A stretch of DNA of 64,000 bases from Acidobacteriota bacterium (GCA_040768985.1 JAXGLX010000002.1:4298602-4362601), one strand, 5' to 3'; numbered from the stretch's first letter, positions 1 to 64,000 are shown. The notes: generated by a model from the sequence alone, not told the origin. Program-made: numbers and translations.

Positions 1-235
1 GCATCGCCTTGTAGGTCGCTTCGATCATGTGCCGCGGGGTGGCGAAGTCGTATTTGAGCGGATCGCCGATGTTCAACGGCAGGATCTTGGCGCCCTGCTT
101 GCGCAGCTTGTCGGCCTCGACGGCGATGTCGCGGATGGCGTACTCGATGGTCCGCGTGCGCGCGGCGGGAACCACGGGCGTCAGCCGGCAGGGGTCCGTC
201 GGTCGGGAGGCGTTCGGGGCGGCTCGTTTCGTCAT
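1..235 (-). CDS. PLP-dependent class I/II aminotransferase (AlaA-like), N-terminal part only, runs off the window
   Basis: Manual translation MTKRAAP...IEYAIRDIAVEADKLRKQGAKILPLNIGDPLKYDFATP; the LNIGDP motif is typical of alanine aminotransferases; GGAGG RBS upstream. Confidence 0.8.
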   Translation of the reverse strand, partial: MTKRAAPNASRPTDPCRLTPVVPAARTRTIEYAIRDIAVEADKLRKQGAKILPLNIGDPLKYDFATPRHMIEATYKAM

Positions 236-258
236 GGGGTTTCCTCCTCGGGCGGCGA

Positions 259-1158
259 TCAGCAGACCTTCATCGCGAAGACGATGGACAGGAACTTCGT
301 CTCGTCGGAGTCGGCCCGCGAGGTGAGCACGATGGGCTTGCGCGCGCCCACGATGATGCCGGCGGTCTTGGCCATGGCCAGGTAACCCATCACTTTGTAG
401 AACACGTTGCCGGCCTCGATGTCGGGCGTGATGGCGATGTCGGCGTCCCCGCCGACCGGCGTGATGATGCCCTTGACCTCGCACGCCTTCTTCGAGAAGG
501 CGTTATCCACCGCCAGCGGGCCGTCGATGATCGCCTTCTTGATCTGGCCGCGGGCGCCCATCTGCGTCAGGATGGCGGCGTCGGCGGTGCAGGGCATGCT
601 CTCCGGGTTGACCTTCTCCACCGCGGCGATGATTGCCACCTTGGGCGTCTCGATGCCCAGCCGGTGGGCGACGGCGACGGCGTTCTCGGTGATGGCGACC
701 TTGTCCTCGATGGTCGGGGCGATGTTCATGGCGACGTCGCTGACGATGATCAGCTTGTGGTAGGCGGGCACCTGGAACGCGGACACGTGGCTCAGCAGCT
801 TGGATTCGCGCAGGCCGGCCTGCTTGTCCAGCACGGCGCCGAGGATGGTCGAGGTGGAGCAGAGGCCCTTCATCAGCACGTCAGCCCGGCCTTCCCGGAC
901 CAGGCTCACGGCGGCCTTGGTGGCCTCCTTCTCGTCGGCGATGTCCACGATCTCGAAGGGGGCCAGGGAGACGTTCACCGAAGCGGCCGCCTTCTCGATC
1001 TGAGCCTTCGGGCCCACCAGCACGCCGCGGGCGATGTCTTCGCGCTGGGCCGTCTGCAGGGCCTCCAGCACGTCGGGGTCGTGGGCGTACGCCACGGCAA
1101 CGACCTTGGTCGGGCTCTTCTTGACTTCCGCCACCATTTCGTCGAATGTTCGGATCAT
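259..1158 (-). CDS. ptb: Phosphate butyryltransferase
   Basis: LMKG, DGPLAVDNA, PDIEAGN and LTSRADS motifs of the PTA/PTB family; adjacent to buk. Confidence 0.9.
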   Translation of the reverse strand: MIRTFDEMVAEVKKSPTKVVAVAYAHDPDVLEALQTAQREDIARGVLVGPKAQIEKAAASVNVSLAPFEIVDIADEKEATKAAVSLVREGRADVLMKGLCSTSTILGAVLDKQAGLRESKLLSHVSAFQVPAYHKLIIVSDVAMNIAPTIEDKVAITENAVAVAHRLGIETPKVAIIAAVEKVNPESMPCTADAAILTQMGARGQIKKAIIDGPLAVDNAFSKKACEVKGIITPVGGDADIAITPDIEAGNVFYKVMGYLAMAKTAGIIVGARKPIVLTSRADSDETKFLSIVFAMKVC

Positions 1159-1215
1159 GGGACCTTCCTTGCGATCAATATCGTCCGGTTCCCGCGGGAA
1201 CCGGCGTGGGTGCGA

Positions 1216-2295
1216 CTACGCGTAAACGCGCGCCGGTTCTTCCCCGCTCAGGACGCGGAGCGCCCCATCGGCCAGCGCGATCATCTCCTCTTCGCCGGGG
1301 TAGACGCGCACCGGGGCGATGTGCCGGACGCGCCGATCCACGCCGGCAATGAAGGCGGCGTCGTGGGCGATGCCGCCGGTCAGGATGATGGCGTCCACCT
1401 GGCCCTGGAGCACGACGCTGATGGCGCCGATCTCCTTGGCGACCTGGTAAGTCATCGCCTCGAAGACGAGCCCCGCCTCCGCGTCGCCCGCCTCGACGCG
1501 CTGCGCCACCTTGCGCATGTCGTTGGTGCCGAGGTAGGCCATGATCCCGCCCTGGCCGGTGATCTTCTTCTCGATCTGGGCCAGGGTGAAACGGCCGGAG
1601 AAACAGAGCCGGGCCAGACTGGCGGCGGGCAGCGTGCCGCTGCGCTCGGGAGTGAACGGGCCTTCGCCGTTCAGGGCGTTGTTGACGTCGATCACCCGCC
1701 CGCGCCGGTGGGCGGCGACGGAGATCCCTCCGCCCAGGTGAGCGATGATGAAATTGAAATCGGTATACTTGCCGCCCAGGTCGTGGGCGGCCCGGTGAGC
1801 CACCGCCTTGTGGTTGAGGGCGTGGAAGATGCTGACGCGGGGCAGCTCGGGCAGGCCGGACAGCCGGGCGATGGGCTCAAGCTCGTCCACCACCACCGGG
1901 TCGACGATGAACGCCGGTGCGCCGCACCGCTGCGACAGCTCGTGGGCCAGGATGCCGCCGAGGTTGGAGGCGTGCTGGCCCATCTGGCTCTCGCGCAGGT
2001 CCTTGAGCATCGGTTCGGAGACCGCGTAGGTCCCGCCCTCGATGGGGCGCAGGAGCCCGCCGCGGCCGACGATGGCCTGCAGGGAGTCGAGCGGGATGGC
2101 TTCAGCCGCCAGAAAATCCAGGATCGCCTGCAGCCGGAAAGGGTATTGGTCGGTGATGGTGGCGTACTGTCCGATCACGTGCTCGTCGTGGCGGAGGGTC
2201 TGGCCACAACGCAGGGTTCGGCCCTCGAACACCGCGATCTTGGTCGATGTGGAGCCGGGATTGATCGCCAGTATCCGTTGGTGTGTTTCCGCCAT
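1216..2295 (-). CDS. buk: Butyrate kinase
   Basis: INPGSTSTK, GRGG, HASNLG, HALNHKA, HLGGGIS and GPFTPERSG motifs; start placed at MAETHQR. Confidence 0.95.
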   Translation of the reverse strand: MAETHQRILAINPGSTSTKIAVFEGRTLRCGQTLRHDEHVIGQYATITDQYPFRLQAILDFLAAEAIPLDSLQAIVGRGGLLRPIEGGTYAVSEPMLKDLRESQMGQHASNLGGILAHELSQRCGAPAFIVDPVVVDELEPIARLSGLPELPRVSIFHALNHKAVAHRAAHDLGGKYTDFNFIIAHLGGGISVAAHRRGRVIDVNNALNGEGPFTPERSGTLPAASLARLCFSGRFTLAQIEKKITGQGGIMAYLGTNDMRKVAQRVEAGDAEAGLVFEAMTYQVAKEIGAISVVLQGQVDAIILTGGIAHDAAFIAGVDRRVRHIAPVRVYPGEEEMIALADGALRVLSGEEPARVYA

Positions 2296-2462
2296 CACGC
2301 CGCTCCTGCCGGTACAATATTTTTGAACAATTAAAAGAAGGAGCGGCATTATATCAAATTTCGGAAAAGCAGAGCAGATTTTTCAGGACACCGGCAAAAT
2401 GGGCCGGCGGCGGGGCGAATTGTGCTATAGTGCCGCTGGCCAAACGCGTGCAGGAGGTGGCG

Positions 2463-3803
2463 ATGAGCTGGACGCAGACTCGCTGGATGCTGGCGCTGGC
2501 GGTTCTGGCGGTCGCGGGTTGCGGCGGCGGAACCGAGCTCCGGTATCACGACCAGTCCATGCTGTACCTGGCCGTGGCGGTCCCCGCCGGAGTGAAGCTG
2601 CCGGAGGCGGCCGCCGGCAGCCTGCTGCCCCCGCTCGATGAGCTGGCCCGGCGGCGGCCGGACTGGGCGCCGGCGGCGCAGGCGGCCCGCCGGATGCTGT
2701 CCAAGCCGGACGCGGTCCAACTCGAGCTCCAGACCCGCGCCGGCCTCGTGTTCCCTGACGGCGAATACCTGCTCCGGTTCGGCCAGGGCTTTGGCGAACC
2801 GGAGCTGATCCGGGCCGCGTCCGCCGACCGCGCGCTGACCCTGATGGCTCTGGCGGCACCGCGGGAAGCGCCATCCGCTTACCCGGCGCTGCAGGCGATG
2901 GCGCTGGCGGCGGCCGAGGCGTGGGGCGGCTACGTGTACGACATCAACGCGAAGCTGCCCGTCGCGCCGGACGCGTTCGCCGGGTGGCGCTTCGATCCGG
3001 CGGCCTGCGATCTGCCGCGCCACGTGCTCATCCAGCAATATCCCTACCAGCCGGGCCGCCTGCGGATGGTCACGCTGGGGATGGCCAAGTTCGCGTGTCC
3101 GGAGCTCGAGATCAGGGACTATCCGGCCGAAAACGCCATCGCGGTGCGCAGTCTCCTGACCGGCGCCGCCGGGGCGTTGATCGCGCGCAGCCTGGAAGCC
3201 GCCGGACCGGGCGAGTTCCCCCGGACGCTGGATCTGCCCGCCACGTTTCTGCAGGCGGCGGGGGTGCGGACCGTGGCGTTGCGCGAGGCCGCGGCCGCTG
3301 GGGGCGAGCGGGTGCGTGTGACGGTGGCCGCCGGCGAGGCGGATGCGGGCGATCCGCAGGACGCCGTGGTCCGGCTCGGCCCGGCCGAAGGGGCCGGCGA
3401 CCTGGACCGCTGGACGTCGGACCTGTCGCGGCGGCTGTTCGGATTCGGCCAGCAGATCAACGTCCAGCAGGGCCAGCCGCTCCAGCCGGACGCCCTCCGG
3501 GCCGTGCAGGCGTCGCTGCCCGCCCTCCGGGAGGAGTTCCGGGCCGGCCTGCCCGCCGGTTCGGCCTGTTTCGTCCAGTTCCGGCGGGAGACGCCCGGCG
3601 CCGGGGTCGAGCTGCTGTGGGCCCAGGTGGTGGGCTGGCCCGATAATGGTCTGGACATCCAGGTGGTCAGCCAGCCGGTGTTCGCCAAATCGCTGGCGGC
3701 GGGCGACCGGATCCGCTGCCCCGAGGCGGACGTGGTGGACTGGGCGGTGCGCGGGACCGACGGCGGCATTCGGTCGTTCCCGCGGCCGGCGGACAAACCG
3801 TGA
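2463..3803 (+). CDS. Lipoprotein with C-terminal DUF2314/YegJ-like domain
   Basis: GGAGG RBS; lipobox LAVAG-C; C-terminal 'ELLWAQV...SQP...GDRI...VVDW' pattern resembles DUF2314. Confidence 0.6.
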   Translation: MSWTQTRWMLALAVLAVAGCGGGTELRYHDQSMLYLAVAVPAGVKLPEAAAGSLLPPLDELARRRPDWAPAAQAARRMLSKPDAVQLELQTRAGLVFPDGEYLLRFGQGFGEPELIRAASADRALTLMALAAPREAPSAYPALQAMALAAAEAWGGYVYDINAKLPVAPDAFAGWRFDPAACDLPRHVLIQQYPYQPGRLRMVTLGMAKFACPELEIRDYPAENAIAVRSLLTGAAGALIARSLEAAGPGEFPRTLDLPATFLQAAGVRTVALREAAAAGGERVRVTVAAGEADAGDPQDAVVRLGPAEGAGDLDRWTSDLSRRLFGFGQQINVQQGQPLQPDALRAVQASLPALREEFRAGLPAGSACFVQFRRETPGAGVELLWAQVVGWPDNGLDIQVVSQPVFAKSLAAGDRIRCPEADVVDWAVRGTDGGIRSFPRPADKP

Positions 3804-3816
3804 AGGGGAGGCGGCG

Positions 3817-5166
3817 ATGAAAAAGCTCGAAGAAGAACTGAGCCACCCCCAGAAGATCCTCCTGCGCTTCTTCGTGATGAAGGCGTGGGACAACATGAAA
3901 AATGTGGTCCGCAAACTCCACCCCTCCGATCTGGCCGGCGTGTTCCATCGCCTGAACTTTCAGGAGCAGGAGGCGTTCCTGGGCGTGCTGTTCGAGGAGG
4001 GACTCGCCGCCAACGTCATCACCTACCTGCCCGACGAGACGGCCCGGGACCTGCTGGCCGACATCGCGGAAGAGCGGATCGCCACCATGGTCCAGCGGCT
4101 GTCGGTGGATGACGCGACCGATTTCCTCGGCTACCTGACCGACGAGAAGAAGGCGGCGGTGCTGGCGAGTCTGCCCCCCGGCAAGCGCCTCTTCTTCGAG
4201 AAGATGCTGCTCTACGCGGAGGACACCGCCGGCGGCCTGATGAACACGGATTACCTGGCGCTGGACCAGGACCTGTCGGTGGAGGAGGCCCTCCGCATCA
4301 TCCGGACCCGGTTCCGCTCCGAGTACTATCTATATGTATATGTCACCGACGAGCACAACAACCTGATCGGGGTCCTGTCGTTCCGCCGCCTGGTCTTCGC
4401 CGAGCCGGCGGTCCAGCTCAAGGACATCATGATCCCCGACCCCGTGCGCGTGTCCACCGACACGGCGCAGGAAGAGGTGGCCAAGCTTGTGGCCAACTAC
4501 GACCTGCTCGCCGTGCCGGTGGTGGACGAGAACAACAAGCTGCTCGGTGTGGTCACGGTGGATGACGTCATCGACGTCATCGAAGAGGAGGCCACCGAGG
4601 ACATGTACCACCTGGCCAAAATCCACTCCGAGGAGAACGTGCTGACCCCGCTGCTGCGGACCGTCCGGCTGCGTTTCAACTGGGTGGTCGCGACGCTGGT
4701 CACGGCGATCCTCGGGGCGGTGGTGGTGGCCCTCTTCTGGGAGGCGCTGGACCGCTGGGTGTGGCTGGCCGTGCTCATTCCCGTGCTGACGACGATGACC
4801 GCCACCACCTCCACCCAGACGCTCACCGTGGTGGTCCGCGGACTGGTCCTCGGCGAGCTGGATTATCGAAAGGAGCTCCCGGTCCTGGTCAAGGAGCTGG
4901 CCGTGGGGCTGTTGCTCGGCCTGGTCTGCGGGGTGGTGCTGGCCGGGGTGGTCCTGGTCTGGTCGGGCCAGCTTCCGCTGGCGCTGCTGGCGGGGGTGAG
5001 CCTGCTGATCAGCACCCTGACGGCCAACCTGTTCGGGGCCCTGGTCCCGCTGGTGCTCAACTGGCTGAAGCTGGATCCGGCGCAGGGTTCCAGTATCGTC
5101 ACCACCACGGCGGCGAACATCGCCGGCTTCGCGGTGTTCCTCGGCCTGGCGAGATTCTTCCTCTAG
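3817..5166 (+). CDS. mgtE: Magnesium transporter MgtE
   Basis: N-domain, CBS pair (EDTAGGLMN, YDLLAVPVVD, VTVDDVIDVIEEEATED) and C-terminal TM helices with LDPA. Confidence 0.92.
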   Translation: MKKLEEELSHPQKILLRFFVMKAWDNMKNVVRKLHPSDLAGVFHRLNFQEQEAFLGVLFEEGLAANVITYLPDETARDLLADIAEERIATMVQRLSVDDATDFLGYLTDEKKAAVLASLPPGKRLFFEKMLLYAEDTAGGLMNTDYLALDQDLSVEEALRIIRTRFRSEYYLYVYVTDEHNNLIGVLSFRRLVFAEPAVQLKDIMIPDPVRVSTDTAQEEVAKLVANYDLLAVPVVDENNKLLGVVTVDDVIDVIEEEATEDMYHLAKIHSEENVLTPLLRTVRLRFNWVVATLVTAILGAVVVALFWEALDRWVWLAVLIPVLTTMTATTSTQTLTVVVRGLVLGELDYRKELPVLVKELAVGLLLGLVCGVVLAGVVLVWSGQLPLALLAGVSLLISTLTANLFGALVPLVLNWLKLDPAQGSSIVTTTAANIAGFAVFLGLARFFL

Positions 5167-5233
5167 GCGTCCGTCGCCGGTCCGGCGCCGGCTGGCCGGC
5201 CGCCCGCGATGATCAAAAAAGTTAAAAAAAGAC

Positions 5234-5261
5234 TTGCATTTTGATCCGCAATGGATATAAT
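5234..5261 (+). promoter_or_regulatory. Sigma70-type promoter of the S10 operon
   Basis: TTGCAT-16 bp-TATAAT preceded by an A-tract (UP-like element). Confidence 0.7.
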
Positions 5262-5511
5262 CGCGGTTCTTTTTGTGATGTGAGGTTTTCGACCTCCTTT
5301 TGAATTATAGGTCTGTTACGAACCGCCCCCGGTTCCAATTTCAGGCCTGACAAGCGGCAGTTAGACCGCAGCGCGGCACACCTTGGGCACTTTGACGCAC
5401 GGTCCGGATGGCATCCCCGTGCCATCGACGGGACCGATCGCGGCTCGCTTGAGGCGGCGGCTGCAGTGGCTGTCGGACGGACAACGACAACTTTGTTGAG
5501 CTGGTGAGGAT

Positions 5512-5838
5512 ATGATCAACGAAATCATCAGGATTCGTCTGAAGGCGTACGATTACCGGGTCTTGGACCAGTCCATCGCCGAGATCGTGGACATCACGCT
5601 CCGGACCGGGGCCCGGGTGTCGGGTCCCATCCCCCTCCCCACGACCGTCAACCGGTTCACCGTCAACCGCTCGCCCCACGTGGACAAGAAGTCCCGCGAG
5701 CAGTTCGAGATCCGGACCCACAAGCGGCTGATCGACATCCTGGAACCCACTCCCGAAACGCTGGAACAGTTGATGAAGATGGATCTCCCGGCGGCTATCG
5801 ACGTCGAGATCAAGGCGTTCGGCTCCGATCATAAATAA
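5512..5838 (+). CDS. rpsJ: 30S ribosomal protein S10
   Basis: [36 protein letters not shown]. Confidence 0.99.
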
Positions 5839-5858
5839 ATCAACAGCTGGAGTGACCG

Positions 5859-6488
5859 ATGGTTGAAGGACTGATTGGCAAAAAACTCGGCATGACTCAG
5901 ATCTTTCACGAAGACGGACGGGTCATTCCCGTAACGGTGATACAACTGGGGCCCTGCGTGGTCGTCCAGAAAAAATTGCTGGAGAAAGACGGCTACGAGG
6001 CCGTCCAGCTGGGCCTGATGGAAGAGCGGCCGGTGAAGAACGTAACCAAGCCGCTCCGCGGCCATTTCCTGAAGGCCAACACCGCGCCGACCCGGATGCT
6101 GCGGGAGTTCCGCCCCACCAAGGCGATGGCGGAGATCGAACTGGGTCAGGAAATCAAGGCCGACGATGTCTTCCAGATCAACGAGAAGGTGGTCGTCATC
6201 GGCCAGAGCAAAGGCCGCGGATTCCAGGGCGTCATGAAACGCCACAACTTCGCCGGCGGCGGCGCGAGCCACGGCTCCATGTTCCACCGGGCGCCCGGCT
6301 CCATCGGCGCCTCGGCCTACCCCTCCCGTGTCGTCAAGGGCATGCGGATGGCCGGCCACCTCGGCGACAGCCGGGTGACGGTGAAGAACCTGGAAGTGGT
6401 CCGGATCCTGCCGGAGAAGAACATCATTCTGATCAAGGGCGCGGTTCCGGGTTATTCCGGCAGCTACGTCACGATCAAGAAGAACTAA
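5859..6488 (+). CDS. rplC: 50S ribosomal protein L3
   Basis: [26 protein letters not shown]. Confidence 0.99.
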
Positions 6489-6504
6489 GTAGCGGAGTGC
6501 AGCC

Positions 6505-7131
6505 ATGCCAGTCGTGGAAGTGAAAAATCTGCAGAACGAAACCGTTGAGCAACTGGAGCTCAATGAAAAAGTCTTCGGGGTGCCCCTGAAGGAAACGCTC
6601 ATCTGGGAAGCGGTCCGGCACTACCAGGCCAGCGGCCGCCGGGGCACGCATGCCACCAAGACCCGGGGTGACGTCAGCGGCAGCAACCGCAAGCCGTGGC
6701 GGCAGAAGGGCACCGGCCGCGCCCGCGCCGGCCAGACCCGCAATCCCCTCTGGCGGAAAGGCGGCACGACGTTCGGCCCGCAGCCGCGTGATTACGGTTA
6801 CGCCTTCCCCAAACGGAAGCGCCAGGGAGCGATGTGCTCCGTCCTGTCGGAGAAACTGCGCCAGAACCAGCTCGTGATCGTGGACCGGCTGGAGATTCCG
6901 GCCCCCCGGACGAAGGAGTTCATCGGCGTGATGGGCACGCTGGAGCTGGAACGCAACCTGCTGGTGGTGGACTCGCTGGACAACACCAACGCGATCCTGT
7001 CCGCCCGCAACCTTCCCAAGGTCAAGTACGTGACGGGCTCGGGACTCAACATCGTCGATCTGCTCAACCACGAGAAGGTGCTCTTCTCGAAGGACGCCAT
7101 CCTCCAGGTCCAGGAGGTCCTTGGAAAATGA
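6505..7131 (+). CDS. rplD: 50S ribosomal protein L4
   Basis: [14 protein letters not shown]. Confidence 0.99.
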
Positions 7132-7421
7132 AAGACATCTACCAGATCCTAAAGAAGCCCCACCTGACCGAGAAATCGGTCACGCTCAAGAACGACGCCG
7201 GTTTCGTGGCCTTCCGGGTGCACCCCGACGCCAACAAGCCGGAGATCGCCGCGGCCATCGAGCGCCTGTTCAACGTGAAGGTCGATTCGATCCGGATCCT
7301 GAACATGCCCCAGAAGAAGCGCCGCATGGGCCGTTACGAGGGCCACAAGCCGGCTTACAAGAAAGCCCTGGTCAAGTTGAAGCCGGGCGAAAAGATGATT
7401 GAGTACTTTGACAATATCTAA
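7128..7421 (+). CDS. rplW: 50S ribosomal protein L23
   Basis: PHLTEKS, ANKPEI, YKKALV; operon position. Confidence 0.97.
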
Positions 7422-7444
7422 TCCCGGGAACAGGAAAGATAGCG

Positions 7445-8266
7445 ATGGGCATCAAGACGCATAAACCAGTCACCCCCAGCCGCCGGTACATGACCACGCT
7501 GGATTACGAGGAGCTGACCAGGGTCAAGCCTCTGAAGTCGCTCCTGGAGCCCCAGCAGCGGACCAACGGCCGGAACAATATCGGCCGGATCACCGTCCGC
7601 CACAAGGGCGGCGGCCACAAGCGGCGTTACCGCGTGGTGGATTTCAAGCGCACCATGGATGATATCCCGGCCAAGGTCGTCGCCATCGAGTACGACCCGA
7701 ACCGGTCGGCCAACATCGCCCGGCTGCATTACAGCAACGGCGCCAAGAGCTATATCCTGGCTCCGGACACGCTGAAGGTGGGCGACACGGTGATGAGCGG
7801 CGAGAAGGCCGACGTGCAGGTGGGGAACTGCCTGCCGCTGCGGTCCATCCCGGTGGGCACCTTCATCCACAACCTGGAAATGCGCCCCGGCAAGGGCGGC
7901 CAGCTGGTCCGCAGCGCGGGCTGCGCCGCCCAGCTCCAGGCCAAGGAAGGGAAGTACGCCGTCATCCGGCTGCCCAGCGGCGAGCTGCGCCGGATCCTCA
8001 TCGAGTGCCGGGCCACGTTGGGCCAGGTGGGCAACCCGGACCACAGCAACATCACCACCGGCAAGGCCGGCCGGACCCGCTGGCTGGGCGTTCGGCCCAC
8101 CGTCCGCGGCACGGCCATGAACCCGATCGACCATCCGCACGGCGGCGGCGAGGGCCGCACCAAGGGCGGCCGCCATCCGGTCACGCCCTGGGGCACGCCC
8201 ACCAAGGGCTACAAGACCCGCAACAGCAAGCGGACCGACAATCTGATCATCAGACGGCGGAAGTAA
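7445..8266 (+). CDS. rplB: 50S ribosomal protein L2
   Basis: [21 protein letters not shown]. Confidence 0.99.
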
Positions 8267-8283
8267 GCAGGAGGAAGTTCGCC

Positions 8284-8568
8284 ATGACCCGCTCAATCAA
8301 GAAAGGCCCGTTCGTGGATGTGCACCTGATGAAGAAGGTGGACGCCAACCGGGACGCCGACAAGAAACAGGTCATCAAGACGTGGTCCCGCCGATCCGTC
8401 GTCATCCCCGATATGGTGGGGCTGACCATCGCGGTCCACAACGGGAAGAAATTCATCCCCGTGTACGTCATGGAAAACATGGTGGGGCACAAGCTGGGCG
8501 AGTTCGCGCCGACCCGCTATTTCAAGGGCCACACCTCCAAGTCCGCCAAAAAGATGGCGGCCAAGTAG
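8284..8568 (+). CDS. rpsS: 30S ribosomal protein S19
   Basis: [28 protein letters not shown]. Confidence 0.99.
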
Positions 8569-8587
8569 AGAGCGAGAGGATGCTGCC

Positions 8588-8935
8588 ATGGAAAAACGAG
8601 CCGTAGGAAAATACGTGCGCGGTTCGGCCCAGAAGGCCCGGCTGGTCATCGACCAGATCCGCGGCTTGCCGGTGGAGGACGCCCTCAACCGGTTGCGCTT
8701 CTCCCCGAAGCGGTCGGCCAAGCACGTCGAGAAGGTGCTTAAATCGGCTATCGCCAACGTCGAGTACGCGGACGAGAGCATCAGCCTGGACGCCCTGGTG
8801 GTCTCCCAGGCATTCGTCGACATGGGCCCGACCAAGTGGCGCCGGCGGGTCCGGCCCGCCCCCATGGGCCGCGCATATCGCGAGCGCCGGCACGGCTGCC
8901 ACGTCACCATTTACGTTTCGGACAGCAGGAGGTAG
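8588..8935 (+). CDS. rplV: 50S ribosomal protein L22
   Basis: SAQKARLVIDQIRG, SAIAN; operon position. Confidence 0.97.
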   Translation: MEKRAVGKYVRGSAQKARLVIDQIRGLPVEDALNRLRFSPKRSAKHVEKVLKSAIANVEYADESISLDALVVSQAFVDMGPTKWRRRVRPAPMGRAYRERRHGCHVTIYVSDSRR

Positions 8936-8938
8936 ACC

Positions 8939-9592
8939 TTGGGCCAGAAAGTACACCCATATGGTTTCCGGCTGGGCTACAACAAGACTTGGAAGTCCCG
9001 GTGGTACGAGAAGAAGAGCTTCGGCAAGCTGCTTAACGAGGATCTCAAGATCAAGAAGGCCCTGAAGGCGAAGTTCTACCACGCCGGGATCAGCCGGATC
9101 GAGATCGAGCGCGCGGCCGACAAGCTCAACGTGTTTATCTACGCCGCCCGGCCGGGCATTCTGATCGGCAAGAAGGGCAAGGAAATCGACAAGCTGCGGT
9201 CCGAGCTCAGCAAGTCCACCGGCCATGATGTGGACATCAAGGCCGTCGAGGTGAAGAATCCCGAACTGGATTCCCAACTCGTGGCCGAGGCCATCGGACT
9301 TCAGCTCGAGAAGCGCATCGCCTTCCGCCGGGCCATGAAGCGCGCCGTCGACTCCGCCACCAAGAACGGGGCCCTGGGCGTCAAGATCCGCTGCTCCGGA
9401 CGGTTGAACGGCGTGGAAATCGCCCGCTCCGAGTGGTACCTCACCGGCCGGCTGCCGCTGCACACCCTCAAGGCGGACATCGACTACGGTTTCGCCCAGG
9501 CATTCACCACCTACGGCACCATCGGCATCAAGGTCTGGATCTACAAAGGGGAGCGGCTGAAGAAGGACCACCTCCCCGCCGTGGAGAAGTAA
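8939..9592 (+). CDS. rpsC: 30S ribosomal protein S3 (TTG start)
   Basis: [25 protein letters not shown]. Confidence 0.99.
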
Positions 9593-9595
9593 GCC

Positions 9596-10009
<414 letters not shown>

Positions 10010-10011
10010 CC

Positions 10012-10206
10012 ATGGCGAAAACGTCTGAACTCAGAGACAAGTCGCTGGACGAGCTTCGCGAAGAAGAGCGCCGGCTCGCCCAGCAGGTGTTCAAGAACCG
10101 GATGGAGCTGGCCGCCGGCCAGCTGACCAACGTGAGAGTCCTGTCCGAGGTCAAGCGCGACCTGGCCCGGGTGAAGACTCTCATCCGTGAAAAATCCAAT
10201 CAATAG
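10012..10206 (+). CDS. rpmC: 50S ribosomal protein L29
   Basis: ELRDKS...KRDLARVKT; operon position. Confidence 0.95.
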   Translation: MAKTSELRDKSLDELREEERRLAQQVFKNRMELAAGQLTNVRVLSEVKRDLARVKTLIREKSNQ

Positions 10207-10224
10207 TAGAGCGGAAGTACGGCT

Positions 10225-10488
10225 ATGGAAAACCAGAGTGTAACCCGGAAGAACGAGAAGATCGGCACCGTGACCAGCAACGCCATGCAGAAAACCGTGG
10301 TGGTTTCGGTGGACCGGTTCTACCAGCACCCGGCGGTCAAGAAGATCGTCCGCCGGACCAGCAAGTTCATGGCCCATGACGAAGGGGGCGCCTGCAATGT
10401 GGGCGACAAGGTCCGGATCATGGAGTGCCGGCCGCTCAGCCGGCGGAAACGCTGGAGAGTCGTCGAGATCATCGACAAGGCCAAGTAG
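10225..10488 (+). CDS. rpsQ: 30S ribosomal protein S17
   Basis: [20 protein letters not shown]. Confidence 0.98.
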
Positions 10489-10503
10489 TAAGGAGAAGCC
10501 ATC

Positions 10504-10872
10504 ATGATTCAGATGCGGACCATGCTGAAAGTGGCCGATAACTCAGGGGCCAAGGAAATCATGGCCATCACGCCCCAGCACGGCGCCGCCCAGACCCGGG
10601 CGACCCTTGGCGACGTGATCTCGGCGACCGTCAAGCTGGCCAGCCCCGACGGCACGGTCAAGAAAGGCCAGGTGGTCAAGGCGGTGATCGTCCGGGTGCG
10701 GAAGGAATTCCGGCGCCGCGACGGGACGTACATCCGGTTCGACGAGAACGCGGCCGTGATCATCAACAACCAGGGCGAGCCGGTGGGCACCCGCGTGTTC
10801 GGCCCCATCGCCCGCGAGTTGCGCGATCGCAAGTTCATGAAGATCGTGTCGCTCGCGCCCGAAGTTCTGTAA
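10504..10872 (+). CDS. rplN: 50S ribosomal protein L14
   Basis: [28 protein letters not shown]. Confidence 0.99.
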
Positions 10873-10884
10873 GAGGATATTGTC

Positions 10885-11211
10885 ATGCCCAAGCTCAATA
10901 TTCGCCACAACGACACCGTGTACATCCGCGCCGGCAAGGACAAAGGGAAGACCGGCCGGGTGATTCACGTGGATCCCGACAAGGGGCGGGTCATCGTGGA
11001 AAAGCTCAACCAGCTGTACGAACATGTCCGGCCCAACCCGCAGAAGCAGATCAAGGGCGGGATCGTGCAGAAGGAAGGCGCCATGCCCGTGTCCAAGGTG
11101 CAGCTGGTGTGCCCCGCCTGCAACAAGCCCACCCGCGTCAAACGCACCCGACTCAGTGACGGCAAGACCGCCCGGGTGTGCAAGAAGTGCAACACCACGG
11201 TCGAATCGTGA
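10885..11211 (+). CDS. rplX: 50S ribosomal protein L24
   Basis: KOW motif AGKDKGKTG. Confidence 0.97.
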
Positions 11212-11219
11212 GGATGGAT

Positions 11220-11771
11220 ATGAAACACACCAGCCGTTTGAAAGAGAAGTACCGCGCCGAAGTGGTGGACGCACTCCGCAAGCGCTTCGAGTACGCGAAC
11301 GTGATGGCCGTCCCCCGCCTGGAAAAGATCGTGATCAACATGGGGATGGGCGAGACCATCAAGAACCCGAAGGTCATGGATGTGGCGGTGGATGAGCTCA
11401 CCGGCATCGCCGGCCAGAAGCCCATCGTCACCAAGGCCAAGAAGCCCATCTCCAGCTTCAAGCTGCGCAAGGGGATGCCCATCGGCTGCTGCGTCACGCT
11501 CCGGCGCGACCGGATGTACGAATTCCTCGACCGCCTGGTCAACATCGCCCTGCCGCGCGTGCGCGACTTCAGGGGCGTCAGCCCCCGTTCCTTCGATGGC
11601 CGGGGCAACTACACCCTGGGGTTGAAGGACCAGCTCATCTTCCCCGAGATCGACTATGGCAAGGTGGACAAGGCGCGCGGAATGAACATCACCATCGTCA
11701 CCACCGCCCATTCGGATGAAGAGGCCCGCGAGCTGTTGCGGCTCATGGGCATGCCGTTCAGTAAAAACTAG
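11220..11771 (+). CDS. rplE: 50S ribosomal protein L5
   Basis: [19 protein letters not shown]. Confidence 0.99.
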
Positions 11772-11786
11772 ACGAGGAGCTTTGCC

Positions 11787-11972
11787 GTGGCACGGAAATG
11801 TCTGATTGTCAAATCGCAACGCAAGCCGAAATTTCAGGTGCGCACCCGGAACCGCTGCAAACGCTGTGGCCGTCCGCGGGCGTATTTTCGCAAATTTGAA
11901 CTCTGCCGGTTGTGCCTTCGCGACCTGGCGCTGGGCGGTGAAATCCCCGGCGTCATCAAGGCCAGCTGGTGA
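11787..11972 (+). CDS. rpsZ: 30S ribosomal protein S14, zinc-binding type Z
   Basis: 61 aa; CKRC...CRLC; [11 protein letters not shown]. Confidence 0.97.
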
Positions 11973-11994
11973 TCACTGATCCGGGAGTAATGCC

Positions 11995-12393
11995 ATGAGT
12001 GTGTCGGACCCCATTGCCAACGCCCTGACCAAGATCAGGAATGCGCTCCAGGCGAAGCATTTCGTCGTGGTTCTTCCCAAGTCGAAGATGGTCCTCCGTC
12101 TGGTGGAGATCCTCAAGCAGGAAGGGTATGTCGAGGATTTCATCACCAAGCGGCGCGGCAAGATGGAAGATATCCACATCGCCTTGAAATATGAAACCGA
12201 CGGCACGCCCGTCATCGACGAGATCCAGCGGGTGAGCACCCCCGGCCGCCGCGTCTACAAGGGCTCGGACGAACTGCCCGAAGTGCTCGGCGGACTCGGC
12301 GTGGCCATCGTGTCGACGTCCAAGGGGATCATGACCGCCACGGACGCCCGCAAACAGGGCGTGGGCGGCGAAGTGATCTGTACCGTATTCTGA
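11995..12393 (+). CDS. rpsH: 30S ribosomal protein S8
   Basis: [24 protein letters not shown]. Confidence 0.99.
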
Positions 12394-12416
12394 TTACGGA
12401 TGGAGTGGTTGTTACC

Positions 12417-12977
12417 ATGTCGAGAATCGGAAAGAAACCCATCAAGTTGCCGTCCGGCGTGTCCTTCAGCACCAAGGACGGCGTCATCGAGGTCAAGGGT
12501 CCCAAAGGCGTCCTGAAGCAGGCCTGCCCCGAAGGGATCTCCTGCGAGGTCAAGGACGGGTCGATCCATGTCGGCCGCCGCGATGACTCCAAACCGCAGC
12601 GCGCCCTTCACGGACTGATCCGCAGCCTTGTCAACAACATGGTCACCGGCACGTCCGCCGGTTTCCGCCGCGAATTGGAAGTGATCGGCATCGGATACAA
12701 GGCCGAGGTTCAGGGCCAAAAACTGGTGCTCACCCTCGGCTACTCGCACCTGATCGAGTACCCGATCCCCGCCGGAATCCAGATCAAGGCGGAGAAGGGC
12801 GCCAAGAAGCTGGCCAACTACGTGGCCACCATCACCGTCGAGGGCATTGACAAGCAGCAGGTCGGCCAGGTGGCCTCGGAGATCCGCGGCTTCCGCAAGC
12901 CCGACTCCTACAAGGGGAAGGGCATCCGGTACGCCGACGAGTCCATCAAGCTCAAGGAAAGCAAGAAGACAGCTTAA
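12417..12977 (+). CDS. rplF: 50S ribosomal protein L6
   Basis: [19 protein letters not shown]. Confidence 0.99.
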
Positions 12978-13001
12978 GAGAAATAACAAGCGGGTGACAG
13001 C

Positions 13002-13370
13002 ATGTTTAAAGTCAAATCGCGCATGGAACGCCATCTCAAGAAGCACATTCGGGTGCGGACCAAGGTCAGCGGCACTACCGACCGGCCCCGCCTGTGTGTC
13101 TTCCGGAGCCTGAAGCATATCTACGCCCAGGTTGTCGACGACTCGAACGGCCAGACCATCGTGTCGGCCTCCACCGTCGACAAGGAACTCCGCGGGGCGG
13201 TCGCCAAGGGCTGCAACATCGATGCCGCCAAGAAGGTGGGGCAGCTGGTCGCCCAGCGGGCCCTGGCCAAGGGCGTGGCCCAGGTCGTGTTCGACCGGGG
13301 CGGGTACATCTACCACGGCCGGGTGAAGAACCTGGCCGAAGCCGCCCGCGAGGCGGGGCTGAAATTCTAA
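13002..13370 (+). CDS. rplR: 50S ribosomal protein L18
   Basis: [22 protein letters not shown]. Confidence 0.99.
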
Positions 13371-13386
13371 CGTGGGGTGGAACGTC

Positions 13387-13899
13387 GTGGATATCAGAGA
13401 CAACCGATTCAAAACCGAAGAATCCGAGTTCATCGAGCGGGTGGTTTCCATCAACCGCGTGACCAAGGTCGTGAAGGGCGGCAAGAATCTCAGCTTCAGC
13501 GCCCTGGTCGTGGTCGGCGACGGCCGCGGCAGCGTGGGCTTCGGCAAGGGCAAGGCCAAGGAAGTTCCCCAGGCCATCCGCAAGGGGATCGAGCAGGCCA
13601 AGCGCAACATGGTCCAGGTCCCGATGAAGGGAACCTCCATCCCCCACGCCATCATGGGGCGGTTCGGATCGGCGATGGTGGTCCTGAAGCCGGCGGGCCC
13701 GGGCACCGGCGTCATCGCCGGCGGCGGGGTGCGGGCGGTCATGGAGGCCGCGGGCATTCACAACATCCTGACCAAGTCGCTGGGCACCAAGAATCCGCAC
13801 AACGTCATCCGCGCCGCGATCCAGGGCCTGAACAGCCTGAAGAAAGTGGAGCACGTGGCCCGCAAGCGCGGTAAGTCCGTCGAGGAGTTCATGTCATGA
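13387..13899 (+). CDS. rpsE: 30S ribosomal protein S5 (start codon uncertain)
   Basis: [18 protein letters not shown]. Confidence 0.98.
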
Positions 13900-14105
13900 G
13901 CGCCCGAACCGCCAAGAAGGCCGAGGCCAAGAAGACCATCCGCATCCAGTACGTGCGCAGCATGATCGGCACCCCCGCGAAGCAGCGGCTGGTGCTCAAG
14001 GGACTGGGACTGCGCAAACTCAACCAGGTGGTCGAGCGGGAGGATACGCCCGCGGTCCGGGGGATGGTGGCCAAGATCCCCCACCTGGTCAAAATCATCG
14101 GTTGA
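13896..14105 (+). CDS. rpmD: 50S ribosomal protein L30
   Basis: [24 protein letters not shown]. Confidence 0.96.
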
Positions 14106-14115
14106 AGGTGAGATC

Positions 14116-14568
14116 ATGGGAATCGGCTTGCATAATCTGAAGCGAAACGCCGGCGCCAACCGGCCGAGCAAGCGGCGGGGCCAGGGCCCCGGGTCCGGCA
14201 ACGGCAAGACCGCCGGCCGCGGCAACAAGGGCCAGCGCTCGCGTTCCGGCTACTCGCACAAGATCGGCTTTGAGGGCGGCCAGATGCCCCTGTACCGCCG
14301 CCTGCCGAAGGTGGGCTTCACCAACATCTTCCGCAAGGAATACGCCATCATCAACCTGGCAGCGCTGAATCGCTTCGACGCCGGCACGGTGGTGACGCCG
14401 GAGCTGCTGGTCGAGGCGGGGCTGATCCAGAACCTGAAGCATGAGGTCAAGGTTCTGGGCAACGGCAAGATTCAGAAGAAACTCACCGTCCGGGCGCACA
14501 AATTCAGCCGCACCGCTGCCGAGGGCATCGCGACGGCCGGTGGCAAAGTCGAGGTCATCAATGGCTAA
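14116..14568 (+). CDS. rplO: 50S ribosomal protein L15
   Basis: [25 protein letters not shown]. Confidence 0.99.
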
Positions 14569-15961
14569 CGGCGAGACTCGCATTCTCGAGTCTTTCAAGA
14601 ACATCTTCGCCATCCCCGAGCTGCGGAACCGGATCCTGTTCATGCTGGCCATGCTGGCCGTCTATCGTGTCGGATCCTGGATCCCGACTCCCGGCGTCGA
14701 CACCACCGCCCTGCAGGAGTTCTTCTCCTCACAGGCCGGCGGTTCGCTGGTGGGTTTTCTGGACCTGTTCACCGGCGGCAACCTCGGGCGGTTCTCCATC
14801 TTCGCCCAAGGGATCATGCCCTACATCACCGCCTCGATCATCCTGCAGTTGCTCACCATCGTGTGGCCCTATCTGGAGCGGCTTTCCAAGGAAGGCGAGC
14901 TGGGCCGCAAGAAGATCACGCAGTACACCCGGTACCTCACCATCGTGCTGAGCGTCTTCCAATCGCTGGCCACCGCCTTCTTCCTGGAGCAGACCAGCAT
15001 CTCGGCGAACCAGCCCATCGTGCTGAACCCCGGGCTCGGCTTCAAGCTGCTGACCATCCTGACTCTGACCACGGGCACGGCGTTCATCATGTGGCTGGGC
15101 GAACAGATTTCCGAGCGCGGCATCGGCAACGGAATCTCGCTGATCATCTTCGCCGGCATCGTGGCCGGACTGCCCGACGGCGTCGGCTGGATGATCAAGA
15201 AGGTCGCCGACGGCTCCCTGATCCAGGTGCTGATCCTGACCGCGCTGATGGTGGTGATCATCGCGTTCGTCGTGTTCGTGGAGCGCGGCCAGCGCAAAAT
15301 CCCCATCCAGTACGCCAAGCGGATGGTGGGCCGGAAGGTGTACGGCGGTCAGAGCACGTTCCTGCCCCTGCGGGTGAACGCGGGCGGCGTCATCCCCATC
15401 ATCTTCGCCGCGTCGCTGCTGGCGCTGCCCCAGACGCTGAAGTTCATGGTCAAGGCCGCCTGGATGGAGAAGATCTCCGAGCAGCTCTCCCACGGCTATC
15501 CGCTCTACATCCTGTTCTACGCGCTGGGCATCATCTTCTTCACCTTCTTCTACGTGGGCATCATCTACAACCCGAACGAGGTGGCGGACAACATCCGCAA
15601 ATTCGGCGGGTCCATCCCCGGCATCCGGCCGGGCAAGCCCACCGCCGAGCTGATCGACAAGATCATGACCCGGATGACCTTCGCCGCCGGCGTCTACCTG
15701 GTGGTGGTCTCCCTGCTGCCCGACTTTCTCATCAGCGGGGTCCGGGTGGCGGCGTTCCCCTGGGTGGGTGACTGGCTGCACGACTCCCTGCCCGAGTTCA
15801 TCACTCAGGGGTTGGGCGTGACGTTCTACTTCGGCGGCACGTCGCTGCTGATCGTTGTCGGCGTGGCCATGGACACGGTCAACCAGATCGAGTCCCAGCT
15901 CATCATGCGCCACTACGACGGATTCCTGAAGCGCGGCCGGATCCGCGGCCGGCGAGGCTGA
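14561..15961 (+). CDS. secY: Preprotein translocase subunit SecY
   Basis: [42 protein letters not shown]. Confidence 0.99.
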
Positions 15962-15962
15962 G

Positions 15963-16604
15963 ATGGCGCGGATGGTCATACTGCTCGGGGCCCCCGGTTC
16001 CGGAAAGGGCACCCAGGCGAAACGCATCGCCGATGCGTATGGCTATCCGCAGATTTCCACCGGAGACATCCTCCGGGACGCGGTGCGCCGCGACACCCCG
16101 CTGGGCCAGGCGGCCAGGGCGGCCATGGACCGGGGGGCGCTGGTGCCCGATGACGTGGTCATCGGCATCATCCGGGAGCGGATCCAGGAACCCGATTGCG
16201 CCGGGGGTTGCACCCTGGACGGATTCCCCCGGACGGTGGAGCAGGCCCGGGCGCTGGCCGGACTGGCCGGCGCGTTCCGGGAAACGGTTCTGTTCTTTGA
16301 CGTGTCCGACGAGCTGCTGGTTCGGCGCCTGACCGGCCGGCGGAACTGCGCGGCGTGCGGGGCGATCTACAACGTGTTCTTCACGCCGCCCGCGCAGGCG
16401 GGCCGCTGCGACCGGTGCGGCGGCGCCCTGGTCCAGCGGGACGACGACCGGGAGGACGTGGTGCGGAACCGTTTGGCGGTGTACCGGCAGCACACGGAAT
16501 CGCTGGTGGCGCATTACGCGGCGACGGGCAACCTGGTCCGACTGGATGGCGGCCTGGACATCGATCCGCTTTTTGAGCGAATCCGGCAGGAGCTGGCGGA
16601 GTGA
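15963..16604 (+). CDS. adk: Adenylate kinase with zinc-binding LID
   Basis: GAPGSGKGTQ, STGDILR, LDGFPRT; CAAC...CDRC. Confidence 0.97.
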   Translation: MARMVILLGAPGSGKGTQAKRIADAYGYPQISTGDILRDAVRRDTPLGQAARAAMDRGALVPDDVVIGIIRERIQEPDCAGGCTLDGFPRTVEQARALAGLAGAFRETVLFFDVSDELLVRRLTGRRNCAACGAIYNVFFTPPAQAGRCDRCGGALVQRDDDREDVVRNRLAVYRQHTESLVAHYAATGNLVRLDGGLDIDPLFERIRQELAE

Positions 16605-17350
16605 TGATCAAGTCGGTCGCCCAGATCGAGAAAGTCAGACGGGCCTGCCGGGTGGTGGCCGAGGTGCTGCAGCAGCTCCGCGAACAGGCCCGCCCCGGCG
16701 TGACCACCGGCGAGCTGGACGACCTGGCTGAGGCGTACATTCGCAAGCAGGGATGTCTCCCCGCGTTCAAGGGGTACCAGGGGTATCCCAAGACGCTCTG
16801 CACGTCGGTCAACGACCAGATCGTCCACGGCATCCCGTCCGGCTATGTGCTCAAGAGCGGCGATCTGCTGAGCGTGGATGTGGGCGCCGTGTACGAGGGC
16901 TTCTACGGCGACGGCGCGACCACCCTGCTGATGGGCGAGGTGTCCGATACACACCGCCTCCTGGCCGAGGTGACCGAACAGTCGCTGTACAAGGGCATCG
17001 CCGAGGCCCGGCCGGGCAACCGGCTCAGCGACATCTCCCACGCGGTGCAGAGTCACGTGGAGAAATTCGGCTTCGCGGTGGTGCGGGATTTCGTCGGGCA
17101 CGGCATCGGCTCCCAGCTCCACGAGGAGCCCCAGGTGCCCAATTTCGGACCGCCGGGCCAGGGGCCGGTGCTCAAGGCCGGCATGCTGCTGGCGCTGGAG
17201 CCGATGGTCAACGAGTTCACGCCCCACGTGCGCGTCCTGTCCGACCGGTGGACGGCGGTGACGGTGGACGGCGGCTACTCGGCCCATTTCGAGCACACGA
17301 TCCGGATCACCGACGACGGGCCGGAAATCCTGACTCGAATGGGTGAGTAA
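16604..17350 (+). CDS. map: Methionine aminopeptidase type I
   Basis: [27 protein letters not shown]. Confidence 0.98.
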
Positions 17351-17363
17351 TTCAGAGGAGTTC

Positions 17364-17582
17364 ATGCCCAAAGAAGACGCGTTTGAACTGAATGGATCGA
17401 TCATTGAGACGTTGCCCAACGCCATGTTTCGGGTGGAGTTGGAAAACAAGCACGTGGTGCTGGCCCACGTGTCCGGCAAGATGCGGAAGAACTTCATCCG
17501 GATCCTGCCTGGCGACAAGGTTTTGGTGGAACTTTCGCCGTATGACCTGAGCCGCGGCCGGATCATTTACCGTTTCAAGTAA
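17364..17582 (+). CDS. infA: Translation initiation factor IF-1
   Basis: [20 protein letters not shown]. Confidence 0.99.
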
Positions 17583-17599
17583 TTTTGGGAGAAATATCC

Positions 17600-17713
17600 A
17601 TGAAGGTGCGTGCGTCAGTCAAAAAAATTTGCCCGAAGTGCAAAATAATCAAGCGGAAGGGTGTCCTGCGGGTCATTTGTGAAAACAAGCGGCACAAGCA
17701 GAGACAAGGGTAA
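17600..17713 (+). CDS. rpmJ: 50S ribosomal protein L36 (not in ORF track)
   Basis: Manual translation [37 protein letters not shown]. Confidence 0.98.
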
Positions 17714-17738
17714 CATTTCGGAGTGATGGAGGTCGATC

Positions 17739-18095
17739 TTGGCTAGAATCGAAGGTGTCAACCTGCCGGACCAGAAGAATGTCTTCATCGGTCTGACCCA
17801 CATTTATGGGATCGGAAGGTCCCGTTCCATGGAGATCCTGGAACGCGCGGGCATCGATCATACTAAAAAAGTGAAGGATCTGAGCGCGGACGAGATCGCC
17901 CGGATCCGGGCCATCCTGCTCGAGGAGGGCGGCTACGAGGGCGACCTGCGCAAGGAAATGTCGATGAACATCAAGCGCCTGATGGACATCGGCTGCTATC
18001 GGGGCCTGCGCCACCGCAAGGGACTGCCGGTCCGCGGCCAGCGCACCCACACCAACGCCCGGACCCGCAAGGGCCCGCGGCGGAAGAAGAAGTAA
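17739..18095 (+). CDS. rpsM: 30S ribosomal protein S13 (TTG start)
   Basis: [23 protein letters not shown]. Confidence 0.99.
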
Positions 18096-18119
18096 TTGAA
18101 GGGACGACAGGAGTGAGAC

Positions 18120-18527
18120 ATGGCGAAGGAAACGAAAGCCCCCACCGGCAAGAAGACGCTCCGGAAGAAGGTGAAGAAGGTCGTCGCTCAGGGCGTGGCG
18201 CACATCAATTCCACGTTCAACAACACCATCGTGACGCTGACGGACCCCGTGGGTAACGCCGTCGCCACCGCGAGCGGCGGCTCCATCGGGTTCAAGGGCT
18301 CGCGCAAGGGAACGCCGTTCGCGGCCCAGCAGGCGGCGGAATCCGCGGCCAAGCTGGCGTACGACAACGGCATGCGGGAAGTCGATGTGGAAGTGAAGGG
18401 ACCCGGCCCCGGCCGCGAATCGGCGATCCGGGCGCTGAGTCTGGCGGGCCTGCGCATCCGCACGATCCGCGACGTGACGCCCATTCCCCATAACGGATGC
18501 CGGCCCAAGAAGCGCCGGAGAGTCTAA
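18120..18527 (+). CDS. rpsK: 30S ribosomal protein S11
   Basis: [29 protein letters not shown]. Confidence 0.99.
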
Positions 18528-18551
18528 CCATCTTTGTGAAGGAGATCAGCC

Positions 18552-19181
18552 GTGGCCAGATATAAAGAATCCGTATGCAGGCTGTGCCGCCGAGAAGGCA
18601 CCAAGCTATTCCTCAAGGGAGACCGCTGCTTCAAGGACACGTGCGCCGTCGCCCGCCGGCCCTATCCGCCCGGCGAGCATGGCCGGACCCGCAAGCAGAA
18701 GATCGTGGGCTACGGCCTGCAGCTCCGCGAGAAGCAGAAGGTGAAGCGGATCTACGGCGTGCTGGAGGCCCAGTTCCGCCGCTATTTTCAGGAGGCCGAG
18801 CGGCAGAAAGGGGTCACCGGCGAGGTGCTCCTCACCCTGCTGGAGCGGCGGCTCGACAACGTGGTCTACCGGTGCGGCTTCGCCGCGTCGCGGGCTCAGG
18901 GCCGCCAGTTCGTGCGCCACGGGCTCGTCCAGGTCAACGGCAAGCGCGTGAGCATCCCCTCCTTCCAGGTCAAGAAGGACGATGTCATCGGCGTGGCGGA
19001 GGGGTTCCGGAAAAACGCCTTCCTGTTCAATAATCTCGAGGCGGCTTTGAGCCGGGGCGTGCCGTCCTGGCTGTCCGTGAACAAGGACAACGTCCAGGTC
19101 ACGGTGTTGGAACTGCCCAAGCGGGAGAACGTCGACCTGGAGATCAACGAGCAGCTCATCGTCGAGCTGTACTCCAAATAA
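18552..19181 (+). CDS. rpsD: 30S ribosomal protein S4
   Basis: [33 protein letters not shown]. Confidence 0.99.
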
Positions 19182-19198
19182 CCGGGAGGGCCTGATTC

Positions 19199-20191
19199 AT
19201 GACCATACCGAAACTGCAACGGCCGAAACGGCTGATGCATGATGTGGAGACCGCCACCGCCACATACACCAAGTTCCACGCCCAACCGTTCGAACGGGGC
19301 TTTGGAACCACCATCGGCCACTCCCTGCGCCGGATCCTGATGTCCTCGATCCCGGGCGCGGCCATCACCGCCGTGAAGATCGACGGCGTGCTGCACGAGT
19401 TTTCCTCGATGCGGGGGGTACTGGAGGACGTGACCGACATCATTCTGAACCTGAAGCAGGTTCCCATCCTGATGCATACCCAGAACGTGAAGACGGTCTA
19501 CGTCGACGTGGAGGGGCCCGCCGAGGTCACTTCCGCCGACATCAAGACCGACCCCGAGGTGGTCATCCTGGATCCCGGCGTCCACATCGCCACGCTGGGC
19601 GTGGGCGGTCGGCTCCGGATGGATCTGCGCGTCAAGATGGGCCGGGGCTACGTTCCCGCGGAGGCCAATTTCGAAGAGGAGCTGGAAATCGGCTACATCC
19701 CCCTCGACTCGGTCCACTCCCCGATCAATAAGGTGAACTACCAGGTGGAAGCGGCCCGCCTCGGGCAGGCGACCGACTATGACAAGCTGATTCTGGAAGT
19801 GTGGACCAACGGGGCCGTCACGCCCGCGGACGCCGTCGGCCAGGCCGCCAAGATCCTCAAGGACCAGTTGATGCTCTTCATCAATTTCGAGGAGGAGCCG
19901 GAGGAGACCGAAATCGAGGTCACCGAAGAGGAGAACGTCCTCAACGAATACCTGCAGAAGTCCGTCGAGGAGCTCGAGCTGTCGGTGCGGGCCCAGAATT
20001 GCCTGCGCAACGCCGAGATCAAGTCCATCTCCGACCTGGTCCAGAAGACGGAGGCCGAGATGCTCAAGACGAAGAACTTCGGCCGGAAATCGCTCAACGA
20101 GATCAAGGAAGTGCTGACCGAGATGGGCCTCGCCCTCGGCATGGCCCTGGACAAGAGCGGACGAATCGTCCGGAAACCGCTGGATAAATGA
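19199..20191 (+). CDS. rpoA: RNA polymerase subunit alpha
   Basis: [13 protein letters not shown], alpha-[12 protein letters not shown] and [10 protein letters not shown]. Confidence 0.99.
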
Positions 20192-20211
20192 AGTCGTGAA
20201 GGAGTTGCACC

Positions 20212-20739
20212 ATGCGTCATCGTAAAGAAGGCCGCAAACTGGGCAGGACCTCGTCGCACCGCCGGGCCCTCCTGCGCAATCTGGCCACGGATTTTTTCCA
20301 GCGGGAGCGGATCATCACCACCCTGCCCAAGGCCAAAGAACTGCGCCCGGTGGTGGAGAAGCTGATCACCGAGGGGAAGCGGGGTACGCTGCACGACCGG
20401 CGGAAGATCCTCGCCTACATCCAGACCAAGGATGTCGCCCACAAACTCTTCGAGGAGATCGCCCCGCGCTTCGCGGACCGGAACGGCGGCTACACCCGCA
20501 TCATCAAGCTGGGGTACCGCGCCGGCGACAAAGCCGAGATCGCCCTGATCGAGCTGCTGGGCAGCGAATTCGCCGCGGCCGACAAGAAACCCGCCAAGGT
20601 CAAGGGTCGGGCCAAGAAGGCCGCCGAGCCGGCCGAAACGAAGGAACCGAAGAAGGCCAAGGCCAAGGAGCCCAAAGAAGCCAAGCCCAAAACCCCCCGC
20701 GCCAAGAAGCCGAAGGCGGAGGAAACGCCCGAGTCCTGA
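20212..20739 (+). CDS. rplQ: 50S ribosomal protein L17 with Lys/Ala/Pro/Glu-rich C-terminal tail
   Basis: MRHRK...[17 protein letters not shown]. Confidence 0.98.
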
Positions 20740-20768
20740 TCCTCGCCCGAACGACGGATGCGATTCAC

Positions 20769-20794
20769 AAGCCAAGGTGATCCTTGGCTTTTTT
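20769..20794 (+). terminator. Intrinsic terminator of the ribosomal operon
   Basis: aagccaagg-tgat-ccttggctt followed by a T-tract. Confidence 0.85.
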
Positions 20795-20842
20795 ATTTGG
20801 AGAAGGTAAGATAGATGGCGGTGGAGGGCGCGAGGCGAAGCC

Positions 20843-21271
20843 ATGAAGATCAAACCGTTTGACGATTTCGAGGATCTGTTTCACCTCCAGAACCGGATGC
20901 AGCGGCTGATCCGGGATAAACGGGACTGCTTCCCGGCCGATGCGATGGTCTGGACCCCCTTGAGCGACATCTTCGAAACCGAGAACAAGTTCATCATTCT
21001 GCTCGAGGTCCCCGGCGTCCGGCGGGAGGAGATCGAACTGGTCGTGGAGGCGGACGCCATCAAGATCAAGGGCTTCAAGAAACCGTATCCGGAGGCCGCC
21101 CAGGAACACTTCCACCAGTTGGGCCGGGAGTTCGGCGAGTGCTACCGGGTGTTCCGCTTCGAGACTCCCATCCGGACCGACAGCGTGAACGCCAGCATCC
21201 GCGACGGCGTGCTGACCATTGAGGTGGGCAAGCAACACAATCGGGTGGCCGTCCCGGTGGACGGCGACTGA
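20843..21271 (+). CDS. Hsp20/alpha-crystallin small heat shock protein
   Basis: [28 protein letters not shown]. Confidence 0.85.
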
Positions 21272-21299
21272 GCGCCAATCCAGAGAACAGGGAGCGGTC

Positions 21300-22055
21300 A
21301 TGGGTTACAGAGCGTTGGTTACGGTGTTCGGCATCGTCCTGGCGGGTCTGGCCGTCGGCCAGGGCGCCCCGAGCGGCCGGACGGTGGTGGAAGAAGGCCG
21401 CCTGATCATCTATTTCCGAAACATCGAAGCCGGCTTCGAACAGTACGTCCTGTCCCGCCAGCCGGACGGCAAGATGGTGATGGAAACCGAGAGCCAGCTC
21501 GTGCTCCCGCGGGGGGCCGGCAACACCTTCTTCTCGTACCAGACGAAAGAAGTCATGGACGACAAGTTCAATCCCATCGAGTACACCGACAATTTTACGG
21601 TCAACGACCGGCCGAGCAACGTGTACGTCACCTTCTCCGGGGGCAAGGCCCAGGACAGCGCCCTCATGGGCGGGCAGGCATTGAGCCGGACAGCCAAAGT
21701 GAGCGCCAACTTCCGGATTCTCGAGGAAGCGGTGTTCAGCCAGTACGGGCTGATCCTCCGCAAGTACGGCCACTCCCGGGAGCCGAACGTGCCCATCCGC
21801 CTGTACATCCCCAAGATCGCCCAGGAACTCGGCGGGAAACTGAGCTTTTCCGGCGAGCAGAAGGTGCCCACGCCGCTCGGCGAGATGACCCTGCGTCGCT
21901 TCTTCATCGACGTGGGCGGATTCCAGGGCGTGGCCATCGGGGTGAACGACCGCAACCAGGTGATGGAGATGACCATCACGCGCCAGGAGCTCACCCTGGT
22001 CCGCGACCTCGCCTACGACATGAAGCAGGCGCTGCCGGCCGCCCCCGCCCAGTGA
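21300..22055 (+). CDS. Exported hypothetical protein (predicted beta-rich)
   Basis: Signal-peptide-like N-terminus, GGAG RBS, host-like codon usage. Confidence 0.6.
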   Translation: MGYRALVTVFGIVLAGLAVGQGAPSGRTVVEEGRLIIYFRNIEAGFEQYVLSRQPDGKMVMETESQLVLPRGAGNTFFSYQTKEVMDDKFNPIEYTDNFTVNDRPSNVYVTFSGGKAQDSALMGGQALSRTAKVSANFRILEEAVFSQYGLILRKYGHSREPNVPIRLYIPKIAQELGGKLSFSGEQKVPTPLGEMTLRRFFIDVGGFQGVAIGVNDRNQVMEMTITRQELTLVRDLAYDMKQALPAAPAQ

Positions 22056-22077
22056 CGCGCCGCCGGCCGGATCACCC

Positions 22078-23166
22078 ATGAAGTACATCCAGGAATTCCG
22101 CGGCCGGGAGGAGGCCCGCCGGCTGGCGGACAGGATCCGCGGACTCCGCCTGGATCGTCGGATGACGCTGATGGAGGTGTGCGGCTCCCACACCATGGCC
22201 ATCCACCGCTTCGGGATCCGCGACCTGCTGCCCGAAGCGGTGAACCTGATCTCCGGCCCGGGGTGCCCGGTCTGCGTGACGGAGATGGCCTACATCGACC
22301 GGGCCATCGCCATCGGCCGCCTTCCGGGGGTGGTGCTCACCACCTTCGGCGACATGATGAAGGTGCCCGGCGCCCGCACCACGCTCAGCCACGAGCGGGC
22401 GGACGGGCGGGACATCCGGGTCGTGTACTCGACCCTCGACGCGCTTGAGGTGGCCCGCCGCCAGCCCGGCAGCCAGGTGGTCTTTCTGGGCGTGGGATTC
22501 GAAACCACCGCCCCCACCGTTGCGGCGGCCGTGCAGCAGGCCCGGCGGGAGCGACTGGGCAACTTCTCCTTGCTCGTGGCCCACAAGCTCATTCCGCCGG
22601 CCATGGACGCGCTGGCCCGTGACCCGGCGGTGGGCGTCCACGGATACCTGTGTCCCGCCCACGTCAGCGCCGTCATCGGCGCGCGGGCCTACGAGTTTCT
22701 GCCGCAGCGCTACGGCGTCGCCTGCGCCGTGGTGGGCTTCGAGCCGCTGGACATCCTGGAGGGCATCCGGCTGCTGGCGGAGCAGATCATCCGCGGCGAG
22801 CCGAGGGTGGACAACGAGTATGCCCGCGTGGTCCGGCCGGACGGCAACCCGGCCGCCCGGCGCCTGCTGGCGGAGACGTTCCAGCCGTGCGACGACCGCT
22901 GGCGGGGGATCGGCCGGTTGCCGGGGAGCGGGCTGGAGCTGCGGGACGAGTTCCGGGAATTCGACGCCGCCGCGCGCTTTCCGGTCCGGCTCGAACCGTC
23001 CGAGGAGCCGGCCGGCTGCCGGTGCGGCGACGTGCTCAAGGGCATCTGCCAGCCGGCGGACTGCCCGCTGTTCGGGACGGCCTGCGTGCCGGAGCAGCCC
23101 ATCGGCGCCTGCATGGTGTCGTCGGAAGGCACCTGTGCCGCCTGGTATAAATACCGGCGGGAATAA
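22078..23166 (+). CDS. hypD: Hydrogenase maturation protein HypD
   Basis: MEVCGSH, SGPGCPVCVT, GFETTAP, GFEP, GACMVSSEGTC. Confidence 0.96.
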   Translation: MKYIQEFRGREEARRLADRIRGLRLDRRMTLMEVCGSHTMAIHRFGIRDLLPEAVNLISGPGCPVCVTEMAYIDRAIAIGRLPGVVLTTFGDMMKVPGARTTLSHERADGRDIRVVYSTLDALEVARRQPGSQVVFLGVGFETTAPTVAAAVQQARRERLGNFSLLVAHKLIPPAMDALARDPAVGVHGYLCPAHVSAVIGARAYEFLPQRYGVACAVVGFEPLDILEGIRLLAEQIIRGEPRVDNEYARVVRPDGNPAARRLLAETFQPCDDRWRGIGRLPGSGLELRDEFREFDAAARFPVRLEPSEEPAGCRCGDVLKGICQPADCPLFGTACVPEQPIGACMVSSEGTCAAWYKYRRE

Positions 23167-23321
23167 GCTGCCGTCCGCCGGACGGGCGCGCGCGGCCGAT
23201 GAATTTTGTTGTGAAAGCCGGTCGAACCATCTATAATGAGATCCCGTGTTCAAGGATGCTGCAGGTGGAACCAGTCCGGGCCACAACCAAGAGAGATCAT
23301 CAGTCAGCTTTGGGAGGCATA

Positions 23322-24161
23322 ATGAGCAAACGGTGTGTTTGGTTTTTCATGCTTCTGTTGACGGTCGTATTCCTGTTCCTGTCCGCCGGGTGCGGCACGC
23401 AGCCGGAACCGGCGACCGAGCCGGCGCCGACGGAACCCGCCGAGCCGGTGATCGACTACAATGAAATGGTGTTCGTCCCGGCCGGCAAGTGCATCATTGG
23501 CGGACCGTTCGAGCACGCGGTCACCAAGACCAGCTCGCCGCCGCACGAGGTGAATCTCAAGGCGTTCTGGCTGGACAAGTACGAGGTGACCTACGAGCAG
23601 TTCCTCCAGTTTGTGGCCGAGTCCGGTTACGCCACCAAGGGCAACTGGCGCGTCTGCGACCCGAACAAGCCGCTGCACCCCATCTACAACGTCATCTACT
23701 CCGACGCCGAGGCGTACGCCAAGTGGGCCAAGAAGCGCATGCCCACCCAGGAGGAATGGGAGAAAGCCGCGTTGTGGGACGAGAAAACGCAGAAACAGCG
23801 CCAATTCCCCTGGGGTGACGAATGGATTGACGGCGCCGCCAACAGCGGCAGCCGCGTCCTGATGAACATCGGCGAGAGCAAGGGCGACGTGAGCTTCTAC
23901 GGCGCCCAGGACATGCTGGGCAACATCTTCGAGTGGACCTCGAGCTACTACGATCCGTACCCCGGCACCAAGGCCAAGGACCGAAACTACGGCATCAAGC
24001 TGATGGTGGTTAAGGGCGCGTCGCTTTACATCGACGGGACGAAGTACCCGCTGTCGGCCCGGGCGGCCTTCCCCAACAACTACCAGCTGGGCGTGGGCTT
24101 CCGCTGCGCCAAGGACGCCACTCCCGAGGACGAGGCCAAGTACAAGGACCTGTACAAGTAA
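23322..24161 (+). CDS. FGE-sulfatase domain (SUMF1/EgtB/PvdO-like) lipoprotein
   Basis: Lipobox LSAG-C; KYEVT, RMPTQEEWEKAA, FPWG, DMLGNIFEW, GFRC. Confidence 0.88.
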   Translation: MSKRCVWFFMLLLTVVFLFLSAGCGTQPEPATEPAPTEPAEPVIDYNEMVFVPAGKCIIGGPFEHAVTKTSSPPHEVNLKAFWLDKYEVTYEQFLQFVAESGYATKGNWRVCDPNKPLHPIYNVIYSDAEAYAKWAKKRMPTQEEWEKAALWDEKTQKQRQFPWGDEWIDGAANSGSRVLMNIGESKGDVSFYGAQDMLGNIFEWTSSYYDPYPGTKAKDRNYGIKLMVVKGASLYIDGTKYPLSARAAFPNNYQLGVGFRCAKDATPEDEAKYKDLYK

Positions 24162-24190
24162 AACGACCCAGCTTTGGAAATGACTGGATG

Positions 24191-24217
24191 AAAACCGGGC
24201 GAGCGCCCGGTTTTTTT
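24191..24217 (+). terminator. Intrinsic terminator
   Basis: aaaaccgggc-gagc-gcccggttttttt. Confidence 0.85.
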
Positions 24218-24221
24218 GTTG

Positions 24222-24425
24222 GTGAACAGTGAGGAGTTGGGAGATAGGAGATAGGAGTTCGTCGTGCTCGTGATTCGTAATCGTAATTCGTAATCGTGAT
24301 CGTAATCGTGATCATAATCGAAGCTCGTAATCGTCATCGTCATCGAAACTCGACACTCGTTCCCACCATTCGGATTTCGGGTCTCGCGGTTGGGGTTTCG
24401 GGGTTTGGGATTCGTGGTTCGGGGC
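24222..24425. repeat. Three adjacent blocks of degenerate short tandem repeats: GGAGATA 7-mers, TCGT(A/G/C)A 6-mers and TTCGGG(N) 7-mers
   Basis: ggagataggagataggag; tcgtaatcgtaattcgtaatcgtgatcgtaatcgtgatc...; ttcggat-ttcggg-...-tttcggg-gtttggg-attcgtg-gttcggg. Confidence 0.8.
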
Positions 24426-24532
24426 GCTCTGTTAGAATTACACGTCTCGTCTCCTGTCTCCAGATTCACCGATTCACTGAATGGAGGCAAGCTAACGGCC
24501 GAGTGGGCTGGAGTTGATTAGCCGGGTGGCAG

Positions 24533-24565
24533 CCATGACCCGGCCGCGCCAGCGGCCGCGGCATG
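24533..24565. repeat. 33-bp palindrome-containing repeat, copy 1
   Basis: ccatgacccggccgcgccagcggccgcggcatg; identical copy at 29550-29582. Confidence 0.9.
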
Positions 24566-24572
24566 GGACTAG

Positions 24573-24714
24573 GTAGCGCCCGTCCGCCGGACGGGCGCCG
24601 TGACACTCCGCACGGTGCGGGGGATTCCGATCCGCTCTCGCCGCGACTCAAACCAGAGGGTGAATCGCTCAAACGTGCCGGGGGAGCGGGCCGCGTTCAT
24701 CGAACGCGGCCTAA
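24573..24714. repeat. About 140-bp GTAG-REP doublet (REPIN-like) element, copy 1
   Basis: GTAG-cgcccgtcc-gcc-ggacgggcg ... ggccgcg-N-cgcggcc-taa; close direct copy at 30022-30165. Confidence 0.85.
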
Positions 24715-24971
24715 GGGCCGATGCCGGTCGCGGCGCAACCGGCTTCCTGGCGTGCCGTGTCAAAGCGGTGATTCGGCGCCGGGCACATCCCGGTGCTTTG
24801 TGAACTGTGCCGGGCGCCTCATCACCGCACTCCGAAAACGGATCGTGGTGATTCAGCGGGCAGCGCACATACCACCACAGGCTCACCGGTGGGAATGATC
24901 TACAGGTCCGGGTGCGCCGGGCGAAGACCCCGACGACCCTTCGGAAACGGCGAATGAAAACATCGCCAGCA

Positions 24972-27161
24972 TCAGTATTTTCCTTTCGCTTTCACTTCCT
25001 TGATCATTTCCACTGTCGGTTCAATCAGAACCTGCGGCTTGTCCACATGAATGTAATGTCCCGTGCCCCCGACCAGAATCTGCATCCCCCGGGGAATCAA
25101 GGCGGCCAAACGGTTCATCAGCTCCAGGTCCAGCTTAGTCATGGCTTCGATCGCCTCAGGGCTGAAAATGGGCGACATGGCTTTGGCCCGGCCGGAACAC
25201 GTCAGAATCACGAACGGCACCCGGGGTAGGGGTTGGCTTCTTCTCACCTGTTCCCGGGTGATGTCCCGGTAGTCGGCCTCGGTTTTTGGATTCCCGGACT
25301 CACTGAACATATCGGCTATCATCTGATCGTATGCTTCGAGGTCCTTTCCATGGAGAATGGCGCGCAGTTCCGTTAGATTGTCCTCATGCTGGACCTCTTC
25401 CAAAATGATGCCCGCCACGTCCTCCGGGTAACGAGAGGCGAATAGCCGAACGATAAAGCCACCGAAGGAGTGCCCGACCAGGATAACCGGCTTGGGAACG
25501 CCCAGCGAGTCAAGCAACAGGTGAAGGTCCTGAGCGGACCGCTCGCCATGAGCCGGCAGGTCGCCGATCTCGCTTTTGCCGACGCCGGCCCGGTCATAGG
25601 TCACCACGGTCGTGATCGCCGCCAGGGCCGGAACGACCGAATCCCAGGACGTTTGCGGAGAATTCAGGCCGCTGACCAGCACAACGGCGGGCCGGCCCTG
25701 GCCATAGACCAGACCGTGCAATTTTCGACTGCCCACGTCAATCATCTTCTCCTGGCGTCCGTCGCCCGCGACCGGATCGCCGGCGGCTGCGGCAGGGAGG
25801 GTGCAGGGGGTGGACAGCCAGGCGGCGCCGTTCCAGTAAAGGGGTATCAGCAACTCCCGGGCCGCCGGGCTGGCCGTATCGACGCCGAGGGCCTCGGCCG
25901 GCCCGGGGGTGAAATCGGCGGAGCGGCAGGCCAGGTCGTGGTCGAAGAAGAACCGCCGCAGACAGGTGTCGAACCCGATGGCAAGCCCCTCGTTGGCATG
26001 CTGGACCCGAAACGGGCTGGCGCCGACGTCGAGCTTGAATTCCCCGTCGTCCGTGCCAAGCTGCCAGATCCTCGCCTTCTCCCAGGCGTAGACGCGCGGG
26101 TTCAGCCGGTCCTTTTTCAGGTTGACGTAGGCCAGGGTGATCCCCGCCGGCGTTGACGCCGGCAGGATCCGACCCGGCCGGATCAGGTCCAGCACCTGGC
26201 CCCGCCGGGACCAGTCCGCCTCGGCCGCCAGCAGGACCGGGGTGCTGGAACGGGGCGAGTCGTTGAACGTCCCGCTGAGGTAGATCTCCTTGCGCCCGTC
26301 GCGGTTTCGGTCCCCGAAGCGGCAGTAGTGGAGGTGTCCCGGGTGCCAGATGGTCAGGAGGGGGTCCTGGCCGGCGTCCAGAATCCGGCAGCAAGCGAAG
26401 CACTCGGTGGTGTGATTTTGGAAGACAACAACCTCGGGTCGTCCGTCCCCATTGAGGTCCTCCACCCACAGGTTGGACGTTTTGAAGGAATCGTACACCT
26501 TCCCCTCGAAGTCGAGGCGGAGGTGGAGGTCTCGGGACCGCCGGTTGAATCCTCCTCCCGGTTCGCCGAGCAGCAAGCTCAGGGAACCGCCGGCCGGGTC
26601 CAGGGTGAGCAAATCCTTCCGGCCGTCCCCGTCCAGGTCGGTCAGGTGGAGGTACGTGATCCCGTTTTGTCGGTAGGAATTGAGTTTGAGCGGCGTGGTC
26701 AGGGAATGCACCAGGCGGCCAGCGGCGTCGAACAGGTCGACTCGCGACCCGGCGGTGAACTCGGCGACCTGGTAGGAGGCGAGGTCCGGTGTTGGCGCGG
26801 GGCGGAGCAGCACCAGCCCGGACCCGGCCAGCCCGAGCCCGGCCAGTAACATCGCCACGAGCGCCAGCCGGCGGCGGGTTGGATGCTCTGCCCGGACGGC
26901 GGCATCCGGCGCGGTGACTGGAACCCCCTTGTCAGGGTCGGGCCCGGCCGCCGCCGCCGAAACGGGCGGTTCCGGCCCACCCTGCCGCCATTGCTCCAAC
27001 TCGGCGGCAAAGGCGAAGACCCGCTCGCTCGATCCGCCGGCATCCCGATAGACGGGCATCCCCCGTTCTGCCGCCCACCGCTGCGCGGTGCGAACAGACC
27101 GGCCCAAATGAGCCGCGATCTCCTTCCATGATTCCAAACGCCGACCGGTTTCCTCGGTCAC
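24972..27161 (-). CDS. HTH - TM - FG-GAP/VCBS repeats - alpha/beta hydrolase fusion protein
   Basis: RRLESWKEIAAHLGRSVRTAQRW; TM LALVAMLLAGLGLAGSGLVLL; DLDGDGRKD, DLNGDGRPE, DRNRDGRKE; C-terminal YDRAGVGKS, GHSFGG, GHYIH; GTG start with GGAG RBS. Confidence 0.75.
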   Translation of the reverse strand: MTEETGRRLESWKEIAAHLGRSVRTAQRWAAERGMPVYRDAGGSSERVFAFAAELEQWRQGGPEPPVSAAAAGPDPDKGVPVTAPDAAVRAEHPTRRRLALVAMLLAGLGLAGSGLVLLRPAPTPDLASYQVAEFTAGSRVDLFDAAGRLVHSLTTPLKLNSYRQNGITYLHLTDLDGDGRKDLLTLDPAGGSLSLLLGEPGGGFNRRSRDLHLRLDFEGKVYDSFKTSNLWVEDLNGDGRPEVVVFQNHTTECFACCRILDAGQDPLLTIWHPGHLHYCRFGDRNRDGRKEIYLSGTFNDSPRSSTPVLLAAEADWSRRGQVLDLIRPGRILPASTPAGITLAYVNLKKDRLNPRVYAWEKARIWQLGTDDGEFKLDVGASPFRVQHANEGLAIGFDTCLRRFFFDHDLACRSADFTPGPAEALGVDTASPAARELLIPLYWNGAAWLSTPCTLPAAAAGDPVAGDGRQEKMIDVGSRKLHGLVYGQGRPAVVLVSGLNSPQTSWDSVVPALAAITTVVTYDRAGVGKSEIGDLPAHGERSAQDLHLLLDSLGVPKPVILVGHSFGGFIVRLFASRYPEDVAGIILEEVQHEDNLTELRAILHGKDLEAYDQMIADMFSESGNPKTEADYRDITREQVRRSQPLPRVPFVILTCSGRAKAMSPIFSPEAIEAMTKLDLELMNRLAALIPRGMQILVGGTGHYIHVDKPQVLIEPTVEMIKEVKAKGKY

Positions 27162-27763
27162 CGTTTCTCCAACTGGTCGAAATGTTGCCAACGCCGGGCG
27201 TGCCTGCCGACTGGCAGCGTCTCCTGGCTGCGGGCGGGGTGATCGGCCATGGGCAACCCAACCCGCCCTGGGTGTGGTGCCGTCCCGGCCTGCCGGGATT
27301 GTAACCTTCCGCCCCGCCGGAAATCAACCCTGTGAGAGCCGCGAGATGCCCGCCTCAACCCGTGCGCTGTGCCGCCTGGTGTGCGCCGCTCCTGATGGAT
27401 GTGCGTCACCCATACCGAGGGCGGCGCGATTTTGGGGCGTTCAGCGGCAGGATGAGGATATTCGGCATGATCGGTTCGGATGGTCGGGCTGGCCGGTTGA
27501 TCCTGCCCGAGGCCGAGCTCGCGCGCTGCAGATGCGCGAGGTACTGTGGAGTGCGCAGACTCGTCGGCGCTCTGAATCGACGCAGGACGCGGGCGACGAG
27601 AGCCGGCACCCTCGGCTTCAGGCGTGGTGAATCATCTCCGCCCAATCGGATGCGGACGGCGGTCCTGATAATCAGAATTGCGTTGAAGTTTGCGCTTGCG
27701 TTCGGGAGGTGTGGATCCATTATAATTCGCCCTTGCTGGTGCTGTGATCAATGAGAGGCTGTG

Positions 27764-29314
27764 ATGGGGGAGCGGCGCAAGCTCACATCCTGGAAAGAAA
27801 TCGCCGAGTATCTCGACTGCACCGTCCGGACCGCCCAGCGATGGGAGCGGGAAAGCCGGCTGCCGGTATTCCGGGTCACCGGCGAGCCGGGCCGGCGGGT
27901 CTTTGCCTACACCGACGCGCTGGACGAATGGCTGCACCGGTCGCCGCCCGCTGAAGACGCCCCGGCGGGCGCCCCTCCGGTTTCCGGGGCGGACGCAACC
28001 CGTTTCGAGAACGGAGCGAGCGCCGGTGGCAGCGAACCGGTCGTACCGGTAAAACCGGCTTGCCCCACAAGCGGTATGTCGGCAGTGACGGGAGAGTCTG
28101 TTGGCGCCGGCGGCAGCGAGCCGGTGATACCGGAGGAACCGGTTGACACCACCGGCAGTGGGTCGGCGATATCAGTGGGATCGGCTGAACCGAACAAGAA
28201 GAGAATCCTCCACAGGTTTTCCCGGCCGCTGGCGGCGGTCCTGCTTGTCCTGGGGATCTTGGGATTGGGATCCGCCGCGCTGGTCTATTTTGCGGACGAC
28301 TCGTCCGGCTTCCCGTCACCACTGAGTCAAGTCAAGGCCCACGGCCACACGCTGATCGGCCTGGATGCGGCCGGCCACGAGCTGTGGCGGCGGATTCTCC
28401 CCGAGCCGGTGAACCCGGGACCCACCAATTTTCGTTTTTATTCCAACCGGGGAATGAAATCCTCCATTCGCATCGCGGACATCACCGCCGACGGCCGGCC
28501 GGAGGTCCTGGTCATCTCCGGAGACAGCTATCCGGAGGCCATCAAGCCCTGGGTGTTGAACTGCCTGGACGATGCCGGCCGGTTGCTCTGGCGGTACGAT
28601 CCGGGGGAAGTCATCCGGTACCCCAAGCGGACCAGCGACACGAACTGGCGCATCTGTGTGGACCCGGTGGACCTGGACGACGACGGACGGCGGGAACTGG
28701 TGGTGCTGTCGCGCAACCACCGGATGTTCGTGGCGAAAGTGACGGTTCTGGACGGCGACGGGCGAATCCGCAGTGAGTACGTCAATGGCGGCTGGGTGGA
28801 GGACGTGAATTACGCCGACCTCGACGGGGACGGCACCCGTGAAATCATCGCCGGCGCGTACCACAACGGCACCGCGCGACCCGCCCTGTTTGTGCTCGAT
28901 CCCCGGGACATGGGGGGCGCCTCACCCCAGCAGGACACGCCCGATTACCTGTGCCTGGATCGGCCCGCCGGACGCGAGCTGTATTATCTGCTGTTTCCCC
29001 GGGATCCCGTCATGGAACGGCTGATGCCGTTGGGATGTGTGGGTGCGGTTGAGATTCTGCCCGATGGCATCATCGCGCGGACTGATGCGTACGGCTTCCA
29101 GGTGAGCGGGACCTTGGACTATTTTCTGCGGTTCGACCTGAGTCTGGATCGGGTGGAGACCAGCAGCGCGTATGCGTTCCTGTATCGACGGCTGTTCGAG
29201 CAGGGGGAGTTGCGGCGCGCGTTCTCTCCCAAAATGGTGCGGGACCTCGATCCCGTGTTGTACTGGGACGGCACCCGCTTCATTGCCACCCGCACCCGGA
29301 ATCCGAGTCGGTAG
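27764..29314 (+). CDS. HTH - TM - FG-GAP/VCBS repeat protein
   Basis: RKLTSWKEIAEYLDCTVRTAQRWE; TM LAAVLLVLGILGLGSAALVYF; DITADGRPE, DLDDDGRRE, DLDGDGTRE. Confidence 0.78.
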   Translation: MGERRKLTSWKEIAEYLDCTVRTAQRWERESRLPVFRVTGEPGRRVFAYTDALDEWLHRSPPAEDAPAGAPPVSGADATRFENGASAGGSEPVVPVKPACPTSGMSAVTGESVGAGGSEPVIPEEPVDTTGSGSAISVGSAEPNKKRILHRFSRPLAAVLLVLGILGLGSAALVYFADDSSGFPSPLSQVKAHGHTLIGLDAAGHELWRRILPEPVNPGPTNFRFYSNRGMKSSIRIADITADGRPEVLVISGDSYPEAIKPWVLNCLDDAGRLLWRYDPGEVIRYPKRTSDTNWRICVDPVDLDDDGRRELVVLSRNHRMFVAKVTVLDGDGRIRSEYVNGGWVEDVNYADLDGDGTREIIAGAYHNGTARPALFVLDPRDMGGASPQQDTPDYLCLDRPAGRELYYLLFPRDPVMERLMPLGCVGAVEILPDGIIARTDAYGFQVSGTLDYFLRFDLSLDRVETSSAYAFLYRRLFEQGELRRAFSPKMVRDLDPVLYWDGTRFIATRTRNPSR

Positions 29315-29549
29315 TTCTCCCTACGATTGCGGGGCTGCGGTGCCGGTCTGGAGTGCGCGGACATGTCTGCGCTCTGGATTCCCGCAAAGCGGGGATTGAA
29401 CTCTTGCGGAGCATCACCGCGTCCACACCCTGCGATATTACCGAGCGCGTCCCGCACCATCCAGAGCGGTGTCATGCCGCCGGACTCCAAAGCACTGCGT
29501 GCCATCCAAAGCGGCGTCCAGCCACACCACTCACGCCACAGGCGTGGCA

Positions 29550-29582
29550 CCATGACCCGGCCGCGCCAGCGGCCGCGGCATG
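29550..29582. repeat. 33-bp repeat, copy 2
   Basis: Identical to 24533-24565. Confidence 0.9.
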
Positions 29583-29792
29583 TAGCCCGGGCCGAGAGGC
29601 CCGGGTAGCCGGGAAAATCGTCGGTACGGAAACAGCCGCGCCAGCGGCGGCGGGATAAGGGCGCCGGGTTCGGGTTGGGGTGTGGATGCACCGCCGGTTG
29701 CGGTACCGCCCGGATTGCGTCTTCCCCCGCTCCTGCGGAGCTGATCGATGGCCCGTGTTCTCCGCGCACCCGGACCTGTCGGTCCGGGCTAC
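29582..29792. repeat. Inverted GTAG-REP pair (second REPIN-like element)
   Basis: GTAGcccgggcc-gaga-ggcccggg ... cccggacc-tgtc-ggtccggg-CTAC. Confidence 0.7.
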
Positions 29793-30021
29793 ACGCCGCC
29801 GCCGCTGGCGCGGCGGGATCCTGCTGTGAACTGTGAATGATCTCCGGACGCGCGTTGCGCCGCAACGCGCACGGACAGCAGGATGTTCCGTATCATGCCG
29901 GAGGGTATGGGACGGAGGGTTTTGGGCGCCCCCCATTACGCGACACTCGATGTGTAGGGGGAGCATTCTGTTTACGCCTGCCGTCCGGCCGCGTTCGTCG
30001 AACGCGGCGTAGGGGGGCGAA

Positions 30022-30165
30022 GTAGCGCCCGTCCGCCGGACGGGCGCCGTGACACTCGGCACGGTGCGGGGGATTCCGATCCGTTTTCGCCGCGACTGGA
30101 ACCCGAGGGTGAATTGCTCAACCGTGCCGGGGGAGCGGGCCGCGTCCGGCCGGAGCGCGGCCTAC
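30022..30165. repeat. About 140-bp GTAG-REP doublet element, copy 2
   Basis: Starts GTAGcgcccgtccgccggacgggcg, ends gcgcggcCTAC; direct copy of 24573-24714. Confidence 0.85.
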
Positions 30166-30239
30166 GGCGTGCAGGCTGGAACCGACGCGCTGTCCGTTGG
30201 ATCCCGCTGATCGGTTGGGCCGCGCCCGGTGGCCGTGGC

Positions 30240-31601
30240 CTACGAGCCGCAATCGGTGTCCCGGTGTTCCATCACGGCGGCGAAGAAGCCCTCGCCTTCG
30301 GTGGCGGTGGGGAAGGTCCGGAAATAGCTGTCCGGGGTGATGAACTGCGTTCCGGCTGCGTCGGGGGGGAGCGGGCGGAAGGCGCCGGCTGCGTGCTCCA
30401 GGAACTCGTCCACCACCGCCTCGTTCTCCTCCGGCTCGGCGGAGCAGGTGGCGTAGACCAGGATGCCGCCGGGGGCCACCAGGCCGGCGGCCGCCGCCAG
30501 AATGCGACGCTGCAGGCGGCTCAGCCGGAGGATGTCCTCGGGGCCGAGCTTCCAGCGCAGGTCGGGATTCTTCTGCAGGGTGCCCGTGCCGGAGCAGGGG
30601 GCGTCCACGAGCACCAGGTCGAAGCCGGCGGCGGGCAGCGGCGGTGCCGTGGCGTCGCCGACGGCCACGCCGATCCCGTCGAGGCCCAGCGTCGCCGCCC
30701 GGCGGCGCAACACCGCCAGGCGGCCGGCGTGATTGTCCAGGGCGGTGAGGCGGGCGTCCGGGAAGCGAAGGGCGAGAGCCATGCTCTTGCCGCCGGGCGC
30801 CGCGCAGAGGTCGGCGATGGCGCGGTACGGCCGGTCGGGTACCAGCCGGCTGACGGCGAACGACCAGATATCCTGCGGGTAGCACAGCCCGGCGGCCAGT
30901 TCGTCGTCCAGGTCCCGCAGGGAGCCGTCCACGGCCAGTACCGGCAAGCCGGGCCAGGCCGGGCGCGCGGCGATGCCCCGGGCCGCCCACGCGGCGGCCA
31001 GACGCTCGGGATCGGCACGCCGGGTGTTCACCACCAGGTAGTGGATCGGCGGCTGGTTGGCGCGCTCCAGCCAGGCCACGACCGCCGCGCGCGGATAGCG
31101 CTCCAGCCACCGTTCCACCAGGAAAGGCGGATGTGCCGTAAGGCGGGCCAGCCCGTCCGGTGTGGCGGGATCGATCGCCAGCGCCTCCTCGGGTGCGCCC
31201 AGTCGCGCGGCGGCGCGGAGGATGCCGTTGGCAAATCCGCCCATGCCCCGGTACGGGGTGCGGCGGATCTCCCGCACGGCCTCGTCGACGGCGGCATAGG
31301 CGGGTACCCGCTGCAGGTAGAACAGTTGGTACAGGGCCGTCCGGAGGAGGTTTCGCACCAGGGGTGGCTGGAAACGGGGCGGGCGCCGGCACAGTGTTTC
31401 CAGCACGGCGTCCAGCAGGGACAGGCGCCGCAGGGTGCCGAGCAGCAGCTCGAAGCAGAGCCGACGGTCGACGTCGTCCAGGTTCTGGTAGGCGGGCTCG
31501 TCGGCGAGCCCCTCGGGCGTGCAACTGCGGCGGGCCAGCACCCGGCCCAGGTGTTCGGCGGCCAGCCGCCGCGGCGACGGGTGGGGCGCGCGGCTAGGCA
31601 A
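30240..31601 (-). CDS. rsmB: 16S rRNA m5C967 methyltransferase RsmB/Sun
   Basis: NusB-like N-terminus; DLCAAPGGKS, DAPCSGTG, YATCS, EENE; follows fmt. Confidence 0.92.
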   Translation of the reverse strand: MPSRAPHPSPRRLAAEHLGRVLARRSCTPEGLADEPAYQNLDDVDRRLCFELLLGTLRRLSLLDAVLETLCRRPPRFQPPLVRNLLRTALYQLFYLQRVPAYAAVDEAVREIRRTPYRGMGGFANGILRAAARLGAPEEALAIDPATPDGLARLTAHPPFLVERWLERYPRAAVVAWLERANQPPIHYLVVNTRRADPERLAAAWAARGIAARPAWPGLPVLAVDGSLRDLDDELAAGLCYPQDIWSFAVSRLVPDRPYRAIADLCAAPGGKSMALALRFPDARLTALDNHAGRLAVLRRRAATLGLDGIGVAVGDATAPPLPAAGFDLVLVDAPCSGTGTLQKNPDLRWKLGPEDILRLSRLQRRILAAAAGLVAPGGILVYATCSAEPEENEAVVDEFLEHAAGAFRPLPPDAAGTQFITPDSYFRTFPTATEGEGFFAAVMEHRDTDCGS

Positions 31602-32535
31602 ACGCGTCCCCCTCGGCGATCCGGGCGCCCCGGGCGAAGGCCTCGCCGCTCACGGCGGCGCGGCCGGGGAGCTGCACCCGGAGCAGCCGCAGCCAGCCGC
31701 CGTCGCCGGCCTGGACCGCGAGCGCGCGGCCCGCGTGGGCCAGCCGGCCGGGGTGCGCCGGTAGAAAACGGCCGGACGGCGCGTTCGCCGGCTCGGCGAG
31801 CCAGATCTTGCACGGGGCGCCGCGGAAGGTGGTCTGGGCCACCGGCCACGGATTCAGGCCGCGGATCCGGTTGAGCACCTCACCGGCGGACCGGGTCCAG
31901 TCGAGCGGGGCCATGGTCCGATTCAGGGTGGGGGCGTACGACGCCTCGCGCTCGTCCTGCGGCGTGTAGTTGGCCCGACCGGTCCGGATCAGGTCCAGCG
32001 CCTCCAGCAGGCAGCGGGCGCCCAGCTCCTTGAGGCGGTCGTGCAGGGCGGCGGCCGTGTCGTCGGGCCGGATGGGTTCCGACCGCTGCAGGAGGATGTC
32101 GCCGGCGTCCAGCCGGCGGACCATGCGCATGATGGAAACGCCGGTGCGGGCCTCTCCCCGCAGGATCGCCCACGCGACGGGCGCGGCGCCGCGGTACCGG
32201 GGCAGCAGCGAGGCGTGGACGTTCAGCGGCGCGATCCGCGGCACGTCGAGGATCCGCTGGGGAAGGATCTGACCATAGGCGGCCACCACCAGCAGATCGG
32301 GCTGGAGGGCGCCCAGTTCCGCGTACGCGTCATCGCTCTTCATGGAGGCGTACTGGAACACCGGCAGCCCCCGCTCCGCCGCGAACTGCTTCACCGGCGA
32401 AGCGGTCACCTTGAGGCCGCGGCCGGCCGGCCGGTCGGGCTGGGTGATCACCGCGGCCACCGCCTCGCCGGCGTCGACGAGCGCGGCCAGCGAGGCGACC
32501 GAAAATTCACTGGAACCCATGAACACGATGCGCAT
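31594..32535 (-). CDS. fmt: Methionyl-tRNA formyltransferase
   Basis: MRIVFMG, TQPDRPAGRG, NVHASLLPRYRGAAP, LDAGD. Confidence 0.97.
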   Translation of the reverse strand: MRIVFMGSSEFSVASLAALVDAGEAVAAVITQPDRPAGRGLKVTASPVKQFAAERGLPVFQYASMKSDDAYAELGALQPDLLVVAAYGQILPQRILDVPRIAPLNVHASLLPRYRGAAPVAWAILRGEARTGVSIMRMVRRLDAGDILLQRSEPIRPDDTAAALHDRLKELGARCLLEALDLIRTGRANYTPQDEREASYAPTLNRTMAPLDWTRSAGEVLNRIRGLNPWPVAQTTFRGAPCKIWLAEPANAPSGRFLPAHPGRLAHAGRALAVQAGDGGWLRLLRVQLPGRAAVSGEAFARGARIAEGDAFA

Positions 32536-32598
32536 GCGGCCTCCGCCCCGGTAGGGCTGAGCTATTATCCCAGATTTTCGCCGGTGTGCGTAAGGGAT

Positions 32599-33132
32599 TC
32601 AGAGGGCCAGCTTGGTGTCGGGGAGGGAAACGGTGCCGAAATGCTTCTTGAGGCGCTGCCGGGCCAGCCGGCGGCGGAACGACATGATCCGGTCGACGAA
32701 CAGCACGCCGTCGAGGTGGTCGATCTCGTGGAGAAAGCAGCGGGCCAGCAGGTCCTGGGCGTCCACCTCGTAGGTGTTCCCCTGCAGGTCCTGGCCGCGG
32801 ATGCGGGCCCAGCGCGGGCGGACCACCGATTCCGTGAAATCGGGCACGCTCAGGCACCCCTCCTCGCAGCGATCGGTTTCGGTGGCCGTCTCGATCACTT
32901 CCGGGTTGGCCATCACGTAGAGGCGGTCCTTGAAATCGCCGTGGGAGATATCCACGACGATGAACCGCAGGCTCACCCCCACCTGCGGGGCCGCCAGGCC
33001 GATGCCGGGCGCGTGGTACATGGTTTCGGCCATGTCCGTCGCCAGACGGGCCAGCGCGTCATCGAACATGGTGACGGGAGCGGCTTTGCGCCGAAGCACC
33101 GGATCTCCGTACACCTTGATTGGCAAAATCAT
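32599..33132 (-). CDS. def: Peptide deformylase
   Basis: GIGLAAPQVG, EGCLS, HEIDHLDG. Confidence 0.97.
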   Translation of the reverse strand: MILPIKVYGDPVLRRKAAPVTMFDDALARLATDMAETMYHAPGIGLAAPQVGVSLRFIVVDISHGDFKDRLYVMANPEVIETATETDRCEEGCLSVPDFTESVVRPRWARIRGQDLQGNTYEVDAQDLLARCFLHEIDHLDGVLFVDRIMSFRRRLARQRLKKHFGTVSLPDTKLAL

Positions 33133-33174
33133 CGAAGCTCTCCCACATACTCTCGCCTGGTGAGATGCACCAGG

Positions 33175-33430
33175 CGATGAATATGATACAAAAAGGAGCA
33201 GATGTCCGCCACAGGAATCTGTTCGGGTACTGTGTCCCGGTGGTAATTATGAATATATATATATCTGTTGATTATGGATATTTTTATAAACTCTTTTATT
33301 AGAGCTATTTGTGTTTGTTGTTAAAAATAATTGTATGAAAAAATGGTATTTCATGCAGAATTTTGTTGATAAATGTGATTAATCGCATTAAAATCAGTTT
33401 TGTATTAATATCAAAAAATGTTTTAACAGG
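33175..33430. promoter_or_regulatory. Strongly AT-rich divergent intergenic region
   Basis: Visibly AT-rich in a GC-rich background; (AT)n run; imperfect palindrome ttttgtattaatatcaaaa. Confidence 0.5.
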
Positions 33431-33441
33431 AGGTTCCGAAC

Positions 33442-33864
33442 GTGAGCAAGTACGAACCGATCGAGAAGTATTTGGCCGCTCTGAAAGAGAGCGCCATCAC
33501 CCTGACCTACGACCAGATGGAAGAACTGGCCACGTTCAAGCTGCCGGATTCCGCCTACAAGCACCGGGCCTGGTGGTCCAACGGCAAGAAAGGCGGCTCC
33601 AAGTTCTGGCTGCGCGTGAACTGGCTCGTGGACGCAGTCAAACTGGGCGAGTCGGTGTCCTTCCATCGCGGTGAGGACAAGCCGAAGCCGCGCAAGAAGG
33701 CCAAAGAGGCCGTGGAGGTGGGCGACCTGTTTGAGATCATGATGTCGCTGGATGTCGCCGACATTCCGGGGATCATCAAGGACCTGCAGGCCCTGATGGT
33801 GGAGGGACTCATCACCGCGGACGAATTCGAAGAGAAGAAGAATCGGCTGCTGGCCCTGCTCTAA
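33442..33864 (+). CDS. Small protein with N-terminal 'KYxPLxxYL...LPxSA...WWSN' (DUF7662-like) domain and C-terminal SHOCT
   Basis: AGGAGG RBS; C-terminus LQALMVEGLITADEFEEKKNRLL is SHOCT-like. Confidence 0.65.
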   Translation: MSKYEPIEKYLAALKESAITLTYDQMEELATFKLPDSAYKHRAWWSNGKKGGSKFWLRVNWLVDAVKLGESVSFHRGEDKPKPRKKAKEAVEVGDLFEIMMSLDVADIPGIIKDLQALMVEGLITADEFEEKKNRLLALL

Positions 33865-33910
33865 AAAGACCGGCGGCTGCCGAACCGAGTACTGCGACTG
33901 CGACAGGATT

Positions 33911-33941
33911 GGGGCCGGCCCATGGGGCCGGTCCCTTTTTT
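33911..33941 (+). terminator. Intrinsic terminator
   Basis: ggggccggccc-atg-gggccggtccc followed by a T-tract. Confidence 0.7.
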
Positions 33942-34005
33942 CTTTTCATTCGGCCGCGCCCTTTGATAACATGGCCATTTATTTCTCCGTCGGGTGGGGC
34001 ATCCC

Positions 34006-35025
34006 ATGTTCGAACCGGAATTGAAGCGCCTCCATGAAGCCGCGCGGCAGGCCGGCCGGATCCTGATCACGGCCACCGAACGGGAGGACGGCGACTCCGT
34101 CGCGGCCGAGCTGGCCGTCAAGTACATGCTGGAGCAAGCATTCCCCGGCAGCGGCAAGGTCATCCACGTCGTCAACGAGCGCCCCTGTCCGGCCCGTTTC
34201 CTGTTCCTGCACGGCGCGCCGGAGATCATTCCGGTGGACCAGGCCGAGGCGGCCGGGGCGCGCTACGACCTGGGGATCGTGGTCGACTGCGGCGCCGACC
34301 GCTCGGGGCGGGTCCGGCCGCTGTTCATGGCGTGCCCGGTGCGGGTGAAGATCGACCACCACTCCTTCGGCAACGCCGGCACCTACGACATCGAGATCTG
34401 CAGCAGCCAGGTCGCCTCCACCACGGAGGTGCTGTTCGCCTTCGTCGACGATCCCACGTGGCGGATCCCCCTGGACGCCCGGCTCGCCAACCTCATCTAC
34501 GTGGGCATCCTGTGCGACACCGGCGCCTTCCAGTACGATCTGACCCGGCCGTCGTCCCATCGGGTGGCGGCCCGGCTGCTGGAGACCGGCTTCAATTTCC
34601 CCGACACCGCCGAGCGGGTGCACCTGGTGCGCAGTTTTACGATGAAGAAGCTGCTGGGCCTGGTGCTGAACCGGATGGAGCGCGACCCGCACGGGCGCTA
34701 CATCTGGTCGGTGATGGATCAGGAGATGATCCGCCGCTCGGGCGCCACCACCGACGACACCGGCGACATCATCGACGAGATCTGCTTCATCAACGGCGTC
34801 GAGGTGAGCCTGCTCTTCGTGGAGCAGCCGGGCGGCAACATCCGCATCTCGTTCCGCTCGCGGGGCGCCGTGAACGTGGGCGAGTTCGCCCGCAGCCTGA
34901 CGCCGCTCGGGGGCGGACATCCCCGCGCCTCCGGCTGCATGCTGACGGGCTCCATGGACGCGGTGATCGCCGAAGTCCGGGCCCGGCTGGACGAGCTGCT
35001 CGGGCGGCCGGGGCTTATCGGCTGA
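34006..35025 (+). CDS. DHH/DHHA1 phosphoesterase (NrnA-like)
   Basis: DGDS, VVDC, IDHH, DTGAF, SFRS, GGGHPRASG. Confidence 0.88.
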   Translation: MFEPELKRLHEAARQAGRILITATEREDGDSVAAELAVKYMLEQAFPGSGKVIHVVNERPCPARFLFLHGAPEIIPVDQAEAAGARYDLGIVVDCGADRSGRVRPLFMACPVRVKIDHHSFGNAGTYDIEICSSQVASTTEVLFAFVDDPTWRIPLDARLANLIYVGILCDTGAFQYDLTRPSSHRVAARLLETGFNFPDTAERVHLVRSFTMKKLLGLVLNRMERDPHGRYIWSVMDQEMIRRSGATTDDTGDIIDEICFINGVEVSLLFVEQPGGNIRISFRSRGAVNVGEFARSLTPLGGGHPRASGCMLTGSMDAVIAEVRARLDELLGRPGLIG

Positions 35026-35095
35026 CCGGGACCGCGGGCGGAGCGGTGCATCCGGGTGCGGGCCGCATCATCGAACCCGATACAGGAGGTCCGGC

Positions 35096-35857
35096 ATGGC
35101 GCAACGGCTGGCGGGCAAGCGGGCCATCGTCACCGGGGGCAGCAGCGGGATCGGCCGGGAGATCTGCCGGCAGTTCGTCGCGGAGGGAGCGGCCGTCGAA
35201 ATCATCGGGCGCGACCGCGCCCGCCTCGAGGAGACCCGGGCCGGCTGCGCGGACCCGGGCCGGGTGCGGATCCACCGCGTGGACCTGGAGGACCTCGACG
35301 CGGTGCAGGCGTGGGTGCGCGGGCGGACCGACGCCGGCGACGCGGTCCATGTCCTGGTGAACAGCGCCGGCTTTTACCGGGACGCCCGCTCGGACGACGA
35401 CCCCCGGGGGGATTACACGCGGGTCATGCGGGTGAACCTCGAGGCGGTGTTCATTCTCACCCAGGGTTTGATCCCGCTGCTGACGGCTGCCGGCGGCGGG
35501 TCGATCGTCAACATCGCCTCGACCCTCGGCTACATGCCCGTGCCGGGCTGCAGCGCGTACTCGGCGGCGAAGGCGGGAGTGCTGATGTTCACCCGGAGCG
35601 TGGCGCTGGAATATGCCGGACGCGGCATCCGCTGCAACGCCATCTCGCCGGGGGTGGTGCGCACGCCCATCTTCGAGGCGATCATGTCGCCCGACGAGAT
35701 CCGTGCGCACCTGGCGCGGATGGCGCCCGCCCATCCCCTGGGACGCGTGGGCGAGCCGGCGGACATCGCCCGCGCCGCCGTGTTCCTGGCTTCCGACGAG
35801 GCGGCCTGGATCACGGGGGTGAACCTGCCGGTGGACGGCGGGATATCGCTCACGTGA
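35096..35857 (+). CDS. SDR family oxidoreductase
   Basis: TGGSSGIG, NSAG, YSAAK, IRCNAISPG, VDGG. Confidence 0.92.
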   Translation: MAQRLAGKRAIVTGGSSGIGREICRQFVAEGAAVEIIGRDRARLEETRAGCADPGRVRIHRVDLEDLDAVQAWVRGRTDAGDAVHVLVNSAGFYRDARSDDDPRGDYTRVMRVNLEAVFILTQGLIPLLTAAGGGSIVNIASTLGYMPVPGCSAYSAAKAGVLMFTRSVALEYAGRGIRCNAISPGVVRTPIFEAIMSPDEIRAHLARMAPAHPLGRVGEPADIARAAVFLASDEAAWITGVNLPVDGGISLT

Positions 35858-35898
35858 CCCGCGGCCGCGGAACCGCCGCGCCGGGCAAGGAGAACGAG

Positions 35899-36321
35899 AT
35901 GATCCTCATCACCAAGACCGTGACCTTCTGCGCCGCCCACCGCTACTGGCAGCCGGCGTGGGACGAGGCGAAAAATCGGGCCGTGTTCGGACCGTGCGCC
36001 AATCCGCACGGCCACGGGCACAACTACCGCCTGGAGCTGTCGCTGGCAGGAGAGCCGGACCCTGAGACCGGCATGATCATCGACCTGAAGGACGTCAAGG
36101 CCGTCCTGGAACAGACGGTGCTGGACCGTCTGGACCACCGGTTTCTCAACCAGGACATCCCCCATTTCCAGACCGTTATCCCCACCACCGAGAATCTGGT
36201 GCTGTACATCCGCGACCTCCTGCAGCCGGCCTTCCGGGGCGCGCGGGTCCACCGCATCCGGCTGTGGGAGAGCGACGATCTGTGCGTGGAATGGACCGCG
36301 GAGGAGTCATGCTCCGCCTGA
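35899..36321 (+). CDS. 6-pyruvoyl-tetrahydropterin synthase / QueD family, copy 1
   Basis: FCAAH, CANPHGHGHNY, GMIIDL, LDH, PTTEN, LWES. Confidence 0.88.
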   Translation: MILITKTVTFCAAHRYWQPAWDEAKNRAVFGPCANPHGHGHNYRLELSLAGEPDPETGMIIDLKDVKAVLEQTVLDRLDHRFLNQDIPHFQTVIPTTENLVLYIRDLLQPAFRGARVHRIRLWESDDLCVEWTAEESCSA

Positions 36322-36713
36322 TCCGGCGCTACACCTTCTCGGCGGGCCACCGCCTGAGCCGGGCCCAGTGGGATCCGGAGCGGAACCGCCGCGTCTACGG
36401 CCGCTGCGCCAATCCGCACGGCCACGGCCACAACTACACGCTCTGGGTGGCGGTCTCCGGCAAGGTGGACCCGGCCAGCGGGATGATCGCGAATCTGGCC
36501 GAGCTGGACCGGGTGGTGCGCCGCCAGGTCGTGGACCGGCTGGATCACCGCTTCATCAACGACGAGATCCCCGACTTCCGCGACCGGGTGCCCACGTCCG
36601 AAAACCTGTGCCGGTGGATCTGGTCGGCCCTGCAGCCGGCGGTGCCGGGACGGCTCGCGACGATCACCCTTCAGGAGACCGACACCAACGGCTTCGAGTA
36701 TTCCGGACCGTGA
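36309..36713 (+). CDS. 6-pyruvoyl-tetrahydropterin synthase / QueD family, copy 2
   Basis: FSAGH, CANPHGHGHNY, GMIANL, LDH, PTSEN, LQET. Confidence 0.88.
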   Translation: MLRLIRRYTFSAGHRLSRAQWDPERNRRVYGRCANPHGHGHNYTLWVAVSGKVDPASGMIANLAELDRVVRRQVVDRLDHRFINDEIPDFRDRVPTSENLCRWIWSALQPAVPGRLATITLQETDTNGFEYSGP

Positions 36714-36762
36714 ACGGCGCCCGAGGCCGGACCCGACCCCCCCCCCGCCCCCGCCGCGACGC

Positions 36763-37203
36763 TCAGCCGGTCAGCACCCGTTTGATGCGGGAGGCGCACC
36801 GATACCCCCAGCGCAGGGGCGGGTAGGCGGCGCGGATCCACCAAGCCCGGGGGCGGAAGCGAAGCCAGCCGGCGCGCACCCGTTCGATGCGGCCCAGAAT
36901 GGCGTCTGCCGGAACGGGTCCCTCCACGTCGTGCCGGTTGTCCCCCTGGACGTAGAACAGCCGCCCCCGCTCGGGGTCATCGACGCGGCGCACCAGCCGG
37001 TGCGCCACGAGGCGCGTGCCGTCATGGAAGAGCAGCACGTCGCCGGGCCGCAGCTCCTCCGCCGGAACCGGCTGGACCTCCAGGTCGGCGCCGGGGAAGA
37101 TGAGCGGCTTCATGCTGGAGCCGGCGGCGCGGCAGCGCACCGGGCGGCCGGCGCGCAGTTCCAGCTCGGCCACCTGCTCAGCCGGTGGTATCGGTGGGGG
37201 CAT
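36763..37203 (-). CDS. S24/S26 peptidase-like protein
   Basis: GSSMKPLI, GDVLLF, HRLV, QGDN, ILGRI (Ser-His variant as in SipW-like peptidases). Confidence 0.7.
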   Translation of the reverse strand: MPPPIPPAEQVAELELRAGRPVRCRAAGSSMKPLIFPGADLEVQPVPAEELRPGDVLLFHDGTRLVAHRLVRRVDDPERGRLFYVQGDNRHDVEGPVPADAILGRIERVRAGWLRFRPRAWWIRAAYPPLRWGYRCASRIKRVLTG

Positions 37204-37456
37204 GGTCCGCGTCCGCCGCTTCGGTCGATTCCGCGTCCGGCCCGGTGGCAGCGGCCGCCTCGGCTTCCTCGGCCTTGGCCCGGGCGTTCTGCAGGACGCG
37301 TGTGAACGGCACGTTCTTCCGCTCGCGGATGGTGTCGGCGATCCGCTCGTACATCCGCTGCATGTCTTGCAGCTCGGCGATGGCTTCGGGATCCTTCGTC
37401 TTGTGGAAACCCACCGCGTCGATCGCGCCGTTCACCCGTTCGTCGTCGTCAGGCAT
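37178..37456 (-). CDS. Hypothetical protein
   Basis: Overlaps rlmN stop with GGAGG RBS; host-like codon usage. Confidence 0.55.
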   Translation of the reverse strand: MPDDDERVNGAIDAVGFHKTKDPEAIAELQDMQRMYERIADTIRERKNVPFTRVLQNARAKAEEAEAAAATGPDAESTEAADADHAPTDTTG

Positions 37457-38531
37457 GGCATCCTCCGGGTTCGAGTCGGGCAGTCGGGCGGGCCGCCGCC
37501 GGCCGGCCGGCGGCGACCAACTGGCCGCACGCCGCCTGGATGTCGCGGCCCCGCGACTTGCGGATCATGGCGGCGAACCGGGCATCGATGAGCACCTGCT
37601 TGAAGGCGAGGACCGCCGCTTCAGCCGGCGCGGCGAAGGGAAGGCCGGAGACTTCGTTGTACGGGATCAGGTTGATCTTGCAGCGGAGGGGCTTGAGCAG
37701 GCGCGCCAGCCGTCGGGCGTCCGCCGGCGTGTCGTTCACGCCGCGGATCAGGACGTATTCGAAGGTGATGCGCTCGCCCGGCGCCAGGGGGAAGTCGCGG
37801 CAGGCGCCGAGGAGCTCCGCCAGCGGATGGCGGCGGTTTACCGGCATCAGCCGGTCGCGGACCTCGTCGGTGGCGGCGTTGAGGGAGATCGCCAGCTTCG
37901 GGCGGACCGGCTCGGCGGCCAGACGGCGAATGCCGTCCACCAGGCCGGACGTGGACAGGGTGACGCCGCGCCTCGACAGGGCGATGCCGGCCGGATCGAT
38001 GAACAGCCGGAAGGCGTCCATCACCGCGTCGTAGTTGAGCAGCGGCTCGCCCATGCCCATGAACACGATGTTGGCCGGCCGGCCCTGGAGGCCGAGGTCG
38101 GCGGCGATCCGGAAGTACTGACCCAGGATCTCGCCGGCGGCGAGGTTGCGGCGGGCGGTCATGCCGGCGGTGGCGCAGAAGGTGCACCCCATGGGGCAGC
38201 CCACCTGGGTGGACAGGCACAGCGTCACGCGGTCCGGTTCGGGGATGTGGACCGACTCGACCTCGCAACCGTCGGCCAGCCGGAACAGATACTTGTGGCA
38301 GCCGTCGGCGGACACGGCCCGGGCGGCCGTCTCGGGCAGGCTGATCCGGCAGCACGCGGCCAGCTCCTGGCGGAGCGACTTGGCCAGGTTGGTCATGGCG
38401 TCCAGCTCCGTGCACTGGCGCCGGTAGAGCTGGTGGTAGAGCTGCCGCGCCCGGAACGCCGGCTGGTTCCAGCGCGCCAGCACCGCCGTCAGCTCCGCCA
38501 GGGACATGCCCAACAGGTTCTCCCGTTCCAT
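37449..38531 (-). CDS. rlmN: 23S rRNA m2A2503 radical SAM methyltransferase RlmN
   Basis: STQVGCPMGCTFC, MGMGEPL, FEYVLI, NLIPYN, DIQAACGQL. Confidence 0.96.
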   Translation of the reverse strand: MERENLLGMSLAELTAVLARWNQPAFRARQLYHQLYRRQCTELDAMTNLAKSLRQELAACCRISLPETAARAVSADGCHKYLFRLADGCEVESVHIPEPDRVTLCLSTQVGCPMGCTFCATAGMTARRNLAAGEILGQYFRIAADLGLQGRPANIVFMGMGEPLLNYDAVMDAFRLFIDPAGIALSRRGVTLSTSGLVDGIRRLAAEPVRPKLAISLNAATDEVRDRLMPVNRRHPLAELLGACRDFPLAPGERITFEYVLIRGVNDTPADARRLARLLKPLRCKINLIPYNEVSGLPFAAPAEAAVLAFKQVLIDARFAAMIRKSRGRDIQAACGQLVAAGRPAAARPTARLEPGGCHA

Positions 38532-38566
38532 GGTCCGGTACTATAGCACCGGGGTGGGGAAAAATC

Positions 38567-38597
38567 AAAAAACGGGCCGGGCAGCGGGGCCCCGTTT
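38567..38597 (-). terminator. Probable terminator of the TonB receptor gene
   Basis: GC hairpin followed by a T-tract on the minus strand. Confidence 0.5.
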
Positions 38598-38624
38598 CGC
38601 CAACGTTAAGGAGGCCGTTCGGGA

Positions 38625-40559
38625 TCAGCGGACCAGCACTCGGAGCCCGCCCAGGATGGTGACGCCGGGCATGGGGTAACCGGGGCGGTATTCATAGTCG
38701 GTGTCCATCAGGTTTTCCACGGTCCCGAACAGCGTCACCCGCTCCCGCCAGCTCTCGGGGGCGACGTGGAGGTCGAGCCGGGCGTTGACCAGGGCGAAGC
38801 CGTCCATGGCCGTGCGGGCGCCGGGATAGCGCGGGTTGGCGGCGTAGCGGCGGCCGACGTACTGGGCGTCCAGCGAGACGTCGAGCCGGCGGAACGGCTT
38901 CCAGTTCCAGCCGGCGACGATCGTGTGGCGCGGCGCGTACGGCGTGTCGTGGGGCTGGGCGTCCAGGAACGTGTAGGCCGCGAACAGGTGGTGCGCGTCG
39001 GCGGGCCAGACTGTGACCGAGGTCTCCAGGCCGTTGAGCTCGAACTCGGCGATGTTCTCGTAGCGCGGGGGCGGGGCGGTGAAGCGGAGAGCGTCACGGC
39101 CGCGGTCGTGGAAGCAGGTGGCGTCAAGGCGCAGCCAGGTATTGACCACCCGGGACACACCCGCTTCCAGGTGAACCACCCGCTCGGGCTCCAGCTCGCG
39201 CCAGGCGTCGCCCTGGCCCCACTGGTCGTACGACACGGCCGCGTACACGCCGGGCAGGTTGAAGCCCCGTGAGATGGACACGTGCGCGGTGGTGCCGCCG
39301 CGGGTCAGGTTGACGCCGGCCTGGGGGGCCAGGAACGTGCCGAATGCGTCGCTGATGTTGACGCGCAGCCCGGCGACCGGAGCGATCTTCGTGCTGTCGC
39401 CGAACTCGGCGCTCGCCAGCGCATAGGGGGCGGCGTTGCGGAACCGCTCGCCTCGGGTGGGACCCGCCGTGCCGCCGATGACGCTGGTGAAGTCGCCGCC
39501 GTAGTCGTCCCAGTCGAAGCCGGCCGTCAGCGCCACCCGTTCGCTGCCGCGCCAGGTCTGGCGGGCGCGGAAACCCCAGTTGTGATAGTCGGTGTCGCTG
39601 TCCTCGGGCTGGCCCCGGACGGTGTTCCACTGCTGCCAGTTGATCATGCCGTTGTCGCTGTAGAAGCGGAAGTACCCGTCCCATCCGGCCAGCGTGTTCT
39701 CCAGCGTGACCACCGTGAGCCAGTCGTCGGTGTTGAACTGGGCGCGGGGCGGCGGCGGCAGGCCGGCGACGCCCGGGTCGCGGGCGTAGTTGTTCGTGTG
39801 GGTCATCGCCAGGTCCAGCCGCCAGCCCGGGGCGATGGCGTAGCCCAGGCGGCCGAAGTAGTGCTGCAGCTCGCCGTCGGCCTGGAATCGGTGTCCGTCG
39901 GAGTGCTTGTAGCCGATGGAGACGTACGTGTCGAACCGGCCCTGCCGGTAACCGTCGTTCAAGGAGGTGAGCAGCGTGCCCCAGGAACCGCCGGCCGCGG
40001 ACAGTTCCAGCTCGTGCCCGTCCCGGAGCATGCGTCGGGTGCGGATGTCCACCGCGCCGAAGCTCATGTTGCCGTACAGGACGGGGGACGCGCCTTTGAC
40101 CACGTCGATCTGTTCCACGGTGTCCACGGCCAGCACGTCCATGAGGGGGTGGGCCCAGACTCCGGACGCGCGAGGGACGCCGTCGACGAGAAACTGGATC
40201 TCGGCGCCGGGGCGGCCCGAGCCCATGCCGCGGATGAACAGCGTGCCGCCCTCGCCGCCGCCGTAGCTTCCCACCAGGTTGTAGCGGGAAATGAGGATGC
40301 CGGGCACGCGGCGCACGCCGGTGAGGACATCGTGGGCCATCAAGTCATCCAGCTGCGTCCGCGAGACGCGGGAAAACGTGATCCCGTCGGCGGCGAGATG
40401 GTTGCCCTCCACGATCGGGGCGTCGGCCCGGACCTCGATCTCGGTGCGCAGCGGCGGCACCGGCGTATCCGGTTCGCGGTCCGCCGATGAATCGACGGCC
40501 AGACATGGGAGGGCGGCCAGAACGATCCAGTAAAAAATCAAGGCGATTCGTTGAAACAT
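38625..40559 (-). CDS. TonB-dependent receptor (plug and barrel)
   Basis: Signal peptide; IRGMG, LVDGVP, IDVVKGASPVLYG, ENLMD...Y, YPMPG. Confidence 0.88.
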   Translation of the reverse strand: MFQRIALIFYWIVLAALPCLAVDSSADREPDTPVPPLRTEIEVRADAPIVEGNHLAADGITFSRVSRTQLDDLMAHDVLTGVRRVPGILISRYNLVGSYGGGEGGTLFIRGMGSGRPGAEIQFLVDGVPRASGVWAHPLMDVLAVDTVEQIDVVKGASPVLYGNMSFGAVDIRTRRMLRDGHELELSAAGGSWGTLLTSLNDGYRQGRFDTYVSIGYKHSDGHRFQADGELQHYFGRLGYAIAPGWRLDLAMTHTNNYARDPGVAGLPPPPRAQFNTDDWLTVVTLENTLAGWDGYFRFYSDNGMINWQQWNTVRGQPEDSDTDYHNWGFRARQTWRGSERVALTAGFDWDDYGGDFTSVIGGTAGPTRGERFRNAAPYALASAEFGDSTKIAPVAGLRVNISDAFGTFLAPQAGVNLTRGGTTAHVSISRGFNLPGVYAAVSYDQWGQGDAWRELEPERVVHLEAGVSRVVNTWLRLDATCFHDRGRDALRFTAPPPRYENIAEFELNGLETSVTVWPADAHHLFAAYTFLDAQPHDTPYAPRHTIVAGWNWKPFRRLDVSLDAQYVGRRYAANPRYPGARTAMDGFALVNARLDLHVAPESWRERVTLFGTVENLMDTDYEYRPGYPMPGVTILGGLRVLVR

Positions 40560-40573
40560 GGACAAGGCACTCC

Positions 40574-40600
40574 GTGTTACGTATAATAAAATGGTAACAC
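40574..40600. promoter_or_regulatory. NikR-type operator 1 (perfect palindrome)
   Basis: GTGTTAC-N13-GTAACAC overlapping the -10 of the receptor promoter. Confidence 0.75.
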
Positions 40601-40627
40601 TATAGAAGGCGGGGGCGAAGGGGTCAA
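40599..40627 (-). promoter_or_regulatory. Sigma70 promoter of the TonB receptor gene
   Basis: TTGACC-17 bp-TATAGT on the minus strand. Confidence 0.7.
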
Positions 40628-40634
40628 GCGATTT

Positions 40635-40661
40635 GTGTCACGTTCAGCAAAAACATAACAC
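40635..40661. promoter_or_regulatory. NikR-type operator 2
   Basis: GTGTCAC-N13-ATAACAC immediately before the ATG of the solute-binding protein gene. Confidence 0.6.
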
Positions 40662-40662
40662 G

Positions 40663-41529
40663 ATGTCAGGCAGCCGATTGTTTGTCCCGATAATGGCTTG
40701 GGTCGCGCTCCCATTCATCCTACTTGCCTCCGGGATGACGAGTTGCGGCGGCTCCATCGCCTCGCCGGCACCGAAGCCGCCGCGGCCCCAGGTGGTAGTC
40801 GCATCCTCCCTTTTGTACGCGATGGTGCACAGTCTGGCCGGAGCGGAGACGGAACTGTATCTGCTGGTGCCGCCCGGTTCCTGTCCGGGCCATTACGACC
40901 TGGCCCCGGCTGATGCCCTGGCCATCCAGCGCTGCGACCTGGCCCTCAGCCACGCCTTTCAGAAGGATCTCCGCACCCGCTGGTCCGGGCTGGCCCTGCC
41001 GGGAAGTTTGGATGTGCTGCCCGATCGGGGCACCGCGCTCATTCCCGGCAACTACCGGGCGGCGCTGGCCGACACGGCCGAACTGTTGGTCCGCCGTTTC
41101 CCCCGGTTGGCGCCGGTGGTCCGCGCCCGCCACGCGGCGGTCGACGATTCCGTGCGCCGGCACACCGAGCCGTCGCTGGCCGAACTGCGACGGCTGGGCC
41201 GCGGAGTGGGAATCGTCTGCGACAGCCGCCAGGAGGAATTCCTCCGGTTCCTGGGTCTCGAGGTGCGCGGCACCTGGCTCGCCGGCGCCGACCCGTCGCC
41301 GGAGCTCATCCGGCGGCCCGCCGGGACCGTGGCCCTTCTGGTGGGCAACCGGCAGTCGGACCAGGCGGGCATCACCGCGCGCCTGGCGGAGCAGTGGGGT
41401 CGGCCGCACGTGGTGCTCAGCAATTTCCCGACAGATCCTGCGGACCAGTACGATTACCTGAACTACTTCCGGTCGCAGGCGCACGTCCTCAGGGAAGCCC
41501 TCGAACATGTCCAACCCGCTGCTCGTTGA
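40663..41529 (+). CDS. Metal ABC transporter solute-binding lipoprotein (ZnuA/TroA-like fold)
   Basis: Lipobox MTS-C; LVPPGSCPGHYDL at the DPH metal-ligand position; followed by ATPase and permease. Confidence 0.7.
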   Translation: MSGSRLFVPIMAWVALPFILLASGMTSCGGSIASPAPKPPRPQVVVASSLLYAMVHSLAGAETELYLLVPPGSCPGHYDLAPADALAIQRCDLALSHAFQKDLRTRWSGLALPGSLDVLPDRGTALIPGNYRAALADTAELLVRRFPRLAPVVRARHAAVDDSVRRHTEPSLAELRRLGRGVGIVCDSRQEEFLRFLGLEVRGTWLAGADPSPELIRRPAGTVALLVGNRQSDQAGITARLAEQWGRPHVVLSNFPTDPADQYDYLNYFRSQAHVLREALEHVQPAAR

Positions 41530-42229
41530 GCTGACCGAAGTGAGCGTGGATCGCGGCGGCCGCGTCCTCCTGCGGGACTTGAGCCTGCGGGTGGCGCCCG
41601 GCGAGTTCATTCTCCTGCGGGGCCCCAACGGCGCCGGCAAGACCACGTTGTTCGAGACGATCACCGGTTTCGCGGCGCCCGCCGGCGGCCAGGTCCGCAT
41701 CGCCGGGCAGCGCATGGACTGGTCGAACCGGCCGGTGCTGCGGCGCCGGATCGGCTATCTGCCCCAACAGGCCTGGTTCGACACCCGCCTGCCGATCCGG
41801 GCGGGCGAGTTCGCCGCGCTGGCCCAGTTCGGGGGCTGGGGAACGTGGCGCGGCAGCCGCCGGGCGCGCGCCGCCCGCCTGGCGGAAACCGCCGCCTACA
41901 TCGGCATCACCGAGTTGTTGGACCGCCCCCTGACGGCGCTTTCGGGCGGCGAACTGCAGAAGGTGGCCATCGCCCGGATCCTGCTCCAGGAACCGCAGCT
42001 GATCCTCATGGACGAACCGATGAACCATCTGGACCGCGCCGCCCGGGAGCAGCTCGCCCGGCTGCTGGCGCGGGTGAACCGGGAGCAGGGGCTGGCGGTG
42101 GTGCTGGTCAGCCACCAGGCGGACGAACCGCCCGCAGCGGCCACGCGTCTGTTGCAGCTGGAGGGCGGACGCGTGACGGATGATCGACCGTTGGCGGCCG
42201 CCGGCGCGCCGCCGGGAGACTCGCCATGA
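41507..42229 (+). CDS. Metal ABC transporter ATP-binding protein
   Basis: GPNGAGKTT, GYLPQ, LSGGE, DEP. Confidence 0.9.
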   Translation: MSNPLLVELTEVSVDRGGRVLLRDLSLRVAPGEFILLRGPNGAGKTTLFETITGFAAPAGGQVRIAGQRMDWSNRPVLRRRIGYLPQQAWFDTRLPIRAGEFAALAQFGGWGTWRGSRRARAARLAETAAYIGITELLDRPLTALSGGELQKVAIARILLQEPQLILMDEPMNHLDRAAREQLARLLARVNREQGLAVVLVSHQADEPPAAATRLLQLEGGRVTDDRPLAAAGAPPGDSP

Positions 42230-43047
42230 ACCTGACTGACTGGCTGCATCTCCCGCTGATGCAACGCGCCTTGTGGGCAGCCTTGGCCGGCGGAGCCGGT
42301 TGCGGATTGCTTGGCGTGCTCATCGTGGGCCTGCGCATTCCGTTTATCGGCGTGGCGGCCGCTCACGGCGCCATGGCGGGGGCGGTGGCCGGCCACCTGC
42401 TGGGCGTGTCGCCCGTGGCCGGAGCCTTCGCCGGTTCCTGCCTGGCGGTCTGGCTCATCGGTCCCCTCATCGAAACGTCCCGCCAGGAGCACGAGCTGGC
42501 GGTGGGCATCGTCTTCTCCACCATGCTGGGCCTGACCTTTCTTGGAATGTCCCTGGCGGGCGGCGAGATCAACCGCCTGCTGGCCCTGCTGTGGGGCAGC
42601 ATCCTGCTTCTGCCGCCGGACCGGCTGGTGTGGATGTCGGGTGCGACGGTCCTCGTCATCGCGCTGATCGTCGGGTTCTACCCCGGCCTCCGGGCGCTGC
42701 TGGTGAGCCGGAAGCTGGCGGCCGCCTCCGGGCTCCGGGACGCGTTCCTGATGGGTCTGGTGCTGACGGTGGTGGGCTTGTCGGTGGCAGTCTACCTGGA
42801 GGCGCTGGGCGGCCTGCTGATTTTCGCGGTGCTCATCGCGCCGGCGGCCACCGCGCGGCTGTTCGCCCGCAGCCTGCCGGCGCTGTTCGTCGCCAGCGCC
42901 GCGCTGGGCGCGGGCGGCTGCCTCGCGGGCGTGCTGCTGTCGGCCTGGTGGAACGTGGGCACGGGCGCCATGGTGATCGTCGTGCTCTGTGCCGCGTTCT
43001 TCGTCGTCCTGATCTTCCGGCGTCGGGAGGCGACCCGCTATGACTGA
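42226..43047 (+). CDS. Metal ABC transporter permease (ABC-3 family)
   Basis: AHGAMAG, LLWGSILL, IAPAATA; multiple TM segments. Confidence 0.88.
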   Translation: MNLTDWLHLPLMQRALWAALAGGAGCGLLGVLIVGLRIPFIGVAAAHGAMAGAVAGHLLGVSPVAGAFAGSCLAVWLIGPLIETSRQEHELAVGIVFSTMLGLTFLGMSLAGGEINRLLALLWGSILLLPPDRLVWMSGATVLVIALIVGFYPGLRALLVSRKLAAASGLRDAFLMGLVLTVVGLSVAVYLEALGGLLIFAVLIAPAATARLFARSLPALFVASAALGAGGCLAGVLLSAWWNVGTGAMVIVVLCAAFFVVLIFRRREATRYD

Positions 43048-43654
43048 TCCGCACGCCGACAAACGGGCCTTTTTCGACCACCACGCCGCCGGCTGGGACG
43101 CCGACTACCAGGATCCCGATGAGTTGCCGCGCCTGCGGACGGTGCTGGCGGAAGCCGGGCTGCGTCCCGGGCAGCGGATCCTGGAGCCCGGCTGCGGCAC
43201 CGGGCGGATCACGCCGGTGATCATGGACCTCGTGGGGCCGGGCGGAAGGGTGGTGGGCATGGACTTCTCGCTGCCCATGCTGCGCCAGGCCCGCGGCCGG
43301 GCGGCGGCGTCCGCCGCCGGCTGGGTGCTCGCCGACGCCCACCGGCCGTGCTTCATTCCGGGCGCCTTCGACGCGGTGCTGCTCTACAATTTTTTTCCCC
43401 ACCTGAGCCGCAAGGCCGAGGCCCTGGCTGTCCTGGCCCGGCTGCTGCGGCCGGCGGGCCGGCTGGTCATCTGTCACCTGACCGGCCGCGACAAGCTCAA
43501 CGCCTTTCACGCCGGGGTGGGATCGGCGGTGGCCCACGACATGATCCCGCCGCGGAAGGTCGTGGCCCGGATGCTGGCGGACGCCCGCCTCGGCCCGGTT
43601 ATCTGGCGCGAGGCGGACGATCTGTACCTGGTTGTGGGGGCGGCGCAGGCATGA
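43040..43654 (+). CDS. Class I SAM-dependent methyltransferase
   Basis: ILEPGCGTG, DFS--ML, LRPAG. Confidence 0.85.
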   Translation: MTDPHADKRAFFDHHAAGWDADYQDPDELPRLRTVLAEAGLRPGQRILEPGCGTGRITPVIMDLVGPGGRVVGMDFSLPMLRQARGRAAASAAGWVLADAHRPCFIPGAFDAVLLYNFFPHLSRKAEALAVLARLLRPAGRLVICHLTGRDKLNAFHAGVGSAVAHDMIPPRKVVARMLADARLGPVIWREADDLYLVVGAAQA

Positions 43655-43690
43655 CGGCCGCCGCGGAAGCCCGCGGCGGCCGCCGGCGTG

Positions 43691-44593
43691 TCACTTGGAA
43701 ATTCGGCTGATGGCGGCATGCAGGCCGCCGAACTCGTTGACCAGGGTCACGAAGCGGTTGGGCACCGGCGCGATGAGCACCGTGCCCGAGCCGCGGAACA
43801 CGTTCACGAACCCCTCGCCGGAAGCCCAGGAGCTGAACAGCTTCTTGGTGGCCTTCTCGACGCGGAAGTCCAGATTGCCGGTGCGGGCCACGGCGAAGCT
43901 GCCGTCCACGGTCAGGACTTCGTTGTTGAGCTGCAGCGTCTCCACCGGCCCCGGGGCGTTGTACATCACCTTGCCGTGCCCGGACACGCTGGTCTGGAAG
44001 AAGCCCTCGCCGCCGAAAAGGCCGGAGATCGCCTTGTTGGTATACATGTCGACGGTGATGGAGCGGTCGCAGGCCAGGAAGGCGCCGCGGTCCAGGATCC
44101 AGGTCTCGCCCCGCAGCTCCAAAACGTTCACCTCGCCGAAGGTGGGTTCGAGGAAAATTGTGCCGGAGCCCCGGTAGATGGGCTTGACCGCCCGTTCGCC
44201 GGTGAGCTTCGACTTGATGAAGCCGCCGGCCGAGGGCGTCTGGACCTCGATCTCGATGTTGCCGATCATGTAATGGAGCGCCCCCGCCTCCAATACCACC
44301 TCGGCCTGCTGGAGGGTGATCTTGGGCATCTTGTAGTACTCGGTTTTCAGCACCTCGAATTGAGTGGCTCCCTGATAAGCAGCGGCCGGCGCGGCCGGCA
44401 CCGGCGCGGGCGCCGGCGCCGCCGGGAACAGATCCGGCAGCACCGCCCGCAGGGGCTGCCAGTTGGGCATCCCGTCGCCCCAGCATAACGTCTCGCCGTT
44501 GACCCGGCCGGCCTGGGCCATGGCCCCGACGTCCTGCGCCGACAGCGGACCCACCTGCTGATTGTTTTCCAGAATGAACAGTGTCTGGCTCAT
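43691..44593 (-). CDS. GYF_2 (DUF4339) + AIM24 family protein
   Basis: QQVGP...TLCWGDGMPNW; Ala/Pro linker; AIM24 repeats GGEGFF and SGEGFV..FRGSGTV. Confidence 0.8.
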   Translation of the reverse strand: MSQTLFILENNQQVGPLSAQDVGAMAQAGRVNGETLCWGDGMPNWQPLRAVLPDLFPAAPAPAPVPAAPAAAYQGATQFEVLKTEYYKMPKITLQQAEVVLEAGALHYMIGNIEIEVQTPSAGGFIKSKLTGERAVKPIYRGSGTIFLEPTFGEVNVLELRGETWILDRGAFLACDRSITVDMYTNKAISGLFGGEGFFQTSVSGHGKVMYNAPGPVETLQLNNEVLTVDGSFAVARTGNLDFRVEKATKKLFSSWASGEGFVNVFRGSGTVLIAPVPNRFVTLVNEFGGLHAAISRISK

Positions 44594-44614
44594 GCTTTTC
44601 CTCCTCCATGCGTT

Positions 44615-44645
44615 AAAAAAAACACCGGACGCGGAGGTCCGGTGT
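44615..44645 (-). terminator. Intrinsic terminator closing the DUF4388/Roadblock/HAMP operon
   Basis: acaccggac-ctccgc-gtccggtgt followed by a T8 tract on the minus strand. Confidence 0.8.
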
Positions 44646-44674
44646 GTGGTTGGCCGGTGTTCCGCGAACGGGGG

Positions 44675-45895
44675 TCAGCGTTTGCGCAGACGCTCGATGG
44701 CGGACTTCAAGCTGATGCGCATGCGGTCCAGCGAGTCGGCCAGGCGGCCGATCTCGTCGCCGCCGGTCTTGACCTGGATCGGAACGTCCAGGTCGCCCAG
44801 TGAAATCTTGTTGGCGGCTTCGGTGATCATCTCGATGGGCCTGGTCATGCGGGTGGCGAAAATGTACGTGAGCAGCACCGAGAACAGGATGGCCGCGCCG
44901 ATGACGATGATGATGAAGTTCCGAATGTAGTTCTGGAACTGGCGGAACCAGGTTTCGCGGACGCTCACCGAATAGATGCCGATGATCTGGTTCGAAATGT
45001 CCTTGATGGGGACGTAGGCGCTGACGTAGCTGATCTCGCCGATGGTTTCGGTCCCGATGAACTCCCGGCCCTGGTTGAGGACGTAGTTGAAGATCTCCTG
45101 CGTGATCGTCTCGCCCACCCCGCGGCCGGAGGCGCCGCTGCGCGAGGAGGCGACCGCCGTCTCGCCGAGGTACAGGGTGGCCGATCCCGCTTCGATGTTT
45201 TCCTTGTACACCATCTGCTTGAGCTGGTCGACGAGCGTGTTGTCGTTGTTCAGGACGTCGCCGGCGATCAGCGCCCCGCGGATTTCATCGCCGATGATCA
45301 GGGGCACCACGACTTCCATCCCCAGCGCGGCCTCGATCTGCTTCTTCTGGGTGCCCACCGCCAGGGCGTCTTCCATCTTCTCCTGCGACATGTAGTCGAT
45401 GGGCAGCTTGACCGAGCCGTATACCACCTTGCGGTTGCTCAGCGCCTCGCGCAGCATCGGATCCATGGCGGCCAGGTCGTCGTTGCGCTGGCCCGGATTG
45501 TTGACGCGGTACAGCACACGTCCCCGTCCGTCGGTCAGGATCAGGTAATCGATCCGGAGCTGCTGCTTGGTGAACTCCAGCACGTTGATCGCCTTCCGGC
45601 GTTCCAGGTCCGCTTGCCCGGCTGCGGCCGGAGAGGCCGGATTCTGGCTGATCGCGGCGATGAAATCGTATTGCAGCGCGTTGATGGCCAGCAGTTTGGT
45701 GTTTTCCTTGATCTCGTTCATCCGCTGCGCGTACTGGGTGGTGGCGATGTCCGAGTTGGCGCGGATCTTGGCCAGTGACTCGTCCAGCGTCTTCTGGGTG
45801 ACGATCACCACGATGACCGCGGCGGAGATGATCAGCGGGATCACGATGGCAAAGAGGGATAAACCCAGCAGTTTAGTTCGGATTGTGAGTTTCAA
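44675..45895 (-). CDS. Membrane sensor: TM - Cache-like periplasmic domain - TM - HAMP, no output domain
   Basis: YVSAYVPIKDISNQIIG (Cache-like); MTRPIEMITEAANKISLGDL...DEIGRLADSLDRM (HAMP); ends about 13 aa later. Confidence 0.82.
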   Translation of the reverse strand: MKLTIRTKLLGLSLFAIVIPLIISAAVIVVIVTQKTLDESLAKIRANSDIATTQYAQRMNEIKENTKLLAINALQYDFIAAISQNPASPAAAGQADLERRKAINVLEFTKQQLRIDYLILTDGRGRVLYRVNNPGQRNDDLAAMDPMLREALSNRKVVYGSVKLPIDYMSQEKMEDALAVGTQKKQIEAALGMEVVVPLIIGDEIRGALIAGDVLNNDNTLVDQLKQMVYKENIEAGSATLYLGETAVASSRSGASGRGVGETITQEIFNYVLNQGREFIGTETIGEISYVSAYVPIKDISNQIIGIYSVSVRETWFRQFQNYIRNFIIIVIGAAILFSVLLTYIFATRMTRPIEMITEAANKISLGDLDVPIQVKTGGDEIGRLADSLDRMRISLKSAIERLRKR

Positions 45896-45921
45896 TTTTC
45901 ACACCTCGCCTGGGGAATCGA

Positions 45922-46716
45922 TCAGACGTTCCTGATGATCTCCAGCATGTTGCGCTGGAAATCGATCATCTTTTTCGGGTCGTTGATTTCGCCGCTGAGC
46001 AGCTCGATGAGCTCGGGCAGCTTGTCTTTGGGGAAGGCTTCGCGGGATTCGCCGAGGTTGCCGATGTGGTCGTCCATCACGATGGGGGCCAGGGGGCCGA
46101 TGACCTTGGCCATCTCCCGCTCGATGAGCTGGAAGATGCCGGGATCGATCCCCACCTTGCGCTCCTCGCGGGTCACCGCCTCGCCCATCATCTCGATCAA
46201 CCCGGCGTTGAAGAGCTTGCAGAACGCCTTGCTGACGTCGAGGATGGGGAGCTCCACCTTGCCGGCGATCTCGCTCACGCTGTCAATGCCGTTAATGTGG
46301 CGAAGAATGTTCCATTCGGTGGCGTTGAGCGAGATCTCGCTGGGCGTTCCGTAGCTCATCTTGAAAACCAGGTTGGTGTTGGGGATTACCTTGCGGATAT
46401 CCTGCCAGTCGGCATCGATCTGCTCGCCGCGGCGGATGATCTCCTGGGCCCCGGTCAGAATGGTTTTGTTCTTGACGGAGATGTTGGGCAGGAAGGTGAA
46501 GATGCCGTCGGTCCACGACAGCAGCGCGTACACCGCGTTCTCGCCCAAGACCGTGTTGTATTTGGCGTGGATGACTTCGCCGGAGAGGAAATACACGTCG
46601 CCCGTATCCTCGCCGCGTTGCAGCGACAGCTTGCCGGTCCTCTGGCTGTTGCAGAGGATCTTCATGATCTCCACCAACTTCAGCTGGCTCAGGTTCCCTT
46701 TTAGGGTTTCGCTCAT
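45922..46716 (-). CDS. DUF4388 (PATAN-like) protein with wHTH-like middle and helical C-terminal domain
   Basis: LKGNLSQLKLVEIM...TGKL...GDVYFLSGEVIHA...W.DG.F; INGIDSVSEIA; VIGPLAPIV. Confidence 0.8.
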   Translation of the reverse strand: MSETLKGNLSQLKLVEIMKILCNSQRTGKLSLQRGEDTGDVYFLSGEVIHAKYNTVLGENAVYALLSWTDGIFTFLPNISVKNKTILTGAQEIIRRGEQIDADWQDIRKVIPNTNLVFKMSYGTPSEISLNATEWNILRHINGIDSVSEIAGKVELPILDVSKAFCKLFNAGLIEMMGEAVTREERKVGIDPGIFQLIEREMAKVIGPLAPIVMDDHIGNLGESREAFPKDKLPELIELLSGEINDPKKMIDFQRNMLEIIRNV

Positions 46717-46739
46717 AGTTCACAACCCTTCCGGAAGAA

Positions 46740-47234
46740 TTAACCGACGATCTGGCGGATCCTTTCCGCCTGGGCATACTCCTTCTCGCTGAGTTTTTCC
46801 CGCGAGAGCACCGTGGACTTGCGGATCCGCACCGGCGGGGCCAGTTTTTTGTAGTGCTTGTCGGAGACCACTTTCGACAGCGCGACGTTGAGGGTCATCC
46901 GCAGGTGGGCTTTGTTGAGGTTCTTGTCGCCCAGCAGAACCAGAATGGTCTCCTGCACGCCGAGCTTGGTGGGGACCAGCAGCCGCACGTTGTTGTAAAC
47001 GATCAGCTTGCCTTCGATGAAGTTCACCTCGGCTTCGACGATCTCGTCGCCGGGCAGTTCGAACGCGCCCAGGCATTGGATCAGCTCCAATGCCCCGGTG
47101 GCGGTGAGGTTGGCGCGGCCCAGCCGTTCGGTCTGGGGAAACAGGAGTTCCCCCCGGTTGTTAGCCAGGTAGGCGGAGCGGACGCCCATGACGGAGCTGA
47201 TTTCATCCACGAATTTGCCGAGTAAATCTTCCAT
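46740..47234 (-). CDS. Roadblock/LC7-like protein
   Basis: ISSVMGVRSAYLANNRGELL ... NLNKAHLRMTLNV. Confidence 0.6.
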   Translation of the reverse strand: MEDLLGKFVDEISSVMGVRSAYLANNRGELLFPQTERLGRANLTATGALELIQCLGAFELPGDEIVEAEVNFIEGKLIVYNNVRLLVPTKLGVQETILVLLGDKNLNKAHLRMTLNVALSKVVSDKHYKKLAPPVRIRKSTVLSREKLSEKEYAQAERIRQIVG

Positions 47235-47243
47235 GGCTGTCCA

Positions 47244-48251
47244 TTATTTGAGAATTTCGTAATACTTTTCCAAATCCAGGCTGGACGCGGCGTAGGCGTG
47301 ATCCGCGGCCAGCAGGGTCCGGGTCCGCTCGCGGAACGGTTCCAGGGGGAAAGCGACCCGGGCCTCGATCATTTTTTCCAGGACGCGCCGGATGAGCCGG
47401 AAGGTGGCTTCCACGATGGTTCGGGGCTTGTCCTCCGTGCGCAGTTCCAGCCGGCCGTCCCGGTAGGTGTATTCCGCGGCGAATGGGTCGAGGAAGGGGA
47501 ATTTGTCCGCCAGCTCCAGGCAGGATTCCTGGAAGAGATGGTTGAATTCGAGGCCGCGCTTGTTGTCCGCCGGGAAATCCTTTCGGAACTCGTTCAGAAG
47601 CGCTTCCATGACGGCCTGGATTTCATCCCGGGAAATCTCCACTTCCGACGGGGTGGGTTCTGCCTCCTGGGCGGTGGAGCGATAGACGTTGAATGTCGCG
47701 CCCAGGTCGCGGGATCCCTCGATGATCTCCTTGATGGCCGTCTCGCCGGCGATGAGGTCTTTCCCCAGCAGGGAAATCAGCGCGTCCACCGGCTGGCCTT
47801 CCTGAACGAACAGGAGGCCGTACCCGATGTTCTTCTGGAAAACCACTTCCACAAAGTGATCGTTGGGATCGTTCTCCAGGCGGCTCAGCAGCTTTTTGGG
47901 ATCGGTGAACTCGCTGGAGATGTTTTCATGGATCTTCTCGCTGCCCAGATAGCGGGAGATGAAAAAGACGGCTTCCGGGGGAAGCTGGTAGGTGGAAATG
48001 AGCAGGTTTTCCTTGCGGCCGATCTGGAGAATGGCGCCGAGATGCTGGCGACCCAGCAGGTTGACATCCCCGCGGATCCGGACGTTGGCCACCGCGCCGC
48101 CTTCCAGCAGGATCTCGCCCTCGTGCTTGACCCCCACCATTTCGATGAAGCCGGAGAAGGAGTTGCCCTTGAGTTCCTCGAGCAGCTTGCCCAAGTCCAC
48201 GAAATAGGAGCTGAGTTCCTTGTGAACCGGCTTCCCCTTCGGAATGATCAT
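47244..48251 (-). CDS. Protein with an internally duplicated DUF4388/DUF2226-like domain
   Basis: Repeats VHKELSSYFVDLGKLLEEL...GEILLEGG and IHENISSEFTDPKKLLSRL...GLLFVQEG; TAATG coupling to the upstream gene. Confidence 0.65.
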   Translation of the reverse strand: MIIPKGKPVHKELSSYFVDLGKLLEELKGNSFSGFIEMVGVKHEGEILLEGGAVANVRIRGDVNLLGRQHLGAILQIGRKENLLISTYQLPPEAVFFISRYLGSEKIHENISSEFTDPKKLLSRLENDPNDHFVEVVFQKNIGYGLLFVQEGQPVDALISLLGKDLIAGETAIKEIIEGSRDLGATFNVYRSTAQEAEPTPSEVEISRDEIQAVMEALLNEFRKDFPADNKRGLEFNHLFQESCLELADKFPFLDPFAAEYTYRDGRLELRTEDKPRTIVEATFRLIRRVLEKMIEARVAFPLEPFRERTRTLLAADHAYAASSLDLEKYYEILK

Positions 48252-48916
48252 TATTGCCGCTCGTTGATATAGGTTTGGAGTTCCTTCATCACCTGGGGCT
48301 CGGCAAGTTTCAGGTTGGCTTGCGGGTTGAAGAAAATCCCGATGAGGTGGGGATCGCGGTCCACGATCATCAGGGTCTTGTCGCTGAAGTTGACCGTGAT
48401 GCTGTCGAAGTAGCTGATACCGGAACTCTTGCCGATGCTCTGCAGCTTGGCGGCGCAAAAAGACAGGATCTGGGCGTAAAGCTCCACTTCCTCGAAGCTG
48501 CTGTTGGACAGAGGGGTTCCATCCTTGAGCAGGGTGATCGCGGCGAGGACCCCGTCGACCTGCATCAGGTTTTTGATGAGCTTGATGTGCACCTGGTCCT
48601 GGCCGGCCTGGCTCTCGTCGAAGATCCGCATGCCCTCGAGAATCAGCTCGGACCACTTGATCTCGTTGGTCTTGATGTTTGTGCGGATGCCGTCCTCGAT
48701 CTTGAACTCGCCTTCCGTGAGGTGGATCGCCTTGTACACGGCGTCAGGGCCCACCAGATTGTCGAACTGGGCGTGGGGGATGTCACCGTTTTCGAAATAG
48801 ATCACGCCGATCTTCCCCCGGTAGTTGAAGGTCAACTTGGCGGTTTTCTTCTCCAGGCAGTTCAACTGAATCAGGTTGACCAGATTGACTTCCTTGAGAT
48901 TACCAATCAGTGCCAT
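48251..48916 (-). CDS. DUF4388 + Roadblock/LC7 fusion protein
   Basis: MALIGNLKEVNLVNLIQ...GVIYFENGDIPHA...EGEF...LILEGMRIFDE, then LMQVDGVLAAITLLKDG. Confidence 0.8.
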   Translation of the reverse strand: MALIGNLKEVNLVNLIQLNCLEKKTAKLTFNYRGKIGVIYFENGDIPHAQFDNLVGPDAVYKAIHLTEGEFKIEDGIRTNIKTNEIKWSELILEGMRIFDESQAGQDQVHIKLIKNLMQVDGVLAAITLLKDGTPLSNSSFEEVELYAQILSFCAAKLQSIGKSSGISYFDSITVNFSDKTLMIVDRDPHLIGIFFNPQANLKLAEPQVMKELQTYINERQ

Positions 48917-48970
48917 TTGGTTTTTCCAGTTTTTAGAATAAGTTGCCCGGCCGATGACGGCATAAGTAAA

Positions 48971-48998
48971 AGTATCACGGCCCGACAATTCATGTCAA
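48971..48998 (-). promoter_or_regulatory. Putative sigma70 promoter of the five-gene operon
   Basis: TTGACA-16 bp-GATACT on the minus strand. Confidence 0.55.
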
Positions 48999-49036
48999 GG
49001 ACCATTACGGCCCGAAACGCACGGAACACATTGAAT

Positions 49037-49819
49037 TCAGCGGTTTTTCCATGTCGGCGGCCGCCGGTCCACCCAGGCGGCGATGCCTTCGGTGAAGTCC
49101 TCCAAATCGGTCAGGATATTCAGGTAGTCGGTGAAGGACTCGTCGATGAATCGCTGGAAAACCTCATGCTTGGCCCGGCGCAGGTTGCGCAGCATCAGCC
49201 CGATCACCGGCGTGCTGAGCGTGGACAGGTGCGCCAGGGTTTTCTTAAGCTCGGCCACGAGCTCTTCGCGCGGATGCACCCGGGACACCAGCCCCAGCTC
49301 GAGGGCCTGGGCGGCCGTCATTTCGCGACCGGTCAGGAAGGTCTGGAGCGACGCGGTGAACCCGGCCTGGTGCCCCAGCATGATGGTGCCCACCGCCGGA
49401 AAAGTGCCGATGGCCAGGTGGTCGTACTGGAAGGTGGCCGCGGAGCTGGCCAGCACAAGGTCGAAGAAGGGGAGCAGGTCGCAGCCCCAGTTGCGGACCT
49501 TGCCGTCCACCAGGGCAACGGTGAGGTAATCCACGCTGAGCAGGAACTCGCAGATGTTGCGGAAGCGCTCCAGGGCGGAGAACACCATCTCGCGGGTGTG
49601 TTCCGAGTAGTCCAGGCCGCCGATGAAACTGGGGCCGGAGGCGGACACGAGCAGAGCGGCCGTATCGGTCTGGCCGACGGCTGACTCCATCAGCTCGCTC
49701 CACTCGCCCAGCAGTTGCAGTGACAGGAGATTGTCCGGCGGATTGTTCAGGGTGACGTGGGCCAGGCGGCCTTTGAGCTCGAAACGGATCTTCTCGAACT
49801 GGGCCGAATCGTCTTGCAT
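49037..49819 (-). CDS. Enoyl-CoA hydratase/isomerase (crotonase) family protein
   Basis: VTLNNPP.N, LTGREMTAAQALELGLV, EDFTEGIAAW..RRPP. Confidence 0.85.
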   Translation of the reverse strand: MQDDSAQFEKIRFELKGRLAHVTLNNPPDNLLSLQLLGEWSELMESAVGQTDTAALLVSASGPSFIGGLDYSEHTREMVFSALERFRNICEFLLSVDYLTVALVDGKVRNWGCDLLPFFDLVLASSAATFQYDHLAIGTFPAVGTIMLGHQAGFTASLQTFLTGREMTAAQALELGLVSRVHPREELVAELKKTLAHLSTLSTPVIGLMLRNLRRAKHEVFQRFIDESFTDYLNILTDLEDFTEGIAAWVDRRPPTWKNR

Positions 49820-49920
49820 GGTCGCCTCCTCGCCAAGCGGAATGCCGCTACCGCCCTTCGCGGAAATGCGATATAATCGGCGGCTGAATTTTACCTCGTG
49901 GTGTCAGATATACCACCAAG

Positions 49921-50769
49921 ATGGGGCGAATGCAAGAATCCACAACGGCCCGCACCCTGAACGTCCGGGTCACCCGGTGCGAGATGCTCGCCGGCGGCTA
50001 TTTTCTGCTCGGCGTCGCTGCGCCGGAGGTTGCCGCCGCGGCGGAGCCGGGGCAGTTTTTCATGCTCGGGCTGCCCCAACACGCCCTGTCCGCCGATCCG
50101 TTGCTGAACCGGCCCCTCAGCGTGCTCGACGCGCCCCACGCCGGCGCGGCCGGGGAAATCCTTTTTCTGATCAAGCAGGTGGGACGGGGCACCCGCCTGC
50201 TCGCCGGGCTGCGGCCGGGCGACGCGCTGTTCGCCCACGGACCGCTGGGCGGAACATTCCCGACGCCGCCGGCCGGCGGGACCCTGGTCCTGGTGGGTGG
50301 CGGCGTGGGCATCGCGCCGCTCTATTTCTACCTGCGCCGCTTTCAGGGGAAGGCCCGGCTGGTGCTGTTCTACGGCGGGCGCACCGCCGCCGAGCTGCCG
50401 TTGCGCGATCGCTTGGCGTCCGCGGAGGGCACGGACGTCCGCTTGGTGACCGAGGATGGCAGCCACGGGGAGCGGGGCCTGGTGACGGAGCCGCTTGAAC
50501 GCTACCTGAAACAGAATGCCGTCGACCGCATCTATTGCTGCGGACCCAACGCGATGATGGCCGCCGTTTACCGGATCGGCGCCGCAGGCGGTCGGCCGGT
50601 GTGGGTATCCATGGAGAACCGGATGGGGTGCGGCATGGGCGTGTGCCTGGGTTGCACGATGCCGGTGCGAGACGACCGCGGCATCGCCATGCGGCGGGTG
50701 TGCGCCGACGGTCCCGTATTTGAAGCCGACCGGGTCGATTGGGACACGATCGGCCGGTCCCCAATCTAG
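49921..50769 (+). CDS. pyrK: Dihydroorotate dehydrogenase electron transfer subunit (PyrK-like)
   Basis: PGQF, RPLS, GPLG, GGGVGIAP, CGP, MGCGMGVCLGC...VCADGPVF. Confidence 0.85.
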   Translation: MGRMQESTTARTLNVRVTRCEMLAGGYFLLGVAAPEVAAAAEPGQFFMLGLPQHALSADPLLNRPLSVLDAPHAGAAGEILFLIKQVGRGTRLLAGLRPGDALFAHGPLGGTFPTPPAGGTLVLVGGGVGIAPLYFYLRRFQGKARLVLFYGGRTAAELPLRDRLASAEGTDVRLVTEDGSHGERGLVTEPLERYLKQNAVDRIYCCGPNAMMAAVYRIGAAGGRPVWVSMENRMGCGMGVCLGCTMPVRDDRGIAMRRVCADGPVFEADRVDWDTIGRSPI

Positions 50770-50783
50770 TGCGCGGAGCGCTG

Positions 50784-51188
50784 ATGGCCAAGCTGAAACT
50801 GGTTCTGATTGCGGTGGTGTTCGTCGGAGTCGTGGGCTATCTCATCTACTCGGGGCTGCAGGAAACCACCGTCTACTACCACACCGTGGGTGAGGTGCTG
50901 GCCGGCCAGGCGCACGACGGCGGACGGGGGGTGCGGGTCACCGGAACCGTGGTGCCCGGCTCGGTCCGGCGGGCGGCGGACGCGCTGGCCATGGATTTCC
51001 AGATCGCCGACGCGGCGGACCAGCCCGTCCTGATGGTCCACTACCAGGGAGTGATCCCCGACAATTTCAAGGAGGGGATGGCCGTCGTCGTGGAAGGCGA
51101 CCTCCAAGCCGGCCGCCGCGAATTTGACGCCGACACCATCCTGCTGAAGTGCCCCTCGAAGTACGAAAAGACGCCGGAACAGGCCTGA
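50784..51188 (+). CDS. ccmE: Heme chaperone CcmE, Cys variant
   Basis: N-terminal TM, YYHT, G.VVPGS, PDNFKEG, KCPSKY (CxxxY). Confidence 0.9.
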   Translation: MAKLKLVLIAVVFVGVVGYLIYSGLQETTVYYHTVGEVLAGQAHDGGRGVRVTGTVVPGSVRRAADALAMDFQIADAADQPVLMVHYQGVIPDNFKEGMAVVVEGDLQAGRREFDADTILLKCPSKYEKTPEQA

Positions 51189-51213
51189 AACCCGTCGACG
51201 CAAGGCAGAGCGT

Positions 51214-53183
<1,970 letters not shown>

Positions 53184-53187
<4 letters not shown>

Positions 53188-53429
53188 TCGCGTCGCTGCT
53201 GGTCCTGGCCATCCTCGTCGCCGCGGTGCTCTACGTGCTGTGGCCGCTGCTGGGCGCGGCGCCGGCGGCGACGGACGCCGCGGCGGACGCCCCGCCGGAA
53301 GCCGCCCGCGAGGAGTTAGACGCGGCGCTGGCCGACCTGGAGTACGACCGGCGCGCGGGCAAGCTGCCGGCCGAGGATTACGCCGAACTCAAGGCGCGGC
53401 TGGAGGACCGGCGGCGCCAGATCCGATAG
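53184..53429 (+). CDS. Small CcmI N-terminal-like membrane protein
   Basis: TM ending WPL, then LADLEYDRRAGKL..EDY.ELK; located in the ccm cluster. Confidence 0.6.
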
Positions 53430-53449
53430 TCCCGAGCGAGCGTTGCGGA

Positions 53450-54184
53450 ATGTCCAAAGACGGCGTGCCAGTCCTGTCCCTGCAGGAAGTGCGCAAGCAC
53501 TTCGGCGACGTGCCGGTGCTGCGCGGCATCAGCCTGGACGTGGCCCCGGGGGCGTTCATCGCCGTGGTGGGACCCAACGGCGCCGGCAAGACCACCCTGT
53601 TCCACTGCATCGCCCGCCTCATGCGGCCCAGCTCCGGGACGATCCGGTTCCGGGGCGAGGACGTGAGCGGGCGCGACCTCGAGTTCCGGCGGGCGATCGG
53701 CTACATCTCCCACCAGCTCTTCCTCTACCCGGAGCTGACCGGACGGGAAAACCTCCGCTTTTTCGCCCGACTCTACGGCCGACCCGACGATCCGGCCGCC
53801 CTGGATGAAACCTTGGCGGGGATGGGGTTGGCGGTGGCCGCGGACCGGCCGGTCCGGACCTACTCCCGGGGCATGAAGCAGCGGCTGGCCATCGCCCGGG
53901 CGCTCCTGCACCGGCCGGAGCTGGTGCTGCTGGACGAGCCCTTCACCGGCCTGGACCAGCATGCCGCGGCCGTCCTCCGGGACCTGCTCCGCCGGCTCAA
54001 GGGGGAGGGCCGGACGGTCCTGATGATCAGCCACCAACTGGAGCACGCCGCCGAGCTCGGCGACCGGGTCCTCGTGCTGGTCAACGGCCGGATCCGCGCC
54101 AATGTGGCCGGGGCCGAGGCGGGACCGGGCCGGCTGCCGGCGCTCTACCTCGACGCGGTGGGCCGGCACGGGGGGGCGTCGTGA
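53450..54184 (+). CDS. ccmA: Heme ABC exporter ATPase CcmA
   Basis: GPNGAGKTT, YSRGMKQR, DEPFTGLD; ccm context. Confidence 0.88.
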   Translation: MSKDGVPVLSLQEVRKHFGDVPVLRGISLDVAPGAFIAVVGPNGAGKTTLFHCIARLMRPSSGTIRFRGEDVSGRDLEFRRAIGYISHQLFLYPELTGRENLRFFARLYGRPDDPAALDETLAGMGLAVAADRPVRTYSRGMKQRLAIARALLHRPELVLLDEPFTGLDQHAAAVLRDLLRRLKGEGRTVLMISHQLEHAAELGDRVLVLVNGRIRANVAGAEAGPGRLPALYLDAVGRHGGAS

Positions 54185-54864
54185 GCATCCTGCGCCTCGC
54201 CGCCTGGGTGGCCTGGAAGGACCTCCGCCTGGAGCTGCGCACCCGCCAGAATTTTCTGACCACCCTCCTGTTCGCCTTCATTATCATCGTGGTGTTCAAC
54301 TTCGCCTTCGATCCCGGCTCCCGGGCGGCGCGGGAGAGCGCCCCGGCCATCCTGTGGGTGGCGTTCCTGTTCGCCGGGATCCTCAGTCTGGCCAACGCCT
54401 TCGCCATGGAGCGCGAGGAGGGATGCATGCTGGGCCTGCTGCTGGCCCCGGTGCCGCGCGGCGTGATCTTCCTGGGGAAATTTCTGGCCAACCTGGCGTT
54501 CCAGACCGCCGTGGAGACGCTGATCCTGCCCATCTTCGTCGTCTTCTTCAACGTCCGGTTCGCCGGCGGCTTTCTGCCGTTCCTGCTGGTGGTGCTGCTG
54601 GTGAACGTGGGCTTCGTCGCCGTGGGCACGCTGTTCTCGGCCATGACCATGGGCCTGCGCCTGCGCGAGGTGCTGCTGCCCATCCTGCTGTTTCCGGTGA
54701 TCGTGCCGGTGGTCATCGCCGGCGTCAAGGCCACCGCGCTGCTGTTCCAGGCGCCGGCGGCGCCCGGCTGGATCCACTGGGTGAAGCTGCTGGCCGGCTT
54801 CGACTTGATCTTCGTGGTAGTATGTTACGCGGTCTTCCGTTTTGTCGTCGAGGAGGCCGCCTGA
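54181..54864 (+). CDS. ccmB: Heme exporter permease CcmB
   Basis: KDLRLELR, ILWVAFLF, E.EEG, LLPILLFP. Confidence 0.92.
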   Translation: MSILRLAAWVAWKDLRLELRTRQNFLTTLLFAFIIIVVFNFAFDPGSRAARESAPAILWVAFLFAGILSLANAFAMEREEGCMLGLLLAPVPRGVIFLGKFLANLAFQTAVETLILPIFVVFFNVRFAGGFLPFLLVVLLVNVGFVAVGTLFSAMTMGLRLREVLLPILLFPVIVPVVIAGVKATALLFQAPAAPGWIHWVKLLAGFDLIFVVVCYAVFRFVVEEAA

Positions 54865-54909
54865 CGAACCGCCGGCGCGGGCCGGCATCCCGACATCCGA
54901 ACCGGCAAC

Positions 54910-55638
54910 ATGACAACGGACACCCAACACGCTGACACCTGGGCCGCCTCTCCGGCCGGCGGACGCGCCGGTTTTACGGCGCTGGCCGCTCTGACGGCGG
55001 CCGCCCTGGTGGGGGCGCTTTATATGGTGTTCCTCTACGCGCCGCGGGAGCGCGAAATGGGGGAAGTCCAGCGCATTTTCTACTTCCACGTGGCCTCCGC
55101 CTGGCTGGCCATGGTGGCGTTCGCCGTGGTGTTCGCGGGCAGCATCCTGTACCTGTGGCGCGGCCGGCTGCGCCATGACCGCTGGGCGGCGGCCGCGGCC
55201 GAAATCGGAGTCCTGTTCACCACCATCGTGCTGGTGACCGGGCCGCTGTGGGCCCGGCCCGTCTGGAACACGTGGTGGACGTGGGACCCGCGCCTGACTT
55301 CGTCGCTGGTGCTCTGGCTCATGTACCTGGTGTATCTCGTGCTGCGGGGCAGCCTGCCCGAGAGTCCCCGGATGCGCCAGTTCAGCGCCGTTTATGCTGT
55401 CGTCGCCTTCGCGGACATTCCGATCGTTTTCTTCTCCATCCGCTGGTGGCGGAGCATGCATCCGGTGGTGGTCTCCAGCCAGGGGATGAACCTCGAGCCG
55501 GAGATGGTGCACACCCTGGTCGCCGCGTGCGTGGCGTTCACCCTGCTGTTCGCGCTGCTGTTCCGGCTGCGCCTCGGGGTGGAGCGGGCCCGGCTGGAGG
55601 CCCAGCGTCTGCGACGGATACTGCTCGAGAGGGAATGA
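54910..55638 (+). CDS. ccmC: Heme exporter / cytochrome c biogenesis protein CcmC
   Basis: IFYFHV, WARPVWNTWWTWDPRLT, WWRSMHP. Confidence 0.94.
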   Translation: MTTDTQHADTWAASPAGGRAGFTALAALTAAALVGALYMVFLYAPREREMGEVQRIFYFHVASAWLAMVAFAVVFAGSILYLWRGRLRHDRWAAAAAEIGVLFTTIVLVTGPLWARPVWNTWWTWDPRLTSSLVLWLMYLVYLVLRGSLPESPRMRQFSAVYAVVAFADIPIVFFSIRWWRSMHPVVVSSQGMNLEPEMVHTLVAACVAFTLLFALLFRLRLGVERARLEAQRLRRILLERE

Positions 55639-55641
55639 CAG

Positions 55642-55785
55642 ATGAACGGTTACCTCTTTGCGGCGTACAGCTTCATCCTGCTGCTGCTCTTCGGGTACAT
55701 CATCGGCCTGCACGGCCGGCTGCGGCGGCTGGCCCGCGAGCTCGAGGAGCTCCGGCTGGCTCTGCGCGACGGGGAGGACGCCTGA
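55642..55785 (+). CDS. ccmD: CcmD-like small membrane protein (47 aa)
   Basis: Manual translation MNGYLFAAYSFILLLLFGYIIGLHGRLRRLARELEEL...; directly after ccmC. Confidence 0.75.
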   Translation: MNGYLFAAYSFILLLLFGYIIGLHGRLRRLARELEELRLALRDGEDA

Positions 55786-56027
55786 TGGGCATCGCCGGTT
55801 TCCGCTGCGGCGAATGCGGCGGGGAAAAATTTCCGGCGGGCGTCCGGCTCGTCCTGTGCCCCGCGTGCGCGGAAAAAATTCACGCCGGCTGCTGGCCGCG
55901 TCACCGGGCCCGCCACCTGGAGGCGGACTCCGCCGCCCGGCTGGACGAGGGCGCGCGCCGCGGAACCATGGGCGATTACGGGATCATCCGCTGGGCGGAC
56001 CCGCCCCCTTCCGACGGCGGCGGTTGA
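55785..56027 (+). CDS. Small Cys/His-rich putative zinc-finger protein
   Basis: CGEC...CPAC...H..C..H...H; TGATG coupling to ccmD. Confidence 0.55.
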   Translation: MGIAGFRCGECGGEKFPAGVRLVLCPACAEKIHAGCWPRHRARHLEADSAARLDEGARRGTMGDYGIIRWADPPPSDGGG

Positions 56028-56058
56028 ATCGGGTCCGGGAGCACGCCGAGCAATTTTT

Positions 56059-56087
56059 TTGACAACGCCCGGCGGAACATGTATATT
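56059..56087 (+). promoter_or_regulatory. Sigma70 promoter
   Basis: TTGACA-17 bp-TATATT with TG extension. Confidence 0.7.
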
Positions 56088-56140
56088 GATTAAGTTTTTA
56101 CGAAGCCCCGACCCATTCCGCCGCGGTCAGAACTGGGATC

Positions 56141-56635
56141 ATGAACTACTGGCTGACGCAATCGTTGTCCGGCTACCTGTCGCAGCACATGAACGAGCTG
56201 ATCTTCATCGGCATCATCGTCTGCGCGCTGTTCATCCTGATCGTATACCTGACCTTCTTCCGCCGGCGCCGCGAGCCGGGCATTCAGCAGCTCATCGAAA
56301 CCCAGTTTTTGGAAAAGACCCGCAACCTGCCCACGAAGGAAGAGATCCTCAACGTCATCGTCGAGTTCGATCGCTATCCCTCGTTCATCCGGATCCTGAC
56401 CGCCGTGCTCAACCAGTTCACCATGGATTACCTGTACAGTTACGGCGAACTCGCCAAGGCCTTCAGCACCCTCGTGGATTTTCCCAAGTCGGGCCAGGGG
56501 ATTTCCGCCGCCCAGCGCGCCGCCATGATCACCATGGTCCGGGTGTTCATCAGCAGCGATTTCATCCGCCAGAAATGCGGCGAGATCCTCGATGAGAACT
56601 TTGATCGCTTCATGGACGAAGCCTCCGCCGGTTGA
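56141..56635 (+). CDS. Hypothetical single-TM membrane protein
   Basis: TM LIFIGIIVCALFILIVYLTFF followed by RRRR; own promoter. Confidence 0.7.
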   Translation: MNYWLTQSLSGYLSQHMNELIFIGIIVCALFILIVYLTFFRRRREPGIQQLIETQFLEKTRNLPTKEEILNVIVEFDRYPSFIRILTAVLNQFTMDYLYSYGELAKAFSTLVDFPKSGQGISAAQRAAMITMVRVFISSDFIRQKCGEILDENFDRFMDEASAG

Positions 56636-56781
56636 GCGCGCCGTCTCGATCGCTCCATCCAGTTTCAGGGAACGCAACGCATCCGCCGGAGGGTGCGTCC
56701 GGCGCGATCCGGCCAATCCCGACTGAGCGTGGCTTCAACCTGCGCGCGAACGGCAGTTTCATGGTCGGAGCAGGAGAAACA

Positions 56782-58053
56782 ATGAGCGAACCCAAGTCCC
56801 TGACAAACGGCACGACGACGCGCTGGTTCCCCTTTGTGCTCATGTTGATTCTGGGATGCGGCGGCCTGCTGTTGGCTGCGAGCACGTGGCTGTGGGCGCT
56901 TTCCGCCCTGCCGGTGGGATTGGCCTTCGGTTTTGTGCTCCAGAAAGGTGATTTGTGCGGGGCGTCGGCCTTCAGCGAAGTGCTGATGCTGCGGGACGCC
57001 CGGAAGCTGGGCGGCATCTGGCTGGCGATCGCCTGTTCCATGGTCCTGTTCGCCCTGGCCGGCCAGCTCGGCTGGATGCAGATCCAGCCGAAGCCGTTCC
57101 TCTGGATGAGCTACCTGACGGGCGGCCTGGTTTTCGGCGTCGGCACCGTCCTGGCCGGAGGGTGCGTCAGCGGCTGTCTCTACAAGTCGGCCGCGGGCAA
57201 CCTGAATTCCATTGTCGCGCTGCTCGGCATGCCCGTGGGAATCGCCGCGGTGGAATCGGGGCCGCTGGCTCCCCTCTCCCAATGGATGAAACGTTTTGCC
57301 ATCAGCGGACCTGACGGTCAATCCGTGTCCCTGTCCACACTGACGGGGCTTCCGTTCTGGTTGCTCGCCCTGATCCTGTTCGGCCTGACCCTCAGCGCTT
57401 TTTGCCTGATGGGCCGGCGGCGGCCAGCGGATGGGCGCCGCCGCGGGTTCCGCGCCTTTCTCGCCGGCCCCTGGCGGGCATGGCAGGCCGGGATTGCGCT
57501 CGGCGTCGTCGCCCTGCTCGCGGCCGTCAGCGCCGCTGCCGCCGGCCGGTCGTACCCTCTCGGCGTCACGCATGGCGTGCTCAACCTGCATCAGGTGATC
57601 ACCGAGCGCAACCTCGTCCACGACTGGGGGGCGCCCAGGCCCGCCGTCAATCCCGGCGCCAAGCCGGTTCCGCAATCCGTCGGACAACTGCCGCCGCCGG
57701 CCAAGCCGCCGGTGAAGAAAGTGTCCTGGTGGCTGATCCTGGTGGTGCTCGGCACCCTGTACGGCGCTTACGCCAGCGCCAGTCTGGCGGGTCCGGTTCG
57801 GTTGAAGGGCCGGGAACCTCTGGAGCTGGTCGTGGCGATCGCGGGGGGATTGCTGGTGGGCGTCGGCGCGGCGTTGTCATCCGGCTGCGTGGTGGGCAAC
57901 ATCCTGTCGGGTTGGGCCCTGATGAGCGTGGGCCTGGTGCTCTTCGGCCTGGCGGTGGTCGCCGGCAACTGGCTGGCCACCCACTTCTACCTGATGGGGG
58001 GCTCGCTCGCCGACCTCCCACTGACACTGGGCAGCATCTTCCGCCGGCGATAA
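56782..58053 (+). CDS. YeeE/YedE family sulfur-compound (thiosulfate) transporter
   Basis: GFVLQKGDLC, FGVGTVLAGGCVSG, GAALSSGCVVGN. Confidence 0.85.
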   Translation: MSEPKSLTNGTTTRWFPFVLMLILGCGGLLLAASTWLWALSALPVGLAFGFVLQKGDLCGASAFSEVLMLRDARKLGGIWLAIACSMVLFALAGQLGWMQIQPKPFLWMSYLTGGLVFGVGTVLAGGCVSGCLYKSAAGNLNSIVALLGMPVGIAAVESGPLAPLSQWMKRFAISGPDGQSVSLSTLTGLPFWLLALILFGLTLSAFCLMGRRRPADGRRRGFRAFLAGPWRAWQAGIALGVVALLAAVSAAAAGRSYPLGVTHGVLNLHQVITERNLVHDWGAPRPAVNPGAKPVPQSVGQLPPPAKPPVKKVSWWLILVVLGTLYGAYASASLAGPVRLKGREPLELVVAIAGGLLVGVGAALSSGCVVGNILSGWALMSVGLVLFGLAVVAGNWLATHFYLMGGSLADLPLTLGSIFRRR

Positions 58054-58097
58054 GGGGCGGCTCGTTCCGCGCCGTCCAACGGGCGTCGGCAATGGAA

Positions 58098-58121
58098 ACG
58101 GCTCCCCGCCAAGGGAGCCGT
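58098..58121. terminator. Hairpin between the convergent yeeE-like and nrdJ genes
   Basis: acggctccc-cgccaa-gggagccgt. Confidence 0.55.
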
Positions 58122-58154
58122 CCGGACATCATTCCATCGGTCAGGGCGCGGGGT

Positions 58155-60896
58155 TCAGGAGCAGCCGCTGGTCTCGCCGCAGTTGGGGCACTTGTAGCAG
58201 GCGCCGTTGCGGACCATGATGGAACCGCACTGGAAGCAGGGGGGCGCGTCGGGCTGCAGCTCCAACAGCAGCGGCTTCTGGGTGGCGGGCTCGGACTTGG
58301 CCGCCTTCTTCGGCTCGGCCGCCGACGTGTTGGCGGGTTCCTCGACGGCGATGATGCCCAGCTTCTGGTGCTCCTCCTCCGGCAGGAACTTCAGCGCCAG
58401 CCACTTGAAGATGTAATCGAACAGCGACTTGGCGTAGGGGATGTGCGGGTTGCCGGTGAAGCCGGAGGGCTCGAACCGCGTGTGGGTGAATTTTTCGACG
58501 AGCACCTTCAGCGGAACGCCGTATTGCAGGGCCATGGACACGGCCGTGGCGAAGCCGTCCATGACGCCGGAGATCACGCTCCCCTCTTTGGCCATGACCA
58601 CGAAGATTTCGCCCGGCGAGCCGTCTTCGTACATGCCCACGGTGATGTAGCCCTCGTGGCCGCCGATGGCGAACTTGTGAGTGATGGCCCGGCGCTCGTC
58701 GGGGAGCTTCTTCCGGACCGGCCGGTAGACCACCTTCTCCTCGGCCGTCGGCTTGGTCTCGGCGCTGGTGGACAGCGGCTGGATCTTCTTCGAGCCGTCG
58801 CGGTAGATGGCGATGGATTTGAGCCCCATCTTCCAGGCCTCCAGGTAGGTCTGGGAGATGTCCTCCGGCGTGGACTCGGTGGGCATGTTGACCGTCTTGG
58901 AGATGGCGCCCGACAGGAACGGCTGGACGGCGGCCATCATCCGCACGTGGCCCATGTGGTGGATGGTGCGGTTGCCCTGCGCCGGCTTCAACGCGCAGTC
59001 GAAGATGGCCAGGTGCTCTTCCTTCAGGAGCGGACAGCCCTCGATGGTGCCGTGTCCTTCGATGTAGTTGAGGATCTTGCGGACCTTCTCATCGGGGTAG
59101 CCGAGGCGCTTGAGGGCCGCGGGGACGGTGTTGTTGACGATCTTGATGCCGCCGCCGCCGACGAGCTGTTTGTACTTGACGAGGGCCAGGTCGGGCTCGA
59201 TGCCGGTGGTGTCGCAGTCCATCATGAAGCCGATGGTGCCGGTGGGGGCGAGCACGGTGGCCTGGGCGTTGCGGAAACCGTGCTGCTCGCCTTCCTGGAT
59301 CACCTGGTTCCAGACCTCGCGCGCCTGCTTGTACAGGTCGGGCGAGATGTTCTGCGGGTCGATGTACTTGAGAGCGTCCCGGTGGTAGTGCATGACCTCG
59401 ATGAACGAGGTCTTGTTTTTCGGATAGTGCGCGAAGGTGCCGAGCTGCTCGGCGATCTTCGCCGAGGTCAGATACGCCTGGCCGGTCATGATCGCGGTGA
59501 TGGTCGCTGCATAGTCCCGGCCCTGGTAGCTGTCGTAGGGGAGGCCCATGTACATGAGCAGCGCGCCGAGGTTGGCGTAGCCGAGGCCGATGGGGCGGAA
59601 CTCGTGGGAATTCCGGTCGATCCTCGGCGTCGGATAGCTGGCCGCGTCGACGATGATCTCCTGGGCGGTGAACACCACCTCGATCGCCTTGCGGAAGCTG
59701 ACGGCGTCGTACTGCCCGTCCTCGGTGGCGTAGCGGAGCAGGTTCAGACTGGCCAGGTTGCACGCGGAGTCGTCCAGAAACATGTATTCGCTGCACGGGT
59801 TGGAGGCGTTGATGCGGCCGCTGCTCTTGCACGGGTTCCACCGGTTGATGGTGGTGTCGAACTGGATGCCCGGATCGCCGCAGACGTGCGCCGAGTCGGC
59901 GATGAGCCGCATCAGGTCGCGGGCCTGGAACTCGTGGACCACCTCGCCGCTGGTGATGGCCTTGGTCCGCCAGGGTTCGTTGTTCTCCACGGCGCGCATG
60001 AAGTCGTCGGTCACCCGGACGCTGTTGTTGGCGTTCTGGAAAAAGATGGAGCTGTAGGCCTCGCCATCGATGGACGCCTCGTAACCGGCCTGCACCAGGG
60101 CCTGGGCCTTGCGCTCCTCCTTGACCTTGCACTGGATGAAATCGACGATGTCCGGGTGGTCGATGTTCAGGATGACCATCTTGGCGGCGCGGCGGGTCTT
60201 GCCGCCCGACTTGATCACGCCGGCGAACGCGTCGTAGCCCTTCATGAAGGAAACCGGCCCTGAGGCGGAGCCGCCGGAGGCGAGCTTCTCCCGCGAGGAG
60301 CGGAGCGACGAGAGGTTGGTGCCGGTGCCGGAGCCGAACTTGAAGAGCCGCCCCTCGGTCTTGGCCAGCTCCAGGATGGAATCCATGGTGTCTTCCACCG
60401 AGTTGATGAAGCAGGCGGAGCACTGGGGCTTCGGCTCGACGCCCACGTTGAACCAGACGGGCGAATTGAAGGCGACCTTCTGGTTGACGAGCAGGTGGGT
60501 CAGTTCGTCGGCGAACACCCGGGCGTCGCTCGCCTCCTGGAAGTAGCCCAGCTCGGTGCCCCAGCCGGTGATGGTTTCCACCACGCGGCTGATGAGCTGC
60601 TTGACGCTGTACTCGCGGCAGGGCGTGCCCAACTGGCCGTGAAAATACTTCGAGGCGACGATGTTGGTCGCGGTCATGGACCAGTCGATGGGCACCTCGA
60701 CGCCGGCCTGCTCGAAAATCACCTCGCCCTTGCTGTTGGAAATGCGGGCGTCCCGGATTTCCCACTCCAGCTCATCGAAGGGGTGGCGGTTTTCCTGAGT
60801 GAAGAACCGATGGAAGTTTAATCCTTTCTTTGGTTTAGCTTGCCGCCGGGGGGTTGAGGCCGCAGAATCCACCGCCACTTGTTTGTCAAGTTCCAT
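58155..60896 (-). CDS. nrdJ: Vitamin B12-dependent (class II) ribonucleotide reductase with C-terminal TSCPD domain and Zn ribbon
   Basis: FNSPVWFN, QCSACFI, SGGKTRRAAKM, SNPCSEY, APTGT, GAISKTVN, YRDGSK; C-terminal CFQC...CPNC...GCS. Confidence 0.95.
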   Translation of the reverse strand: MELDKQVAVDSAASTPRRQAKPKKGLNFHRFFTQENRHPFDELEWEIRDARISNSKGEVIFEQAGVEVPIDWSMTATNIVASKYFHGQLGTPCREYSVKQLISRVVETITGWGTELGYFQEASDARVFADELTHLLVNQKVAFNSPVWFNVGVEPKPQCSACFINSVEDTMDSILELAKTEGRLFKFGSGTGTNLSSLRSSREKLASGGSASGPVSFMKGYDAFAGVIKSGGKTRRAAKMVILNIDHPDIVDFIQCKVKEERKAQALVQAGYEASIDGEAYSSIFFQNANNSVRVTDDFMRAVENNEPWRTKAITSGEVVHEFQARDLMRLIADSAHVCGDPGIQFDTTINRWNPCKSSGRINASNPCSEYMFLDDSACNLASLNLLRYATEDGQYDAVSFRKAIEVVFTAQEIIVDAASYPTPRIDRNSHEFRPIGLGYANLGALLMYMGLPYDSYQGRDYAATITAIMTGQAYLTSAKIAEQLGTFAHYPKNKTSFIEVMHYHRDALKYIDPQNISPDLYKQAREVWNQVIQEGEQHGFRNAQATVLAPTGTIGFMMDCDTTGIEPDLALVKYKQLVGGGGIKIVNNTVPAALKRLGYPDEKVRKILNYIEGHGTIEGCPLLKEEHLAIFDCALKPAQGNRTIHHMGHVRMMAAVQPFLSGAISKTVNMPTESTPEDISQTYLEAWKMGLKSIAIYRDGSKKIQPLSTSAETKPTAEEKVVYRPVRKKLPDERRAITHKFAIGGHEGYITVGMYEDGSPGEIFVVMAKEGSVISGVMDGFATAVSMALQYGVPLKVLVEKFTHTRFEPSGFTGNPHIPYAKSLFDYIFKWLALKFLPEEEHQKLGIIAVEEPANTSAAEPKKAAKSEPATQKPLLLELQPDAPPCFQCGSIMVRNGACYKCPNCGETSGCS

Positions 60897-60950
60897 CCCT
60901 GAATCTCCTCCAGATCATGCGTAGCCCGTAGGTTTAGCGCAATTGTCCAA

Positions 60951-60979
60951 ATTATGGCGCATGTATCCGGGCATGTCAA
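60951..60979 (-). promoter_or_regulatory. Sigma70 promoter of nrdJ
   Basis: TTGACA-17 bp-CATAAT on the minus strand. Confidence 0.75.
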
Positions 60980-60986
60980 ACGAAAA

Positions 60987-61033
60987 GTACTATATTTTGT
61001 AGATAGAACTGTCCCGGACACAATATATTGTAT
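60987..61033. promoter_or_regulatory. Tandem NrdR boxes
   Basis: gtaCTATATTTTGtag (60987) and acaCAATATATTGtat (61018), 31 bp apart, matching the acaCwAtATaTwGtg consensus. Confidence 0.88.
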
Positions 61034-61324
61034 CTTGTGGGCTACGTGTACTTTAGCGTTAACTCGTTATTCACGATCCGGTCAAACCCTTGCGGGACGG
61101 ACCGCTCCGGAGGAGGATCCGGCGGGAGCGTCTTTGGCGGGCGTGCGCGCCGAATTTGTACTATAATTCACATTTCCTTGTTGAAGCGGTTCGGACCGCA
61201 GATGGTCTCGGGAGGCGGCGCCGCTTGCCACCGCGGAGAATCGGGGCGCCGGGCGGCCGGGGGATCCGTGCCCGCGTCGCCTCAGGTTCCGAATCTCGGC
61301 GCATCGGCGGATCGAGGGTGACCG

Positions 61325-62191
61325 GTGAAACAGCTCATCGTGAACGCGGACGATTTCGGTGCCAACGCGGGCGTCAACCGCGGCGTCCTGGCGGCGTACC
61401 AGGCCGGCGGGTTGTCCAGCGCCACGCTCATGGCCGCGGGGGAGGCGTTTGCCGAGGCGGCGGCCATGGCCCGCGCCACGCCCGGACTCGGCGTCGGCGT
61501 CCACCTGGTGCTGGCCGGCGGGCTGCCGCCGACTGCCGCGCCGGCCGATGTGCCGACACTGGTGAGCGCGGACGGGCGACTCTGGCCGGACCTGGGGACG
61601 TTCGCCCGCCGCTGGGCCACCGGCCGGATCGATCCGGCCGACGTGGAGGTCGAGGTTGACGCCCAGCTCGACCGCGTCCGCGACGCCGGCATTACGCCCA
61701 CCCACGTGGACGCCCACAAGCACGTGTTCGTGATCCCCGGCGTGATGCGCCGCGTGGCGGCCGCCTGCCGCCGCCGTGACATCGGGGCCGTGCGCAATCC
61801 GTTCGACGCCGATCCGCTGGCGCCGGGCCTGGCGCCGCCGGGACGGCGCCGCCGCCGGCTGCTGCAGTGGCTGTTCGGCCGGTCCGTGCGGCTGGCCCGG
61901 CCGGGCTGGCGGCGGGCGGCGGCCGGCCTGTGGGCACCCGATCGGTTTTACGGTGTGGCCGCGACCGGGCTCTGGACGGCCGGCTACCTGGAACGGATCG
62001 TCGCCGGGCTGACGGCGGGCTGCGCCGAACTGATGACGCATCCCGGCGTGCTGGACGAGTCGCTGCGCGCCAGCCGGACCCGGCTCAAGGAGTCCCGCCA
62101 GGCGGAGCTTGACCTGCTGTGCCGCGTGCTGCCGCCGCTCCTGACGCGCCACGGGGCGACCCTGCGCGCGTTCACGAAACCGGACGCGTAG
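61325..62191 (+). CDS. YdjC/ChbG/HpnK family deacetylase
   Basis: LIVNADDFG, SATLM, GVHL, THVDAHKH, ELMTHPG. Confidence 0.88.
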   Translation: MKQLIVNADDFGANAGVNRGVLAAYQAGGLSSATLMAAGEAFAEAAAMARATPGLGVGVHLVLAGGLPPTAAPADVPTLVSADGRLWPDLGTFARRWATGRIDPADVEVEVDAQLDRVRDAGITPTHVDAHKHVFVIPGVMRRVAAACRRRDIGAVRNPFDADPLAPGLAPPGRRRRRLLQWLFGRSVRLARPGWRRAAAGLWAPDRFYGVAATGLWTAGYLERIVAGLTAGCAELMTHPGVLDESLRASRTRLKESRQAELDLLCRVLPPLLTRHGATLRAFTKPDA

Positions 62192-62316
62192 ATGCCGCCC
62201 GCGCGGCGTGTTCGCGCGCGGTTCCGCGTCCGGCGGGTGGTTCCGTCGGCGACCCATCATTCCCTGGTGCATCGAGAGCGTGACGGACGGCGTACGGATC
62301 CCGCCCGGGCGCGACG

Positions 62317-62685
62317 TCAGACCAGGCGGCCGTCGGGGGCGCGCAGGTCGATGAAACCCTGGCGCTTGAGATGATGAATGAACGCGGCCAGGCGCTCCGG
62401 GGCGGGCCGGACTTCGTCGCCGAACCGCGCCACCAGATCCTCGGCGATCCGGCCCACGGTCCGGTTGCCGTCGCAGCGGCCCCAAACGAAGGACCCGATG
62501 GCGTCGAGCTTCACCTGGACGTTGGGCTTGCGGCGCCGCGGCAGGAACAGCCGCCGGGCCCACTCCGACTTGAAGCGGGGCACCTCGAGGGCCACCAGCT
62601 CCCCCTCCAGATTGATATGCCCCAGCCGCCGCAGCGGCACCAGCTCCATGAGATTGAATTCGGCGTGCGTGCGTTTCTTGGCCAT
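62317..62685 (-). CDS. PqqD family (RRE-like) protein
   Basis: LDAIGSFVWGRCDGNRTVGRIAEDLVARFG...F...L...GFI. Confidence 0.78.
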   Translation of the reverse strand: MAKKRTHAEFNLMELVPLRRLGHINLEGELVALEVPRFKSEWARRLFLPRRRKPNVQVKLDAIGSFVWGRCDGNRTVGRIAEDLVARFGDEVRPAPERLAAFIHHLKRQGFIDLRAPDGRLV

Positions 62686-62776
62686 CGTGTCCTGCCCGTC
62701 TCTGGGTAATTTCGCCAACGCGCCATTTCACCACAAAGCCGCCGGGAACTCAAAGGGAATGGGCGGCCGACCGGCG

Positions 62777-62808
62777 AAAAAAAACGGGCGGGACACGCGT
62801 CCCGCCCG
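62777..62808 (-). terminator. Intrinsic terminator after the OPT gene
   Basis: cgggcgggac-gcgt-gtcccgcccg followed by a T8 tract on the minus strand. Confidence 0.8.
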
Positions 62809-62833
62809 GATCGGATCGACAGGGAAACAGCGG

Positions 62834-64000
62834 CTACATCACCCGCGGCGGCGCCGGCTCATCGGGGCTGCCGGCGTTGCCCACCGGGACCTTCACCAGG
62901 TACCAGCCCACGAACAGGAACACCAGCAGGGTGGGCAGGAACTGGAGCATGGAGCCGGATTGCTCGAAGATGAAGGGCACGTTGATCTCCATGACCGCCA
63001 GGAAAGCGAAGAACAGGCCGATGAGCGCCTCGCCGGCGATCAGGCCCGACGCCAGCAGCACGCCGGTGTTCTCCACCCGGGCCGACTGGGCTTCGTTGAG
63101 CTTCTTGCGGGCCACGACCTTGTCGGCGATCCCGCGGATCAGGCCGCCGAGGAAGATGGCGAAGGTGGTCTCCAGCGGCAGGTACATGCCGACACACACC
63201 AGCATCGGGCTCTTGACCCGCAGCAGGATGAACCCGACGGCCATGAGGATGCCGACGATGATGAGGGGCCAGGCCATGTCGCCGCCGACGATGCCCTGCG
63301 ACAGGATGGCCATCAGGCTGGCCTGGGGTGCGGGATAGTTGGCCCCGCCCAGGCCCGTGCCGCCCCGGGTGATGTCGCCCTGGTGGAGGATCCAGAGCGG
63401 GATGAACATGACGCCGGCGGAGAGGATCACGCCGAAGAAATCACCCACCTGCATCTTCCACGGCGTGCCGCCCAGGATGTGGCCGACTTTCAAGTCCTGC
63501 AGCATTTCACCGGCCACGGCGGCGGCGACGCAGATCACCGCGGCGACACCGAGCACGGCCGCCACGCCGGGTTCACCGCTGACGCCGAGCGCCACCATGA
63601 GCAGTGCGGCGACGATGAGCGTGGACAGGGTCAGGCCGCTGATCGGGTTGTTGCTGGAGCCGATGAGCCCCACCAGGTAGCCGGAGACCGCGGCGAAGAA
63701 GAAGCCGGCGATCACCATGACGATGGTGGCCACCAGGGCCGCGCCGACGTGACCGCTGAAGTAGTAGTAGATGAAGAACGTGGCGACGGAGGCGAGGATG
63801 ATGCCGATGAAGACCCACTTGAAGGGCATGTCCTTCTCGGTCCGATCCTCGGCGACGCCGCCGGTGGCCGCCTTGCGCACGTCGCGGATGGCGCGCCCCA
63901 GACCAGCGGCCAGACTGTTGCGCATGCGGTACAGGGTGAAGGCGGCGCTCATGAGCATGCCGCCGATGGCGATGGGCCGGACGACCTTGGACCAGACGCT
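62834..64000 (-). CDS. OPT family oligopeptide transporter, 5' end outside the window
   Basis: GSSNNPISG, LQDLKVGHILGGTPWKMQ, APQA, GMYLP, LASGLIAGE. Confidence 0.92.
   Translation of the reverse strand, partial: SVWSKVVRPIAIGGMLMSAAFTLYRMRNSLAAGLGRAIRDVRKAATGGVAEDRTEKDMPFKWVFIGIILASVATFFIYYYFSGHVGAALVATIVMVIAGFFFAAVSGYLVGLIGSSNNPISGLTLSTLIVAALLMVALGVSGEPGVAAVLGVAAVICVAAAVAGEMLQDLKVGHILGGTPWKMQVGDFFGVILSAGVMFIPLWILHQGDITRGGTGLGGANYPAPQASLMAILSQGIVGGDMAWPLIIVGILMAVGFILLRVKSPMLVCVGMYLPLETTFAIFLGGLIRGIADKVVARKKLNEAQSARVENTGVLLASGLIAGEALIGLFFAFLAVMEINVPFIFEQSGSMLQFLPTLLVFLFVGWYLVKVPVGNAGSPDEPAPPRVM

Follow-up and report, generated by a model that had tools for sequence, protein, structure and literature searches.

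In Myxococcus xanthus and Thermus thermophilus, the MglA/MglB polarity module includes the Roadblock paralogue MglC and RomR/RomX. According to the available text of Wuichet and Sogaard-Andersen, PATAN genes are known neighbours of mglA and mglB, and the accessible part of the Synechocystis paper describes binding of PATAN domains to the pilus motor PilB1, the proposed target of cyanobacterial PatA-type (PATAN-REC) proteins such as PixG and PixE. Actinobacterial conservons/AGPS (CvnA-D) comprise a HAMP-bearing membrane sensor and a Roadblock protein, together with a small protein of winged-helix type and a small GTPase, and in the available portion of the conservon/AGPS paper the Roadblock protein acts as a GAP while the CvnC homologue is a likely GEF. 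The archaeal pair Af1503/Af1502 consists of a transmembrane receptor with HAMP as its sole cytoplasmic part and an adjoining gene for a four-helix domain carrying an (L/I/V)GPxA motif. As far as the available excerpt of the CASP11 paper (PMC4834066) goes, the motif LGPx(x)A between helices 1 and 2 is the signature of STAC, and genes for STAC proteins are found in genomic association with HAMP-only receptors like Af1503. Here we describe a five-gene operon with likenesses to each of these systems, located in the window, a stretch of 64,000 nucleotides of acidobacterial DNA; a literature search found no description of such a cassette.

The operon comprises five co-directional, tightly packed minus-strand ORFs, A-B-C-D-E (48916-44675), with intergenic gaps of -1 (A/B), 9 (B/C), 23 (C/D) and 26 nt (D/E), one base at the A/B junction being common to the TAA of A and the ATG of B (TAATG). 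The preliminary description had placed these genes between a TTGACA promoter and a terminator, and we find both a promoter-like site upstream of gene A (TTGACA-16 nt-GATACT, 48971..48998, minus strand, 10 of 12 consensus matches) and an intrinsic-terminator-like hairpin with a T run 3' of gene E (44615..44645, minus strand). Promoter-like sites number 4 in the scanned 6.7 kb versus 1.4 +/- 1.1 in shuffles; terminator-like sites are overall not enriched (7 observed versus 6.2 +/- 2.6 expected), and the hairpin 3' of gene E, with a stem at 44645-44622 of 9 pairs (6 G-C), a 6-nt loop and then TTTTTTT, is the strongest of those scanned. Contigs from four RNA libraries of one study span the E/D, D/C, C/B and B/A junctions, extend as far as 48932-48935 at the gene A end, and have zero base substitutions relative to the operon among the pieces listed. 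The five-gene operon is real and expressed; the contigs show that it is present in RNA libraries and do not of themselves prove a single transcript.

Gene A (48251..48916, minus strand; 221 aa) encodes an N-terminal PATAN/DUF4388 domain (PF14332, E 1.1e-16, 61.4 bits against a Pfam cut-off of 25) and a C-terminal Roadblock/LC7-like domain, its start being assigned to the ATG at 48916 rather than the TTG at 48988 because 15 of 15 aligned relatives begin at MALIGN/MPLTG. Positions 106-215 of the family A profile match the PDB Roadblock/LC7 chains 7f8f_A (E 2.4e-6) and 7yh1_D (E 9.1e-6). Gene C (46740..47234, minus strand; 164 aa) has a Roadblock/LC7-like domain (~1-125) followed by a basic C-terminal tail. 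The gene C of the window has nothing above the Pfam cut-off and Robl_LC7 of Pfam is matched by 3 of 20 family members; the PDB profile matches are nearly all to the Roadblock superfamily (7yh1_D 0.0019, LAMTOR2 0.0092, MglB 0.054). Aligned by hhalign, family A scores 95.5% against family C (E 1.5e-8) and just 32.9% against MglB, and gene C scores 93.1% against the MglB alignment (E 3.1e-7). On these profile comparisons A and C are members of the Roadblock/LC7 fold. Orthology of either to MglB was considered and rejected, both being distant paralogues without an adjacent mglA.

Gene B (47244..48251, minus strand; 335 aa) encodes two tandem PATAN-like repeats (~7-102 and ~105-191) and a C-terminal alpha/beta domain (~208-334; AF2 model, pLDDT 87.3). 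DUF4388 of Pfam is matched by 16 of 23 B-family members (best E 3.1e-12), the window's own copy reaching 16.3 bits, under the cut-off of 25, and in one relative the PATAN profile matches both repeats. The C-terminal domain, a third domain that was absent from the preliminary description, carries an invariant FLDPFAAE motif and has no fold match in the PDB (none by Foldseek at E<=0.001; best VIA Z 5.9).

Gene E (44675..45895, minus strand; 406 aa, TTG start) encodes TM1, a periplasmic Cache-type sensor, TM2 and HAMP (Pfam sCache_3_3 E 1e-17, dCache_3 5.6e-8, HAMP 1.6e-14 at 346-397) and terminates 9 residues past the HAMP match. All 19 of its aligned relatives terminate 2-7 residues past HAMP, after (E/D)RLR. 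No HATPase_c or HisKA match was found in gene E, and its matches to NCBIfam kinases are partial, limited to the HAMP region and far below their cut-offs. Like Af1503, it is a transmembrane receptor that ends with HAMP and has no effector module. Identity to 11 distant relatives, across phyla, is 50% over HAMP plus tail and 14% over the sensor, the type of which differs (Cache, dCache, 4HB, zinc ribbon). In Pfam and NCBIfam scans none of the five proteins matched a kinase, cyclase, receiver or P-loop domain, which agrees with the lack of catalytic output claimed earlier for this operon; PADLOC returned nothing notable.

Gene D (45922..46716, minus strand; 264 aa), 26 nt upstream of gene E, encodes PATAN/DUF4388 (~5-108; PF14332, E 1.3e-18, 67.6 bits against a Pfam cut-off of 25), a winged helix (~110-180) and a STAC-like four-helix domain (~191-263), with helices at 192-206, 210-220, 230-241 and 247-263 in the AF2 model (pLDDT 87.8). 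Af1502 is the top PDB match of this last domain by both structure and profile. VIA aligns all 68 residues to 5a1q_B with rmsd 3.0 and Z 7.5, a value in the range common among helical bundles and below the level that VIA treats as safe, and in a search of 177,635 PDB sequences the profile of the D-family domain has a sole match below E 0.5, to 30 residues of 5a1q_A (E 0.0017; next 0.54). The domain alone has no Pfam match at E<=10. A G-P-x-A motif, whose G207, P208 and A210 do not vary across 23 D-family sequences or in an 18-row alignment, aligns with IGPIA of Af1502. The fold, the LGPx(x)A motif and the coupling to a HAMP-only receptor are thus all found in gene D, and its C-terminal domain looks like STAC of the Af1502 type, the similarity being modest; the E-D pair therefore resembles Af1503-Af1502. 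It differs in that gene D joins the STAC-like domain to PATAN and winged-helix domains, that two Roadblock domains and a tandem-PATAN protein accompany the pair in the operon, that related loci adjoin mglBA and pilus genes rather than transporters, and that the system is bacterial with a Cache sensor. The domain calls of the preliminary description are upheld by profile and/or structure matches for all five genes, and the failure of profiles to recover Roadblock/DUF4388 folds, which it had named as counter-evidence, did not occur (matches to MglB, PDB Roadblock chains and Pfam); for gene D the DUF4388, winged-helix-like and helical parts stand, and the STAC-like nature of the helical part had been missed. 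Complex modelling of the gene E HAMP, suggested for its C-terminal tail in the same description, gave a weak pass with D: a score of 0.40 (best control 0.00) for the HAMP dimer paired with residues 108-264 of D. Of 80 solved complexes, 58 pass the score mark, as do 2 of 110 mismatched pairs, and scores <=0.60 include just 7 of the 80 solved complexes but both mismatched pairs that passed. Runs agreed in at least 93% of contacts, with partner pLDDT of at least 67, and the model lends weak support to a putative contact between the E HAMP and D.

The likeness to the MglA/MglB module lies in the Roadblock folds, the PATAN neighbours, the mglB-mglA linkage of related loci and the link to type IV pili, whereas the operon itself has no GTPase, lacks RomR/RomX-type proteins, and takes its input from a HAMP-only receptor instead of a Frz-type chemosensory kinase pathway. 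Conservons belong to a phylum other than those of the cassette, and in contrast to their CvnA-type sensor gene E has no histidine-kinase module; a CvnD-type GTPase is not in the window operon, and PATAN and STAC are not named among conservon core components in the part of the conservon/AGPS paper available. Gene D matches DUF742 (CvnC-type) at E 0.091 and 13.1 bits, below the cut-off of 27, 3 of 23 D-family members match it at E<=0.1 (best 0.0092), and a search of the whole genome at E<=0.1 yielded no DUF742. PatA-type proteins share the PATAN domain, but A, B and D carry no receiver domain, the Desulfobacterota relatives of A have the opposite order (REC-PATAN), and the input is the HAMP-only receptor and not a CheA-type kinase.

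That the five genes might not be co-conserved had been raised earlier as an objection, and is not what we see: 9 of 9 related genomes of the same taxonomic order preserve the arrangement A-B-C-D-E, and of 80 loci from Acidobacteriota, Thermodesulfobacteriota, Chloroflexota, NC10 and KSB1, 55 contain all five families. D and E accompany B in 64 of the 80. The genes, their folds, this co-conservation, the linkage to mglBA in other phyla and the RNA presence are observed, whereas the protein contacts, the signal direction and the target are inferred. Our best reading, which in our judgement stands at an even chance, is a kinase-free relay in which HAMP signals through STAC to a PATAN/Roadblock scaffold that feeds the polarity and pilus machinery. 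The Cache domain of E would sense a periplasmic ligand, and the terminal HAMP, its sole cytoplasmic part and strongly conserved across phyla, would be the output surface, docking the STAC-like four-helix domain of D as proposed for Af1503/Af1502. D, A, B and C would assemble a non-enzymatic adaptor complex, in which the two Roadblock domains (A and C) probably pair with each other, and the state of this complex would be relayed to the polarity and motility machinery. In the window genome the most likely target would be the unlinked MglA/MglB GTPase switch, with the type IV pilus motor reached through MglA/MglB or directly through PATAN. The fuller proposal, that a bare HAMP acts as effector by docking STAC and that the PATAN/Roadblock scaffold sets the state of MglA or, without MglA, acts on the pilus motor, we advance more tentatively. 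Equally tentative is the view that the cassette, so read, is a widespread, ancient, kinase-free bacterial transmembrane pathway. If true, this would be a receptor-to-G-protein route without phosphorylation and the first concrete output for Af1503-type receptors, structural models of HAMP signalling without a known partner. The cassette may reveal the signalling mode of output-less HAMP sensors.

The role of MglA in such a relay is the point at which the evidence divides. In 40 of 80 loci the cluster includes mglB and/or mglA, on the same strand and <=4.6 kb from B, and by our own grouping this linkage occurs in 35 of 41 Thermodesulfobacteriota-type, 4 of 26 Chloroflexota and 1 of 1 KSB1 loci. 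It is found in 0 of 8 Acidobacteriota-type and 0 of 4 NC10 loci, and no MglA was detected at E<=1e-6 in 22 cluster-bearing Chloroflexota genomes, including the complete isolate genome of Tepidiforma flava; the cluster core can therefore work without MglA. These absences favour a GTPase-independent relay, in which the core would engage a polar machine without an intermediary, for instance the type IV pilus motor (PilB/PilC), like the cyanobacterial PATAN regulators, with mglBA linkage a lineage-specific addition and MglA not the target in the window genome. The PATAN-PilB1 binding described in the available part of the Synechocystis paper points the same way, as does PilB at the cluster end in one annotated locus (L080). 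Type IV pilus genes flank the cluster in 2 of 8 annotated loci, PilB in L080 and PilM in L024, and these neighbours, like the PATAN-PilB1 binding, also count in favour of the relay to polarity and pilus machinery set out above. We nevertheless consider independence from the GTPase unlikely on balance, given the tight same-strand mglB-mglA linkage, the two extra Roadblock domains, a fold class of GTPase regulators, and the presence of MglA elsewhere in 6 of 6 Acidobacteriota-type and 4 of 4 NC10 genomes checked. In the window genome, neither the operon nor the genes next to it encode a GTPase or P-loop protein, and mglBA lies ~3.97 Mb away on the contig (MglB-type gene at C2:371745-372245, adjoining mglA), which speaks against our preferred reading; in its favour, the genome search suggested in the preliminary description located this canonical mglB-mglA pair together with PilM and PilB/PilT-type ATPases. 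The interpretation given in that description is supported. Both options left standing there, signalling in trans to an MglA elsewhere and a GTPase-free system, are found in nature, the former in the linked mgl genes of other loci and an unlinked mglBA here, the latter in the Chloroflexota carriers. Among delta-type genomes, the one checked carries its cluster-linked MglA as a second copy alongside another MglA, and the single-copy MglA of the window genome may not be equivalent to a cluster-linked MglA as a partner.

The winged helix in the middle of gene D could instead indicate membrane-tethered transcription control, whereby it binds DNA, E holds or releases D via STAC and the output is gene expression. 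Its profile matches MarR-type regulators (7kua_A, E 1.6e-4) and many transcription-factor winged helices match D at Z ~6, but its best structural matches by VIA are the protein-binding winged helices of Nprl2/Npr2 in GATOR1/SEA (8fw5_B, Z 8.5; 8adl_S, Z 8.2) and its net charge runs from -6 to +1 in the D family, acidic or neutral in 21 of 23 members. What recurs beside the cluster is moreover MglA/MglB, receiver-PATAN and pilus genes rather than regulated target operons, and the available text of the Synechocystis paper argues against DNA binding by PatA-type PATAN proteins; we regard this explanation as improbable. A last alternative, that the module tunes a transporter rather than polarity, follows the solute-transport role first suggested for STAC and is very improbable. 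The naming of STAC for its link to SLC5 transporters and the frequent proximity of Af1503-type receptors to transport genes (PMC4834066, available excerpt) speak for it, but PATAN, Roadblock and MglA/MglB are what recurs with the cassette, the eight annotated clusters have no transporter gene in common, and the ABC-transporter genes close to the operon are conserved only within the genus.

The window genome also encodes a second MglA-like protein, a fusion with GAF and a kinase ATPase domain that was missed in the preliminary description. The five operon genes have a GC3 of 0.80-0.89, similar to neighbouring genes, and the reduced total G+C of the region is due to codon positions 1 and 2 and not to foreign origin.

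The preliminary description had proposed a minus-strand operon of five genes bounded by a promoter and a terminator, and all of these elements were found. Genes A (48916-48251, 221 aa), B (48251-47244, 335 aa), C (47234-46740, 164 aa), D (46716-45922, 264 aa) and E (45895-44675, 406 aa, with a TTG start) all lie on the minus strand, the stop of A overlapping the start of B (TAATG) and the remaining intergenic gaps measuring 9, 23 and 26 nt. Fifteen aligned relatives indicate ATG 48916 as the start of A, in place of the TTG 48988 given by the ORF listing. A promoter-like site (TTGACA-16-GATACT, 48998-48971, minus strand) lies upstream of A, and a terminator-like hairpin of nine pairs with a run of seven T (44645-44622, minus strand) follows E. 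The GC3 of A to E (0.80-0.89) is native-like, being comparable to that of adjacent genes, which indicates that their lower total G+C reflects amino-acid composition; horizontal transfer was therefore rejected as its source. Four metatranscriptome runs (X1 to X4) from one anaerobic-digester study contain 63-81% of sampled words of the 4.4-kb stretch, and their contigs, with zero base substitutions in the listed pieces, bridge all four gene junctions (E/D by X4 record 28; D/C and C/B by X1 record 5 and X3 record 21; B/A by X2 record 14 and X1 record 7, records being contig numbers within a run), evidence of presence rather than of a single transcript, with DNA carry-over possible. In 4/4 runs the contigs stop at 44651-44653 on the lower side, and cover is sparse above ~48935; as the contigs come from a single study, their ends were not taken as transcript ends.

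Two neighbouring genes were considered as members of the system and rejected. An enoyl-CoA hydratase-family gene (49037-49819, minus strand) and a divergent gene (49921-50769, plus strand) adjoin A in 9/9 genomes of the order, within which their identity drops to 30-36%. The former is absent from eight annotated loci of other phyla and, given this lack of recurrence and the promoter-like site between it and A, was treated as synteny. The gene downstream of the terminator (43691-44593, minus strand) encodes GYF_2 (E 9e-15) and AIM24 (E 3.2e-46) domains, and its adjacency to the operon is confined to the genus.

Profile searches bear out the Roadblock folds that had been claimed for A and C. Protein A matches PATAN (DUF4388, PF14332; E 1.1e-16) in Pfam, and the family profile of its C-terminal half matches the solved Roadblock/LC7 proteins 7f8f_A (2.4e-6) and 7yh1_D (9.1e-6) as well as family C (hhalign 95.5%, E 1.5e-8), its direct match to the MglB alignment being weak (hhalign 32.9%). 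Protein C has no Pfam family above cut-off and Pfam Robl_LC7 is reached by 3 of 20 members of its family, while the family profile matches the MglB alignment (93.1%, E 3.1e-7) and its PDB matches belong nearly all to the Roadblock superfamily (7yh1_D 0.0019, LAMTOR2 0.0092, MglB 0.054). Protein B scores 16.3 bits against DUF4388, below the cut-off of 25, and 16 of 23 B-family members match that family (best E 3.1e-12). Its AF2 model (pLDDT 87.3) has tandem beta-alpha-beta-beta-beta-alpha-beta repeats (7-102 and 105-191), followed by an alpha/beta domain (208-334) containing an invariant FLDPFAAE motif; both repeats of a B relative are matched by the PATAN profile. Searches of the PDB with the whole B model gave no Foldseek match at E≤0.001 and a best Z of 5.9, the background level, in VIA-align against 48,161 chains, a result that does not make B a new fold. 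The C-terminal domains of D and B, each searched alone, have no Pfam match at E≤10, and neither matches DUF8082 in the Pfam copy used; no NCBIfam family is matched by A to D. Relatives of B, and A itself, gave weak matches to the archaeal families DUF2226 and DUF2173, neither of which has a match in the window's own genome. The absence of catalytic output noted at the outset holds, as no kinase, cyclase, receiver or P-loop domain was found in any of the five proteins with Pfam and NCBIfam. A defence-system reading was dropped, PADLOC having yielded a single stray match at E 0.0071.

The receptor E and its neighbour D resemble a STAC/HAMP-only-receptor pair of the Af1502/Af1503 kind. E spans the membrane twice and has a Cache-type sensor in the periplasm (sCache_3_3 1e-17; dCache_3 5.6e-8) and a HAMP domain at residues 346-397 of 406. 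D matches PATAN in Pfam (E 1.3e-18), and its AF2 model (pLDDT 87.8) adds a winged helix (~110-180) and a four-helix domain (191-263), whose best structural match is the archaeal protein Af1502 (5a1q_B; Z 7.5, rmsd 3.0, 68 residues aligned). With a profile of this last domain alone (18 sequences), Af1502 was the sole PDB sequence below E 0.5 (0.0017; next 0.54), the alignment extending from helix 1 across the IGPIA turn into helix 2; G207, P208 and A210 are invariant in 23 relatives of D. The CASP11 target paper presents Af1502 as the founding member of the STAC proteins, which form four-helix bundles marked by the motif LGPx(x)A, and describes them as genomically coupled to Af1503-like receptors whose sole cytosolic part is HAMP (PMC4834066). 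Across phyla the sensor of the E family varies between Cache, dCache, four-helix bundle and zinc ribbon types, and the E sensor has 14% identity to 11 distant members as against 50% (range 40-71%) for the HAMP plus tail, a combination of conserved HAMP and variable sensor that supports the pairing of E with D. All 19 aligned E proteins end 2-7 residues after a common (E/D)RLR motif, and under such strong constraint the terminal HAMP looks like an interaction surface. A complex model of two E HAMP domains, as a dimer, and residues 108-264 of D scored 0.40 (runs 0.33, 0.41 and 0.40; best control 0.00), with contacts agreeing at ≥93% between runs and partner pLDDT ≥67, and was rated as weak support: in calibration the mark was reached by 58/80 solved complexes and 2/110 mismatched pairs, and scores ≤0.60 comprised just 7 of the 80 solved complexes plus both passing mismatched pairs.

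A lack of co-conservation would have refuted the preliminary description; we found the five genes to be conserved together. With B as query, matches were obtained in 10 of the 41 genomes of a phylum sample (own genome included) which, like the sample used for the second MglA-like domain, contains one genome flagged unpublished (G032). These cover all seven other same-family genomes plus the two from a second family in the order, with 0/31 genomes of other families matched. The order A-B-C-D-E is colinear in 9/9 related genomes, with B identity down to 37%. A one-genome-per-species scan returned 216 loci with a B relative, and the analysis covered the best 80 of them. Among these 80, profiles from 10 orthologues found E in 73, D in 68 and both in 64, and broader profiles found A in 69, C in 68, D in 68, E in 73 and all five families in 55, including 34 of the 54 loci without sequences in the profiles; many loci missing a family abut contig ends. 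Gene order is A-B-C-D-E in Acidobacteriota and NC10, A-B-C-D-E-mglB-mglA in some Anaerolineae-type Chloroflexota, and, in other Chloroflexota, E followed by a short A with Roadblock alone and by B-C-D; Syntrophobacterales-type loci have C-D-E-A-B-mglB-mglA and Desulfobacterales-type loci mglB-mglA-x-D-E-B-x-A-C. In delta-type loci, A begins with a receiver domain and D often lacks PATAN while keeping the winged-helix and STAC-like parts.

MglA or MglB homologues occur in the fetched locus of 40 of the best 80 of the 216 loci, always on the same strand as B and at most 4.6 kb distant. By group these are 35/41 Thermodesulfobacteriota-type, 4/26 Chloroflexota, 1/1 KSB1, 0/8 Acidobacteriota-type and 0/4 NC10 loci, the grouping being our own from record titles, with 'uncultured bacterium', 'Pseudomonadota' and 'Deltaproteobacteria' loci counted in the delta-type set, one 'bacterium' locus with Chloroflexota, and two 'Clostridia' loci with a closely similar Blastocatellia locus. 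The linked pair consists of Robl_LC7 and Ras/Arf-type matches (Pfam, 68 proteins from 8 loci). Pilus genes also adjoin the cassette, with PilB (T2SSE plus MshEN) at the cluster end in one locus (L080) and PilM after the cluster in another (L024). The genome containing the window (5.0 Mb, two contigs, estimated 100% complete) was searched for an MglA-type GTPase, as had been proposed, and encodes mglB-mglA away from the operon (C2:371745-372860) with the usual P-loop, DRT and PGQ motifs, together with PilM and several PilB/PilT-type ATPases elsewhere. Wuichet and Sogaard-Andersen (2014) report PATAN genes in the neighbourhood of mglA and mglB, and a preprint describes a pilus motor ATPase of Synechocystis as bound by PATAN domains. 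At about even chances, we propose a relay that runs from the E HAMP through STAC-like D to the PATAN/Roadblock adaptors and, in this genome, acts on MglA/MglB.

That the same relay acts without a GTPase is a tentative alternative, on balance improbable here, and it draws on the genomes whose loci lack linked mglBA. With an MglA profile at E≤1e-6, such genomes matched in 6/6 Acidobacteriota-type and 4/4 NC10 cases and in 0/22 Chloroflexota. MAG incompleteness cannot explain the 22 misses; the complete Tepidiforma flava genome has no MglA match, also with a single-protein query. With MglA missing from cluster-bearing genomes, what stays constant is the five-gene core, which the GTPase pair often accompanies but which can do without it. 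In one Syntrophobacterales MAG (L027:11035-11806, plus strand) the cluster ends with mglB and then a 105-aa ORF in place of mglA, and no MglA was found in its 2.1-Mb genome at E≤1e-8. The one complete delta-type genome examined has another MglA, the linked gene being a second copy.

The best structural matches of the D winged helix are those of Nprl2/Npr2 (8fw5_B Z 8.5; 8adl_S Z 8.2), members of the eukaryotic GATOR1/SEA complexes that act on Rag GTPases alongside Roadblock proteins. Foldseek gave weak rows only for D, to SEA/GATOR1 chains (E 2.8e-3 to 4.7e-2), and Pfam NPR2 is weakly matched by 4/23 D-family members; the likeness could be chance or distant kinship among GTPase-regulator scaffolds. 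A transcriptional role for this winged helix is very unlikely, as these matches are protein-binding winged helices and 21/23 members have an acidic or neutral net charge in the domain.

HAMP domains rank with the most thoroughly studied converters of signals, and the operon bears on the question of which partner a receptor ending at its HAMP addresses. HAMP-terminated E has a conserved neighbour in which an Af1502-like docking domain is fused to cell-polarity adaptors, a pairing that makes the question open to direct binding and genetic tests. The cassette also suggests a route by which, in phyla without a Frz-type pathway, among them Acidobacteriota, Desulfobacterota, Chloroflexota and NC10, outside cues could reach type IV pili and the MglA/MglB switch. 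Two sizeable unannotated families would gain names and context, among them the B family, with 1178 cluster representatives at E≤0.001, 784 at ≤1e-10 and 347 at ≤1e-30 among 1.84 billion representatives. The literature searched does not describe the combined cassette, parts of which may be listed in supplementary tables on MglA neighbourhoods or in the first STAC publication; it does report PATAN genes near MglA/MglB and the coupling of STAC to Af1503, each as a separate observation. Actinobacterial conservons, in which a HAMP-containing membrane sensor is described together with a GTPase, its Roadblock-type GAP and a winged-helix-type protein as likely GEF, resemble the operon in design rather than membership: E lacks the conservon kinase module, the match of D to DUF742 is not significant, and no GTPase lies within the operon.

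Further PATAN and GTPase fusions were observed outside the window. DUF4388 has eight matches in the same genome, where a cyclic-nucleotide-binding domain is fused to PATAN/DUF4388 (L101:3574-4566, plus strand; C2:2874574-2875566). Nearby, a long protein (L101:11502-14240, minus strand; C2:2882502-2885240) joins an MglA-like GTPase, 46% identical to the genome's MglA, to GAF and histidine-kinase ATPase domains, with a TPR-PATAN gene directly downstream (L101:9952-11505, minus strand; C2:2880952-2882505). Each of the nine related genomes has similar MglA-like matches within open frames of ~750-930 aa. In an Anaerolineae locus, genes for an OmpR-type response regulator (L051:7323-8132, plus strand) and a Ras-family GTPase with a fused receiver domain (L051:8169-9194, plus strand) lie directly upstream of an A-B-C-D-E-mglB-mglA cluster.
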